A stretch of DNA of 54,626 bases from Nitrospirota bacterium (GTDB taxonomy: Bacteria > Nitrospirota > Thermodesulfovibrionia > Thermodesulfovibrionales > Dissulfurispiraceae): contig JAJZPZ010000001.1 in the NCBI GenBank assembly GCA_021847795.1, forward strand, positions 1 through 54,626. Reading direction: 5' to 3'. Shown here piece after piece: positions 1 through 54,626 of the stretch. The position numbers were made by a program, and so were the translations under genes. The notes under the pieces were generated by a model. It made no database searches. It was not told where the DNA came from and saw only the letters and a program-made list of their open reading frames with translations. Numbering within the stretch: the stretch's first letter is position 1; every line of letters begins with the position of its first letter.

Positions 1-363
1 CTTTTTTCTCCAGCCGCTGACAAGATCATACTCCCTTGTTGCATCCAGAAGTCTCGGAATATCCATCGGATCATTCTGGAGATCACCATCCATAGTTACA
101 ATGACATCTCCCCTGGCAAAGTCAAAACCTGCAGCAAACGCAGCGGTCTGTCCGAAGTTTCTTCTCAGGCTGAGGACTAAAACATTCCCGTTTTCTTTCT
201 GCAGGTCCTCAAGGAGCTGTAAGGTCCTGTCATTGCTGCCGTCATCCACATAGATTATCTCATACTCTATCTTGCGGCTATCCAGGGCATCTGTTATCTT
301 CTCATGGAGCGCCCTAACATTTTCTTCTTCATTGTATAGTGGTATAACAATAGATAAAGTCAT
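1..363 (-). CDS. Glycosyltransferase family 2, polyprenol-phosphate sugar transferase type (ArnC/DPM1-like). Only the N-terminal part is present; the gene runs off the window start.
   Basis: Hand translation from ATG at 363: MTLSIVIPLYNEEENVRALHEKITDALDSRKIEYEIIYVDDGSNDRTLQLLEDLQKENGNVLVLSLRRNFGQTAAFAAGFDFARGDVIVTMDGDLQNDP... This is the classic GT2 N-terminus. AGGAG lies upstream. The start is 16 nt downstream of the stop of the 380-2635 gene, so the two are probably one operon. Confidence 0.85.
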   Translation of the reverse strand, partial: MTLSIVIPLYNEEENVRALHEKITDALDSRKIEYEIIYVDDGSNDRTLQLLEDLQKENGNVLVLSLRRNFGQTAAFAAGFDFARGDVIVTMDGDLQNDPMDIPRLLDATREYDLVSGWRKK

Positions 364-379
364 AGTCTCTCCTGGGCTG

Positions 380-2635
380 CTAAAAAGTTTCCGGCCTTTC
401 CATTACCATTCCCTTGAAGCCGTACAAGGAAAAGATTGAGTATTCCCTCACTACGCGGCCTTTCTCATACGCCTTAAATGTTTCCCTGTCGAATTTGCCG
501 AAAGACCTTGCGACTTCCGGTGGGATGTCCGCCTCACCTATTTTAACAAAGATGCCGTCAATTGTGTCTGTCCGAAGTTTTCCCTGCCCCTGTTTCATTT
601 CCCTTGCACCGCTGTTTATGTCGGGCCAGAGATCATACTGGTTCATTCTTCTGCCGAGGTTTATCGCGTATGTTTTCGGATGCCCTTTCACGTAAAAGGC
701 CAGCTCACTCGCCACCTGATAACTGTCGGAGAAGATCAGGACATCTCCCTTCCCCGTGGCAGTTCCCGGCATAGACTCATATATCCTGCCGACCTCTTCT
801 CCCAGGGCCTTCCAGCCCCTTAGTCTGGCTGAGGGGTCCAGGCGCAGCGGTAAGTTTACAAGGGAGGGATAGTGGCTTACCGCAGTAACAAACAATGCCA
901 GACCGATTCCCAGAAAATACAGCAGCCTGGAAGTCCGGGGGGCCGGGAGCTTCACGCCGTTCCCGCACATCAGCGCGTCAGCGCCGTCTCCCGGCGCCCG
1001 TGAACTCCCCGAGAAGCACCTTACAAGGGCTATAATGCCTGTTATATAGCCGGTCATCGCCCAATTGGCCTGCACCTTGCCTTGCAAACTCTTGAGTAAA
1101 AAGAACGCGACGACCGGAACAGAGAAATAAAACAAAAAGGCGGAGCGCACGCCGCGACACCCCTTCTGCAGCTTAAACAGGGCATAGAACATCATCCCGA
1201 AAAGAACAGGGGTGATTACGCCTACCTGTGAACCGAAAAATTCGAGAAAACTTTTCAGGGATATCTTCAGGCCTTCGGCAACATGGGCCTGACCAGCCGT
1301 ATGTCTCACAGTTATCCAGTCATGCTGCATATTCCAGATGACGACAGGACTGAATGCCAGGCACCCGACGGCCAGCGCCACATAGGGCTTCCAGGTTTTC
1401 AACAGATATCTTTTTTCTGATCGCAAGAGGAAAAGAAAGCCGCAGAGGTAAAAAAACGCCATCGTGTATTTTGTCAAAAGCCCCAGGCCGATCGACAGGC
1501 CTGCAAGAACCCATATCCATATACCGGAGCGCGTACTCTCACCAGGCCCCTCGCTTTGCACCGCCTTCCAGAAAAGATATAGGGAAAGTATCCAGAAAAA
1601 CAGGAAAGGTGCATCTATGGTGAAGAGAATTCCGAATGGCGCAAAGAGGGGGATAATCTGATACAGCAATGCAGAGGACAGGCCGATAGGGTTTCCCCTG
1701 ATGCCCTCCTGAAGCTCTCCTCCGGAGGTTGCAGGCGCATCATCCTTATACATAAGACCGGCAAGCTTGAACAGGTATACGCTGCTCAGGACTGAAAAGA
1801 TGACAGCCGGTATCCGTATGCCGAAAACAGTATCCCCGAATATCGCGGCGCCGATATAAATGAGATACGCGATCATAGGCCCTTTTGAATAGTAACTCAG
1901 GTCCGGTCTTCGCGACCACTCCCAATAATGGGCCTCATCCGGGCTCAAATCCAGCAGCCCGTGTGAGATGTAATAAATGCGGAACAAACTTATAGCAGCC
2001 AGTCCGGCAAAGAGGAGCGTCGTATATGGCTGTATCTTATATCTCAGGACAGCGCGCTTGTAGAGAAGAATGAGCAGAAGGGCAATGCCGGCGCCGAAGA
2101 GAGCGCCGGCCAGGATATCTGCGGGGTAATGCACCCCAACATATGCTCTCGAATAGGAAATAAGAAAAGCGAGGAGGAAAAGATATCCCGCGCCTGCTCT
2201 TGAAACGGATTTTCGGGTGAGGTAAAAGAGCGAGACAGCGGCTGCAAAGACATTTGCAGCGTGATTCGACGGCATCGAAAACGACTGTGTACACCCAACC
2301 AGCAGCCTGACTCCGTCAAGTGCGTTGCAGGGCCGTATCCTTCCGATTACCTGCTTTATCTCCTGCACAAACCAGTCCGTCAGTACAAAAGAGCAGAATG
2401 AGATAAGGACTGCCCACAAGGCTGCTTTCAGATCAGGTTTTTCTTCAGATCCCCCCCCCTTCGTGCAGGCCCTCAGGAGAATAAACAAAATATAGGGGAA
2501 AAACAGCAAAAACCCCCGGACAGTCAAAAAAGGCATCAGCAGGTCAAAAAAAGCATTTGCTGTGCCATGGTTTATAAGAAAGAAGAGTTTCTTATCGCTG
2601 CCCTGTAAAAACATAAGCATGTCGTTCATATTCAT
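380..2635 (-). CDS. Fusion protein: N-terminal PAP2 lipid phosphatase domain plus C-terminal GT-C glycosyltransferase (ArnT/PMT_2, GT39-like)
   Basis: 751 aa and polytopic. PAP2 motifs: SMPSNHAANVFAAA and SRAYVGVHYPADILAGALFG. Next comes DEAHYWEWSRRPDLSYYSKGPMIAY, the DEAxYW signature of ArnT/PMT_2-type lipid-carrier-dependent transferases, followed by many TM helices and a soluble C-terminal domain. Confidence 0.8.
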   Translation of the reverse strand: MNMNDMLMFLQGSDKKLFFLINHGTANAFFDLLMPFLTVRGFLLFFPYILFILLRACTKGGGSEEKPDLKAALWAVLISFCSFVLTDWFVQEIKQVIGRIRPCNALDGVRLLVGCTQSFSMPSNHAANVFAAAVSLFYLTRKSVSRAGAGYLFLLAFLISYSRAYVGVHYPADILAGALFGAGIALLLILLYKRAVLRYKIQPYTTLLFAGLAAISLFRIYYISHGLLDLSPDEAHYWEWSRRPDLSYYSKGPMIAYLIYIGAAIFGDTVFGIRIPAVIFSVLSSVYLFKLAGLMYKDDAPATSGGELQEGIRGNPIGLSSALLYQIIPLFAPFGILFTIDAPFLFFWILSLYLFWKAVQSEGPGESTRSGIWIWVLAGLSIGLGLLTKYTMAFFYLCGFLFLLRSEKRYLLKTWKPYVALAVGCLAFSPVVIWNMQHDWITVRHTAGQAHVAEGLKISLKSFLEFFGSQVGVITPVLFGMMFYALFKLQKGCRGVRSAFLFYFSVPVVAFFLLKSLQGKVQANWAMTGYITGIIALVRCFSGSSRAPGDGADALMCGNGVKLPAPRTSRLLYFLGIGLALFVTAVSHYPSLVNLPLRLDPSARLRGWKALGEEVGRIYESMPGTATGKGDVLIFSDSYQVASELAFYVKGHPKTYAINLGRRMNQYDLWPDINSGAREMKQGQGKLRTDTIDGIFVKIGEADIPPEVARSFGKFDRETFKAYEKGRVVREYSIFSLYGFKGMVMERPETF

Positions 2636-2961
2636 CTGGTTTTTCTATGTTACCATAGAGTAGAATTTTTAACTCTTTCGGCTGCAACACATGAGCTGCA
2701 GAAAATTGCAATCCCGGCTTCCGGAATGGCTTGGTGAGGTGTCCTGTTTTCAGTGTTATTATCTTATAAAATCAGTAAGTTATCTCGCGTGAAACCAAGT
2801 CTGTTGTCCTTTGTGCATCTTTTGGCAGGGTTCAGCGTGAATTTTGTTTTTTAATGCGCCGGGCAGCTCGGTTGTGGGGGACCTCCCCGCCACACTTGAG
2901 AGGCTCTCCAGAGCAGAGGGGGCCATGTACGCGATTATGACTTACATCTCCAGCACTTCCC

Positions 2962-3066
2962 TCACTTTTGCAACAAGCTCATCGGGCTCTTTACATCGTT
3001 TTCAGTGGAAAGAGGATGCCATATTTCAAATCTCATTTTTCTTCTGAACTCCAGAGAACTCAACAT
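2962..3066 (-). CDS. Candidate small ORF (34 aa) with a strong Shine-Dalgarno, in the 550-nt divergent intergenic region
   Basis: The minus strand reads AAAGAGGAGGAGAAAGGTGAA-ATG then MLSSLEFRRKMRFEIWHPLSTENDVKSPMSLLQK-TGA. I recognise no family. Support is the RBS only. Confidence 0.2.
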   Translation of the reverse strand: MLSSLEFRRKMRFEIWHPLSTENDVKSPMSLLQK

Positions 3067-3183
3067 TTCACCTTTCTCCTCCTCTTTATTTATGCTATAA
3101 CTTAAGAAAGTAGTTCTTTAGACATGGTTTGTCCTTACTGATCAGTCTTTATACGGTCTTCCAAGGAGGTAAACCAAAGGGCT

Positions 3184-4389
3184 ATGACGCATTTCTCCCC
3201 TTTCCACAGTTCAAACAAAACCTCTTCAAGCGCCTGCATGTCAGGACACGATGCAGGCTCAGTTGCCTCAGGATTTGTTGCAAGAAAGAAACTGGCTATC
3301 CTTTTGATTCTATTGCTATTTACTGTTTTTACTATTACATCTGCACACTCCTCACCCCGGACAAACAAAATACCTTTTCCAAAGGTCTGCAAGGCATGCC
3401 ACACCACTAATCCCCTGGCATCAAAACACAGGAAGAACGTATCTTCTCTTTCTCTTAAGAATACTGTTATCAAAAAATTTGAAAATGCCCTTGCATTCGT
3501 AAGCCTTGGCTCAAGGGGGCGGGGAGTGGGCAGTGTCAGTGAAGTATACGAGGTGGAAAAAGACGGTCTTTCCGGCGCAGTCAGTGCAGAGAGGCTTCTT
3601 TTCAGGGATAGGCAAGGCATACGATTGATCAGTGAGATGGGGAGGTATCCCGCAAAGGGTTCTGAGATAGTCTTCGGCACAAAGGCATACCGGATGTGGA
3701 AAAACGGCAGGCAATGGGACATGCGCAATGTGGTCAGCATCAACGGCATCGCTGTTGCGGGAGATGTCTTTATTTCGGAAGCCTTTGTTAAAAAAACCGG
3801 GACTCCGGGCAACTCCAGGCCGCAAAACAGAACCGTGGCAAGAGAGAATTCAAATGGAAACAAACCTGAAGTTGCCTTTTACGATGAAAAGGACGGGGAG
3901 GAGTTTCTTATTAGTCCATCAAAAAAAGAACCTATAATCATTGATGAAGGGAACTCCTGCAAAGTTACTTCATATTTTGGAGAACTCACGGTAAACCACA
4001 TATTTAAGGGCAGATCAAGAATAACCGTCCACGAGGTCTCCTTTGCAGCGTATCCCGGAATATCATTCCAGGAAGCTTTCAATGTACCGTTTTCTGAAGT
4101 GAAGGGAAATATTATGAAATACCTCGGAGGATATGATGGGAACGTCGAAAAGACTATGCTCACCCTTGTCCGGGAAGAACTCGCCCCAATGTTTCAAAAC
4201 AACAGTGCGCGCCAGTTCCCGCCGCCGGACAACCGTGTTATAACCGGTTTGAAATTACATGATACTGCCGGAGCAAAACAGATGTATGCCTGCTTTCAAA
4301 AAAAACGATGGATTCCTGTAGACGATGAACTCCTCACAAAAATCCTGAAATCCGGGCCAGTTACAACGTATGCAGGGATAAGAGAATAA
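3184..4389 (+). CDS. Hypothetical exported or membrane-anchored protein with a single CxxCH haem-c motif
   Basis: 401-aa ORF. It has a signal-anchor-like KKLAILLILLLFTVFTITSAHS followed by KVCKACHTTNP (CxxCH). Composition looks coding, unlike the overlapping antisense ORF 3135-3863. A plus-strand terminator lies at 4557-4580. The start is uncertain (3184 or ATG 3238). Confidence 0.55.
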   Translation: MTHFSPFHSSNKTSSSACMSGHDAGSVASGFVARKKLAILLILLLFTVFTITSAHSSPRTNKIPFPKVCKACHTTNPLASKHRKNVSSLSLKNTVIKKFENALAFVSLGSRGRGVGSVSEVYEVEKDGLSGAVSAERLLFRDRQGIRLISEMGRYPAKGSEIVFGTKAYRMWKNGRQWDMRNVVSINGIAVAGDVFISEAFVKKTGTPGNSRPQNRTVARENSNGNKPEVAFYDEKDGEEFLISPSKKEPIIIDEGNSCKVTSYFGELTVNHIFKGRSRITVHEVSFAAYPGISFQEAFNVPFSEVKGNIMKYLGGYDGNVEKTMLTLVREELAPMFQNNSARQFPPPDNRVITGLKLHDTAGAKQMYACFQKKRWIPVDDELLTKILKSGPVTTYAGIRE

Positions 4390-4450
4390 TAAAGAAAGGC
4401 GCTGATCTTCTGCACATCGAGTATTGAGTCGGCTTGCCGGAAAGCCTTCC

Positions 4451-4556
4451 CAAAGGCAGTGAAGAGTAATGGATGAAAAGTGATGAGTTTAAGGAAAAAG
4501 AAGAGCTTTTATCTTTTCACCCTTAACGCGTCACTATTAACTTTTCACTGTCTTTG
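4451..4556 (+). repeat. Long imperfect hairpin in the 3' region of the 3184-4389 transcript, built from GTGA(A/T)(A/G)AGT-like units
   Basis: 4451-4467 caaaggcagtgaagagt pairs with 4540-4556 acttttcactgtctttg (15/17 Watson-Crick). Both mismatches are G-U wobbles only in plus-strand RNA. Inner pairings include 4489-4494 ttaagg with 4521-4526 ccttaa. Confidence 0.6.
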
Positions 4557-4580
4557 AGGCAAAATAGATTGCCTTTATTT
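4557..4580 (+). terminator. Putative Rho-independent terminator
   Basis: Stem aggcaa (4557-4562) with ttgcct (4569-4574), 6-nt loop, then TTATTT. On the minus strand the same hairpin has no T-tract. Confidence 0.5.
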
Positions 4581-5007
4581 ACACGATCTCTACGACTGTA
4601 GTATCGAATATAAGGGTTTTCCCTGCAAGCGGATGATTGCAGTCCATGGTAAAGGCGGTTTCGGATATGCCGGCCACTGTCGCCATGAGCGGCAACCCAT
4701 CTGCACGGTACATCTGGATGCGCTGCCCTACTTCAGGATTGAAATTTTCCGGCGCCTTTTTCTTGTCGAACTCAAAAACCTTTTCTTTTATATGCGGCCC
4801 ATAGGCCTGCTCCGCAGGGATCGTTATTGTCTTCGACTCTCCTGTTGCCATGCCCACAACTCCGGCCTCCAGACCTGCTATCAAGTCACCCCCGCCTACC
4901 GTAAATTCAAGGGGGTTCGTTTCTTGTGATGAATCAAAAACAGTCCCATCTTCCAGCTTCCCGGTATAATGGATCCTGATTGTATCGCCTTCTTTTACTG
5001 TTGCCAT
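4579..5007 (-). CDS. FKBP-type peptidyl-prolyl cis-trans isomerase (SlyD/SlpA-like, with IF insert, no His-rich tail)
   Basis: MATVKEGDTIRIHYTGKLEDGTVFDSS...LEFTVGGGDLIAGLEAGVVGM...HPLAGKTLIFD is a typical SlyD-type FKBP. AAAGGAGAAGG RBS lies upstream. Confidence 0.9.
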   Translation of the reverse strand: MATVKEGDTIRIHYTGKLEDGTVFDSSQETNPLEFTVGGGDLIAGLEAGVVGMATGESKTITIPAEQAYGPHIKEKVFEFDKKKAPENFNPEVGQRIQMYRADGLPLMATVAGISETAFTMDCNHPLAGKTLIFDTTVVEIV

Positions 5008-5093
5008 TCCCTTCTCCTTTAGTTTTGCCCTTATTATAACCCTTCAGCTCTGTTTTTTCCTCTTAAAAAAGAACGGCCGAACATTGTCATCTG

Positions 5094-5115
5094 CCATGTT
5101 CCACGTGGAACATGG
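5094..5115. promoter_or_regulatory. Perfect 22-bp palindrome CCATGTTCCACGTGGAACATGG (candidate operator/UAS)
   Basis: Read directly. It is intergenic, about 90 nt upstream of the FKBP gene start. Its 16-bp core recurs exactly at 7424-7439. Confidence 0.4.
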
Positions 5116-5231
5116 TCTATCCCGCCTTCGGTAAAATGCATACCCGACCCGGGTTGCCCCAAAAAGAGAGAGAAGCCCCCGATGTGCCGCTTCCCCCCCT
5201 CTTCCCGGCTGCCTCAAAACCAGAACAAAGC

Positions 5232-6455
5232 TTAGACAAGCGCTTCCTCCGGCACGAGCTCTACCTTCATCCACCCCGGCTGCCGCTCATCAAAAGCCTT
5301 GTACGCATTAATAACTGAAGTCAGCGGTTCAATATTCGAGAGTATCGTTTCCGGGGCAACAGCGCCGCTTCTTACCAACTCAATAAGAGTAGGAATATAT
5401 TTCCTGTGGTTGCAATTGCCGGCGTTCATGGTAAGGTTCTTGGACATCGCCTTCCCGAACGGAAAGAACTCAACAGTTTCAGGATACACGCCGATAACAG
5501 ACAGGGTGCCGGCCTTGGCAATTGCATCTACCGCCCAAAGCAACACCTGTGAAGGCGCGTCCCCGGGGCGCCATGTATCTCCACGGGGATTCGATTTGGG
5601 CGCAACCTGCTGCACTTCCCTCTGAAATTCCTCCATTTTCTGATTAGCTTGCCGTGCCGCCGGCCCTTTATCCGGGTGCACCGCATCAACGCCGACAGCA
5701 TCGATGACGCGGTCCGCACCGATACCTCCGGTCAGGTTGAGAATAGCCTCTATCGGGTCTTCCTGTTCGAAGTTGATTATCTCCGCACCCTGCGCCCTGG
5801 CCATCTCAAGCCGGGATATCACCTTATCAACTGCAATGACCCGCCCTGCCCCAAAAAGAAAGGAGCTCAGGATTGCAAATTGCCCGACAGGTCCGCAGCC
5901 GAAAACAACTACGGTATTGCCCGGCTTAACTTCTGCAATATCGGCTCCAAAATACCCGGTGGGAAAGATATCGGACATAAGGATGGCCTGGTCATCAGTT
6001 ATCTCGTCGGGGACTTTCACAAGTCCGACATTCGCAAAGGGAACACAGGCCTTGTCGGCTTGCAACCCCTGGAAGGGACCAGTCATCTGTGGCCCTCCGA
6101 AGAAAGCTGTCCCTGCCCGGGCCCCGTGCGGATTGGCGTTGTCGCACTGCGAGAAATAGCCGCTGCGGCAGTAAGAGCAATAGCCGCACGCGATCGTTGA
6201 GGGAATAATCACGCGGTCACCCTCTTCAAGGTTTCTCACTCCCGGCCCTATCTCCTCAACAATGCCGACACCTTCGTGGCCGAGAATAGTGCCCGGCGCC
6301 ATGCCGCCCATCGTTCCCCTCACCATATGCAGGTCAGTCCCGCAGATAGCGCTCGCCGTAAGGCGCACAATGGCATCATTGGGGTTCTTGATCTTTGGCT
6401 CGGGCACATCTTCCAGCCGGATATCGCCTACGTCATGAAATACAACAGCTTTCAT
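5232..6455 (-). CDS. Zn-dependent alcohol dehydrogenase family (formaldehyde-dehydrogenase-like MDR)
   Basis: MKAVVFHDVGDIRLEDVPEPK, CGTDLH, GHEGVGIVEEIG, structural-zinc CGYCSYCRSGYFSQC, and GCGPVG Rossmann motif. I moved the start to ATG 6455, which is preceded by GGAGGG; the ORF track extends to 6497. Confidence 0.9.
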   Translation of the reverse strand: MKAVVFHDVGDIRLEDVPEPKIKNPNDAIVRLTASAICGTDLHMVRGTMGGMAPGTILGHEGVGIVEEIGPGVRNLEEGDRVIIPSTIACGYCSYCRSGYFSQCDNANPHGARAGTAFFGGPQMTGPFQGLQADKACVPFANVGLVKVPDEITDDQAILMSDIFPTGYFGADIAEVKPGNTVVVFGCGPVGQFAILSSFLFGAGRVIAVDKVISRLEMARAQGAEIINFEQEDPIEAILNLTGGIGADRVIDAVGVDAVHPDKGPAARQANQKMEEFQREVQQVAPKSNPRGDTWRPGDAPSQVLLWAVDAIAKAGTLSVIGVYPETVEFFPFGKAMSKNLTMNAGNCNHRKYIPTLIELVRSGAVAPETILSNIEPLTSVINAYKAFDERQPGWMKVELVPEEALV

Positions 6456-7423
6456 GGCACACCCTCCTTTTGCGGAGCGTTCGAACGCTCCTTCCACTGT
6501 TTCGGATTGATATCAGGCCCCATAGACCTTATTCCCTAACGCCCTCCTCTGAAATGAATTGCGGCAATGGACAGCATTGAAACTTCATGCCGGAGCACAG
6601 CCTCTTAACAAAATAAACAGCGCTGCATCCTGAATAGCCCGGGGAGATGTGGATTGAGAATTGCGTGGTTTCCGCCTTAGCTGGGTGAAATTTCCATGAA
6701 ACTGACGCCTGCATATGTGGTGATCTTATCTATAAGCAGGTAATTCACCTTTAAATTTATCTAAAGTATATCGCTAAAGGTATTTTGTGGCAAGATTCAG
6801 CTCCTACGGATTTCCGGGGATGAGAAAAGACTGGAGCAAAGATAAAAAACTCCCGTATCACTCTCTTATATTCGCTGTCGCGGGAAGGTTCTGAGGGAAA
6901 AGGTTTTCAGAGAAAATAGAATATCTTATCAGTAAGTTACATTTTCAAAAGAAAAATTCCCGCAAAAAGATCGTCATCCCCTGGTGTCTTTATATTCCCT
7001 CCTAGTAAAGGGGGCGCAGGGGGTTGTTTCTTTGGAGCCCAAGGGGATTGTACGTTCCGGTTGCGTTTATAACAATCCACTTAATCCCCCTTTTCTATAG
7101 GAGGGAGAATTGCCGCAATACAACTATTCTCCCGCCCCTTCCATTCCCACTTGCGATGTGGGTAATGATAAATTTAAAAAGAGGGGGAGGTCAGATTCCT
7201 CCCTTTTGGAAAGGGAGGTTAGGAGGGATTTCTTAATATCAGAATATCCGATGGCTTTAGACGTATATCAAAGGAGGACAGGGGGATAGGGTAGGTGAGC
7301 GGTTTGGATGGCCTAAGCGGAGCCCCATTCCATATGGTAGAAAGGCTCCTGTTACATGCGCACAGTAGAGCGGGGGTTTTAAGCCTGTGCCGTGTTCTTT
7401 AAAGGGGAGGGATCTTATGCTGG

Positions 7424-7439
7424 TGTTCCACGTGGAACA
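7424..7439. promoter_or_regulatory. Perfect 16-bp palindrome TGTTCCACGTGGAACA, second copy
   Basis: Identical to the core of 5094-5115. It lies in a roughly 1 kb region without convincing genes, about 55 nt beyond the dGTPase stop. Confidence 0.4.
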
Positions 7440-7491
7440 AAGAAGAGTAAAGGCAGGAGAACTCGGCGACAAGGGAAGGGACGGCAGATTG

Positions 7492-8544
7492 TTAAATCAC
7501 TGTCCACTGTTGTGGGAGAAAGAGCCGTTCATACGTAAGGAGGGCAAAGCTGTCTGTCATGCCTGCAATGAAATCACAGACTATACGGTGCTTGTCGTTT
7601 TTTCTCTCCGGGGCGACGTCCTGGGAAACTTCATCGGTATGCTCCAGATAATATTCGTAAAGGGCCTTCAGTATGCCTTCCGCCTTGCTGAATTCGGACC
7701 TGATGACACTGCTCTCATAGACCCTCTCGAAAAGGAAGTCCCTGATCCTGTAAACAGCACCCGATACTTCCGGGCCCATGTCTACGTGCTCATAATCCGC
7801 AGCAATGGTCGTTTTAATAGTGTCACGGACCATGGTATCTATGCGCCTGGCATAAGCCTCGCCGATTATTTTCGTTATTTCTTTAGGCACATCGGAGCGT
7901 TTTATCACTCCGGCCCTGATGGCATCGTCAAGATCGTGATTTGTATACGCTATTACGTCCGATATGCGCACAACAAGGCCTTCCAGGGTTACCGGCTTTT
8001 CGCGGGCATCATAGGAGACTATCATTCCCTTGCCCTTTGAATGCTTAACAATTCCGTCGCGCACTTCAAGGGTGAGATTAAGTCCCTGGCCGTTCCTTTC
8101 AAGGAGATCAACAACGCGCAGGCTCTGTTTAAAATGATCGAACCCGCCGGGGTGCAGCGCCCGGAGAATCGCCTCTCCGGCATGCCCGAAGGGTGTATGA
8201 CCCAGGTCATGTCCAAGCGCTATGGCTTCAACGAGATCTTCGTTCAAACGCAGCGCACGCGCAATAGTCCTCGCTATCTGTGAGACCTCAAGCACATGGG
8301 TAAGCCTTGTGCGGTAATGGTCCCCCCTCGGGGCAAGGAACACCTGGGTTTTATGCTTCAGTCTCCTGAACGCTTTTGAATGAATGATCCTGTCTCTGTC
8401 CCTCTGGAAACAGGTCCTGATGTCATCTGCCTTCTCCTGTTTCGCCCGGCCCCTGCTCTGCGCGCTCAGGCATGCCCCGGGATGGAGTATCTTCTTTTCT
8501 ATATCTTCCGTCTGTTCTCGAATAGTCATAAAAGTTGCGTTCAT
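7492..8544 (-). CDS. dgt: dGTP triphosphohydrolase-like HD-domain protein
   Basis: [22 protein letters not shown], then [21 protein letters not shown] and [16 protein letters not shown]. Confidence 0.9.
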
Positions 8545-8589
8545 AGCGTTATTGGGTTATAGCATCATAGAGTTTTCCGATCTTTTACG

Positions 8590-9990
8590 CTATAACGCAT
8601 TTACAATGCCCTTCACCAAGGCATCTATTTCAGTATCTCTTATTGTCCTTGTATCTATCAGGAGGGCATTATCTTTAATCCGTGCCACTATGGGCGGGGT
8701 ACCTCGCCGTAATCTCTCTTCCAGCGCGTTGACGGAAATACGCGCAGGCCTGATTGCAACCACATAGGTTGTAAATTCTATTTCAGGGAGCGCCCCCCCG
8801 CCTGACTGGGACGAATCTTCGAGAATGTCTATTCTTGCACTTCCGGTAAATGCCGGGCCAAGCTTCTTCCTGAGCCGCGATACGATCCTCCCGGCCCTTT
8901 CCTTTATTTTTCCCGGATCCTGCAGGAGCATGTTTAGAGTAGGAATTTTCTCTTTTGCCTTATCTTCATCAAGATAACACCTAAGGACCGCTTCAAAGGC
9001 AGCAAGTGTCATTTTATCTACCCTGACTGCACGCATAAGAGGATTTTTAGCTATTTTTTCAATAAGTTCCGCCTTGCCAATAATCACTCCGCCCTGGGGG
9101 CCTCCCAGGAGTTTGTCCCCGCTAAAGGTCACAATATCTGCGCCCGCCCTTACGGTTTCCTGCACTGTGGGTTCAATATGGATTCCATAGGGCTTGAGAT
9201 CTATAAGGCTGCCGCTCCCGAGATCGAACATTACCGGGATGCCCCTTTTCCTGCCAAGGGCAACCAACTCATTAACGGAGACCGCACTGGTAAATCCAAC
9301 CATCCGGTAATTCGACTGATGCACTTTCAATAAAAGGGCAGTGTTCTCATTGATCGCCGCTTCGTAATCACGAACATGGGTCTTGTTCGTAGCCCCTACT
9401 TCCCGGAGGAGAGCGCCGCTGCTGCTCATGACATCGGGTATCCTGAAAGAGCCGCCGATCTCCACAAGCTCTCCACGGGAAACAACAACCTCCCTGCTTT
9501 TTGCAAGCGCGGTCAGGCAGACAAAGACCGCTGCTGCATTGTTATTCACAATGAGGCTGTCTTCAGCGCCTGTTATTTCAGTGAGAAGCTTCCGGACATG
9601 GGAGTACCTTTTCCCCCTCCTGCCCTCCTCAACCTCGTATTCAAGATTGGAATAGCTGCAGGCGGTTTTCCTGACGTTTTCCATGATTTCTTCTGATAAG
9701 ACCGATCGCCCCAGGTTTGTGTGGATCACAATCCCCGTGGCATTGATAACAGGCTTCAGGTTGAATTCCAGGGCTTTTTCCATATGCCTCTGAATATCTG
9801 AAATGATTTCCTCAAGGGAGAGTTCACCGAGGTCGCCTTTCAGGATCGCCTGCCTTCCCTGATCAATCACTTCCCTTATTGCTTTGAGGAGAGAGCGCCG
9901 GGGATATACCGTCTGCCACTGAAGGCCTTTATCGGATTTCAGAATTTCATCAACTGACGGCAGTGAGGCCAAAAGCTGCTGTTTATCCAT
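8590..9990 (-). CDS. selA: L-seryl-tRNA(Sec) selenium transferase
   Basis: LPSVDEILK N-terminus, VINATGIVIHTNLGRS, NNNAAAV, and FSGDKLLGGPQGG (PLP lysine). I prefer the start at ATG 9990 (GGAG 9 nt upstream); the ORF track TTG is at 10005. Confidence 0.9.
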   Translation of the reverse strand: MDKQQLLASLPSVDEILKSDKGLQWQTVYPRRSLLKAIREVIDQGRQAILKGDLGELSLEEIISDIQRHMEKALEFNLKPVINATGIVIHTNLGRSVLSEEIMENVRKTACSYSNLEYEVEEGRRGKRYSHVRKLLTEITGAEDSLIVNNNAAAVFVCLTALAKSREVVVSRGELVEIGGSFRIPDVMSSSGALLREVGATNKTHVRDYEAAINENTALLLKVHQSNYRMVGFTSAVSVNELVALGRKRGIPVMFDLGSGSLIDLKPYGIHIEPTVQETVRAGADIVTFSGDKLLGGPQGGVIIGKAELIEKIAKNPLMRAVRVDKMTLAAFEAVLRCYLDEDKAKEKIPTLNMLLQDPGKIKERAGRIVSRLRKKLGPAFTGSARIDILEDSSQSGGGALPEIEFTTYVVAIRPARISVNALEERLRRGTPPIVARIKDNALLIDTRTIRDTEIDALVKGIVNAL

Positions 9991-10222
9991 TTCCCCTTGC
10001 TCCAATGTACCCGGACAGCGTATTTACCGGCCCTGTGTTTACTTATACAGAAATGTATAAGCCATGCTTGCCGGATATTCACCGGTTTTTTTATTTTACT
10101 CTTTCAGGCAAAGGCTTTTCAAAGGCAACAGGTTTGTATTATTATACATGCTCTGTCAATTTCAGATTTAAGATTTCTGATTGCAGATTGAATCACCAAT
10201 CATAAAACTACTTGGAGGTCGT

Positions 10223-11362
10223 ATGTTAAAGCGCTATCTTCTAGCCCCTGGTCCGACACCGGTGCCGCCGGAGGTGCTCCTTTCAATGGCAATGCCGATG
10301 ATCCACCACAGGGCCCCTGATTTCGTGCCTATTCTTGATTCAGCCAAAAAAGGTCTGCAGTGGCTGTTCCAGACAAAAAACGATGTCCTTATTCTTTGTT
10401 CCACAGGCACAGGCGGCATGGTAGGCGCTGTAAACAACTTCTTCAACCCCGGAGAAAAGGCGCTGGTGGTAAACGGCGGGAAGTTCGGAGAAAGATGGAC
10501 AAAGATATGCCGGGCCTATGGCCTTGCCGTTGAGGAAGTCCCTGTTGAGTGGGGCTACTCCATAAAAGCCGGGGCAGTTGAATCAGCCCTGAAAAAAGAC
10601 CCCGCTATCAAGGCCGTATTTGTCCAGGCAACGGAAACATCCACCGGAGTCTACCACGACATCGAGGGACTCGGAAAAGTCATCAGGAACTATAAAGATA
10701 CCCTGTTCATTGTAGATGCGATCAGCGCCCTTGTTGCACAGGACCTCAGAACTGATGAATGGGGAATAGATCTCATGATCGGAGGCTCACAGAAGGGACT
10801 GATGCTCCCGCCGGGACTTGCTTTTGTCAGTGTCAGCGAAAAGGCGTGGAAGAAAAGCGAGTCATCAAAGATGCCGAAATTTTATTTTAATTTTAAAAAG
10901 GAAAGAGAAACCCTCGCAAAGAACCAGACCAATTTCACCTCGGCAGTCACCCTGATAATCGGACTGAACGAGGCAATCAAAATGCTGCAGAGCGAAGGCC
11001 TTGAAAACGTCTTTAAGAGACATGCACGGCTTGCCAATGCTACACGGGCAGCAGTTAAGGCAATGGGACTGGGCATCTACTCAAAGGAATCGCCCAGTAA
11101 TTCGGTTACTGCAATTGAGGCGCCGGCAGGAATCGACGGACAATTGATATATAAAAATCTCCGGGAAAAATACGGGGTCACCGGCGCAGGCGGCCAGGAC
11201 AAAGCAAAGGGGAAGATATTCAGGCTCGCTCACCTCGGCTATGCCGATACCTTTGATGTAATAACCGGTATTGCAGCGCTGGAGATGGTGTTGAAAGAGC
11301 TCGGATACAATATGAAGCTGGGGACCGGGGTTGCTGCAGCACAGGAAATATTGATGCAATAA
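10223..11362 (+). CDS. Class V aminotransferase (serine-glyoxylate / phosphoserine aminotransferase-like)
   Basis: MLKRYLLAPGPTPVPPEVL, and GSQKGLMLPPGLAF (PLP lysine in the SQK motif). GGAGG lies 5 nt before ATG 10223. It sits directly upstream of serA, which suggests a SerC-type role. Confidence 0.85.
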   Translation: MLKRYLLAPGPTPVPPEVLLSMAMPMIHHRAPDFVPILDSAKKGLQWLFQTKNDVLILCSTGTGGMVGAVNNFFNPGEKALVVNGGKFGERWTKICRAYGLAVEEVPVEWGYSIKAGAVESALKKDPAIKAVFVQATETSTGVYHDIEGLGKVIRNYKDTLFIVDAISALVAQDLRTDEWGIDLMIGGSQKGLMLPPGLAFVSVSEKAWKKSESSKMPKFYFNFKKERETLAKNQTNFTSAVTLIIGLNEAIKMLQSEGLENVFKRHARLANATRAAVKAMGLGIYSKESPSNSVTAIEAPAGIDGQLIYKNLREKYGVTGAGGQDKAKGKIFRLAHLGYADTFDVITGIAALEMVLKELGYNMKLGTGVAAAQEILMQ

Positions 11363-11363
11363 A

Positions 11364-11447
11364 GACAAGTAAGAAGGAAGAAACAAAAAGATCAATGTAT
11401 TATTTTTGTTTCCCGCTTTTTACTTCTCGCTTCCTGCTTCTCACTTG
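11364..11447 (+). repeat. Imperfect hairpin starting 2 nt after the aminotransferase stop
   Basis: gaaacaaaaa (11380-11389) pairs perfectly with tttttgtttc (11403-11412). The outer arms caagtaagaaggaa and ttcctgcttctcacttg pair imperfectly, with an 18-nt insertion in the right arm. Confidence 0.5.
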
Positions 11448-11497
11448 CTGTACCGCTCACTCTGTTATGAGGAGCTAATTATAAGGAGGTATTTGTA

Positions 11498-13075
11498 ATG
11501 AAGGTTCTTGTAAGCGACAACATTTCATCAAAGGGTGTGGATATCCTGAAAAAGGCCGGGCTTGAAGTGGACGTAAAGACAGGCCTGAAGCCTGATGAGT
11601 TGAAAGCCATTATCGGAAAATACCATGCGCTTGTCGTCAGAAGCGCTACGAAGGCCACAGCGGATATTATTGAAGCCGCAAAAAACCTTAAGGTAATCGG
11701 CCGGGCAGGATCAGGGCTGGACAATGTAGATAAGACCGCTGCTTCAAAAAGAGGAATTGTTGTGATGAATACGCCCGGCGGAAATACCATCACAACGGCT
11801 GAACATACCATTGCCATGATATTTGCAGTAGCACGGAAGATCCCTCAGGCAAATGCCTCGTTGGCTGCAAATAAATGGGAGAAGAAGAAATTCATGGGGA
11901 CCGAACTCTTCAATAAGACCCTCGGCGTCATCGGCCTTGGGAATATAGGCGGAGAGGTGGCCAAGAGGGCACAGGGCCTCGGCATGAATATTATCGCCTA
12001 TGATCCCTTTCTGGGCGAGGACAAGGCAAAGAGCATGGGCATAGGGAAAGTCGAAATTCCCGAACTCATCAAACGTGCGGATTTCATAACAATACATACG
12101 CCCCTTACCAGTGAAACAAAAGGACTCATCAATACAAAATCAATAAAGACCATGAAGGACGGCGTGTATATCATAAACTGCGCGCGCGGCGGCATCATCA
12201 ACGAGAAAGACCTGTACAGCGCCCTTGAAAGCGGCAAAGTCGCAGGAGCTGCACTTGATGTCTTCGAAAAAGAGCCCCCCGAGAACAATCCTCTTGTGGG
12301 ACACGAAAAGGTCGTATGCACGCCGCACCTCGGCGCCTCAACACAGGAGGCACAGGAGAATGTCGCAATAGCGGTTGCAGAACAGATTGCCGATTATCTT
12401 GTCCACGGGACTATCAGAAATGCCGTGAACTTCCCGTCGATACCTGCTGACCAGGTCGCCGTTCTGCAGCCCTATATAAACCTCGCAGAAAAGGTGGGAA
12501 GCTTTGCATCGCAGATGTTCGACGGAGAAATCACCGAGGTCACCCTGGAATACAGGGGGGAAGCTTCGGGGTTGAATACTCATCCTTTGACTATAGCGGC
12601 GCTGAAAGGCTTCCTGTCTCCGGTCCTTGAGGAGACGGTCAATTTTGTGAATGCGCCGTTCATCGCCAAAGAGCGCGGCATAGAAGTGAAAGAGACGAAG
12701 AGCAGTGATGCAGGGGATTACCAGAGCCTCATAACCGTGGTGCTCAAATCCCGCAAGAAAAAGCTTGCCGTAGCAGGGACGCTTTTCAGCAAAAAAGATC
12801 CCAGGATTGTAAAGATCGATGACTTTACCGTGGAAATAATGCCTGAAGGGACTATGCTTTTCATGTATAACAACGACAAACCCGGGGTTATCGGCAACAT
12901 CGGCACAATGCTTGGGAAGAATTCCATCAACATCGCCAGAATGCATTTCGGCAGGGAAAAGGCCGGCGGGACGGCCATCTCCGTGGTCAATATTGATGCC
13001 CCTATGTCCGAGAAGCTGCTGGCGGATATAAAAAAGCTTCCGAATATCCTTGACGTGAAGGTCTTAAATCTTTAA
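11498..13075 (+). CDS. serA: D-3-phosphoglycerate dehydrogenase with C-terminal ACT domain
   Basis: 525 aa. GVIGLGNIGGEVAKRA, INCARGGIINE, TPHLGAST, ACT-like C-terminus. AAGGAGG RBS. Confidence 0.95.
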   Translation: MKVLVSDNISSKGVDILKKAGLEVDVKTGLKPDELKAIIGKYHALVVRSATKATADIIEAAKNLKVIGRAGSGLDNVDKTAASKRGIVVMNTPGGNTITTAEHTIAMIFAVARKIPQANASLAANKWEKKKFMGTELFNKTLGVIGLGNIGGEVAKRAQGLGMNIIAYDPFLGEDKAKSMGIGKVEIPELIKRADFITIHTPLTSETKGLINTKSIKTMKDGVYIINCARGGIINEKDLYSALESGKVAGAALDVFEKEPPENNPLVGHEKVVCTPHLGASTQEAQENVAIAVAEQIADYLVHGTIRNAVNFPSIPADQVAVLQPYINLAEKVGSFASQMFDGEITEVTLEYRGEASGLNTHPLTIAALKGFLSPVLEETVNFVNAPFIAKERGIEVKETKSSDAGDYQSLITVVLKSRKKKLAVAGTLFSKKDPRIVKIDDFTVEIMPEGTMLFMYNNDKPGVIGNIGTMLGKNSINIARMHFGREKAGGTAISVVNIDAPMSEKLLADIKKLPNILDVKVLNL

Positions 13076-13133
13076 GCCGACGCCGGTGGCCGGCGCCGGC
13101 CACGGCATTAAAGAATGTACACTAAAAATGTGA

Positions 13134-14429
<1,296 letters not shown>

Positions 14430-14442
14430 AGTTCGCCGGGCT

Positions 14443-14463
14443 GCGGGGTGTCTGCCACCCCGC
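14443..14463 (+). terminator. GC-rich hairpin after purA (possible terminator, no U-tract)
   Basis: gcggggtg (14443-14450) pairs with caccccgc (14456-14463), 5-nt loop. The following sequence is not T-rich. Confidence 0.3.
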
Positions 14464-14505
14464 TCCATAAATCCCTATAAACACAGGCTTTTTAACGGGG
14501 CGCTC

Positions 14506-15219
14506 ATGAATACAGTCCTGGACAGCCTTCTCAATATATTCTTTCCCTCCCGGTGTCCGCTCTGCGGCAGCAATTCGGACCGCGCCCGATACAACCCCAT
14601 ATGCACCTCCTGCTGGGACTCTATGGGGAAATATTCCGGGCCTGTATGCGGGATATGCGGAATCCCGACAGTGTCATCTTTTACAACAGTCTGCGGGTCC
14701 TGTATAAAATCAAGGCCCCCTTTTTCAGGAATGCTCTTCTACGGCGCTTATGAAGGGGCACTGAAAAAATCCATTCACCTTCTCAAATTCAGCGGGGTAA
14801 GGCGACTGTCAAAACCCCTGGGCCTCCTCCTCTCTGAATTACCTGTCCCGGAAGCAGATGGAATAATTCCCGTTCCCCTTCACCCCGAAAGACTCAGGCA
14901 GCGGGAATTCAATCAGACCGCGCTTATTGCCCGGAACCTTTCTCAAAAGCTGAAGATCCCTTTGGCGCTGAATGCCCTCATGAAGATCAAAGAGACATCT
15001 CCTCAGACCGGGATACCCAGAACGGAAAGACTGAGGAACGTAAAGAACGCATACAGCGCCTCTCCCGAAAAGGTCAGCGGACGGGATTTGTTGCTCATCG
15101 ATGATGTGATAACCACAGGGGCAACAGTCAGTGAATGCTCACGGATTTTAATGAAGGCCGGGGCAAAGAAGGTGACTATTATAGCTTTGGCCCGTTCAAT
15201 GCCGAAACAGCTTTCCTGA
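14506..15219 (+). CDS. comFC: ComF family protein (phosphoribosyltransferase domain with N-terminal Cys-rich zinc finger)
   Basis: FPSRCPLCGS...CTSCW...CGICG...CGSC, and the C-terminal PRTase motif LLLIDDVITTGATV. Confidence 0.85.
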   Translation: MNTVLDSLLNIFFPSRCPLCGSNSDRARYNPICTSCWDSMGKYSGPVCGICGIPTVSSFTTVCGSCIKSRPPFSGMLFYGAYEGALKKSIHLLKFSGVRRLSKPLGLLLSELPVPEADGIIPVPLHPERLRQREFNQTALIARNLSQKLKIPLALNALMKIKETSPQTGIPRTERLRNVKNAYSASPEKVSGRDLLLIDDVITTGATVSECSRILMKAGAKKVTIIALARSMPKQLS

Positions 15220-15399
15220 GGATAAAGCCCCCTTCCCGCACGTTGCAAAAACAGGTTGTGCGCATCTGCCTGACTTAACCTCTAAACCCGGTTTCCGGAA
15301 GATAAAACGCATGCTGCAGGCAGAGCTGTAGTTTTTCATAAAAATTTCAAAAGAGAATACTTGAAAACATTGCCGGTTAACTGGTATATTTAATGTCAT

Positions 15400-15484
15400 G
15401 CCGAAGTGGTGGAACTGGTAGACACGCACGTTTGAGGGGCGTGTGGAGCAATCCATGCGGGTTCGAGTCCCGCCTTCGGCACCA
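15400..15484 (+). tRNA. tRNA-Leu (anticodon GAG), class II with long variable arm, CCA encoded
   Basis: Hand-folded. Acceptor GCCGAAG/CTTCGGC; anticodon stem CACGT/GCGTG with loop TTGAGGG; variable arm TGGAGCAATCCATGC; T-arm GCGGG-TTCGAGT-CCCGC; 3' ACCA. Confidence 0.9.
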
Positions 15485-15734
15485 TTCTTCCCACCCCTCA
15501 TCTCCTGCCTTCTCCGCAAGAGCTTCCTGAATGAAAACTTATACATTGCCGCACCCAAAGCAACAGAGAGAACATGGCAGGGGGACAGTTTGCTGTAAAG
15601 GCTTTCCAAAGCGATAAAAGAGTATCAACACATAGCGACGATTGTCTTACAAAAGAAGAGATGTGTTTTTCAGTGGGGCTGCCTTGTATTCATACAAGGG
15701 AAGAGCTACTAAGGCAGGCTTGCCCTGGAGAGTA

Positions 15735-17669
15735 CTAATACTTCTCTCCGACCCACATATCCATTGCAAATCTCAGGACCTTATTCCTTCCCCTTTCCTT
15801 TGCTTTGTAGAGGGCCACATCGGCATATTTGACCGCTTCCCAGAAGTTCTGGGTATCTATGGGGAATTCACTGATACCGATGCTGATGGTTTTCTGGACA
15901 AATCCGCCGGTGATTTTGACCTTGGACTTTTCAATGCTGTCGCGGATTTTTTCAGCTACTGCGATAGAATCTTCAGGCTTTGTGTCGATCAGCAGAACCA
16001 GGAACTCCTCGCCTCCGTACCGGATCACGAGATCGGAACTCCTCACGCTCTTCCTGATAACATTTGAGGTCTCCTTTAAAACCATATCGCCGACGTCATG
16101 GCCGTACTGGTCATTTGTCTGTTTGAAAAAGTCGAGATCGCACATCATAAGCCCGAGTGTAGTTCCTCTCCGCAGGACCCCGGCGATCAGGTTTTCAAAG
16201 CTCTCTTCAAGGAATCTCCTGTTGTAAAGCCCGGTCATTGCATCTCTGAAGGCAGAATCCTTAAGCGTCCTCATAAGTCTTTTTGCCTCAAGCACCGGCT
16301 GCGCTTCAATTATATACTGCCGCGCCCTGCCGATCTTGTTTTCAAGGTCCGTTACCTGGCATGACTCCGGCCTTTCGCAAACAAACTGGACAACACCGCC
16401 TACATTACCGCCGATGATGACCGGCACACATACATGCGTTTCTTCCGCGGCTTCAGAGTAATACTTACAGATATCGGGATAGTCTATCGACGAGACCGGG
16501 TGGCCGGTCCTCTTTGCCCTGCACAGGTCGCAATCAAGCTGGATGTCTCTCTTGCAATACAACTCGGTCCCTTCCGCTTCGGACGGATAGGCGACGCGCA
16601 TCGTGTTTTTGCTGTTGGATACCTCATAAATTACGCTGTTGTCCAGCTTAAGATCATCCTTGAATATTTTGCCGAGTCGCAGGTAAATGTCCTCAATGCT
16701 CTCATCTTCCTCAATGACTTTCTTGAAGGAGGTCACATGCCCGATCGTATCCATCAGTTTGTTGAACTCGTTGGAGAGGACCCCAAGCTCATCCTTTGAC
16801 GCAACGGCAAGCTTTTTGGACAAATCAACCTCTCCTGTCGACAAGGACTTGATCTGCCCGATTATCGCCCTGATCGGCTTTTCGAGGGAGCGCGATATCA
16901 GGATGCCGAAAACAATCGAAAGCAACGCTGCAAGCACAAAGGTCAGGCCGATCGCCATAATTGCGATATTGAACCACAGCTTCATGGTAACGGAGAACTT
17001 CTGCCATTCCTTCCCTACGGCTATGGCATAGTCATTGAGAAGCGTAACGGCATCGCGCGTGAGCAGATCGTACTCGGTGACCTTGTCCCCCAGCGTTCCT
17101 GTGCCCGGAATTGCACTCCCGGCAGTTCCGTTTTTGATGCTGTTGAGGCGGGCGCCGGTTATCTCTTCCATGAGTTTCGCAATGTCCTTGATTTTAAGAA
17201 TAGCCTCTTCGATAGACTTGCGTTTGTCCTCATCTTCAACCCGGCTCATAGAGTAAGGGGCGGAAAGCTGTCCGGTGGCACGGTTATAATCAATCACCTG
17301 CCCCCCCTTCAGCATGGTATTCAAATAGGCGATCGAATCGTCCAGGGTTCCCTTTGCCCGTCTGTAGTTTGCGGTTACTCCTTTTTCATTATTAAATATG
17401 ATAATATTGTGCATCGAAATGTTCGCACCCCTCAGCTTCCGGATCGCAATATTCGCTGTCTTTTCCTGGGGCCAGATCTTAACAACCATCTGCCTTGATT
17501 TGGCACTCATATCGAACATGGTAAGGAGTCCGATAGCAGATATGATTACAAGCCAGAAGAGGGCGCCGAAGGAAAACAGGACAAATTTCTTTCTGATAGG
17601 CAGGTCGACAAAGGTGATAACGTTTATTATCTTTTTAAGCAAGCTGTTGGCTTTGGGATTCTGCTTCAT
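15735..17669 (-). CDS. Membrane diguanylate cyclase: N-terminal sensor helices, HAMP, Cys-rich GAF-like domain, GGDEF
   Basis: RYGGEEFLVLL active site and RDAMTGLYNRRF. A HAMP-like region follows the second TM. The middle domain contains CKRDIQLDCDLC, ICKYY, HVCVPV and FVCERPESC. Confidence 0.9.
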   Translation of the reverse strand: MKQNPKANSLLKKIINVITFVDLPIRKKFVLFSFGALFWLVIISAIGLLTMFDMSAKSRQMVVKIWPQEKTANIAIRKLRGANISMHNIIIFNNEKGVTANYRRAKGTLDDSIAYLNTMLKGGQVIDYNRATGQLSAPYSMSRVEDEDKRKSIEEAILKIKDIAKLMEEITGARLNSIKNGTAGSAIPGTGTLGDKVTEYDLLTRDAVTLLNDYAIAVGKEWQKFSVTMKLWFNIAIMAIGLTFVLAALLSIVFGILISRSLEKPIRAIIGQIKSLSTGEVDLSKKLAVASKDELGVLSNEFNKLMDTIGHVTSFKKVIEEDESIEDIYLRLGKIFKDDLKLDNSVIYEVSNSKNTMRVAYPSEAEGTELYCKRDIQLDCDLCRAKRTGHPVSSIDYPDICKYYSEAAEETHVCVPVIIGGNVGGVVQFVCERPESCQVTDLENKIGRARQYIIEAQPVLEAKRLMRTLKDSAFRDAMTGLYNRRFLEESFENLIAGVLRRGTTLGLMMCDLDFFKQTNDQYGHDVGDMVLKETSNVIRKSVRSSDLVIRYGGEEFLVLLIDTKPEDSIAVAEKIRDSIEKSKVKITGGFVQKTISIGISEFPIDTQNFWEAVKYADVALYKAKERGRNKVLRFAMDMWVGEKY

Positions 17670-17738
17670 TGAGTGTTAATTATACTCACAGGGGAAAAAG
17701 TAATCAAGATTTTTTTTAAATAAGGTATACTAAAAATT

Positions 17739-19001
17739 ATGCCGTTATTTGGTGAATTATTCCTCAGTGAAGTGATAAAAAAACCTGTCTTTGACCCTAA
17801 GGGAGAAGTCTTGGGGAAGATGAAGGATGCCATTGTAATTAAAGGGGATCCCCTTCCGAAGATAGCTGCAATCATCATAGATCGGAAAAAACAGCTTTAC
17901 CGTATCAAATGGGAAGATATCAACATCTTCAATAAAAGGATTATATCCTCCTACCTTAATGCGGATTCCGTCCGGTCCCATGAGTTCAACGAGGACGACC
18001 TCCTGGCAGTACGGGACATCCTCGACAAACAGATTGTTGATGCCAACGGTGCAAAAGTGGTAAGAGTAAACGATATAAAGCTGGAAGGATACGAGGGAGA
18101 GGCCGTCTTCGTTGCGGTCGATGTAGGTATGAGAGGAATTCTCAGGAGGCTCGGACTGGAGCGGGGGAGCGAAGAGTTCCTCAGATTGTTCAATTCCTCT
18201 CTGCACTTCAACCTGATAAGCTGGAACTACATACAGCACCTGAAACCGAAATTGAAAACAATCGCACTTACCGTGCCCCGGCAAATGCTTTCGGAGCTCC
18301 ATCCTGCCGATATTGCAGATATAATCAGCCAGATCTCGCGGGATGAAGGCGCTCATCTGTTCAAAGATCTCGACATCGAGACCGCCGCAGAAGCGCTTTC
18401 CGAAATGGAGCCTGATATGCAGGCGGATATTATTAATTCCCTCGAACCTGAGAAAGCTGCCGACATCATTGAGGAAATGCCCCCGGATGAAGCCGCCGAC
18501 GTCCTGAGCGATCTCCCCACGGAAAAGGCAAAGGAAATCCTGGAACATATAGAAAAGGAAGAGGCTGAAGACATCCAGGAACTCCTCGGGCATGAAGAAG
18601 ATACTGCCGGCGGACTGATGACTAATGAGTTCCTGGCATACCGGTATGATATCAGCGTGAAGGAAGCTATCGAGAAATTCAGGAAGGACGCCGAAGAGAG
18701 CGAAAACGTCTACTATATTTATGTCATTGATGATCAGGAAAAACTGCTGGGCGTCACCTCACTCAGGGAACTTCTTATCGCAGAGCCGGACAAGAAGCTT
18801 TCTGAAATAATGGAATTAAAGATGAAGACCGTAACTCCTGATGCTGATGAAATGGTGGCTGCCGAGATCATATCAAAATACAACCTCCTGGCTCTTCCCG
18901 TCATTGACGGCGAAGGCTATCTCCTTGGAATAGTGGCAATTGACGATATCCTCGACAGGGTCCTCCCTCCTGCAGCAAAAAGACACAGGAGGAAAGTATG
19001 A
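17739..19001 (+). CDS. Soluble MgtE-type sensor module: two PRC-barrel-like repeats, MgtE_N domain, CBS pair; no membrane domain
   Basis: Acidic helical repeats LHPADIADIISQI...EPDMQADIINSLEPEKAADIIEEMPPDEAADVLSDLPTEKAKEILE are typical of MgtE_N. They are followed by AGGLMTNEF and a CBS pair (LGVTSLRELL, LPVIDGEGYLLGIVAIDDILD). The ORF ends without TM helices. Confidence 0.85.
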   Translation: MPLFGELFLSEVIKKPVFDPKGEVLGKMKDAIVIKGDPLPKIAAIIIDRKKQLYRIKWEDINIFNKRIISSYLNADSVRSHEFNEDDLLAVRDILDKQIVDANGAKVVRVNDIKLEGYEGEAVFVAVDVGMRGILRRLGLERGSEEFLRLFNSSLHFNLISWNYIQHLKPKLKTIALTVPRQMLSELHPADIADIISQISRDEGAHLFKDLDIETAAEALSEMEPDMQADIINSLEPEKAADIIEEMPPDEAADVLSDLPTEKAKEILEHIEKEEAEDIQELLGHEEDTAGGLMTNEFLAYRYDISVKEAIEKFRKDAEESENVYYIYVIDDQEKLLGVTSLRELLIAEPDKKLSEIMELKMKTVTPDADEMVAAEIISKYNLLALPVIDGEGYLLGIVAIDDILDRVLPPAAKRHRRKV

Positions 19002-20221
19002 CGCGCTGGAAGAGGTTCTTAATTCTCCTGTCGGTTATAGGGCCGGGGATCATAACAGCAAATGTGGACAACGATGCAGGGGGCATTGCGACTTACTCGA
19101 TAGCAGGCGCGCATTTCGGTTACTCGCTTTTGTGGTCCCTTATTCCCATTACCGTTGCCCTTATCGTTGTACAGGAAATGTCGGCCAGAATGGGTGCGGT
19201 TACCGGCAAGGGACTTGCCGAGCTTATCCGGGAAAACTACGGGGTGAAAATAACCTTCTGGCTCATGATATTTCTATTTGTAACGGACCTCGGGAATACC
19301 GCGGCAGAATTCGCCGGATGGGCAGCAAGCAACGAACTCTTCGGTATCAATAAATATATATCCGTGCCGATCGGCGCACTGCTGGTTTGGCTGCTTGTTG
19401 TAAAAGGGACATACCGTGTTGTTGAAAAGGTCTTCCTGGTCATATGCCTTGTTTACTTCGTCTATGTGCCCGCAGCCTTTATGGCCAGACCTGACTGGTC
19501 ACAGGTTGCAAAGGGAACCCTCATCCCCTCATTTCATTTTAATTCCGTATATATAGTTACTCTTATCGGCGTAGTCGGCACCACAATAGCGCCATGGATG
19601 CAGTTCTACCTGCAATCATCCGTGGTTGAGAAAGGCGTGGACAAAGAGCAGTATTGGGCCTCGAGAATTGATGTTATCGTCGGGTGTTTTCTGACCGATA
19701 TCGTTGCCCTGTTCATAATTGTCGCCTGCGGGGCAACTCTTTTCAAAGCCGGGGTTCAGATAGAAAGCGCCAAGGATGCCGCTATATCCCTCGCGCCCAT
19801 TGCCGGCAAGTACGCTTCCGTGCTCTTTGCAATAGGCCTTGCCAATGCGTCTCTCTTCTCCGCCTCTATCCTGCCTCTGGCCACGGCCTACTACATCTGT
19901 GAAGGCATGGGTTGGGAGGCCGGAGTAAACAAGACCTTTAAAGATGCCCCTCAGTTCATGTGGCTTTATACGATACTGATTGCCATAGGCTCCCTGATCG
20001 TACTGATACCAAATGCCCCGCTCATCGCCATCATGTGGATTTCACAGGTCATTAACGGCGTGATGCTGCCTTTCGTCCTGATTTTCATGCTGCTCCTGAT
20101 AAACAAGACTGAACTGATGGAGGAATACGTAAATTCAAAAACATTTAACAGGGTCGCCTGGGCAACAACAGTGGTTATGATCGCCCTTACAGGAATGTTC
20201 GTGGGCGCCATGTTTATTTAA
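18998..20221 (+). CDS. Nramp-fold divalent cation transporter with non-canonical metal site (NRMT-like, putative Mg2+ transporter)
   Basis: 407 aa, about 11 TM. TM1 reads GPGIITANVDNDAGGIATYS (DAGG instead of DPGN). TM6 reads GTTIAPWMQFYLQSS (Ala instead of the Met of MPH). The start overlaps the upstream stop (ATGA at 18998-19001) and has an AGGAGG RBS. Confidence 0.85.
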   Translation: MTRWKRFLILLSVIGPGIITANVDNDAGGIATYSIAGAHFGYSLLWSLIPITVALIVVQEMSARMGAVTGKGLAELIRENYGVKITFWLMIFLFVTDLGNTAAEFAGWAASNELFGINKYISVPIGALLVWLLVVKGTYRVVEKVFLVICLVYFVYVPAAFMARPDWSQVAKGTLIPSFHFNSVYIVTLIGVVGTTIAPWMQFYLQSSVVEKGVDKEQYWASRIDVIVGCFLTDIVALFIIVACGATLFKAGVQIESAKDAAISLAPIAGKYASVLFAIGLANASLFSASILPLATAYYICEGMGWEAGVNKTFKDAPQFMWLYTILIAIGSLIVLIPNAPLIAIMWISQVINGVMLPFVLIFMLLLINKTELMEEYVNSKTFNRVAWATTVVMIALTGMFVGAMFI

Positions 20222-20245
20222 AAAAATACCAATAGGAGAAATCGG

Positions 20246-21313
20246 ATGATCAGCACAATAGAATGGAAAAACGGCAAGGTCATGATGCTGGATCAGAGCA
20301 TACTGCCCCTTGAGGTCAAATACGTGGAATGCACCGATTACCGCAAAGTCGCTGAAGGAATAAAAAAGCTCTGGATACGCGGCGCGCCGGCCATCGGCAT
20401 TGCTGCGGCAATGGGCATCGCACTCGGCGCACAGGACATAAAGGCCGCCACTATGGATGATTTCCTCAGGAAACTCGAGCCGGTAATGGATGAAATCCTT
20501 GCGACAAGGCCCACGGCAGTCAACATACGGTGGGCGGTGGAAAGAATAAAAAAGTTTCTTGCAGCACACAGGGCGGAGTCCATTGAAAAAATAAAACAGC
20601 TGCTTATCGGCGAATCACAGAGTATCCTTGAGGAAGACATCGAGATCAATAAATCCATCGGCAGGTGGGGCGCCCAGTTCGTGAAGGATGGGGACACCAT
20701 TCTCACCCACTGCAATGCGGGCAGCCTGGCAACCGGGGGATACGGCACGGCAACAGCTCCCATGCTCATGGCAGCTAAGGAACAGGGAAAGAAGATCCAG
20801 GTCATAGCCGACGAAACAAGGCCCGTACTGCAGGGGGCACGGCTCACTTCATGGGAACTGATGCAGGCAGGGATCCCGGTAACCCTGATAACCGACAACA
20901 CAGCAGGCGCCCTGATGAAAAAAGGCATGATCGATCTCGCTATAGTCGGCACTGACAGGACCACCAGGAACGGGGATGTTGCGAATAAAATAGGGACCTA
21001 CACCGTTGCCGTCATGTGCAGGGAGCACGGCATTCCTTTTTATGTTGCGGCCCCGCTGAGCAGCATAGACTTTACCATGGCTTCCGGGGACCTCATTCCC
21101 ATTGAAGAGCGCCATGCCGATGAGGTAACGTCCATCTGGGGGCACAGAGTTGCGCCGGAAGGGGTAAATGTAATAAACTTAGCTTTCGATGTTACGCCAG
21201 CAAAGTATGTAACCTCCCTTTTCACGGAAAAAGGAGCTTTCAAACCACAGGACATCAAAAAACTTTTAAGAGAGGATGTGGATCTCGAATCCATAAGGTT
21301 AAGACCGTTGTAG
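20246..21313 (+). CDS. mtnA: S-methyl-5-thioribose-1-phosphate isomerase (eIF-2B alpha/beta/delta family)
   Basis: TIEWKNGKVMMLDQSILP, IRGAPAIGIAAA, THCNAGSLAT, VIADETRPVLQGARLT, VGTDRTTRNGDVANKIGTY. Confidence 0.9.
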   Translation: MISTIEWKNGKVMMLDQSILPLEVKYVECTDYRKVAEGIKKLWIRGAPAIGIAAAMGIALGAQDIKAATMDDFLRKLEPVMDEILATRPTAVNIRWAVERIKKFLAAHRAESIEKIKQLLIGESQSILEEDIEINKSIGRWGAQFVKDGDTILTHCNAGSLATGGYGTATAPMLMAAKEQGKKIQVIADETRPVLQGARLTSWELMQAGIPVTLITDNTAGALMKKGMIDLAIVGTDRTTRNGDVANKIGTYTVAVMCREHGIPFYVAAPLSSIDFTMASGDLIPIEERHADEVTSIWGHRVAPEGVNVINLAFDVTPAKYVTSLFTEKGAFKPQDIKKLLREDVDLESIRLRPL

Positions 21314-21409
21314 CGTTACTGCGGCGAGCGGCATAGCGCAAAAGGAACTGATTTTATTTTCCCGTACCGCTATAAACGCAACATCGCTATAACGCAACAA
21401 ACGCAAATT
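21314..21409. repeat. Intergenic repeat block containing the CGCTATAACGCA motif and a variant
   Basis: cgctataaacgca at 21368-21380 and cgctataacgca at 21385-21396. The left part gcgttactgcggcgagcggcatagcgc is partly complementary. The exact 12-mer is also at 8588-8599 and 51244-51255. Confidence 0.7.
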
Positions 21410-22384
21410 ATGAAGACCACAGATATTTTTGCAGAGTACGCGGAAGAACTGAAAACCGTTGACCAGCAACTCATGGGTATTTTCAGCAGCAATGTTTTTC
21501 TGATACCCATGATCGGGAAACATATCCTGGGCAGCGGCGGGAAAAGGATGCGGCCCCTGTTCCTCCTGCTCAGTGCAGACCTCTGCGGGTACCGGGAGAC
21601 AAACCGTACGCTCCTGGCAGCGATCATCGAGGCTATCCATACGGCATCCCTGCTGCATGATGATGTTATCGACGGCGCTGAAACACGTAGAGGCAACGCC
21701 ACGGCCCATGCCGTCTGGGGAAATCAGGTAGTAATACTTGTCGGTGATTTCCTGTATTCGAAGGCGCTGAAAATCGCTGTCGACCAGAGGAAGCAAAAAA
21801 TCATGGAGGCCCTGTCGGAAGCCACAACCCGCATGACGGAAGGGGAAATCCTGCAACTGCACAAGATCGGAGATCCCGAAATAACCAGGGAAGAATACTT
21901 CGAGATTATCGCCGCAAAGACAGGGGTGCTTATATCTGCCGCATGCAGGATAGGCGCAATCCTTGCAAATCAGCCCGAGGACCGGGAGATGGCCCTCTCC
22001 AGGTTCGGGATGAAAACAGGCATTGCATTCCAGCTGGCGGATGATGTTCTGGATTATGTGGCAAGTCAGAAAGACCTCGGCAAAAAACTGGGGAAAGACC
22101 TTGAAGAAGGGAAAATCACCATGCCCCTCATCTACCTTCTTAAATCCGCATCAGATTCCGAGCAGGACGAAATCAGGCAGATCATCAACGAAAGGACAAA
22201 AAGCAGCAAAGGACTCGGCAGGATAATGGAGCTGTTTTCAAAATACCATGCCATTGAAGAATCCCTGAAAATAGCACAGGTCCTTATAGAGGAAGCGAAA
22301 TCGGAGCTGGGCATCTTTCCTCCTTCGGACAAGAAAGAGACCCTCCTTGCCATGGCCGAATATGCGATGCAGCGGAAGGAATAG
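21410..22384 (+). CDS. Polyprenyl diphosphate synthase (IspB/heptaprenyl-octaprenyl type)
   Basis: First DDxxD: SLLHDDVIDGAETRRG. Second: FQLADDVLDY. GKRMRP motif. Confidence 0.9.
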   Translation: MKTTDIFAEYAEELKTVDQQLMGIFSSNVFLIPMIGKHILGSGGKRMRPLFLLLSADLCGYRETNRTLLAAIIEAIHTASLLHDDVIDGAETRRGNATAHAVWGNQVVILVGDFLYSKALKIAVDQRKQKIMEALSEATTRMTEGEILQLHKIGDPEITREEYFEIIAAKTGVLISAACRIGAILANQPEDREMALSRFGMKTGIAFQLADDVLDYVASQKDLGKKLGKDLEEGKITMPLIYLLKSASDSEQDEIRQIINERTKSSKGLGRIMELFSKYHAIEESLKIAQVLIEEAKSELGIFPPSDKKETLLAMAEYAMQRKE

Positions 22385-22386
22385 GC

Positions 22387-22896
22387 ATGCACCCCTATGT
22401 TGAGCTTGCCAGAAGAGCAATCGAAGAATATATAAGGAATAAAAAGACCCTCGGCCTGCCAAAGGAAGTGCCTGATAATATGAAGCAAAAGGCAGGCGTC
22501 TTTGTCTGCCTGAAGAAGCAGGGTATACTCTGCGGCTGCATCGGGACCTTCCTCCCGACAACCGGAAATATTTATGAGGAAATAGTGAGGAATGCCGTTG
22601 CCGCTGCCACCCAGGACCCGAGGTTCTGTGCTGTACAGGAGACGGACCTGAAAAACCTGCAATGCTCCGTTGATGTGCTCTCCTTGCCGGAAAAGGTGAA
22701 TGACCTCTCCGGGCTCGATGCAAAAAAGTACGGCATTATCGTTTCCAAGGACTACAAGAAAGGGCTGCTCCTGCCCGACCTCGAGGGGGTGGATACCGTT
22801 GATGAGCAATTAAGGCATACCAAGCTGAAAGCAGGCATCGACCCGCAGGATACCGATGTTGAAATTTACCGGTTCACGGTAGAAAGATACAAATAA
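22387..22896 (+). CDS. AMMECR1 domain protein
   Basis: 169 aa. GVFVCLKK...LCGCIGT motif and DPRF. The start is 3 nt after the ispB-like stop. Confidence 0.85.
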   Translation: MHPYVELARRAIEEYIRNKKTLGLPKEVPDNMKQKAGVFVCLKKQGILCGCIGTFLPTTGNIYEEIVRNAVAAATQDPRFCAVQETDLKNLQCSVDVLSLPEKVNDLSGLDAKKYGIIVSKDYKKGLLLPDLEGVDTVDEQLRHTKLKAGIDPQDTDVEIYRFTVERYK

Positions 22897-22995
22897 GACA
22901 GTAACGAGTTACGAGTAACTCTAACGATAGTAACAAGTTAAAACATAATAGTCTTGGAAGACTAGTCACTTGTCACTGTCTTTAGAGTTACTGCC
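22897..22995. repeat. GTAAC-unit hairpin/repeat element starting 1 nt after the AMMECR1 stop
   Basis: gacagtaacgagttacgagtaactctaacgatagtaacaagt (22897-22938) is 41/42 identical to the reverse complement of 51930-51971. Within the locus, 22897-22909 pairs with 22968-22980, and gtaactctaa (22914-22923) pairs with ttagagttac (22982-22991). Confidence 0.85.
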
Positions 22996-23461
22996 TTTTA
23001 TATTTCCCGCTTTTCCCTCCGCGTTTTTCGAGGAGCATGATGTCTGAGATGACCATTCCCTTGTCCACTGCCTTGCACATATCATATATCGTCAGTGCCG
23101 CAACCGTTGTTGCCGTCAGGGCCTCCATTTCAACGCCTGTCTGTCCGCCTACCTTCACCGTTGCCTTAATCCCGATCCTGTTCTGCGTCTCGTCGATCTC
23201 GAAATCTATATTCACCGAGGTAATGTTCAGGGTATGGCACAGGGGGACCAGTTCAGGGGTCTTCTTTGCAGCCATAATCCCGGCGACCCGCGCAATCCCG
23301 AGCACGTCGCCTTTCGCCATCTTCCCGTTCTTCACCAGGCGGAGCGTTTCAGGTTTCATGGTAATCGAGCCCCCGGCAACCGCCTCCCGCAGGGTCGGGG
23401 CTTTCCCGGACACATCTACCATTCTTGCCTTCCCCTGTTTATCAAAATGTGTGAGTTTCAT
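22988..23461 (-). CDS. moaC: Cyclic pyranopterin monophosphate synthase
   Basis: [52 protein letters not shown]. The start is set to ATG 23461 (GGAGG 9 nt upstream); the ORF track GTG is at 23470. Confidence 0.95.
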
Positions 23462-23610
23462 AAAACGCACCCTCCGGTGATCAGATTACTTCCCATAATT
23501 CTAAACATTTTCCCTCTGTGAAGACAATGAGAGAGTATCGGGCGGGGTAGACAACCTGCGGATTCAATATTACAATTGAAGTATCTAAGGCAGCCGACAG
23601 GAAGCCCTCT

Positions 23611-25122
23611 ATGGAAAAAAGAAAATTGCCGCGTCTTGCCTATAACTGGACCAGCGCTGCCGGCGCGTTGATTGCGCTCGTCGCCGGGTCCGTGATTATC
23701 TTTCTTCTCGGCGTTAATCTGATAATCGGGATAACAAACCCCTACCTGGGGATCGTGCTCTACCTGCTCCTGCCGGTGTTCCTTGTTATCGGCCTGATCC
23801 TGATCCCACTCGGCATGTATATCAAGTGGCGCGCCTGGCAGAGGACCGGGGAAATACCGGCCTTCAAATGGCCCTCAATAGATCTCAACATCAGGCGCCA
23901 CCGGAACGCAGCCCTGATATTCATACTCGGCTCACTGCTGTTTGTGCTCGTAAGTTCCGTGGGAATATACCAGGCATATCATTTCACCGATTCGGTTGCT
24001 TTCTGCGGCACCGTGTGCCACAAAGTAATGAAGCCGGAATACACTGCATACCGGAAGTCCCCCCATGCGCGGGTGGCGTGTGTTTCCTGTCACATCGGGC
24101 CAGGCGCGGGGTGGTATGCAAAATCGAAAATAACGGGCCTCTACCAGGTCTATGCAGTTGCCGCTGATGTATATCCGCGCCCCATACCAACACCTATCAA
24201 GGATCTGCGGCCTGCGCGGGAAACCTGCGAAGAGTGCCACTGGCCCAGTTATTTTTTCGGCGCCCGGCAGAGGCAGTTCAGCCATTACCGGTACGATGAG
24301 GCAAACACGCGGTGGACAATAAACATGCTCGTCAAGGTCGGAGGCAGTATTCCGGGGGCTGCGCGTGCATCCGGCATCCACTGGCACACAGACAAAGACA
24401 TACGGATAGAATATATGCCCAGGGACAAGAAAAGACAGGACATCCCCTGGGTGCGGGTAACGGAAAGACTGACGGGAAAAAGCACCGTGTATCAGGACAT
24501 CACCAATCCACTGCCCGGAACGGCTCCGGGCGGAGCTGCCATAAGAACCATGGATTGTATGGACTGCCACAACCGCCCGAGCCATGACTTTCACTCTCCG
24601 GATTATGCGGTAGACAACGCGATCTCGACAGGACAAATAGACCGGTCCATCCCGGAGATCAAGCTGACAGCAGTAGATGCAATGGCAAAGGAATACAAAT
24701 CAGAACAGGAAGCGGAAAGCGGAATAACAAACTCAATCACCGGCTTTTACCGGAACAAATACCCGGAACAGTATCTGAAAAACGTACAGGAGATCAATAA
24801 TGCCGTACTCGCAACCCGTTCAGCGTATAATACAAACGTGTTTCCCTTTATGAAGGCGAGGTGGGCCGAGTATCCGAACAACATCGGGCATTTTATTTTC
24901 CGCGGCTGCATGCGGTGCCATGACGGCAACCACAAGAGCAGCGCCGGCGAAGCCATCCCGAATGATTGCCGCACCTGCCATATCATCCTTGCCCAGGGTA
25001 ATGGTAAACAGCCGGAGCAACTGGATCTCAGAACAGGTCTCGACTTCAGGCACCCTGTAGACATCGGAGACGCATGGAAAGGAGGGGTTTGTTATGAATG
25101 CCACACAGGAGTCCGTCCTTAA
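23611..25122 (+). CDS. Membrane-anchored heptahaem c-type cytochrome with NapC/NirT-like N-terminal module (ImcH-like architecture)
   Basis: Three N-terminal TM helices, then seven CxxCH motifs: CGTVCH, CVSCH, CEECH, CMDCH, CMRCH, CRTCH, CYECH. Confidence 0.85.
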   Translation: MEKRKLPRLAYNWTSAAGALIALVAGSVIIFLLGVNLIIGITNPYLGIVLYLLLPVFLVIGLILIPLGMYIKWRAWQRTGEIPAFKWPSIDLNIRRHRNAALIFILGSLLFVLVSSVGIYQAYHFTDSVAFCGTVCHKVMKPEYTAYRKSPHARVACVSCHIGPGAGWYAKSKITGLYQVYAVAADVYPRPIPTPIKDLRPARETCEECHWPSYFFGARQRQFSHYRYDEANTRWTINMLVKVGGSIPGAARASGIHWHTDKDIRIEYMPRDKKRQDIPWVRVTERLTGKSTVYQDITNPLPGTAPGGAAIRTMDCMDCHNRPSHDFHSPDYAVDNAISTGQIDRSIPEIKLTAVDAMAKEYKSEQEAESGITNSITGFYRNKYPEQYLKNVQEINNAVLATRSAYNTNVFPFMKARWAEYPNNIGHFIFRGCMRCHDGNHKSSAGEAIPNDCRTCHIILAQGNGKQPEQLDLRTGLDFRHPVDIGDAWKGGVCYECHTGVRP

Positions 25123-25129
25123 GAAGGGA

Positions 25130-27808
25130 ATGAAGAGGTTTTTCCTCATGCAGTTGTTCCTGGTAGTGTTCCCGTTCCTGCTGCTCCGGACCGGACCGGC
25201 ACAGGCAGAAGCAGAGAACGGCAATGGGAAGGTGGTCAGGGCAACACTGGAAAACGGCCTCCGCGTGGTCATCGTGCGCAACACGCTTGCACCGGTTGTG
25301 ACTACGGAGATCAATTACCTTGCCGGATCCAATGAGGCCCCGGAAGGCTTCCCCGGTATGGCCCATGCCCTGGAGCATATGATGTTCCGAGGCAGCGCAG
25401 GATTGTCGGCAGCCCAGCTTTCAGCGATCATTGCTGCCATGGGCGGCAATTTCGATGCAGATACCCAGCAGACGGTAACCCAATATTTTTTTACCGTCCC
25501 TTCAGATGACCTCGACATTGCGCTCCGGATCGAGGCAATACGGATGCAGAATTTGCTCAACAGCCGGAAGCTCTGGGAGCAGGAGCGCGGGGCAATCGAA
25601 CAGGAAGTTGCACAAGACCTTTCCAATCCTGAATACATTTTCTATACAAGGCTCATTAAAAAAATGTTTGCCGGTACGCCCTATGCCGAAGATGCCCTCG
25701 GCTCCCGTCCTTCTTTTCAGAAAACAACAAGCGAAATGCTGAAAAAGTTTTACAAGACCTGGTATGCGCCGAACAATGCCATCCTGGTAATTGTCGGTGA
25801 TGTGGACCCGGAGCAGGCGCTTGCAAAAGTAAAGAGGCTTTTTGAAAAAATTCCTTCGCACACCTTGCCCCAAAGGCCGGCAGTGCAGTTTCAGCCCATC
25901 AGCCCCGGCAGCATCACGCTGGAAACTGATCAACCTTACGGGCTGGCGATGGTCGCCTATCGCATGCCCGGTTTCGACAGCCCGGATTTTGCCGCAGCAC
26001 AGGTGCTGGTGGATGTGCTGGACAGTCAGCGGGGCAACCTCTATGAACTGGCGCCGCAGGGCAAAGCCCTTGAAGCCGGCTTCAACTGGAATCCTTTGCC
26101 GAAAGCCGCTTCCGGCTATGCAATGGCGGCGTTCCCCCAAGGGGGAGACGGGGCCGCTCTTATTTCAGCAATAAAGGCCATCATATCGGGCTACCTGAAA
26201 AACGGAATTCCCCCTGACCTTGTAGAGGCTGCAAAGCGCAGGGAGATAACCGAGGCCGAACTTCAGAAAAACTCGGTGTCAGGCCTTGCAGCAGCATGGT
26301 CCCAGGCCCTTGCAGTGGAGGGCCGCAACTCGCCGGAAGATGACATCAACGCGATAAAGAAAGTCCGTGTTGAAGACGTGAACCAGGCAGCGAGGAAATA
26401 CCTCATAGAAAAAAATATGATAACCGCCATACTGACGCCGAGGCCTTCAGGCAGTCCGGTTGTTGCAAAGGGCTTCCGCGGCAAAGAATCCTTTGCTTCA
26501 AAATATACAAAGCCGGCAAAACTCCCCGGGTGGGCAAAGAAAGCCGTTGCTCCGCCGGCCATACCGTCATCACATGTAAATCCCGTTGATATGAAATTGC
26601 CGAATGGGTTGCGCCTTATTATCCAGCCCGAATCAATAAGTCCCACTATAGGTATTTACGGACAGGTCAGGAGCAATCCCGGTCTCGAAGAACCGCAGGG
26701 CAAAGAGGGAGTCAATACCATACTCAATGCGCTGTTCCCTTATGGGACGACAACACTGGACCGCATCGCGTTCCAGACTGCCCTTGATGATATCGGAGCT
26801 GATGCTTCAGTAGGGACAACCTTCTCGCTCAGCGTCCTTGCAGACCACTTCGAGCGCGGGGTGCAGCTGCTCTCCGGGAACATACTTGATCCGGCCCTGC
26901 CGGAACCGGCCTTCAAAGTAGTTCAGAAAGAGACCGCAGCAACCCTGACCGGACTCCTGCAAAGTGCCGATTATCTGGCCAGACATTCGCTCCGCCTGTC
27001 CCTTTACCCGAAAGGCGATCCTGCAACACGCCAGGCAACACCGGAAACCGTGAATGCTCTCACCATGCACGATGTCAGGGATTATTACCGCACCGTGTTC
27101 CGCCCCGACCTGACAACCATCGTGGTAATCGGCAAAATAGACCCGAAAGAGGCAAAAAATATTATTGAAAAATATTTCGGCCCCTGGCAAGCCTCCGGTC
27201 CCAAACCCCGGACAGACCCCCGGCCTGTTCCTTTGAACAAACCATCGGTCTCCGTAGTACCTGATAAAAGCCGGGTCCAGGACAATGTTATCCTTGCGCA
27301 GACCCTGGGCCTGACCCGCTCGCACCCCGACTACTACAAGCTCCAGCTTGGGAATAATGTGCTTTCAGGGGCTTTTTACGCCACCCGTCTATATAGGGAC
27401 TTGCGGGAAGAGGCAGGCCTTGTCTATGCCGTTGAATCATTTTTCGATGTCAAAAAAACGCGCGGGCTCTTCGGGGTCTTTTATGCCTGCGATCCGGAGA
27501 ATGTGTGGAAGGCACGCGGCCTCGTGGCGCGCGACCTCCGGGAGATGCAGAAAAAGCCGGTCCCCCCTTATGAGCTGCAGAGGGCAAAGGCGCTCCTGCT
27601 TCGCCGGATACCGCTCAAGGAATCGAGCACGGAAAGCATTGCCTCCCTGCTGCTTTCGTTCTCTGTGGAAGACCTTCCGCTTGATGAGCCCCTCCGCGCT
27701 GCGCGGCACTATTTGAACATAACAGCAGCACAGGTGAGGGCGGCCTTTGCAAAGTGGATACGGCCTGCGGGCTTTGTGCAAGTAATCCAGGGGCCGCTGC
27801 CGAAATAG
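25130..27808 (+). CDS. Secreted M16 (pitrilysin) family zinc peptidase, two fused M16 units
   Basis: HALEHMMFRGS (HxxEH) in the first unit and a second inactive-type unit. Signal peptide MKRFFLMQLFLVVFPFLLLRTGPAQA. The start is set to ATG 25130, just after the cytochrome stop; the ORF track has 25094. Confidence 0.9.
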   Translation: MKRFFLMQLFLVVFPFLLLRTGPAQAEAENGNGKVVRATLENGLRVVIVRNTLAPVVTTEINYLAGSNEAPEGFPGMAHALEHMMFRGSAGLSAAQLSAIIAAMGGNFDADTQQTVTQYFFTVPSDDLDIALRIEAIRMQNLLNSRKLWEQERGAIEQEVAQDLSNPEYIFYTRLIKKMFAGTPYAEDALGSRPSFQKTTSEMLKKFYKTWYAPNNAILVIVGDVDPEQALAKVKRLFEKIPSHTLPQRPAVQFQPISPGSITLETDQPYGLAMVAYRMPGFDSPDFAAAQVLVDVLDSQRGNLYELAPQGKALEAGFNWNPLPKAASGYAMAAFPQGGDGAALISAIKAIISGYLKNGIPPDLVEAAKRREITEAELQKNSVSGLAAAWSQALAVEGRNSPEDDINAIKKVRVEDVNQAARKYLIEKNMITAILTPRPSGSPVVAKGFRGKESFASKYTKPAKLPGWAKKAVAPPAIPSSHVNPVDMKLPNGLRLIIQPESISPTIGIYGQVRSNPGLEEPQGKEGVNTILNALFPYGTTTLDRIAFQTALDDIGADASVGTTFSLSVLADHFERGVQLLSGNILDPALPEPAFKVVQKETAATLTGLLQSADYLARHSLRLSLYPKGDPATRQATPETVNALTMHDVRDYYRTVFRPDLTTIVVIGKIDPKEAKNIIEKYFGPWQASGPKPRTDPRPVPLNKPSVSVVPDKSRVQDNVILAQTLGLTRSHPDYYKLQLGNNVLSGAFYATRLYRDLREEAGLVYAVESFFDVKKTRGLFGVFYACDPENVWKARGLVARDLREMQKKPVPPYELQRAKALLLRRIPLKESSTESIASLLLSFSVEDLPLDEPLRAARHYLNITAAQVRAAFAKWIRPAGFVQVIQGPLPK

Positions 27809-27864
27809 TGGGCCGCTGCCGGACAAAAAGGTATGCACCAGCTTCCCGGATCTCAGGCGTGCGG

Positions 27865-28941
27865 CTAAAGTTTGAATTTGAAAATCCGGTATGGTTCAAC
27901 CGGTTCATTCCACAGGTGAGATTGGGAAGTCGTTACATACATGTTTCCGTCAGGACCTGCTGCAAAGCTGTCCGGCCATGAGAGGCGGGCATCCTGGATA
28001 AACAGGGAAAGCTTCTGATCAGGACTCAGCCTCAGGATAGCGTTTTTTTCAACAGCAGCCAGGTAGAGGCTGCCGTCAGGACCAAACTCTATTCCGTCGA
28101 CCGGGCCTGTTTCCTCAATAGCCTCAACTTTTGGCCTCTGGTCCTGAAGGTTCGGATCATAAAGCCATTTTGCATCAATCCGGTAAAGGATCTGCCCGGA
28201 AAGCGCATGGAAATAAAAATACCTGCCTTCCCTGTCAAGGGCAATGCCGTCCACATGGAACGGCAGGAGTCTTCCGTCAGGACGCCGCCATTTCTTCCCT
28301 TTCACGGTAACAATTGTCTTGTCGGACGTGGTGGAGAAATGTTCGGAAAGCAGCCGCCGCGCCTGCCCTTTCACCAGGTCAACCGCGAGCAGGGCGCCTA
28401 ATCCTGAATCGCTGATATACGCATACTCTCTCTTTGTGTCAATACGGATATCATTCAGGTAACTTGTATAAGGAGCTGCGGTTTCATCAAGGTAAATCTT
28501 CTGTATGACCTGGTTTGTCCGGAGGTCAACCTTCAGGATTTTCGGCCCGTCTTTTATCACGCCTTCGAAATTCGGATTGGCAGCGTCGAGTATCCACAGG
28601 AAATTGTTGCTGTCGATATATACGCTCTGGACACAGATCAAATGCTCCCTGGGGGGGAGTCCGGCATTCCAGGTATTCCACTCCTTGTCCGGGAACGGCT
28701 TTACTGTGCCATCTGGCATGAGTTCCGCAACTGAAAAAGGGACGGTACCCGACCACCGGGGATAGCTTGCAAAAATTCTTCCTTCCCTGGATACCGCAAT
28801 TCCTGTCCATTGATATTTCGAGGCCGCCACTTCAATCAGTTCGGATTCCTTACGCCCGATTGCACCGGGTACCCAGATAAAGAGAACCGTGACGGCCATT
28901 AGCACAGCTGAAGCAAGCCGCCTCAGCAGGGCACGCTGCAT
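27865..28941 (-). CDS. Exported beta-propeller protein, major royal jelly/yellow (MRJP)-like family
   Basis: Signal peptide MQRALLRRLASAVLMAVTVLFIWVPGAIG when started at ATG 28941 (GGGGGG upstream). Contains FLWILDAANP, YISDSGLGALLAVDL and DGIALD, as in bacterial MRJP-family proteins. The family call is from memory of motifs only. Confidence 0.6.
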   Translation of the reverse strand: MQRALLRRLASAVLMAVTVLFIWVPGAIGRKESELIEVAASKYQWTGIAVSREGRIFASYPRWSGTVPFSVAELMPDGTVKPFPDKEWNTWNAGLPPREHLICVQSVYIDSNNFLWILDAANPNFEGVIKDGPKILKVDLRTNQVIQKIYLDETAAPYTSYLNDIRIDTKREYAYISDSGLGALLAVDLVKGQARRLLSEHFSTTSDKTIVTVKGKKWRRPDGRLLPFHVDGIALDREGRYFYFHALSGQILYRIDAKWLYDPNLQDQRPKVEAIEETGPVDGIEFGPDGSLYLAAVEKNAILRLSPDQKLSLFIQDARLSWPDSFAAGPDGNMYVTTSQSHLWNEPVEPYRIFKFKL

Positions 28942-29144
28942 ATATCCCCCCACAAATATAAATGCAAGAGCTACTATACTTATCTTCACATTTAGCATAT
29001 AAAAATTGCACAGGCTCTGTATACAAAAAACAGCAGCGGACTACTTGAAAAGTAAGTTTTATCGAGGCAGTGCCGATAAGTCGACGCTTATCGGGGAGGT
29101 GAATCAGGCGCCTTTATCCGAACGGGATTTCAGGGAATGGGTTG

Positions 29145-29201
29145 AAAATAAAACCGGATGCGCAACGGTCTTCACTTGCCTGTGAACACGCGCACATCCG
29201 G
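29145..29201 (-). terminator. Rho-independent terminator after the 123-aa gene
   Basis: On the minus strand: ccggatgtgcgc...gcgcatccgg stem (29154-29163 with 29190-29201, 2-nt bulge) followed by TTTTATTTT (29145-29153). Confidence 0.6.
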
Positions 29202-29235
29202 GATGGTACTCTCTACAGGTTCTTTGAAAACAGGA

Positions 29236-29607
29236 TCAGGAGTTGCCGTACTGTATCGTGACTTTATAATCTATTTTTGAATGTCCGGAATAGGAGTTAT
29301 CCCCACCACAGACGAGATTACCCTCTCCCGATTCCTTGTGGCTTCTGACCAGAGTTGCGATCACTCTGTCCAGATCGAAGCCCCCGTCAGTGCAGTTCTT
29401 GCTCATGCACTCCATGTTGAAGTAAGCATAGCTGCCGGGGAAAAAGTTCACCGTACGCTCCATAAGCACCTGGTTCATGCCTTTGTGATAGTAGGTCATA
29501 TTGATGACAATGCTTGAAACTTCAGGGAAACGGGTTGAAAGAAGCCCCGCGTCAATCTTGTTCTGCATCTTTTCCATTTTTGCAGCATTTCTTTGCCTGC
29601 TGATCAT
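29236..29607 (-). CDS. Hypothetical protein (123 aa), no family recognised
   Basis: ORF with a GAGGA RBS (ctgcgaaaagaggaacta-ATG). It lies between two minus-strand terminators. The sequence includes MECMSKNCTDGGFDLDRV and LVCGGDNSYSGH. Confidence 0.55.
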   Translation of the reverse strand: MISRQRNAAKMEKMQNKIDAGLLSTRFPEVSSIVINMTYYHKGMNQVLMERTVNFFPGSYAYFNMECMSKNCTDGGFDLDRVIATLVRSHKESGEGNLVCGGDNSYSGHSKIDYKVTIQYGNS

Positions 29608-29623
29608 TAGTTCCTCTTTTCGC

Positions 29624-29649
29624 AGAAAACCCCCTGCATCGCAGGGGGC
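29624..29649 (-). terminator. Rho-independent terminator after csp
   Basis: On the minus strand: CCCCCUGC-gau-GCAGGGGG (29630-29648) followed by UUUUCU (29624-29629). The U-tract abuts the RBS of the next gene. Confidence 0.7.
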
Positions 29650-29663
29650 CTCTTGCTGTGCAG

Positions 29664-29864
29664 TTACTGTCTTACGACGTTGACTGCTTTGGGGCCTTTG
29701 GGGCCGGTTTCGGTATCAAAGCTGACTGAGTCACCTTCTGCAAGGGACTTGAACCCATTGCTCTGGATGGATGAATAGTGGACAAAAACATCAGTTCCGT
29801 CTTCACCGGTGATGAAGCCAAAACCCTTTGATTCATTAAACCACTTCACTGTTCCGTTAGCCAT
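29664..29864 (-). CDS. Cold-shock protein, CspA family
   Basis: [49 protein letters not shown], with RNP1 KGFGFI and RNP2 VFVHY. GGGAGG RBS. Confidence 0.97.
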
Positions 29865-29912
29865 ATAGTATACCTCCCTACATAAAAATTAAAATTTCAG
29901 AGCCTTTCTGAT

Positions 29913-29950
29913 AAAAAAAACGCCACAAAGTTAAAAGTCTTTGTGACGCC
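29913..29950 (-). terminator. Intrinsic-terminator-like hairpin in the csp leader (candidate attenuator)
   Basis: On the minus strand: CGUCACAAAG-acuuuuaa-CUUUGUGGCG, a 10-bp stem with one G-U, followed by 8 U (29913-29920). In plus-strand RNA the same position would be a C-A mismatch and the run would be A. It lies 49-86 nt upstream of the csp ATG. Confidence 0.6.
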
Positions 29951-30205
29951 TGTAAAACCAAAAACTTCCGAAACTCTATTGATATAGTAACACTTTCAGG
30001 GCAAATTAAGCAAATGAGATCAGTACCCTTTAGCTGTTACGGCTTAAGTTTGAAGAGGCGAAAGGGCTCCGGGGGATTCGGCATCCGGTTTATCTGCGAT
30101 GTCGAGACATACGGAAATCCGCCGGACCGACCCACTATCGGAAATTCACTGCCGCTCCCAAAGATGCTATAGTATGAGGAGAGATTCCATATACGAGGGT
30201 TGGAG

Positions 30206-30625
30206 ATGAGAATATACTCGATCAGCCAGTTAAAGGAGCAAGCGCTCAGGGGAAAGATGCAGGAGTTGAATATCCGCGAAGAGGACATTGAAGAGCATTT
30301 TGTGCGTTCAAGCGGCAAAGGCGGGCAGCATGTGAACAAGACCTCCACCTGCGTCTACCTCAAACATACTCCCACCGGCATAGAAGTCAAATGCCAGAAA
30401 GAGCGCTCCCAGGCCCTTAACCGCTTCCAGGCAAGAGTGCTGCTTGTGGAGAAGGTCGAGGAACTGAGAAAAGGCAAAGAAAGTGAAGAGAAACAACAGA
30501 GGGAGAAGCTGCGCCGCCAGAAGAGGCCGCGCCCCCGGAAAGCAAAAGAAAAGATGCTTGAGGTAAAAGCCATGGTATCGGAAAAAAAGAAGCAGCGCTC
30601 TTTCCGATATAAGGACACGGAATAA
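30206..30625 (+). CDS. Small class-I release-factor-domain protein with GGQ motif and basic tail (ArfB-like ribosome rescue / peptidyl-tRNA hydrolase)
   Basis: SSGKGGQHVNKTSTCVYLKHTPTGIEVKCQKERSQALNR, then a Lys/Arg-rich C-terminus. ATG 30206 is preferred (GAGG 8 nt upstream); the ORF track TTG is at 30200. Confidence 0.85.
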   Translation: MRIYSISQLKEQALRGKMQELNIREEDIEEHFVRSSGKGGQHVNKTSTCVYLKHTPTGIEVKCQKERSQALNRFQARVLLVEKVEELRKGKESEEKQQREKLRRQKRPRPRKAKEKMLEVKAMVSEKKKQRSFRYKDTE

Positions 30626-30794
30626 TCTTCCCTGCCCAGCAATTATGGATGGAAGGCGTGCCTCTTGCCTCTGTCTGTCTGTGGATTATAGACACACCCT
30701 CTCATCTTTGAGTCCCCGAATAGGTGCTACAATTTAATTAAGGACTGCCCCTGCTTGAAAACAAACTCTCAGCAGAGACTATGCGGAGGTGATC

Positions 30795-32189
30795 ATGAAA
30801 GAATACGACTTTGTCGTAATCGGTGGAGGCACAGGAGGTCTTACTTTGCTGTATAAGGCTTTGCAGCTGAACAAAAAAGTCGCCCTCCTCACCAGTGGAC
30901 CTATCGGCGGCACCTGCCAGAACTTCGGGTGTGTACCCTCAAAGATGCTGATCTATCCGGCAGATGTCATAGAAACCATCAACAGCGCCGGGAATCTGGG
31001 AATAGAGGCCAGAATCACTAATATAAACTTCAGCGCCATCATGGAAAGGATGCGGCAGTCCGTAGCGCAGAGCGTCCAAGCCACGGAAGATAACCTCAAG
31101 AACCAGGCAAACCTGGATTATTACCATAGCCAGGCGCACTTTACCGGCGACTATACCCTCGCAACAGGAGTAGAACAGATCCGGGGTAAAAAGATATTTG
31201 TCGCCACCGGGTCGCGTCCCATGGTCCCCCCGATCAAGGGGTTGAAAGAGACCGGCTTTCTCGACGAAAAAACGGTCCTCCGGCTTTCCGATGTTCCTGA
31301 AAGCATGGTATTCATCGGCGGCGGCTATATTGCGGCAGAGTACGGCCATTTCTTTTCCGCAATGGGGACAAAGGTTACCATCCTCCAGGATGCAGACAGG
31401 CTCGTGCCCCATGAGGAGCCCGAAATTTCCCACCTGCTCGCAAAAGAATTAGGGAAGCGGCTGGTGGTACACACAGACATGAAAGTCATTTCAGCAAGGA
31501 AGAACGGCAAAATCAGCGCGGTAACAGCAAGGGACAGCAGGACCGGAAGGGAAAGTGAATTCCCCGCTGAAAAAATATTCGTTGCAACCGGCAGGGAATC
31601 GAATGCGGATTTGCTGAAAGGGGAGAACAGCGGGATTGAAACAAACGAAAAGGGCTACATCGAAGTGAATGATTACCTCGAAACGAGCAAAAACGATATC
31701 CGGGCCTTCGGAGATGCTATAGGCAGGCAGATGTTCACCCATGCTGCCGACAAGGAGGCTGAAATCGCCTGGCACAATGCAATCCACGAAAAGCGAAGAA
31801 AAATGGATTTCGGCAGCGTGCCCCACGCCGTGTACACCTGGCCGCAGATCGCATCAGTCGGAATGACTGAAGCGCACGCCCTGCAGAACCATGATATCCT
31901 GGTGGGGAAAGCGCGCTATTCCGACACGGTAAGAGGAATGGCGATGAGGGAAAACGAGGGCTTTGCAAAAGCCATTGTCGAGAAAGAGACAGGAAAGATT
32001 CTCGGCTTTCACATCATCGGGCCTGATGCGCCCATAATAATCCAGGAAGTCGTAAACGTCATAGCACGGGGCGGCGCCGCGGAAGAGATCAAAGAAAGCA
32101 TGCATATCTTCCCTTCGCTTGGAGATCTTGTAACCGAGGCTCTCGGGAATCTCCAGGAAGTGCGGGAATTCGCCGGCGGCCACGCTTAA
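30795..32189 (+). CDS. FAD-dependent pyridine nucleotide-disulfide oxidoreductase (dihydrolipoyl dehydrogenase / mycothione-reductase-like)
   Basis: DFVVIGGGTGG, redox-active GGTCQNFGCVPSK, second Rossmann motif FIGGGYIAAE, and a C-terminal dimerisation domain containing HIFPSL. GGAGG lies before ATG 30795. Confidence 0.9.
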   Translation: MKEYDFVVIGGGTGGLTLLYKALQLNKKVALLTSGPIGGTCQNFGCVPSKMLIYPADVIETINSAGNLGIEARITNINFSAIMERMRQSVAQSVQATEDNLKNQANLDYYHSQAHFTGDYTLATGVEQIRGKKIFVATGSRPMVPPIKGLKETGFLDEKTVLRLSDVPESMVFIGGGYIAAEYGHFFSAMGTKVTILQDADRLVPHEEPEISHLLAKELGKRLVVHTDMKVISARKNGKISAVTARDSRTGRESEFPAEKIFVATGRESNADLLKGENSGIETNEKGYIEVNDYLETSKNDIRAFGDAIGRQMFTHAADKEAEIAWHNAIHEKRRKMDFGSVPHAVYTWPQIASVGMTEAHALQNHDILVGKARYSDTVRGMAMRENEGFAKAIVEKETGKILGFHIIGPDAPIIIQEVVNVIARGGAAEEIKESMHIFPSLGDLVTEALGNLQEVREFAGGHA

Positions 32190-32249
32190 GGCGCCCTTTG
32201 CCCTGCGGCTTGACTTTGTTAAACCAGCACGGCACCACACAAGCCGACA

Positions 32250-32468
32250 TTGACCAGCAGCGGGATGAACATGGTTTCCTGGGGCGCTGTGATGGGTGCG
32301 TGGATTGATTCCGTTGACAAAGACAAATCCAAAGTTACTGTAGTCACAAAACGCCGCCTCTCCATGAATGTTGCCACTACACTTACAGAGGCGACTTTCC
32401 ATAAGCGCTTCGCGCAAGCCGTTGATATCGTAAAAGCAGGCAAAACATTGCCGGTGGCGGCTCCATAA
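32250..32468 (+). CDS. Short ORF of unknown function, possibly a gene remnant
   Basis: 72 codons from TTG (ATG options at 32265 and 32271), with an in-frame TAA immediately upstream (32220). No RBS or family recognised. A hairpin follows at 32488-32516. Confidence 0.25.
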   Translation: MTSSGMNMVSWGAVMGAWIDSVDKDKSKVTVVTKRRLSMNVATTLTEATFHKRFAQAVDIVKAGKTLPVAAP

Positions 32469-32487
32469 TTACAGGAACAGCCTACGA

Positions 32488-32516
32488 GGGGCAGCAGGTA
32501 CTCTCATTGCTGCCCC
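32488..32516. terminator. 9-bp GC-rich hairpin between convergent genes (possible bidirectional terminator)
   Basis: ggggcagca (32488-32496) pairs with tgctgcccc (32508-32516). There is no clear U-tract on either strand. Confidence 0.3.
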
Positions 32517-32607
32517 TGATTCGATATGCATAATTTTCAGGGTCTACTCAACCGGGCACGGCAGGCATTTTAAGCTGTTGCCTTCGATACTGTAACCAAG
32601 CGCTCTT

Positions 32608-33066
32608 TTACCTCTCATACCTCATCGGCACAAACCGCATACCGCTTTCCTCTTTCAGCTCGCCGGTTGCATAAAACCCCAGCGCCTCATATGCGTCCAC
32701 GGCATTGGGGGATGCGTTTACGGTAATGGAGCTTTGCAGGGGGACACGTTTGATTGCCTCCTGCAGAAGGAGCCGACCAACTCCTTTTCTCTGATACGCA
32801 GATTTTACAAAGAAAAGGCAGACATGGTTTTTGTTGCGTGTCTCGATCATTCCGATGATTGACTTCGTGTCTTCATCTACCGCTTCGAGAATGGCGTGGC
32901 TCCCCCTCTGCCTGTTAAGAGTATGGCGGGGGTCGATGTAGACAAAAAACTCATCCACCCCTTGCCGGGGGTAAAGCGGGGCAATATGCTCGAAGAAGAC
33001 CTCTTTAATCAGAGAGGTGATCAAAAAGATATTCTCCACTGCAAAGTCGCGGATGATAATGTTCAA
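32608..33066 (-). CDS. GNAT family N-acetyltransferase
   Basis: 152 aa. Acetyl-CoA binding motif YQRKGVGRLLLQEAI, followed by AYEALGF. Confidence 0.85.
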   Translation of the reverse strand: MNIIIRDFAVENIFLITSLIKEVFFEHIAPLYPRQGVDEFFVYIDPRHTLNRQRGSHAILEAVDEDTKSIIGMIETRNKNHVCLFFVKSAYQRKGVGRLLLQEAIKRVPLQSSITVNASPNAVDAYEALGFYATGELKEESGMRFVPMRYER

Positions 33067-33084
33067 ACCGGACCTCCGGAATTT

Positions 33085-33552
33085 TTAGCCTACATCTCTT
33101 TCCATGACCGCAACGTCGCTGCCATTATATACTTCGGAACACATCGCTTTCCACCCTGATCGTTCGTAATACCGTGCAGCGTTGGGAGTAAAAAGGTAGA
33201 GCTTCTTAATGTGCAAAGCCTTTGCCTTTTGCACGGCTGCTTCAGTCAGCTTTTTCCCTATGCCCTGGTTCCGGTATTCCTCTTTCACATACAACCCGGC
33301 AAGCCAGGGCGATAAATCCTTCCTTGTTTCGAGGTCGTGTATTTTGAGCGAGACGATCCCGGCAAACTGCTCATTAAGCAGGGCGACCAGGGCAAGGGGC
33401 AGCCGTTTTACATTCATGCGGTCACGCAATGCATCTTCCACGTACCATAAGATCTTTTCCGGGCGCATGTATGACCATTCCCCGTAAAGATATTTCGCTA
33501 TCTCAGGGATCAGGTGGGAATGATTTTTCAGGTAATCGATCCGTAACTTCAT
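33085..33552 (-). CDS. GNAT family N-acetyltransferase
   Basis: 155 aa. YRNQGIGKKLTEAAVQKA, followed by YYERSGW. In tandem with the previous GNAT (18-nt gap). Confidence 0.85.
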   Translation of the reverse strand: MKLRIDYLKNHSHLIPEIAKYLYGEWSYMRPEKILWYVEDALRDRMNVKRLPLALVALLNEQFAGIVSLKIHDLETRKDLSPWLAGLYVKEEYRNQGIGKKLTEAAVQKAKALHIKKLYLFTPNAARYYERSGWKAMCSEVYNGSDVAVMERDVG

Positions 33553-33743
33553 CGTTTGTCTGTTGAACAGGTATCTTAAAAGCCCTCTCTCCTTTTAGTA
33601 TAGGCCACCTGTCTCATTGTTTCCAGGCAAAAAACCCTTACCCGTCCTTTTACCCCGGGATTCTGTTGCACTACAGGCTGAACCCTTGCACTTAATTTCT
33701 TTTCGCTTTATAGTAGTAATAGCTTTACAGCAAAGGAGAGCTG

Positions 33744-34181
33744 ATGAATCACACCTTGTTCTTTCAGGAAGGCATCTGGCACGCAAAGGGGCAGTATCAT
33801 GATGAGGAAGACCGCCCGGTTGCGGCAGAAGGAGAAACAAAGATAACCCATCTGCAGGGGAAATGGCTGAATGAGGGAAAGCTGAAGCTGCTGGGGGACA
33901 ACCCTGCTGAATTTCAGAATGCCTACGAAATCGTACCTTTCAAGGATGGAGAGGACACTACGGAGTGGAACTCCATCAATTCCCCTCTCGGGACGATCCG
34001 CGGCAAGCTCATGGTCATCGATGATTCGATCATATCCGTATTCCGTTCAGAAGACGGGCTCTATTCCGGCTCGGAATACATGCTGCAAACAGATGCACGG
34101 AATTATAAAGCACGGGGCTTCCTCTTCAGGGGAGACCGGAAGATATCTTCCTGGAGTGTTGAACTGCACAAAGCAGAGTAA
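33744..34181 (+). CDS. Hypothetical protein (145 aa)
   Basis: AAAGGAGAG RBS lies before the ATG. Composition is balanced and beta-rich. I recognise no family. Confidence 0.6.
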   Translation: MNHTLFFQEGIWHAKGQYHDEEDRPVAAEGETKITHLQGKWLNEGKLKLLGDNPAEFQNAYEIVPFKDGEDTTEWNSINSPLGTIRGKLMVIDDSIISVFRSEDGLYSGSEYMLQTDARNYKARGFLFRGDRKISSWSVELHKAE

Positions 34182-34265
34182 ATCCCCGGCGCAATTTAAT
34201 AGTCATAGCCGCCTGCTCCGATATCCGCAAGCACGCCGTTTCCACAAAAGAGTTCCCCAAGCAGT

Positions 34266-34754
34266 TCACCAGCCCGAGGCAGATCTTATGTTCATGACCC
34301 GTCTCATGGCGGCAATTTCCCCGATATGGTATGCGTTGTGGTCGGCAATGAGCAGCATTTCACGAAAAACAGTGTAGTCCTTTGCATGAGGGATGGGACT
34401 GAAGAAGTCGGTGCCGGGATTTTTCACCAGCTCCTGCGCGGATTTCAGTCCGGCGCGAAAGGCGGTGATCGTCTTTTTCCATTGGGGCCCTGTTGCCGTG
34501 CTCTCTTCAGGAGGCCAGTACCCTGAGGGGTAATCAGGAGAAACATGCCCGGGGGTTTTGACAAATTCAAGAATGTCCCACTGCACAATCCTCATATGCT
34601 CAAGAAGGCGCCAGGGGGTGTAGGTAAAATTCGGGAGTTTAGCGTTGATTTTGCCCAGAGGGAATTTTTCCACCACCTCATCAAAGGACATATGGGCATT
34701 GCCGCCGCGCAGAAGGGCAAACAGCTGCTCGCGGATGACTGCATCGGGTTTCAT
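34266..34754 (-). CDS. DinB superfamily protein (DinB_2-like four-helix bundle)
   Basis: 162 aa. WRLLEHMRIVQWDIL and IADHNAYHIGEIAAMR are typical His-containing DinB motifs. Confidence 0.8.
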   Translation of the reverse strand: MKPDAVIREQLFALLRGGNAHMSFDEVVEKFPLGKINAKLPNFTYTPWRLLEHMRIVQWDILEFVKTPGHVSPDYPSGYWPPEESTATGPQWKKTITAFRAGLKSAQELVKNPGTDFFSPIPHAKDYTVFREMLLIADHNAYHIGEIAAMRRVMNIRSASGW

Positions 34755-34760
34755 GTGCCC

Positions 34761-34898
34761 TCACCTGTGCATCAGTCCCAGAATCCCAATGATAATAAGA
34801 TAAAGCGCCACGATAAAATTGAGGAGGCGGGGAATGATCAGTATCAGTATTCCTGCAATCAATGCAACCACCGGTTCCAAGGCTACATTAACAGTCAT
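34761..34898 (-). CDS. Small membrane protein, DUF3096-like (45 aa). Absent from the ORF track.
   Basis: Hand translation: MTVNVALEPVVALIAGILILIIPRLLNFIVALYLIIIGILGLMHR-TGA. AAGGAGGG lies 5 nt upstream of ATG 34898. The stop is 6 nt before the DinB start, whose RBS it overlaps. Confidence 0.6.
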   Translation of the reverse strand: MTVNVALEPVVALIAGILILIIPRLLNFIVALYLIIIGILGLMHR

Positions 34899-35067
34899 AG
34901 CGGCCCTCCTTTGCATAATGCGGTTGCGTGACTCTCACTACATATACCTAAAGTATAAATCCGATTCTCCTGCATGGCAACGCATATTCAGTAATCAGGG
35001 CCGGTAGTGATGAGGTTTGTTTTCTTTTAACTCCTCACCCATGACTCTCCACTGTTTTTAAGGGAAG

Positions 35068-36717
35068 TTATTTTTCGAGATGATAGTAGGCCGGCAGTGC
35101 CGTGAGCCGCGCGTCGTCCGATGGTCCCCCGACAGTAAAATGATAAAGGTCCTGGTATGCGTTATCGGCGAACCCCAGCAGCTGATGCACCAGGTCATCA
35201 AAAAAACACCCGATGCCGGCGCCCCTCAGGGAATGGGCCTCTGCCTCAAGATAGAGGACCTGCCCGATCATTCCGGCTGCCCAGTGGAGTGTGCGGTACC
35301 GGTAGGGGCGGCTTTCAACGATATCCCTGAATTTCGCAATCATTGCCACTGCAAAGGCGCTGTCTCCGGCAATATCCTGGCCACAGCTCACACGCTCCGC
35401 AGTTTCCCTGAAGTCACCCTGCTGCAGAAGGTAGAGGGGCAGGGCGCCGGGGCCGCCTTTGACCCGCTCCCAGAGAAAATCATCCCGGCATTCCCTCCTG
35501 ATATTCTCAAAGTCGTCCTCATCGCGGAGCAGGAAATAAATCCCGGGCCCTATGCCGCCGACCCGGTGAACAAAAAGAAGGAGATGAATGCAGACCTCCT
35601 CCAGCCCTGCATCAAAAGGCGCCGAGCCGTTCCTCGGCACCGTCTTGTCGAGCAGGGCAAGGAACGCGTCTTTTGCTATGGGAGTCTTCCCATCATAATG
35701 CTGCGCGCTCCTCCGCCGGCGGATGATCTGCGCTGCCTGCTTTCCGGGGATCTCCTTTTCAGCATATTCCTGCACATTGTACCTGTACCGGGCTTCATCG
35801 GTCTTTGGTTTCAGTGTGGCCTGTGCTGTCTCGCTGATTAGCTCCCAATCCACATGATCACTGCTCAGCCGGTTCGGCCGGCCCTCGAAGACAAGGGAAG
35901 AAAAAGAGCGGATGATCTCTGAAGGCACATCGCACGGCGCCGGGCCGCTCGTATTGCTGTGGATGAAGAGCAGGAGTTCAGGGTGCTCTTTTTCAAAGGG
36001 CTGCCAGACGGTTTTCCGGAACCCGAGAACTGTTTCAATATCCTGATAGGAAAGGGCATTGAGATAAACAGCCTTCCATCCCAGCAGGTTCGCGGAAAAA
36101 CTCATGCATGCAACTGCATGGCCGAGATCATGGTTGCAGTAGCGGAAGGCGCGCTCACCGTACTTCCATGCCTCTTTCCAATAGATACTGCTCAGCCCTA
36201 CTAGAAATCCCTCTGTTCCAAAGTGCCCGCGGAGTCTTTCCCGGAGCATATCGTCAAATGCCGCCCTCGGCTCCAATGCATGAAAAAAGGGGTTATAGTG
36301 AAACACTCCTCCCGGGTGAGCGCCTTCAGCAAAAAACGGAAGAATGAGATACGCCTCTGTGGGGTGGAGATTGCCGCTGGAGGGATTTATCCTGAGCGCC
36401 CATTTGCCCCCGAGAAAACGCTTCCAGGTGGAAAGCCCCAGGGAAAGCTCCAGGAATGCAGCGACATTTTGCAGGGAAAAAGACCGGGGGATGTTCCGGG
36501 CACGCTCGTATAAGGAGAAATAATTTGCTTCAGGGTCTTCCTTAAGAAAAGGCAGGCGGACAGGGACCGTACCGTCGTATCTTCTGAAGGGGTCGGGGGC
36601 ACTTTCCCAATCGAGGTATCCGGGCGCGCGGGCATAGCGGCCGGGGCGATGCTTTGTCTCCTCGTGGTACTGTATAACTTTCAGCGCAGCCCCTGTTCTC
36701 TCTGAGACCCCTTTCAT
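35068..36717 (-). CDS. SagB/ThcOx-type dehydrogenase, double nitroreductase-fold protein
   Basis: 549 aa. N-terminal VIQYHEETKHRPGRYARAPGYLDWESAPDPF is typical of SagB-type proteins. There are two nitroreductase-like halves (PSSGNLHP, RRRRSAQHY). Confidence 0.8.
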   Translation of the reverse strand: MKGVSERTGAALKVIQYHEETKHRPGRYARAPGYLDWESAPDPFRRYDGTVPVRLPFLKEDPEANYFSLYERARNIPRSFSLQNVAAFLELSLGLSTWKRFLGGKWALRINPSSGNLHPTEAYLILPFFAEGAHPGGVFHYNPFFHALEPRAAFDDMLRERLRGHFGTEGFLVGLSSIYWKEAWKYGERAFRYCNHDLGHAVACMSFSANLLGWKAVYLNALSYQDIETVLGFRKTVWQPFEKEHPELLLFIHSNTSGPAPCDVPSEIIRSFSSLVFEGRPNRLSSDHVDWELISETAQATLKPKTDEARYRYNVQEYAEKEIPGKQAAQIIRRRRSAQHYDGKTPIAKDAFLALLDKTVPRNGSAPFDAGLEEVCIHLLLFVHRVGGIGPGIYFLLRDEDDFENIRRECRDDFLWERVKGGPGALPLYLLQQGDFRETAERVSCGQDIAGDSAFAVAMIAKFRDIVESRPYRYRTLHWAAGMIGQVLYLEAEAHSLRGAGIGCFFDDLVHQLLGFADNAYQDLYHFTVGGPSDDARLTALPAYYHLEK

Positions 36718-36756
36718 CGCTTCTGATATCTCCTATGGGAGCACGTCCTTATGCGC

Positions 36757-37455
36757 CTACCAGGGCAGTTCCCGGCCCTCATAGGTCAGGAATTTGCCGT
36801 TGTCCTCATGGTCCAGGAGGTCCAGCACTTTGCGTATTCCTTTCACGCTCTCTTCAGGGCTCAGGGGCGCATGAGGGCCGCCTATCTCGGTCCTTACCCA
36901 TCCGGGATGAAAACAGACGGATATAACGCCTTTTGGCTCCAGGTCCACGGCGATGCTCTTCATGACCATGTTAACAGCAGCCTTGCTTGAGCGATAGATA
37001 TAGTATTCGCCCGAACTGTTATTTGTAATGCTGCCCATAACGCTGCTCATGACGGCCATAACTTTTCGTCCGCTCCTCGTTACCTGGTTTACGAACGCCT
37101 CGGCCATTTTCATCGGGCCTATTGTGTTTACTTTGAAGGCCTCTATCCAGTCCGCTTCATCAGCCTGCCCGAAGCCCTGCTCATCAGGATTGCCTGTCCC
37201 CGCATTATTGAAAAGGATGTCGATCTTTTCATCCCGCAATTCATCCGCCAGCGCCCGTATCTGTCTGGTCTCGGTTACATCAAGGCGGTGTATCGTAACC
37301 GCGCCGCTGCTGCCTCCTGCAAGCCACCCGAGCTGATCAGCGCCCTGCGGGTTGCGGCAACAGGCAAAGACCCTCCACCCCTTGCCGGCATATTGTTTCG
37401 CCAGCTCCAATCCGATCCCCCGGCTGGCGCCGGTTATCAGAATTGCATGTGTCAT
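36757..37455 (-). CDS. Short-chain dehydrogenase/reductase (SDR)
   Basis: MTHAILITGASRGIGLE, NNAG, and Y-x3-K (YRSSKAA). The start is set to ATG 37455 (GGGAGG upstream); the ORF track has 37500. Confidence 0.9.
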   Translation of the reverse strand: MTHAILITGASRGIGLELAKQYAGKGWRVFACCRNPQGADQLGWLAGGSSGAVTIHRLDVTETRQIRALADELRDEKIDILFNNAGTGNPDEQGFGQADEADWIEAFKVNTIGPMKMAEAFVNQVTRSGRKVMAVMSSVMGSITNNSSGEYYIYRSSKAAVNMVMKSIAVDLEPKGVISVCFHPGWVRTEIGGPHAPLSPEESVKGIRKVLDLLDHEDNGKFLTYEGRELPW

Positions 37456-37619
37456 CGCAGCCTCCCTCTCTCTGTATCCGCCTGCATATCCTGCATACAT
37501 AAATGATAGTACGTTTGCTGAAAAAACCCAAACTTTTTATATATTGGCGGATACGGGAAACTCCTTATGCTGAAATACCGAAAAGGATATGCACTCCGCC
37601 TTCGCACCCGGATCAACTG

Positions 37620-40346
37620 TTAACTCCGCCCGCTCCCCGGAACACCGGCTTCCAGGGTGATCCCCCTCTCTACCTTTACCATGTCCTCATCGGAATAGAC
37701 CGTAGTAAATCCGCAGGTTGCGGCAAGGTGCAGCATCCGCGCATTGTTCCTGAGGATCTCCATCCAGAGCGTCCTGACCCCGATTCCCCCGGCAATTTTT
37801 ATGCAGTAGTCGAGAAGCCTTGTTCCGATGCCGTGTCCCTGCCACTCGTCCGCAACCAGGATCGCCAGTTCCGCAGTCTCGAGGTCCGGCTGTTTTATGA
37901 TCCTTACATCGGCAATGATCTTGTCACTTCCGGTTTCTTCCTCTCTGACGGCAGCAATAAAAGCCAGTTCCCTGTCATAATCGATCTGGCAATATCGCAC
38001 CAGTTTTTCGTGAGGCATATCGGTAAGGAACTGGCCGAACCTGAAGCGTATTGTTTCATTCGACAGGCCCTTGAAGAGTTCATAGATCAGCGGCTCATCT
38101 TCAGGACGTATCGGCCTTATTACAGCGGAAGTTCCATCCACAGAGGTTTCAGTCACGTACTTGAAGGGATAGGGGCAGATAGAGAGATGGGAGGGGCAGA
38201 GTTCCTCTCCCGGATACCTGAAAAACGGCGGTTGGACGTCTTTCTCAAGCAGGATGCCTGCATCCAGGGCAAAGCCCTCTGCTTCGGTAACGAGGAAAGG
38301 GTTGATGTCGATTTCCCGGATGCAGGGAAAGTCGATTATCAATTGCGAGAACCTTACCAGCACCTCTTCAAGCATTCTCAGGGTTTGCGCATAGGCCTCA
38401 TGCTGATGCAGGTATTTACAGATCTTTGTCTCCTCCATGAGGCGCCTGGCAAGGGTCTGGTTGAGCGGCGGCAGCCCGACTGCATAATCTCCGAGCGCCT
38501 CAAGCAGCGTGCCCCCTGTGCCGAAGACGATCACCATTCCGAAACTGGGATCTTTTTTGGAGCCGATGACCAGTTCCAGCCCGTGCCGTATGATCATGGG
38601 CTGGACCAGCACATGCGCGCCGGGATCTCCGTGGGCTTGAGCAATCCCTTTCAGCCGCCTGAATGCCTCTCCGGCCTCCTGCTGATCCCTGATATTCAGG
38701 ACCACTCCCCCGGCCTCCCATTTATGAAAGATCTTCTGGGAATCGACCTTCAGCACAACCGGATACCCGATTTCCCCGGACTTCTCTATGGCCTCATCCT
38801 CATTCAGCGCTCTCTGTGTGGTAATGACCGGGATGCCATAGGCCAGGAGCATCTCTTTTACCTCGTTAAGGTTCAGAAGCGGCCTTTTTTCATCCGAGGC
38901 CTTTTTGCAGATTTCCCATGCCCTCCGGGTATCAGGCGCAAAGTCTTTCAGGATGGTCGCCGGTGTTTCACGAAGAAGCTGAAGGTTATAATCATAACAA
39001 TACAGAGAGGTAAAGCTCCTTACTGCCTGTTCAGGAGTAACAAACGTGGGGACTCCTTTTTCGTTCAGGAAGTCCCGTGCCTCAAGCACCTGCTCCCCAC
39101 CCATCCAGACGGTGAAGACCGGGATGAAACCATTGCTCCCCATGGCAGCGACAACTGCCTTTGCAGTATCCAGGGGTCTTGTGCCGAAGAAGGGCACATG
39201 CATCACCAGGAGCCCGTCCACACCGTTGTCGTGCAGACAGGCCCTCACCGCTGCACCATAATTTTCAGGTGAGGCATTGGTGAGGAGATTGACAGGGTTC
39301 CGCACCTGCCGTATTGTCGGGAAAATGCGTTGAAGGTTTTCAAGGGTCTCCTGTTCAAACCCGGCCAGTTCCCCCTCCAGCCTTAAAAGGGAATCCACTG
39401 CTATTATGGAAGGGGCGCCCGCGTTCGTGATAACGGCGAGCCGCTTGCCCTTGGGACGCCGCTGTTTGGCAAGGGTCTCGGCAAGATAGAAGAGATCGAG
39501 GATTTCATCTATCCTCACTGCCCCGGCCCTTTTAAAGGCTGCATCATAGACCCTGTCCTCTCCTGCAAGGACTCCCGAATGGGTGAGCGCCACATGGGCA
39601 GATACATCGAACTTGCCTGATTTTACGACTATAATGGGTTTGCTGCCGGCAAAGCTGCGGACAGCCGTGAGAAATTTCCGCCCCCTTCTGATATGTTCGA
39701 TGTAAAGGATAATGGCCTTTGTCTCAGGGTCTACTCCCAGGTAGTCGATCAGGTCCGAAAAGCCGATGTCGAGTTTTGCTCCCAGGGACACGATATAGCT
39801 GAACCCCACGTTTTTTTCCATTGCCCTGTCCAGGAGGGCCGTGGAGAGTGTGGCGCTTTTTGAAATAAAGGCAATGTTCCCTTTGCCGGGCATTGCGGGA
39901 AAAAGACCGGCATTGAGGTGAGCGCCGGGCCGTATAAAGCCCGAAGAGTTCGGACCCAGGACCCTGAACCCGTATTTCGATGAAAGGTGCCTGATCCGGC
40001 TTTCCATGAGGCGGTAATCACCGACCCGGTTCTCAAAATCAGGGTAAAGGATAGTTACTCCCCTCACCCGCTTCTGCCCGCATTCCTCAAGGGCATCGAT
40101 GATCCGCTCAACAGGAGTTGCCAGTATGGCCAGGTCTATATCACGGGGGATAGCGGATATGCTGCTGAAAGCCTCCACGCCCTGAACAGCTTCCAGCGAG
40201 GGATGAACAGGATAGACAACGCCCTTAAAGCCCCTGCCGATAAGGTTCCGAAATATAAAATAACCGATGGAGCGGGGTTCTTCGTTTGCCCCGATGACGG
40301 CGATTCTCTTCGGATTGAAGAAGGCCTCGATATTTTTGATAGGCAT
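37620..40346 (-). CDS. pat: Pat/YfiQ-type protein acetyltransferase: ADP-forming acyl-CoA synthetase-like domains plus C-terminal GNAT
   Basis: 908 aa. N-terminus FFNPKRIAVIGANEEPRSIGY (CoA-binding), ATP-grasp middle domain, C-terminal GNAT with WQGHGIGTRLLDYCI. Confidence 0.9.
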   Translation of the reverse strand: MPIKNIEAFFNPKRIAVIGANEEPRSIGYFIFRNLIGRGFKGVVYPVHPSLEAVQGVEAFSSISAIPRDIDLAILATPVERIIDALEECGQKRVRGVTILYPDFENRVGDYRLMESRIRHLSSKYGFRVLGPNSSGFIRPGAHLNAGLFPAMPGKGNIAFISKSATLSTALLDRAMEKNVGFSYIVSLGAKLDIGFSDLIDYLGVDPETKAIILYIEHIRRGRKFLTAVRSFAGSKPIIVVKSGKFDVSAHVALTHSGVLAGEDRVYDAAFKRAGAVRIDEILDLFYLAETLAKQRRPKGKRLAVITNAGAPSIIAVDSLLRLEGELAGFEQETLENLQRIFPTIRQVRNPVNLLTNASPENYGAAVRACLHDNGVDGLLVMHVPFFGTRPLDTAKAVVAAMGSNGFIPVFTVWMGGEQVLEARDFLNEKGVPTFVTPEQAVRSFTSLYCYDYNLQLLRETPATILKDFAPDTRRAWEICKKASDEKRPLLNLNEVKEMLLAYGIPVITTQRALNEDEAIEKSGEIGYPVVLKVDSQKIFHKWEAGGVVLNIRDQQEAGEAFRRLKGIAQAHGDPGAHVLVQPMIIRHGLELVIGSKKDPSFGMVIVFGTGGTLLEALGDYAVGLPPLNQTLARRLMEETKICKYLHQHEAYAQTLRMLEEVLVRFSQLIIDFPCIREIDINPFLVTEAEGFALDAGILLEKDVQPPFFRYPGEELCPSHLSICPYPFKYVTETSVDGTSAVIRPIRPEDEPLIYELFKGLSNETIRFRFGQFLTDMPHEKLVRYCQIDYDRELAFIAAVREEETGSDKIIADVRIIKQPDLETAELAILVADEWQGHGIGTRLLDYCIKIAGGIGVRTLWMEILRNNARMLHLAATCGFTTVYSDEDMVKVERGITLEAGVPGSGRS

Positions 40347-40506
40347 ACGTTCTCCCTCAAAAGGCAGACGATTGTTGATGAATGATTGGCGAATCCGAAC
40401 TGCTGTTGTGCTTTTTGGAAAGAGAAGGATCTCTTATTTAAATTGTAGCAGAAAGGTAAAAAGACTACAGTCTCCACTCATAATCCGCAGCCAGGCATTA
40501 TAAACA

Positions 40507-40673
40507 GTGGAAGGAAGGTACGTCTCAAAGTCTTTCGGAAATGCGATGAAATTATTTAGAAGGCCTGTTTTTCTGTTCCATGGACAGGTGGTGCTGTAAT
40601 GGCCTTTATAGGGCGGGAGGGGTCGGCACAAGGAATCGCTTCCGAAAGACTTTGATCCATACCTTCCATCCAC
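40507..40673. other. 167-nt element: roughly 40-bp imperfect inverted-repeat arms enclosing 87 nt (structured RNA or MITE-like)
   Basis: Left arm 40507-40547 and right arm 40635-40673 are complementary over about 35 of 41 positions, including a perfect 16-bp core tcaaagtctttcggaa / ttccgaaagactttga. It lies in the 390-nt gap between the YkgJ-type gene stop and the pat start. Confidence 0.6.
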
Positions 40674-40736
40674 GATGACAAATGAAGGACTCACTCTTTT
40701 CGAAGCGCACATCCGGGATACAAGACCGATTGAAAA

Positions 40737-41270
40737 TCACCCGGCGGAGCGGAGGCTCTTGAAAAAATCTCCGAGCATTTCGCTTCTGAGGTCCATAACC
40801 TCTTCAAAGCGTTTCACAAACTCGCGATAAGGCCTTGCAGGACCTTCCTCTATGTTGTTGAGCAGGGCATTGCAGAAATGCCAGTTGCACCGGAAGGGCC
40901 TCACCGCACGTTCAATCGTACAGCCCTGTCGGGATATGAATTGGCAGGAGTCCGTATCAAGAACGCCCTCTTTGTAGCGCGGCGGCTTCGCCCCGAGGCT
41001 GAAGATATAGATCAGGTCCTCGAAATCATAATAGCCGTGCTTATTTATGCAGCACACGCTTTCGCAACGGGGACATACAACCGCGGTGTTAACCTGGATA
41101 AACGCATCAACGGCATCGATGCCGAATTTTACGATGCGCGCCTTTTCTCCGACAGGGGCAAGCTCAGCCCTGCTTTCTTCGAAAAAACGCTCCATAAGAT
41201 GCACGGCCCTGTCCCACTTCTCCCTGTCGTGCCATGAGAGTTCATAATTCAGCAACTGCAACAGCTTCAT
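40737..41270 (-). CDS. YkgJ/UPF0153-type cysteine-cluster protein (putative Zn/Fe-chelating domain)
   Basis: 177 aa. CPRCESVCC (CxxCxxCC), then SCQFISRQGCTIERAVRPFRCNWHFC. Confidence 0.75.
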   Translation of the reverse strand: MKLLQLLNYELSWHDREKWDRAVHLMERFFEESRAELAPVGEKARIVKFGIDAVDAFIQVNTAVVCPRCESVCCINKHGYYDFEDLIYIFSLGAKPPRYKEGVLDTDSCQFISRQGCTIERAVRPFRCNWHFCNALLNNIEEGPARPYREFVKRFEEVMDLRSEMLGDFFKSLRSAG

Positions 41271-41341
41271 ATCAGTATGTTATATTAAAGCATTCTGTTT
41301 AGCCAATATCCGGCCGGCAATCCGGTAAGTACGGGTGGGCG

Positions 41342-41509
41342 ATGAAATGTAAACTGTGTAACGGAACGCTTAAACTACTCTTCGGCTGAAAGTCGGTCAT
41401 ACTGCGCTGCATGGAATGCGGCAGGGACTTCAGGATCTCGGAATATCTTGATGAGATCGACGACGACACATGGAATCTCATATCACAAAGGCCGAGTAAT
41501 CGCGCGTAA
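41342..41509 (+). CDS. Candidate small selenoprotein: 55-codon zinc-ribbon ORF with in-frame TGA at 41387-41389
   Basis: MKCKLCNGTLKLLFG-[TGA]-KSVILRCMECGRDFRISEYLDEIDDDTWNLISQRPSNRA-TAA. The CxxC pairs sit on both sides of the TGA. A hairpin starts immediately 3' of the TGA. selA is in the window. The ORF ends 30 nt before the next gene on the same strand. Confidence 0.45.
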
Positions 41510-41538
41510 AAATCCTCTTCACAAGGAGTTCAGAGAGA

Positions 41539-42117
41539 ATGGATAAATATCTGCAAAGGATCGGGGAAATCTTCAAAGCCATTGACAGCATATACGATGC
41601 CGCACTGAACCATTACCGCTTCAGCTGCAAAGGATGCGCCGACAACTGCTGTGTGACAAAATTCGATCATCACACCCTTATCGAGGAACTGTTCCTTGCA
41701 GAAGGGCTCAGGGAACTCGACGCCGCCGGGAAAAAAGCTGCCGTCTCCCACGCAGAGGAGGTGGTGAAGGTCCATAATACCTCTCCTGAAGATGTCCGGG
41801 TAATGTGCCCGCTTAACGAAAACGGGCTCTGCACTGTCTATGAGCATCGCCCCATGATCTGCAGGATCCACGGCGTGCCCTACGAGATGCATAAAAGAGA
41901 TATGTCTATCGAGTACGGGATCGGATGCCACAGGTTCATGTCCGAGATGCTGAGCGAAGACCTGAAATACTTTCCCCTGAACCGGACCATGTTCTACGTC
42001 GAGATGGCGCGGCTCGAAAAAGAGGTGAGAGAGAAGCTCAACTATACCGGCGAGTACAGCAAGACCACTGCCGAGATGGTCCTGAGTATTTTGAAGGAGA
42101 ATCAAACCGAAAACTAA
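41539..42117 (+). CDS. YkgJ/UPF0153-type cysteine-cluster protein
   Basis: 192 aa. CKGCADNCC, then MCPLNENGLCTVYEHRPMICRIHGVP. The antisense ORF 41530-42105 has no motifs. Confidence 0.75.
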   Translation: MDKYLQRIGEIFKAIDSIYDAALNHYRFSCKGCADNCCVTKFDHHTLIEELFLAEGLRELDAAGKKAAVSHAEEVVKVHNTSPEDVRVMCPLNENGLCTVYEHRPMICRIHGVPYEMHKRDMSIEYGIGCHRFMSEMLSEDLKYFPLNRTMFYVEMARLEKEVREKLNYTGEYSKTTAEMVLSILKENQTEN

Positions 42118-42142
42118 AGCAGTAGTTTCCTTACAAAGGGAA

Positions 42143-42316
42143 ATGCTGTCTGCTGCAGGAATAAAAAGAGCTTTGCGGCAACACCTTAGTGAGCTTATGA
42201 AATCAAAACAACACCTGTATTTTCGTAGGGACCAGCACAGCTATTCAAGGGGACAGAAGATAGAGAATTTTTTTGTTGCATTGTAAAGCTCTTTTTATTC
42301 CTGCAGCAGACAGCAT
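42143..42316. repeat. Perfect 32-bp inverted repeat flanking a 110-nt spacer (174 nt in total)
   Basis: 42143-42174 atgctgtctgctgcaggaataaaaagagcttt is the exact reverse complement of 42285-42316. It is intergenic between the YkgJ-type gene and the NYN gene. Confidence 0.95.
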
Positions 42317-42344
42317 GATGCGCTAAAACTCTCGGGAGGCAATT

Positions 42345-42881
42345 ATTTCTTATATCATTATTGATGCCTACAACGTTATCGGGATCAATCACCGCGATAT
42401 CGAAAAGGTGCGGCAGGAGTTTATTGATCTCCTGATCCAATACGGGAAAGGCAAAGCCCACAACATCACCGCTGTCTTCGACGGACATAAAAGCGGTGCA
42501 GGTGTTGAAAACAGAGAGGTGCGGGGCGGGATAACAGTCATTTACTCACGGCTCGGGGAGTGCGCCGACGATGTGATCAAGCGGATCATATCCCGGGAGC
42601 GGAGGGAATGGATCGTGATAACCTCTGATAGGGCCATCGTCAATCATGCATGGTCCGTAGACTCCATTCCCGTGCCGTCGGACCGGTTTCTCGAAATCAT
42701 CTCAAAACAGGTCCATACTCAAAAGAGCGCTGAAGAGGCAGGACAATCATGGGAAGAGCGGAGCGGGGACATCCCGGACAAGGATGCCGATGAGGACTTC
42801 GAGGACCATGCCCGGAAAGGAAACCCTCACCAGCTTTCCCGGAAAGAGAAGGCCGTCAGAAAGGCCTTGAGCAAACTTTAG
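42345..42881 (+). CDS. YacP/Rae1-like NYN-domain ribonuclease, probable non-canonical ATT start
   Basis: Conserved family N-terminus IIIDAYNVIG is encoded in frame upstream of the first GTG (42408). No ATG, GTG or TTG lies between the in-frame stop (42324) and this motif. GGGAGG at 42334-42339 is 5 nt before ATT 42345. Downstream: VFDG, VIYS and ADDVIKR. Confidence 0.75.
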   Translation: MSYIIIDAYNVIGINHRDIEKVRQEFIDLLIQYGKGKAHNITAVFDGHKSGAGVENREVRGGITVIYSRLGECADDVIKRIISRERREWIVITSDRAIVNHAWSVDSIPVPSDRFLEIISKQVHTQKSAEEAGQSWEERSGDIPDKDADEDFEDHARKGNPHQLSRKEKAVRKALSKL

Positions 42882-43025
42882 ACTATCAGCTGTGCAGGTC
42901 GGGGATGCACTAAAATGATACACGCATCAACGAAATAAACAGAATTGCAGGAGCAATCTTTAGGTTTCGGTGCGAGTTATTTCCGAACGAATCAATAACA
43001 TCAGCCAGAGCACAGCTTATTCACA

Positions 43026-43346
43026 ATGGAAATGCAAGAAGGACAGGTCAAAGGGGAAATCAAGAAAAATATACTGAAATATTGGATAAATTTGGAGCCA
43101 CTCGAAAGGTTCCTCAAGAATGCATACGACATCTTGAATCGCTTGGCTTCAGCTATGGGCAATCGAAGACCGCAGTTTATAATTACAGGCATAATAGAAA
43201 CAATAAATAAAAAGCTTGATACTGCCACAGCTTACAGAGGACACAGAACGAATTATTTCACGGGATCGGGTAAAACCCTCCCCGTGAATTCAAGCGTTAT
43301 GCGCAAAAATAAAGAGTTATCACCTTGCCTTTACCTACGCCATTGA
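43026..43346 (+). CDS. Hypothetical ORF in the AT-rich islet
   Basis: 106-aa ORF with no RBS or family recognised. An antisense ORF of similar quality overlaps it. Confidence 0.25.
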   Translation: MEMQEGQVKGEIKKNILKYWINLEPLERFLKNAYDILNRLASAMGNRRPQFIITGIIETINKKLDTATAYRGHRTNYFTGSGKTLPVNSSVMRKNKELSPCLYLRH

Positions 43347-43359
43347 CGTACAATAAATC

Positions 43360-43677
43360 ATGGTCATTATCGAGACCCCGATATTCACAAAACGAATTCA
43401 GGAGCTAATATCTGCTGAGGGATATCGGCTTTTCCAGGCTCATTTGATCAATAGACCGAATGGAGGGAAAGTAATATCGGGGAGCGGTGGGCTAAGAAAG
43501 CTCCGGTGGTCAGCCGGTGGGCATGGAAAGAGCGGCGGGATTAGGGTTATTTATTATTGGTTCGTATCAAAAGACGTTATTCTTCTCCTGTATGCTTACC
43601 CAAAGAGTGAGCAGGGAGATTTGACGACAGACCAGCTCAGGCAACTGAAGAAGATTATAGAAAAGGAGTATTTATGA
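43360..43677 (+). CDS. higB: Type II toxin, HigB-2 / RelE superfamily
   Basis: ETPIFTKRIQELISAEGYRLFQAHLINRPNGGKVISGSGGLRKLRWSAGGHGKSGGIRVIYYW closely parallels Vibrio HigB-2 (EYRLFQ, GTGGLRK, GKRGG, IYY). The toxin gene comes first, as in hig loci. Confidence 0.85.
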   Translation: MVIIETPIFTKRIQELISAEGYRLFQAHLINRPNGGKVISGSGGLRKLRWSAGGHGKSGGIRVIYYWFVSKDVILLLYAYPKSEQGDLTTDQLRQLKKIIEKEYL

Positions 43678-44030
43678 AAAAAGAACTGTTTGAAGAGTTA
43701 CTTGAAAGCGTTAAACAGGGAGCTGCTATTATGAAAGGCAAAATGAAACCTTCGCGTAGCATAGAGGTTCCTGAATCTGAGGTGAGGAAAATACGTGAAC
43801 AATACGGCTTATCTCAAAATAAATTTGCTGCTCTTATGGGAATAAGTGTTGCTACACTGCGCAATTGGGAGCAGGGACGACGGAAACCTGAGGGGCCATC
43901 ACGTATACTGCTGAAGGTTGCTGCAGAACATCCGGAAGCCATCCTGGATGTAACAAGGCCTCGAAGAATCAAAAAGCCCGGCATAACGAAGCGCCCCACC
44001 GGATCGCGGCTTGCCAGTCGCTCCCGGTGA
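43674..44030 (+). CDS. higA: HigA-2 type antitoxin (XRE-family HTH)
   Basis: ATGA overlap with the toxin stop. IREQYGLSQNKFAALMGISVATLRNWEQGRRKP is the HTH motif. Confidence 0.85.
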   Translation: MKKELFEELLESVKQGAAIMKGKMKPSRSIEVPESEVRKIREQYGLSQNKFAALMGISVATLRNWEQGRRKPEGPSRILLKVAAEHPEAILDVTRPRRIKKPGITKRPTGSRLASRSR

Positions 44031-44107
44031 GCTTTTGCGTTATGCCTCTTGTAAATTAAGAAGGAGCAAGGACTAAAAGACAATCTCTTTAAGAAAAGAG
44101 AAAGCAC

Positions 44108-44308
44108 ATGGATATAGAAGCTCATTTAAAAGAAGCTGTCAACAGAATCATTGAGAACTTCGATCCTGAAAGGATAATCCTTTTCGGCTCGTATACCTAT
44201 GGGCAGCCGACTGGCGATAGCGATATGGATTTGATGGTCATTATGAAGACGGAAGTGAGCCCACATAAAAGGGCAGTACCGCGCAGGAAGGTGCTTAAGG
44301 GGATTTGA
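44108..44308 (+). pseudogene. Truncated minimal nucleotidyltransferase (MNT-type antitoxin fragment), no HEPN partner
   Basis: LFGSYTYGQPTGDSDMDLMVIM is the NTase motif. The ORF stops after 66 aa, where full-length MNTs continue, and the stop overlaps the start of the next gene. Confidence 0.55.
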
Positions 44309-45174
44309 GACCGGCAGATACACTCACAATTTTTTTCAGTTCTTTCCTGTTCATCCTTACGGCTGTCAACTTTACCGTTATTCCCCATGCCGAATATCTT
44401 CTTCTCATCTACGCCTCGCTGATATTCTTCCAGCTTGTGCTTGTTCCGCTCTCCGAGCTCAATCCCTTTCTTGCCCTTACACGTGATATTGTCTTTCCCG
44501 TAATCAGCGTGATAATCATCTTCGACAGTCTCGGACTGGTCGTGCACCGCGTTAATCCCCAGGACATGGATTACCTCCTGATACGACTCGATTACCTGAT
44601 CTTCGGGGGTTATCCGACACTCTTCCTGGAGAGGTTCATCCATCCCCTCCTGACAGACCTCCTGGAACTCGCCTATTCCACCTATTATTTTCTGCCTGTT
44701 GCCCTGGGAATCAACCTGAAGCTCAGGGGCAAAAAGGATGATTTCGAGAAAGCGCTCTTTCTGCTCCTCCTCTGCTTTTATCTTTCCTATATCGTGTATC
44801 TCCTTGTCCCGGCTCTCGGCCCGAGATACGCGATGGCGCACCTCCAGACGAAAGAGCTGGGGGGATTCCTGGTTTCAGGGCCGATACAGGACCTGCTGAA
44901 CCTGCTGGAGGGGGTCAAAAGAGATGCCTTCCCGAGCGGGCATACGGGGATTGCGCTTACCGTGCTCTTTTTGTCGTACCGGTATGCCGGAAAGCTCTTC
45001 CGCTGGATGCTGGTTCCGGTGCTGCTCCTGATCATAGGGACCGTGTACTGCAGGTATCATTACGTCGTTGATGTTATCGGAGGGGTCCTGTTGGCAGTTG
45101 TAACATTGACCTCAGGTGAGGTATATTATAGATTCTGGTTAAGTCGTTGTAATGACAATAAAAGCAGGTCCTGA
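44305..45174 (+). CDS. PAP2-superfamily membrane protein (PAP2_C / sphingolipid-synthase-like)
   Basis: Polytopic. C-terminal catalytic motifs FPSGHTGIALTV and RYHYVVDVIGG. Only a TTG start (44305) is available before the first TM helices. Confidence 0.75.
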   Translation: MRPADTLTIFFSSFLFILTAVNFTVIPHAEYLLLIYASLIFFQLVLVPLSELNPFLALTRDIVFPVISVIIIFDSLGLVVHRVNPQDMDYLLIRLDYLIFGGYPTLFLERFIHPLLTDLLELAYSTYYFLPVALGINLKLRGKKDDFEKALFLLLLCFYLSYIVYLLVPALGPRYAMAHLQTKELGGFLVSGPIQDLLNLLEGVKRDAFPSGHTGIALTVLFLSYRYAGKLFRWMLVPVLLLIIGTVYCRYHYVVDVIGGVLLAVVTLTSGEVYYRFWLSRCNDNKSRS

Positions 45175-45186
45175 CCCGGAGGGAAG

Positions 45187-45498
45187 GTGGACATCCCCTA
45201 CAGCACGGCCAAAGACGGCATCATCATTGAGATCAAAGTCGCCCCCCGGTCTTCAAAAAGGGAGATCATCGGGGTTGTGGGCAACGCCCTCAAGGTCAAG
45301 CTCACGGCGCCTCCTGTTGACGGGGCTGCGAACGAGCAGCTTATAGAGCTTTTATCCGGGGAATTTGGAATAAGGAAGAGCAATATCATCATAATAAAAG
45401 GCGAGACATCGAAACTCAAGACCGTGAAAATCATAAACCCTCCCACGCCGCCCTTTGTTCAAAAGGGGCGCAGGGGGAGGAAAGGAGTAACAACTTGA
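45187..45498 (+). CDS. yggU: YggU/DUF167 family protein
   Basis: IEIKVAPRSSKREIIGVVGNALKVKLTAPPVDGAANEQLIELLS...IIIIKGETSKLKTVKI. GTG start. Confidence 0.85.
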   Translation: MDIPYSTAKDGIIIEIKVAPRSSKREIIGVVGNALKVKLTAPPVDGAANEQLIELLSGEFGIRKSNIIIIKGETSKLKTVKIINPPTPPFVQKGRRGRKGVTT

Positions 45499-46343
45499 TA
45501 CAGAGCATGACAGGATACGGAGTAGCGGAAGCAGAGGGGCTCAAGGTCGAAGTGCGCTCGCTGAACCACAGGTATATTGATGTTTCGGTCAGGATACCTT
45601 CCATGCTTATGGAGCATGAAATACCGGTCAGGAACCTGATCAAGGAGAAATTTGCACGGGGCAAATTCGATGTCGTCATATCCCTTTCGGAAAAGAGGCA
45701 GGTGAAGGTCCGCCTGAACAAGGAACTCGCAAAAGGGATGTACGATTCCCTGCTCGATATGCAGAGAGAGCTGTCCGTGCCCGGGACCCTGGACATCAAT
45801 GTCCTTTCGCGCTACCGGGAACTGCTGCTTTCCGAGGAGTCGGAATTCAGCAAGGACACGCTGTTCAATGCCCTCCGGAGCGCTGCTGCCCGTGTCGAAG
45901 AGATGAGAAATAGCGAGGGGGAGGCCCTTGCAAAGGAGCTGCGGTATCACGCGGAAAAGCTCGAAGGCCTCAGGGGCGAAATCCAGGAGCTTGCAAAGAA
46001 CCTGCCCCAAAGCTACAAAGAAACGCTAACCCGGAGAGTGGCCGAGCTTATCGCGGATGCCTCGCTTGATGAGGCACGGCTCGCCCAGGAGGTTGCGATG
46101 ATCGCCCAGAAAGCCGATATCACCGAAGAACTGGCGCGGCTGGGGAGCCATATCAAGCAGTTTTATTCCTTTCTGGACAAGGGCGGGGCAATCGGAAGGA
46201 AGCTCGATTTCCTGCTGCAGGAGTTCCACCGGGAGGCAAACACCATTACTTCAAAAGTCGATGATGTAAGGATCATCAACCTTGCAATAGAGATGAAGAC
46301 CGTAATTGAAAAGCTCAGGGAGCAGGTACAGAACATCCAGTAG
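45495..46343 (+). CDS. yicC: YicC family stress-induced protein
   Basis: The MIQSMTGYG N-terminus (TTG start) matches the family's MIxSMTG. C-terminal FLLQEFHREANTITSK. Confidence 0.9.
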   Translation: MIQSMTGYGVAEAEGLKVEVRSLNHRYIDVSVRIPSMLMEHEIPVRNLIKEKFARGKFDVVISLSEKRQVKVRLNKELAKGMYDSLLDMQRELSVPGTLDINVLSRYRELLLSEESEFSKDTLFNALRSAAARVEEMRNSEGEALAKELRYHAEKLEGLRGEIQELAKNLPQSYKETLTRRVAELIADASLDEARLAQEVAMIAQKADITEELARLGSHIKQFYSFLDKGGAIGRKLDFLLQEFHREANTITSKVDDVRIINLAIEMKTVIEKLREQVQNIQ

Positions 46344-46354
46344 GCGGGGGAAGA

Positions 46355-46548
46355 TAAACTCTAAGCACTAAATCCGAAATCCTAAACAAGCACAAAATTC
46401 TAATGCTCCTAACACGTTTTGAATTTCGGTCATTCGAATTTAGATATTGTTCAGGATTTAGAGTTTCGAACTTCGGATTTGCCGTTTGCTTGGAATTTGG
46501 GATTTGTTTAGGATTTGGATATTCGGATTTAGGATTTGTTTTAAAATA
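46355..46548. repeat. About 190-nt low-complexity hairpin element built from GGATTT / AAATCC units
   Basis: Six GGATTT units lie at 46454-46537, with AAATCC at 46370-46375 and 46377-46382. 46370-46390 pairs with 46504-46530 (6-nt bulge). aaactctaa (46356-46364) pairs with ttagagttt (46458-46466). Confidence 0.8.
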
Positions 46549-46567
46549 GGAGGCTTGCAGGACAGCA

Positions 46568-46843
46568 ATGAAAGGGTCCCTCATACACATAGGATTCGGC
46601 AATGTTATCTATGCACCGCGGGTTGTCGCTATTGTGAACCCGGGGTCATCTCCCATTAAAAAACTGAAAGATGAGGCAAAGGAACGGGGCAAGCTCGTTG
46701 ACGCTACCGAGGGGAGAAAAACCCGCTCCATCATCATCACCGACAGCGACCATGTCATCCTCTCTGCAATCCAGGTTGAAACCATTGCCCAGAGAGTTTC
46801 GGGACTGAAGGGAAACGGGGACATCACCTATGAGGCAGAGTAA
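46568..46843 (+). CDS. remA: RemA/DUF370 family regulator
   Basis: [29 protein letters not shown]...[28 protein letters not shown]. Confidence 0.9.
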
Positions 46844-47450
46844 GGGCGGCCTGTTCGTGATTTCCGCCCCCTCCGGCGCCGGGAAGACGACCCTCTGCCA
46901 TATGCTTTGCGAAACCTTCCCGAATGTGAGGCACTCTGTTTCGTATACCACGAGGGCGCCGAGGCAGGGAGAGATAAATGATGTCCACTATACCTTCACC
47001 ACGGTTGAGGAATTCCGCGCCATGCGGGACAGGGGCGAATTTCTTGAGTGGGCCGAGGTGCATGGTAATTTTTACGGCACCTCCCGGAAGAGGATCGGGG
47101 AGATGATGGGCGCAGGGCTGGATGTCATCCTGGACATCGATGTCCAGGGCGCGTGCCAGGTAAAGGAAAAGGTGCCTGACAGCACCTTTATTTTCATCCT
47201 GCCCCCGTCCATGGAGGTGTTGAGGGCACGGCTTACGGGCAGGATGAGCGATCCCGCCGAGGTGGTTGAAAAGAGGCTGAGAAACGCTTTAGGCGAAATC
47301 AGGGAGTATAAAAACTATAATTATGTTATAGTAAATGATACCCTTGAAGTTGCCCTTAACGAACTGATATCCATACTTATTGCCGAAAGGGTCAAACTGG
47401 CAAAAGTCGACCATGCGTGGATAGAGAAAAATTTTCTGAAGGAGGAATAA
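46830..47450 (+). CDS. gmk: Guanylate kinase
   Basis: [39 protein letters not shown]. Confidence 0.95.
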
Positions 47451-47454
47451 AAAC

Positions 47455-47847
47455 ATGGACATAATATCGCTTCCCATTGAGTATGACAAAAAGAAAATAG
47501 ATAGCAGGTACAGGCTTGTCGTTATTGCTGCACAGAGGGCGAGGGAACTCTCCCTGGGCACCGCCCCGAAGCTCCAGACCAAAGCCAAAAAGGTGACCAC
47601 AACATCCCTTCTTGAGACCATCACCGAGAAGATCGAGTTCCTCACCGGAGCTGATGCCGTGGTTGCAAAGGAAAAATCGGAAAAAATCGACTACAAAAAA
47701 CTGATCGAGGAAAAGAGAAGGCCTATCGAAGACCTCTCTGAACTCGAAAAAGACCTTAAAGTATATCTCCACGAGAAAGGAACTCCTGAGAAGGCTCTGG
47801 AAGAACTGTTCAGCGAGAGCGAGGAGTCCGAAGAAAGCGAAGAGTAA
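47455..47847 (+). CDS. rpoZ: DNA-directed RNA polymerase subunit omega
   Basis: SRYRLVVIAAQRARELS, with an extended acidic C-terminus. Confidence 0.9.
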   Translation: MDIISLPIEYDKKKIDSRYRLVVIAAQRARELSLGTAPKLQTKAKKVTTTSLLETITEKIEFLTGADAVVAKEKSEKIDYKKLIEEKRRPIEDLSELEKDLKVYLHEKGTPEKALEELFSESEESEESEE

Positions 47848-47923
47848 TTCCTATGTCCTCTATTTCCCATAAATGGGGGGCCCCGGGAAATCTGCCTGAG
47901 AAATTTTCCCCGGGAACATAGCG

Positions 47924-49105
47924 GTGCTTAAAGGTAGATCCATACTTTTAGGTATCACCGGAAGTGTAGCTGCATACAAGTCCATTGACCTCATAAAGAG
48001 ATTAAAGCAGGAAGGGGCCTCCGTCAAAGTCATTATGACCGGGGCCTCTCAACGTTTTATCACCCCGCTTTCCATAGAGCTGGCCGCAGGCGACAAGATC
48101 TATACCGATATGTTTGAGGCCCCTCTTTCCCACATAAGCCTTCCCGCAGGCGCCGACCTTTTCATCATTGCGCCTGCAAGCGCTGACATCATCGGCAAAT
48201 ACGCAAACGGCATTGCCGACGACATGCTCAGCACCACACTGCTGGCCTATTCCGGAAAGGTGATTATTGCACCTGCCATGAACTGGAGGATGTATGAAAA
48301 CCCCATATTCCGGAAAAACCTCAACTATCTTGCCTCCCTCGGCATTAAAGCCGTGGGCCCCGACAGGGGAAGCCTTGCCTGCGGCGAAGAAGGAGTGGGC
48401 AGGATGGCGGATATCGAGAAAATCATGGAATCCATCATAACCTCCCTCACCGTGCAGGATCTCGCAGGAGAGCAGGTCCTTGTTACCGCAGGCCCGACAA
48501 GGGAGTATATCGATCCCATCAGGTACATAACCAACAGGTCCTCGGGGAAAATGGGATATGCCCTTGCCGCAATAGCAAAGAGGAGAGGCGCCGAAGTCAC
48601 CCTTATCAGCGGGCCGGTATCAGTCATTCCACCGGACGGGGTTGACGTTGTAACCGTAGGGTCCGCCCGGGAAATGCGCACCGCCGTTATGGAAGCCCTG
48701 CCCATGTCCTCCATTTTCATCATGTCCGCCGCAGTTGCCGACTTCATGCCTGTTGATGTAAGGGACAGCAAGATCGAGAAGAAAGAAAGACTGCAGCTGA
48801 ATCTCGTAAAGACCAGGGACATACTCGAAGAAGTAGGCGCGCTTAAGAGCAAGCCCTTTACCGTGGGGTTTGCAGCGGAAACCGGACACCGGCTCGACAG
48901 GGCAAGAAAAAAGCTTCTCGGCAAGGACATGGATATGATCGTCTTCAATGATGTATCCAGGAAAAACGCCGGCTTTGACGTGGACACCAATGAAGTGGTG
49001 ATTCTCGACAGGGGAGAGGAGAAAAAGCTGCCGCTGATGTCCAAGAAGGATGTTGCCGTGGCTATATTTGACAGGATACTGGAATTAAAAGAGAATAGAT
49101 TATAG
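47924..49105 (+). CDS. coaBC: Bifunctional phosphopantothenoylcysteine decarboxylase / phosphopantothenate-cysteine ligase
   Basis: ILLGITGSVAAYK, PAMNWRMYENP, GPTREYIDPIRYITNRSSGKMG, AAVADF. GTG start. Confidence 0.95.
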   Translation: MLKGRSILLGITGSVAAYKSIDLIKRLKQEGASVKVIMTGASQRFITPLSIELAAGDKIYTDMFEAPLSHISLPAGADLFIIAPASADIIGKYANGIADDMLSTTLLAYSGKVIIAPAMNWRMYENPIFRKNLNYLASLGIKAVGPDRGSLACGEEGVGRMADIEKIMESIITSLTVQDLAGEQVLVTAGPTREYIDPIRYITNRSSGKMGYALAAIAKRRGAEVTLISGPVSVIPPDGVDVVTVGSAREMRTAVMEALPMSSIFIMSAAVADFMPVDVRDSKIEKKERLQLNLVKTRDILEEVGALKSKPFTVGFAAETGHRLDRARKKLLGKDMDMIVFNDVSRKNAGFDVDTNEVVILDRGEEKKLPLMSKKDVAVAIFDRILELKENRL

Positions 49106-49139
49106 GCTGGTACCGGGCTCAGGCCCGGAGGAAAACAAT

Positions 49140-50066
49140 ATGGAAGAAAGCTCCTATATAAAACGGCTCAAAGAAAGAATACGGCAGAAGCCTGCTTCGA
49201 AGTTGTTTCTCTCCCTTGCAGAGGAACTGAAAAAGCGGGACAGGATTGATGACGCCATCAGCATCCTCCTGGACGGGATCAAGAAAAACCCGGAATTTGC
49301 CGAGGCCCGGATCACACTCGGCAGGTGGTATCTTTCCAGCAACATGCCTGTAGAGGCGCAAAAGGAATTTGCGGACGTGCTTGCCGCATCTCCGGATAAT
49401 GTTTTCGCCCGCAAAGGCCTTGCAGAAGCCTATGAAAACCTGGAACTCACCGACAGGGCCGCTGAAGAGTACAGGAAAGTCCTTGAGATCGCTCCCCAAG
49501 ACCGGGACGCCATCTCATATCTTGAATCCAGGGGCTTTGAAACACAGGACGTCGTAACAGACCACATCGATCTCGAGGCTGAGGAGGCATCTCCGGATAC
49601 CTCTGCTCCTGAAATTCTGATGCCGTCCCTGGAAGAAGTGACCGAGGTCGAAGTGCCCGGGGTCGAGATCATCGAGGGAAAGCGCACAGAAGAAGAACAA
49701 AGAGAGGGAAAGGCGCCCCGCGCTGATGACCTTGCCGGACTTCCGGACTTCCGGGCTTCCGGACTGTTGGCTGAAGCAGAGGGGGCCATTGCTGCAGGGA
49801 AGTATGCAAAGGCCCTTGGGATTTACAACAGTTTGCTGGCCTCGGACCGGGAGAACAAAAAGATATTGCAGATGAAAGAGGACCTGGCATCTCTTATGAG
49901 GCTTACGGGCTGGGACAAGGAGCGGATCATCTCCCGCCTGAACAGGTTTTCCGGTCTTCTGCACGATCACTTCAAGGGCCGGCGGGAAAGTGAAAAGAAA
50001 GTTGCCGTAGATCGTCTCACAAAGCTCCTGGAATCGGTAAACATCCGGTTCGCTCAAAAGCAGTAG
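49140..50066 (+). CDS. TPR-repeat protein with acidic linker
   Basis: The N-terminal third shows TPR-like repeats (AISILLDGIKKNPEFAEARITLGRWYL, AQKEFADVLAASPDNVFARKGLAEAY, AAEEYRKVLEIAPQD). Confidence 0.7.
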   Translation: MEESSYIKRLKERIRQKPASKLFLSLAEELKKRDRIDDAISILLDGIKKNPEFAEARITLGRWYLSSNMPVEAQKEFADVLAASPDNVFARKGLAEAYENLELTDRAAEEYRKVLEIAPQDRDAISYLESRGFETQDVVTDHIDLEAEEASPDTSAPEILMPSLEEVTEVEVPGVEIIEGKRTEEEQREGKAPRADDLAGLPDFRASGLLAEAEGAIAAGKYAKALGIYNSLLASDRENKKILQMKEDLASLMRLTGWDKERIISRLNRFSGLLHDHFKGRRESEKKVAVDRLTKLLESVNIRFAQKQ

Positions 50067-50122
50067 GGCTCCTTTCTTAATGGCAAAGGGAGTCCGCGTA
50101 AAATCTTTCTGAGGATATTTCT

Positions 50123-51196
50123 ATGGAAAAATTTGAATTGCGGCTAAAAAATGTTCAGAAAGTACTTGGCAGAAAACACATCGATGCGGTCTATATCAGC
50201 AGCATCAGGAATATCCGCTACCTGACAGGCTTTACCGGGTCTTCCGGCTTTGTCCTGATCACAAAAGACAAAGGGTTGTTCTTCACGGATTTCCGTTACA
50301 AGGAACAGGCGGGAATCGAAGTCCGGGGATATGAAAGGGGCCTGGAGAGCGGCAGGAGAATGCAGGCGCTGCATACCCTGGTAAAGAAGCTTGGGATTAA
50401 AAAGCTCGGCTTTGAGGCATCAGTGGCCTACGAGTTCTTCGAGTTGCTGAAAGGACTGCCGGCAAACCTGGAGCCCCAGGTCAATCTCATTGAAAACCTG
50501 AGAAAAATAAAGGACAAAGAGGAAATCAGCAGCACAAAAGAAGCAGCCCTGCGTGCAGAACAGGCCTTCCTGGACATCAAACCGAAAATACGGGTAGGGG
50601 CGCGGGAAAGAGAGATCGCACTCAGGCTCGAAGAGCAGTTGAAAAAGGGAGGATGCAGAAGCATCCCATTTGATATAATAGTAGCTTCCGGGAAAAACTC
50701 CGCCATGCCCCATGCACAACCAACAGAGCGGAAGATAGAAAAGGGAGATTTTGTTATAATTGACTGGGGCGGAGAGGCGCAGGGATATTTTTCCGACATG
50801 ACAAGGACTCTTCTTATGGCAGGCAACTCCCTTTCTGAGAAGATAACGATCTATAATGTTGTGAACAAGGCCCGGCGGCTGGCTATAGAATCCGTTAAAA
50901 AAGGGGTCAAGACCAGCGGGATCGACGGAGTTGCCAGGGACACGATCACCAGGGCCGGGTACGGAGAGTACTTCGGGCATGGGACAGGGCATGGAGTGGG
51001 ACTCGATGTCCATGAAGCTCCCCGCCTCTCCCGTGTAAAAGGCGAGCCTGTCCGGAGCGGCATGGTTTTTACTGTTGAACCGGGTATTTATGTCCCCGGG
51101 TTGGGCGGGGTACGGATCGAAGACATGGTTGCTGTGCAGGAAGACAGGGTCCTTCTCCTGACAACGCTCAGCAGAGAATTAGAGATAATAAAATAA
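50123..51196 (+). CDS. M24 family Xaa-Pro aminopeptidase
   Basis: Creatinase-like N-domain, then HAQPTERKIEKGDFVIIDWG, GHGTGHGVGLDVHE and VEPGIY. The position upstream of efp is conserved in many bacteria. Confidence 0.9.
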   Translation: MEKFELRLKNVQKVLGRKHIDAVYISSIRNIRYLTGFTGSSGFVLITKDKGLFFTDFRYKEQAGIEVRGYERGLESGRRMQALHTLVKKLGIKKLGFEASVAYEFFELLKGLPANLEPQVNLIENLRKIKDKEEISSTKEAALRAEQAFLDIKPKIRVGAREREIALRLEEQLKKGGCRSIPFDIIVASGKNSAMPHAQPTERKIEKGDFVIIDWGGEAQGYFSDMTRTLLMAGNSLSEKITIYNVVNKARRLAIESVKKGVKTSGIDGVARDTITRAGYGEYFGHGTGHGVGLDVHEAPRLSRVKGEPVRSGMVFTVEPGIYVPGLGGVRIEDMVAVQEDRVLLLTTLSRELEIIK

Positions 51197-51260
51197 ACAA
51201 GTGATGCGTTTGGCGTGTCAGCGCTACAACGCCCGATGCTTAGCGCTATAACGCAAATAG
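51197..51260. repeat. Intergenic block with the CGCTATAACGCA motif upstream of efp
   Basis: gcgctacaacgcc at 51221-51233 and cgctataacgca at 51244-51255, 18 nt before the efp TTG. Confidence 0.7.
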
Positions 51261-51272
51261 AGGAGGTTTTCA

Positions 51273-51833
51273 TTGATAGCAACGAGTGATTTCAGGAAAG
51301 GCGCAAAAATAGAGTACAAGGGAGAGCCCTGTGAGATTGTCGATTTCCAGCATGTCAAGATGGGGCGGGGCGGGGCAGTCATAAGAACCAAGCTCAAGAG
51401 CCTCAAGACCGGCAATGTTCTTGAAGATACCTTCAGGTCAGGGGAAAAGTTCGAATCCCCCCAGCTTGAGGAAAAAGATATGCAGTACCTCTATACCGAG
51501 GGGGATTTCCATTATTTTATGGACACGGAAAATTATGAGCAGATTCCGCTGACAACTGCCCAGCTCGGGGATGCAAAGAAGTTCATTAAAGAAAACATGG
51601 TAGTGAAAATCCTCTATTATAAAGAGGACCCCATAACTGTCGAGCCCCCCATGTTCGTGGAACTCGAGGTGGTCGAGACAGACCCGGCATTCAGGGGCGA
51701 TACGGCATCCGGAAGCACCAAACCCGCAAAGCTCGAAACAGGAGTGACGGTAAAAGTACCTTTTCACATAAGCATCGGCGATAAGCTGAAAATCGATACC
51801 CGGACATTGGAATACATCGAGAAAGTAAAATAG
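51273..51833 (+). CDS. efp: Elongation factor P
   Basis: SDFRKGAKIEYKGEPCEIVDFQHVKMGRGGAVIRTKLKSLKTG. TTG start with GGAGG 6 nt upstream. Confidence 0.95.
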   Translation: MIATSDFRKGAKIEYKGEPCEIVDFQHVKMGRGGAVIRTKLKSLKTGNVLEDTFRSGEKFESPQLEEKDMQYLYTEGDFHYFMDTENYEQIPLTTAQLGDAKKFIKENMVVKILYYKEDPITVEPPMFVELEVVETDPAFRGDTASGSTKPAKLETGVTVKVPFHISIGDKLKIDTRTLEYIEKVK

Positions 51834-51975
51834 TAATAATACAGTAACGAGTAACATTAACAGCAGTGACAGGAACGAGTGACGAGTCTGAAGGACTATT
51901 ATCTTTTAAATTGTTACTTGTTACTGATGACTTGTTACTATCGTTAGAGTTACTCGTAACTTGTTACTGTCTTAA
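51834..51975. repeat. GTAAC-unit long hairpin/repeat element filling the efp-accB spacer
   Basis: acagtaac (51841-51848) pairs with gttactgt (51963-51970), and gagtaac (51849-51855) pairs with gttactc (51949-51955). 51930-51971 is the 41/42 inverted copy of 22897-22938. Confidence 0.85.
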
Positions 51976-51984
51976 CGGGAGGCC

Positions 51985-52416
51985 ATGATGGAATTTGAAG
52001 AATTGAAAGAATTGATGCACCTTTTAAAAGATACGGATATTACCGAAGTGCAGATAGAGAGAGACGGGGTCAAGGTCAAGATCAAACGGGACAAGTTCTT
52101 CGGCCACCTCGAAGTTCAGCCGCATGTCCTCCCTGAAAGAAAAGAAACAAGAAAGGAAGAGGAACCGGAAGGAAGGCTCCTGACCGTCACGTCCCCTATT
52201 GTCGGGACGTTCTACAGGTCGCCCTCACCGGATGCAGCCTCCTTTGTCGAGGTCGGCACGAGGGTAAAGAAGGGGCAGGTCCTCTGCATTATAGAGGCAA
52301 TGAAGCTGATGAATGAGATAGAGAGCGAGGTCGACGGAGTGGTTGTAAGGATACTTGTGGAAAACGGGCACCCTGTTGAATACGGAGAGCCGCTCTTTAT
52401 GATAGACCCGGTGTAA
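51985..52416 (+). CDS. accB: Acetyl-CoA carboxylase biotin carboxyl carrier protein
   Basis: [15 protein letters not shown] biotinylation motif. [15 protein letters not shown]. Confidence 0.95.
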
Positions 52417-52500
52417 AAACAGTAACAAGTTACAAGTAACAAGTTAAAAGAGAACTACTCCTCAGGCTCGTTACTCGTTACTCCTCACTCGTTACTTATA
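52417..52500. repeat. Shorter GTAAC-unit element filling the accB-accC spacer
   Basis: aaacagtaacaagttacaagtaacaagttaaaag starts right after the accB TAA. The right half ctcgttactcgttactcctcactcgttactta is complementary in its units. It is related to 22897-22944 but lacks about 15 nt. Confidence 0.8.
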
Positions 52501-52511
52501 AAAGGTGAAGA

Positions 52512-53906
52512 ATGAAACTTTTTAAGAAGATTCTCATAGCAAACCGTGGAGAAATCAGCATAAGGGTGATCCGCGCGTGCAAAGAGCTTGGCATCAGGAC
52601 CGTTGCCATTTTTTCCGATGTAGAAAGGGATGCGCTCCATGTAAAGCTGGCCGATGAATCGATCTGCATCGGGCCTGCGAGCCCCAGCCAGAGCTATCTC
52701 AACATCCCCGCGATCCTGAGCGCTGCCGAACTTACTGATTCGGAGGCAATCCACCCGGGATACGGGTTCCTTTCCGAAAACCCGCAGTTCGCAGAGGCCT
52801 GCGCAACGTCGGGCATTACTTTCATAGGCCCGACCACCGACAACCTGAAGACAGGCGGGGACAAGGCAAAGGCCCGCCAGGTGCTGAAACGCCGCGGGAT
52901 CCCGGTTGTCCCGGGAAGCGATGGCCCGGTGGCCTCGGAAGAGACAGCCCTGAAGACGGCAAAGAAAATCGGCTTCCCGGTGATTATAAAGGCATCCGCC
53001 GGAGGAGGCGGACGCGGCATGAGGATAGTCAACGAGGAGGAGGAGCTCTCGCAGGCCTTCCATATGGCGCAGCGGGAATCCCTTGCCGCTTTCGGCAGCA
53101 GCGAGTTATACATGGAAAGATACCTTCCCGCGATCCGGCACATCGAGGTACAGATCATTTCCGACGGGAAAGGGAACGTCATCCATCTCGGAGAGCGTGA
53201 CTGCTCCGTACAGAGAAGGCATCAGAAGCTCATAGAAGAGGCGCCCTCGCCCATTGCAACGGAGAAATTCCGTAAGAAGATCGGAGAGCTTGCGGTCAGG
53301 GCAGCCAAAGCCCTGAAATACAAAAACGTCGGCACCATAGAATTCATCGTTGATCAGGACCAGAATATCTACTTTATGGAAATAAACACCAGGGTGCAGG
53401 TAGAACACCCCGTCACGGAAGAGCTGACAGGCGTGGACATCATAAAAGAGCAGATCAGGATTGCAGCCGGCTTTCCCCTCGCCTATAAACAAAGCCAGAT
53501 CAAACCTTCAGGCCATGCGATCGAATGCAGGATAAATGCAGAGGACCCGGAAAGGTTCATCCCCTCGCCGGGGAAAATAACCTTTTTTCTTCCTCCCGGG
53601 GGGCCCGGGGTACGGGTCGACACGGCAGCTTTCACCGGATGGGTAGTGCCGTCGCAGTACGATTCCCTGATCGCAAAGCTGATCGTTCATGCCAAAAACA
53701 GAGAAGAGGCCATCGCACGGATGCGGAGGGCCCTGGATGAATTTGTCGTTGAAGGGATCAAGACCACCATCCCCTTTCATAAAAAAGTTTTCAGCCATCC
53801 TGATTTCCTGAAAGGCAATTTTAATACCGACTTTATCGAGAAAATGTCGGAATCGGGAAGCAATGGACTTAAACCTGCCGAGGGTTCCGAAAACACGAAT
53901 GAGTGA
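52512..53906 (+). CDS. accC: Acetyl-CoA carboxylase biotin carboxylase subunit
   Basis: KILIANRGEISIRVIRACKELGI, HPGYGFLSEN, KASAGGGGRGMR, EINTRVQVEHPVTE. Confidence 0.97.
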   Translation: MKLFKKILIANRGEISIRVIRACKELGIRTVAIFSDVERDALHVKLADESICIGPASPSQSYLNIPAILSAAELTDSEAIHPGYGFLSENPQFAEACATSGITFIGPTTDNLKTGGDKAKARQVLKRRGIPVVPGSDGPVASEETALKTAKKIGFPVIIKASAGGGGRGMRIVNEEEELSQAFHMAQRESLAAFGSSELYMERYLPAIRHIEVQIISDGKGNVIHLGERDCSVQRRHQKLIEEAPSPIATEKFRKKIGELAVRAAKALKYKNVGTIEFIVDQDQNIYFMEINTRVQVEHPVTEELTGVDIIKEQIRIAAGFPLAYKQSQIKPSGHAIECRINAEDPERFIPSPGKITFFLPPGGPGVRVDTAAFTGWVVPSQYDSLIAKLIVHAKNREEAIARMRRALDEFVVEGIKTTIPFHKKVFSHPDFLKGNFNTDFIEKMSESGSNGLKPAEGSENTNE

Positions 53907-54570
53907 GACCCGGCGCCGCTTCAGCCCTATCTGTTTTATAACAGGCACGCCCCGGAACAGCACGCTTGAACAAGCGGTTTCCACGCTTCTGGAAGCAGGC
54001 ATCACATGGATTCAATACCGTGAAAAAAACAAAACAAAAAGAGAACTTCTCAGTGAGGCCCTTAAGCTCAGGGAGATAACCCGGCGCTACGGCGCATGCC
54101 TTATCGTGAATGACCATGCCGATATAGCACTTGCTGCCGACGCCGACGGAGTGCATCTGGGGCAGGACGATCTTCCGCTTGCAGACGCCAGGAAGATCAT
54201 GGGAAAAAGGATCATAGGCATATCGACCCATGCCCTGCAGGAGGCTGCTGATGCCGAAAAGGGGGGCGCCGACTATATTGGATTCGGCCCGGTCTTCCAT
54301 ACCACAACAAAAGATGCCGGCACGCCTAAAGGCCTTGCCGCCCTTCAGCAGATAAAGAGTTCCGTGGGAATCCCCGTAATCGCCATAGGCGGCGTAAAAG
54401 CGGAAACGCTGGAGCACGTCTTCCATTCCGGATGCGAAGGGGTTGCAGTGTCGTCAGGAATTTTACACGGGGACATCAGGGAGAATGCGAAAAGATTTTT
54501 GTCCGTAGCAGGGAACTGCAGAGCCCTGAACCGGCAATGGCCTTTGCCGGGGAGAATGAAGGAGGTTTGA
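53899..54570 (+). CDS. thiE: Thiamine-phosphate synthase
   Basis: ITWIQYREK, LIVNDHADIALAADADGVHLGQDDL, IGISTH, ADYIGFGPVFHTTTK, IGGV. ATG 53899 overlaps the accC stop (ATGAGTGA); the ORF track has 53863. Confidence 0.9.
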   Translation: MSETRRRFSPICFITGTPRNSTLEQAVSTLLEAGITWIQYREKNKTKRELLSEALKLREITRRYGACLIVNDHADIALAADADGVHLGQDDLPLADARKIMGKRIIGISTHALQEAADAEKGGADYIGFGPVFHTTTKDAGTPKGLAALQQIKSSVGIPVIAIGGVKAETLEHVFHSGCEGVAVSSGILHGDIRENAKRFLSVAGNCRALNRQWPLPGRMKEV

Positions 54571-54572
54571 GC

Positions 54573-54626
54573 ATGAAGAGGTGTATTGTTTTACTCACAG
54601 CCTTATTGTGTGCGGCCATCATGGGA
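54573..54626 (+). CDS. Start of an exported or lipoprotein-like ORF, truncated by the window end
   Basis: GAAGGAGG RBS, then MKRCIVLLTALLCAAIMG. Only 18 codons are visible. Confidence 0.4.
   Translation, partial: MKRCIVLLTALLCAAIMG

Follow-up and report, generated by a model that had tools for sequence, protein, structure and literature searches.

Rdx/SelW-like and thioredoxin-fold small selenoproteins carry their selenocysteine (Sec) in CxxU or UxxC redox motifs. At the RNA level, the SECIS element of the Escherichia coli fdhF type is a hairpin within the coding region that follows soon after the UGA and has a G at the start of its apical loop.

The family closest to the gene studied here is OS_HP3. 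It was predicted computationally by Zhang and Gladyshev in 2007 from two TGA-containing ORFs in the metagenomes of Olavius symbionts (PMC1976440), and a 2026 review lists it as a predicted selenoprotein family with the motif 'RxU' (PMC13188914). Our literature search found no experimental work on this family, and the predictions in that literature are computational. In NCBIfam, the family is catalogued as the equivalog NF041197, 'dual CXXC motif small (seleno)protein'.

Here, we analyze a stretch of Nitrospirota DNA of 54,626 nucleotides (hereafter, the window) that holds a short gene with an in-frame UGA. Judged by its sequence, this gene is a new, unannotated member of the already catalogued family NF041197 (OS_HP3), whose status as a selenoprotein family is also catalogued. 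As in other members, its predicted product is ~55 residues long and has two CXXC motifs separated by 16 residues, an invariant Sec/Cys in the interval and, past the motifs, an acidic helical tail; a hairpin lies 3' of the UGA. It differs from the Desulfobulbales-type core of the family in having G-U-[KR] rather than R-x-C-R at the Sec/Cys site, and in having a tail of its own.

Results

The plus strand of the window at 41342-41509 reads MKCKLCNGTLKLLFG-UGA-KSVILRCMECGRDF…NRA-TAA, from the ATG at 41342 to the terminal TAA at 41507-41509. Its plain translation is MKCKLCNGTLKLLFG*KSVILRCMECGRDFRISEYLDEIDDDTWNLISQRPSNRA*, and with Sec at the internal stop the conceptual product is MKCKLCNGTLKLLFGUKSVILRCMECGRDFRISEYLDEIDDDTWNLISQRPSNRA. 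A preliminary description of this DNA had given the peptide and the positions of the start, the TGA (41387-41389) and the stop, all of which were exact. It had also remarked that the pattern C3-x2-C6-x16-C23-x2-C26 is complete only if the TGA is read through, and our translation agrees. The gene is missed by standard calling, again as described, because of its in-frame UGA: a mechanical ORF list has just the 32-residue tail that starts at ATG 41411 (41411-41509). On a comparative basis, we conclude that 41342-41509 is very probably a genuine gene for a 55-residue selenoprotein, with Sec insertion predicted at the UGA (Table 1). This was the central claim of the preliminary description, an overlooked gene in which UGA means Sec, and it is upheld by the retention of both halves in one frame, a Sec/Cys column, a hairpin that is kept and selA on the same contig.

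Table 1. Features of the window that bear on the predicted selenoprotein gene.
Feature	Coordinates	Strand	Basis
Predicted dual-CXXC small selenoprotein gene, 55 residues	41342..41509 (including stop)	+	Homologues of same length and frame, 48 distinct sequences; NF041197 score
In-frame UGA, codon 16, inferred Sec codon	41387..41389	+	TGA/Cys column across homologues
SECIS-like hairpin GCUGCAU-GGA-AUGCGGC, 7 bp, GGA triloop (main register)	41406..41422	+	Fold energy, family pairing, codon constraint
Alternative register CUGCGC/GCG(G)CAG, one bulge, 10-nt loop (41402-41407/41418-41424)	41402..41424	+	Proposed in the preliminary description
selA, L-seryl-tRNA(Sec) selenium transferase	8590..10005	-	TIGR00474 equivalog 619.3 bits, cut-off 267.9
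YkgJ-family Cys-cluster protein, 192 aa	41539..42117	+	PF03692 CxxCxxCC 27.9 bits, cut-off 23
Divergent Cys-cluster protein, 177 aa	40737..41270	-	C-x2-C-x3-CC … RPFRC motif, possibly distant YkgJ-like

Membership in NF041197 is indicated by the score of the product, which is 57.0 bits with Cys at residue 16 and 47.4 bits with X there, at a curated cut-off of 40 bits. The alignment covers profile positions 1-52 of 53 and runs across the UGA. Three divergent Sec-type homologues score 43.9-50.1 bits. The preliminary description had tentatively mentioned an annotation category of small dual-CxxC (seleno)proteins; it was right, and the category is this NCBIfam entry. A profile search returned 140 family members, which fall into two groups. 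Members of the Desulfobulbales-type group have 56 residues; their Sec/Cys site reads R-x-C-R, and their tail has the form …HEVADQLD…IIYD. The window's group, of the Nitrospirota/Thermodesulfovibrionales type, has 55 residues, G-[U/C]-[KR] at the site and the tail SEYIDEID…RPxNR[AV]; most of the genes found in the window's clade have the Sec form. In public records of metagenome-assembled genomes (MAGs), genes of this group appear only as C-terminal 'hypothetical protein' pieces of 35-38 residues (L004; P0148 and P0174, both of 37 residues) or with the UGA translated as Trp (L072/P0080).

The Desulfobulbales-type genes have a setting of their own. In four loci (L071 and L073-L075), the Cys-form gene lies within ~110 nt 3' of a gene for a phosphoribosyltransferase-domain protein of 183-187 aa, with an overlap in one locus. 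A PilZ gene follows the Cys-form gene in at least three of the four, and the whole block is flanked by glmS and hflX. This arrangement is conserved and is unrelated to the YkgJ context described below.

Homologous loci came from two sets. In the first, the neighborhoods of YkgJ homologues in species-representative genomes were searched by tblastn with the conceptual product, which gave nine loci. All nine have a 55-codon homologue immediately upstream of the YkgJ homologue, interrupted by a stop at the same codon, which is always TGA. The second set, from a metagenome scan with an alignment of close products (A3), added 45 loci. Codon 16 is TGA in 48 distinct homologous nucleotide sequences from Nitrospirota MAGs and metagenomes, and TGC in one more (L051). 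The 48 TGA-type homologues have 45-72% amino acid identity to the window product, and every one has 55 codons in a single frame. Among full-length homologues in protein databases, the residue-16 column holds Cys in 58 of 58. The preliminary description had proposed a search for homologues with either Cys or TGA at the aligned site, and both forms are thus found. Across the 59-member family alignment, no columns are invariant apart from M1, the four CXXC cysteines, the Sec/Cys site and D40. One distant match (P0072, E 4e-4) has Arg at the Sec/Cys position.

Both sides of the UGA look like coding sequence. Among Sec-type homologues, the entropies at codon positions 1, 2 and 3 are 1.13, 0.80 and 1.57 over codons 2-15, and 0.76, 0.62 and 1.39 over codons 17-55. 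This excess of third-position variation on either side is of the coding type. Cys3 and Cys6, which lie 5' of the UGA, are kept among homologues. In many homologues, codon 24, the sole internal ATG in the window gene, encodes T, V, L, K, R or S instead; there is therefore no conserved internal start. Conservation of only one half of the frame had been named beforehand as an outcome that would speak against a selenoprotein; what the homologous loci keep is both sides of the UGA, in one frame.

We scanned 1.84 billion representative proteins exhaustively with HMMER and obtained full-length matches with Cys at the aligned site (for example, P0053, P0060 and P0075); Cys-form homologues are unbroken ORFs of 55-56 residues. 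The scan also yielded C-terminal pieces of 32-38 residues that begin past the TGA; public gene calls of this sort are P0061, P0065, P0067, P0069 and P0148. Two database gene calls have Trp at residue 16 (P0056 and P0080). A word-indexed protein search with the 55-aa product gave no match.

Downstream of the UGA, the RNA can fold into a hairpin (41406-41412 paired with 41416-41422) whose stem begins 17 nt past the UGA and covers codons R22-C23-M24-E25-C26-G27. In the window sequence, this main register has a free energy of -9.1 kcal/mol and pair probabilities of 0.74-0.98. The alternative register, with which it is mutually exclusive, has -6.8 kcal/mol and pair probabilities of at most 0.19. 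Within a gapless alignment of 46 Sec-form sequences (A4), the main register is paired in 89.8% of cells, and partners slid by one to three columns are paired in 50% or less. Neither the pairing nor the covariation seen in this alignment was reached in any of 500 shuffles. The closing pair of the main hairpin in A4 is CG in 14 sequences, UA in nine, GC in three, UG in three and AU in one, with a mismatch in 16. The alternative register is paired in 85.5% of family cells, with GC to UA exchanges, and is the predicted fold in two clades (of L024 type and L057 type). Family pairing does not separate the two overlapping stem registers. The preliminary description had drawn the alternative register on top of a lower stem, AAGUC with GACUU (41390-41394 with 41426-41430). 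Both pairings can indeed be drawn, but the proposed register is less stable than the main one in the window sequence, and the lower stem, paired in just 52% of family cells, was dropped. A lower extension of the main hairpin did no better than shuffles and was also dropped.

Because the hairpin is built of conserved codons, we tested its synonymous sites. Within the hairpin, the Cys codons stand at 47:1 (Cys26) and 41:7 (Cys23) for TGC; 5' of the UGA, the corresponding ratios are 33:15 (Cys3) and 19:28 (Cys6). Arg22 is CGC in 33 of the 33 sequences that have Arg there, and Arg50 and Arg54 are mostly AGR. Synonymous recoding of codons 17-32 raised the folding energy, with a mean z of -1.62 over 48 sequences (30 of them below -1), compared with a mean z of -0.26 for a control region. 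The fold of the window sequence alone is unexceptional (z = -0.64; recoding z -0.45), so the significance of the hairpin comes from the comparison of homologues and not from the single-sequence fold. Among three independent Cys-form genes, the hairpin is mostly or wholly lost in two, and six of its seven pairs are kept in the third (L051). Protein constraint explains part of the conservation, because much of the stem consists of conserved Cys, Arg and Gly codons.

Rfam contained no SECIS family that matched, either at gathering thresholds over the whole window or at E values up to 10 over 41200-41650, and RNAalifold on the 46 sequences gave a consensus of just four pairs. The apical loop lies 23 nt from the UGA in the main register and 18 nt in the alternative one, with G residues at the loop start. 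We take these spacings and the loop G to be within the criteria of bSECISearch and to fit a bacterial SECIS. A hairpin lacking conservation was another outcome that the preliminary description had set against its own proposal; we find a suitably placed hairpin that is kept, with constrained synonymous sites.

The presence of selA in the window, as previously noted, is supported by a match to TIGR00474 far above the cut-off and is evidence that the organism makes Sec-tRNA(Sec). A scan of 20 large ORFs in the 54.6-kb window gave no selB and no selD; selC was not seen there either, the sole tRNA being a tRNA-Leu. TGA terminates four of 22 ordinary, well-supported window genes, accC and comF among them, as well as 13 of the 48 homologues of the small gene itself. 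As TGA is thus a normal stop elsewhere, UGA has not been reassigned.

The gene just 3' of the small gene, on the same strand, is of the YkgJ/UPF0153 family, as the preliminary description stated; the gap is 29 nt (41510-41538), where 30 had been given. Its 192-aa product has 52 homologues, which carry the name 'YkgJ family cysteine cluster protein', and the named organisms are mostly Nitrospirota or Thermodesulfovibrionales (for example, Dissulfurispira). The YkgJ gene is probably co-transcribed with the small gene, as suggested by the short intergenic distances: it lies 7-29 nt downstream in most loci. Among 43 loci with enough downstream sequence, it is next after the small gene in 16. The commonest downstream neighbor is a NYN/YacP gene (19 of 33 loci), which moves up where the YkgJ gene is absent. 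There are also YkgJ homologues, with 58-62% identity, that have no small gene beside them.

On the other side, 20 of 39 loci have the 177-aa gene upstream. This gene had been called a second YkgJ-type gene. It does have the collinear motif C-x2-C-x3-CC … RPxxC, and its Cys residues are invariant among 11 homologues, but it has no Pfam or NCBIfam match, PF03692 is found in none of the 11 homologues, and the hhalign alignment with YkgJ is weak (probability 3%, E 0.013). A YkgJ-type identity is plausible, with the shared collinear Cys motif as its sole support. We also considered a relationship between this protein and the DUF3786 protein encoded upstream of Cys-form genes, which was ruled out (E 0.5).

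Where both flanks could be read (34 loci), both the 177-aa and YkgJ genes are present in 13 loci, the 177-aa gene only in three, the YkgJ gene only in one and neither in 17. The triad of YkgJ, ribbon and YkgJ that had been proposed is therefore lineage-specific: it is conserved within one lineage but does not define the family. One clade of Cys-form genes has DUF3786 and radical-SAM genes as neighbors, and no neighbor is common to all clades, which have YkgJ/NYN, DUF3786/radical SAM or phosphoribosyltransferase-domain/PilZ contexts. A literature search for selenoproteins together with YkgJ returned nothing, and YkgJ alone gave incidental mentions only.

The surroundings of the cluster have further features. 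A perfect 32-nt inverted repeat lies just past the YkgJ gene (42143-42316; arms 42143-42174 and 42285-42316, 110 nt apart), with no other copy in the window. It looks like a window-specific insertion, because the spacer between the YkgJ and NYN genes is 291 nt here and about 50-90 nt in several related loci, and it is possibly MITE-like. A second inverted repeat (40507-40673), with 34-nt arms that are 88% complementary and 99 nt apart, lies within the spacer of 390 nt that follows the 3' end of the 177-aa gene. The two repeats bracket the three-gene cluster, and their arms look unrelated in sequence. Farther downstream, at 43360-44030, genes for a RelE-like toxin (PF06296) and an HTH/MqsA-like antitoxin lie between the NYN/YacP and PAP2 genes; unlike in the window, PAP2 directly follows NYN in related loci. 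On the minus strand at 35068-36717, the window encodes a 549-aa protein with a SagB-family peptide dehydrogenase domain (TIGR03605 86.9 bits, cut-off 78.4). This gene adjoins a short-chain dehydrogenase gene and two GNAT genes, a possible peptide-maturation context.

The fold was modelled with AlphaFold2 on the closest natural Cys homologue (P0053) and an alignment of 58 sequences. The model has a mean pLDDT of 70 and predicts strands at residues 9-14, 19-23 and 29-31, followed by short helices. Residue 16 is placed in the turn between strands 9-14 and 19-23, at the end of the hairpin opposite both CXXC knuckles. The top Foldseek matches in the PDB are zinc-ribbon proteins (ZifS, RNA polymerase zinc ribbons and eIF2-beta), all of them weak, with E values of 0.17 or worse. 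A PDB sequence search gave nothing significant, the best match being HypA (E 0.0066).

Discussion

The comparative data allow several readings of the UGA to be weighed. If the TGA were a true stop, the locus would hold a 15-codon mini-ORF, for a leader or regulatory peptide, followed by an untranslated remainder or by a separate 32-residue peptide from ATG 41411. That is what annotation would suggest, given that the standard ORF list offers only the 32-aa frame at 41411-41509, that public homologue calls are C-terminal pieces of 32-38 aa and that Rfam has no SECIS match. Yet Met is not kept at codon 24, the first 15 codons retain Cys3 and Cys6 and vary as coding sequence in frame with the downstream part, the Cys-form homologues are uninterrupted over 55-56 residues, and NF041197 aligns over the UGA. 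We consider true termination highly improbable. Translation of the UGA as a standard amino acid, through near-cognate insertion of Trp or Cys or through a lineage-specific reassignment, also seems very unlikely. The two database calls with W are in its favor, as is the fact that the Sec status of the family is a computational prediction, but the DNA of the one W call that can be checked (P0080, locus L072) has TGA and was translated under another genetic code. TGA also ends window genes and homologues of the small gene, the only sense codon ever found at the site encodes Cys, the hallmark partner of Sec, and selA is present together with a constrained hairpin at SECIS distance. A Cys-type dual-CXXC gene in decay as a pseudogene, or misread in sequencing or assembly, would need just one base change (TGC to TGA), and the window does come from a metagenome assembly, on a contig of 191.5 kb. 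However, the same TGA is shared by 48 distinct sequences, which come from a large number of independent samples and assemblers, an identical gene is present in an independent Logan assembly (L002), and purifying selection acts on either side of the TGA, with no frameshifts or extra stops. The comparative data effectively refute this explanation, to which we give almost no weight.

A different question is what Sec16 does if the product is a selenoprotein. Sec16 might join the four Cys residues in ligating a metal or Fe-S center, of a five-ligand or rubredoxin-like type, which would make the protein a metal chaperone or an electron carrier and not a thiol/selenol-exchange protein. In favor of this, the Sec/Cys position is as invariant as the four cysteines, the flanking genes encode Cys-cluster proteins for which Zn or Fe chelation is predicted (PF03692), and the structural model that bears on the question is of moderate confidence. 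The second knuckle of the product is CxxCG, as in rubredoxin-type knuckles. Against such a role, the model puts residue 16 between the six-residue strand 9-14 and the five-residue strand 19-23, opposite the knuckles, while the C-x2-C-x16-C-x2-C spacing and the weak zinc-ribbon fold matches fit a four-ligand site. We regard ligation by Sec16 as unlikely, though it deserves more weight than any of the readings that deny the Sec.

With a selenoprotein as the favored reading, the following mechanism can be proposed. The hairpin at 41406-41422, 17 nt past the UGA and with a G-rich apical loop, would recruit SelB and Sec-tRNA(Sec), and Sec would be placed as residue 16 in lieu of termination at 41387-41389, as in the standard bacterial Sec pathway. 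Cys3, Cys6, Cys23 and Cys26 would make up both knuckles of a zinc ribbon with a single bound metal ion, as the Cys pattern and a model of moderate confidence suggest. Strands 9-14 and 19-23 would make a beta-hairpin with Sec/Cys16 at its tip turn, away from the metal site; an acidic helical tail with RPxNRA at its end would come next. The one exposed selenol could serve as a nucleophile in thiol/selenol exchange, or in the transfer of sulfur, selenium or a metal, with a partner protein. As no resolving Cys is nearby, the selenol would act intermolecularly or as a carrier. We infer that the small protein is likely a zinc-ribbon scaffold whose one displayed selenol would serve in redox reactions or chalcogen transfer.

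In the Thermodesulfovibrionales-like lineage, the co-located YkgJ-type Cys-cluster proteins would be the most likely partners, and a functional link within the triad is a hypothesis. More specifically, the small selenoprotein could be a dedicated selenol partner of both flanking Cys-cluster proteins, the three together forming an undescribed redox or metal/sulfur-handling module. We hold this proposal to be speculative and rather improbable. If true, it would give a first functional handle on both the OS_HP3 and the UPF0153/YkgJ families.

Our findings are mainly of value as an annotation correction and as a larger set of Sec-form sequences; nothing in them overturns current knowledge. The ~50 Sec-form sequences gathered here enlarge a family that was first defined from two. 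Orthologues are miscalled in public Nitrospirota MAG records, and the selenoproteomes of the phylum are therefore undercounted.

The locus can also be placed beside other known systems. Like the SECIS of E. coli fdhF, the hairpin is intragenic, lies shortly 3' of the UGA and has a G at the loop start; unlike it, the hairpin has no evident bulged U, and its stem is made of the codons of the second CXXC. The predicted protein resembles classical zinc ribbons (Rpb9/TFIIS type, eIF2-beta and ZifS TTHA0897) in having two CXXC knuckles around a beta-hairpin. It differs from them in the fifth Cys/Sec at the hairpin tip, and, with E values above 0.1 for all fold matches, it is assigned to no specific family among them. 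With Rdx/SelW-like and thioredoxin-fold selenoproteins, it shares a small size, a single Sec, Cys orthologues and a presumed redox role. In contrast to those proteins, its Sec lies outside any CxxU or UxxC, without a nearby resolving Cys, and in a predicted zinc ribbon. To present a selenol by one invariant Sec, placed outside any CxxU on the tip of a predicted zinc-ribbon hairpin, would be unusual.
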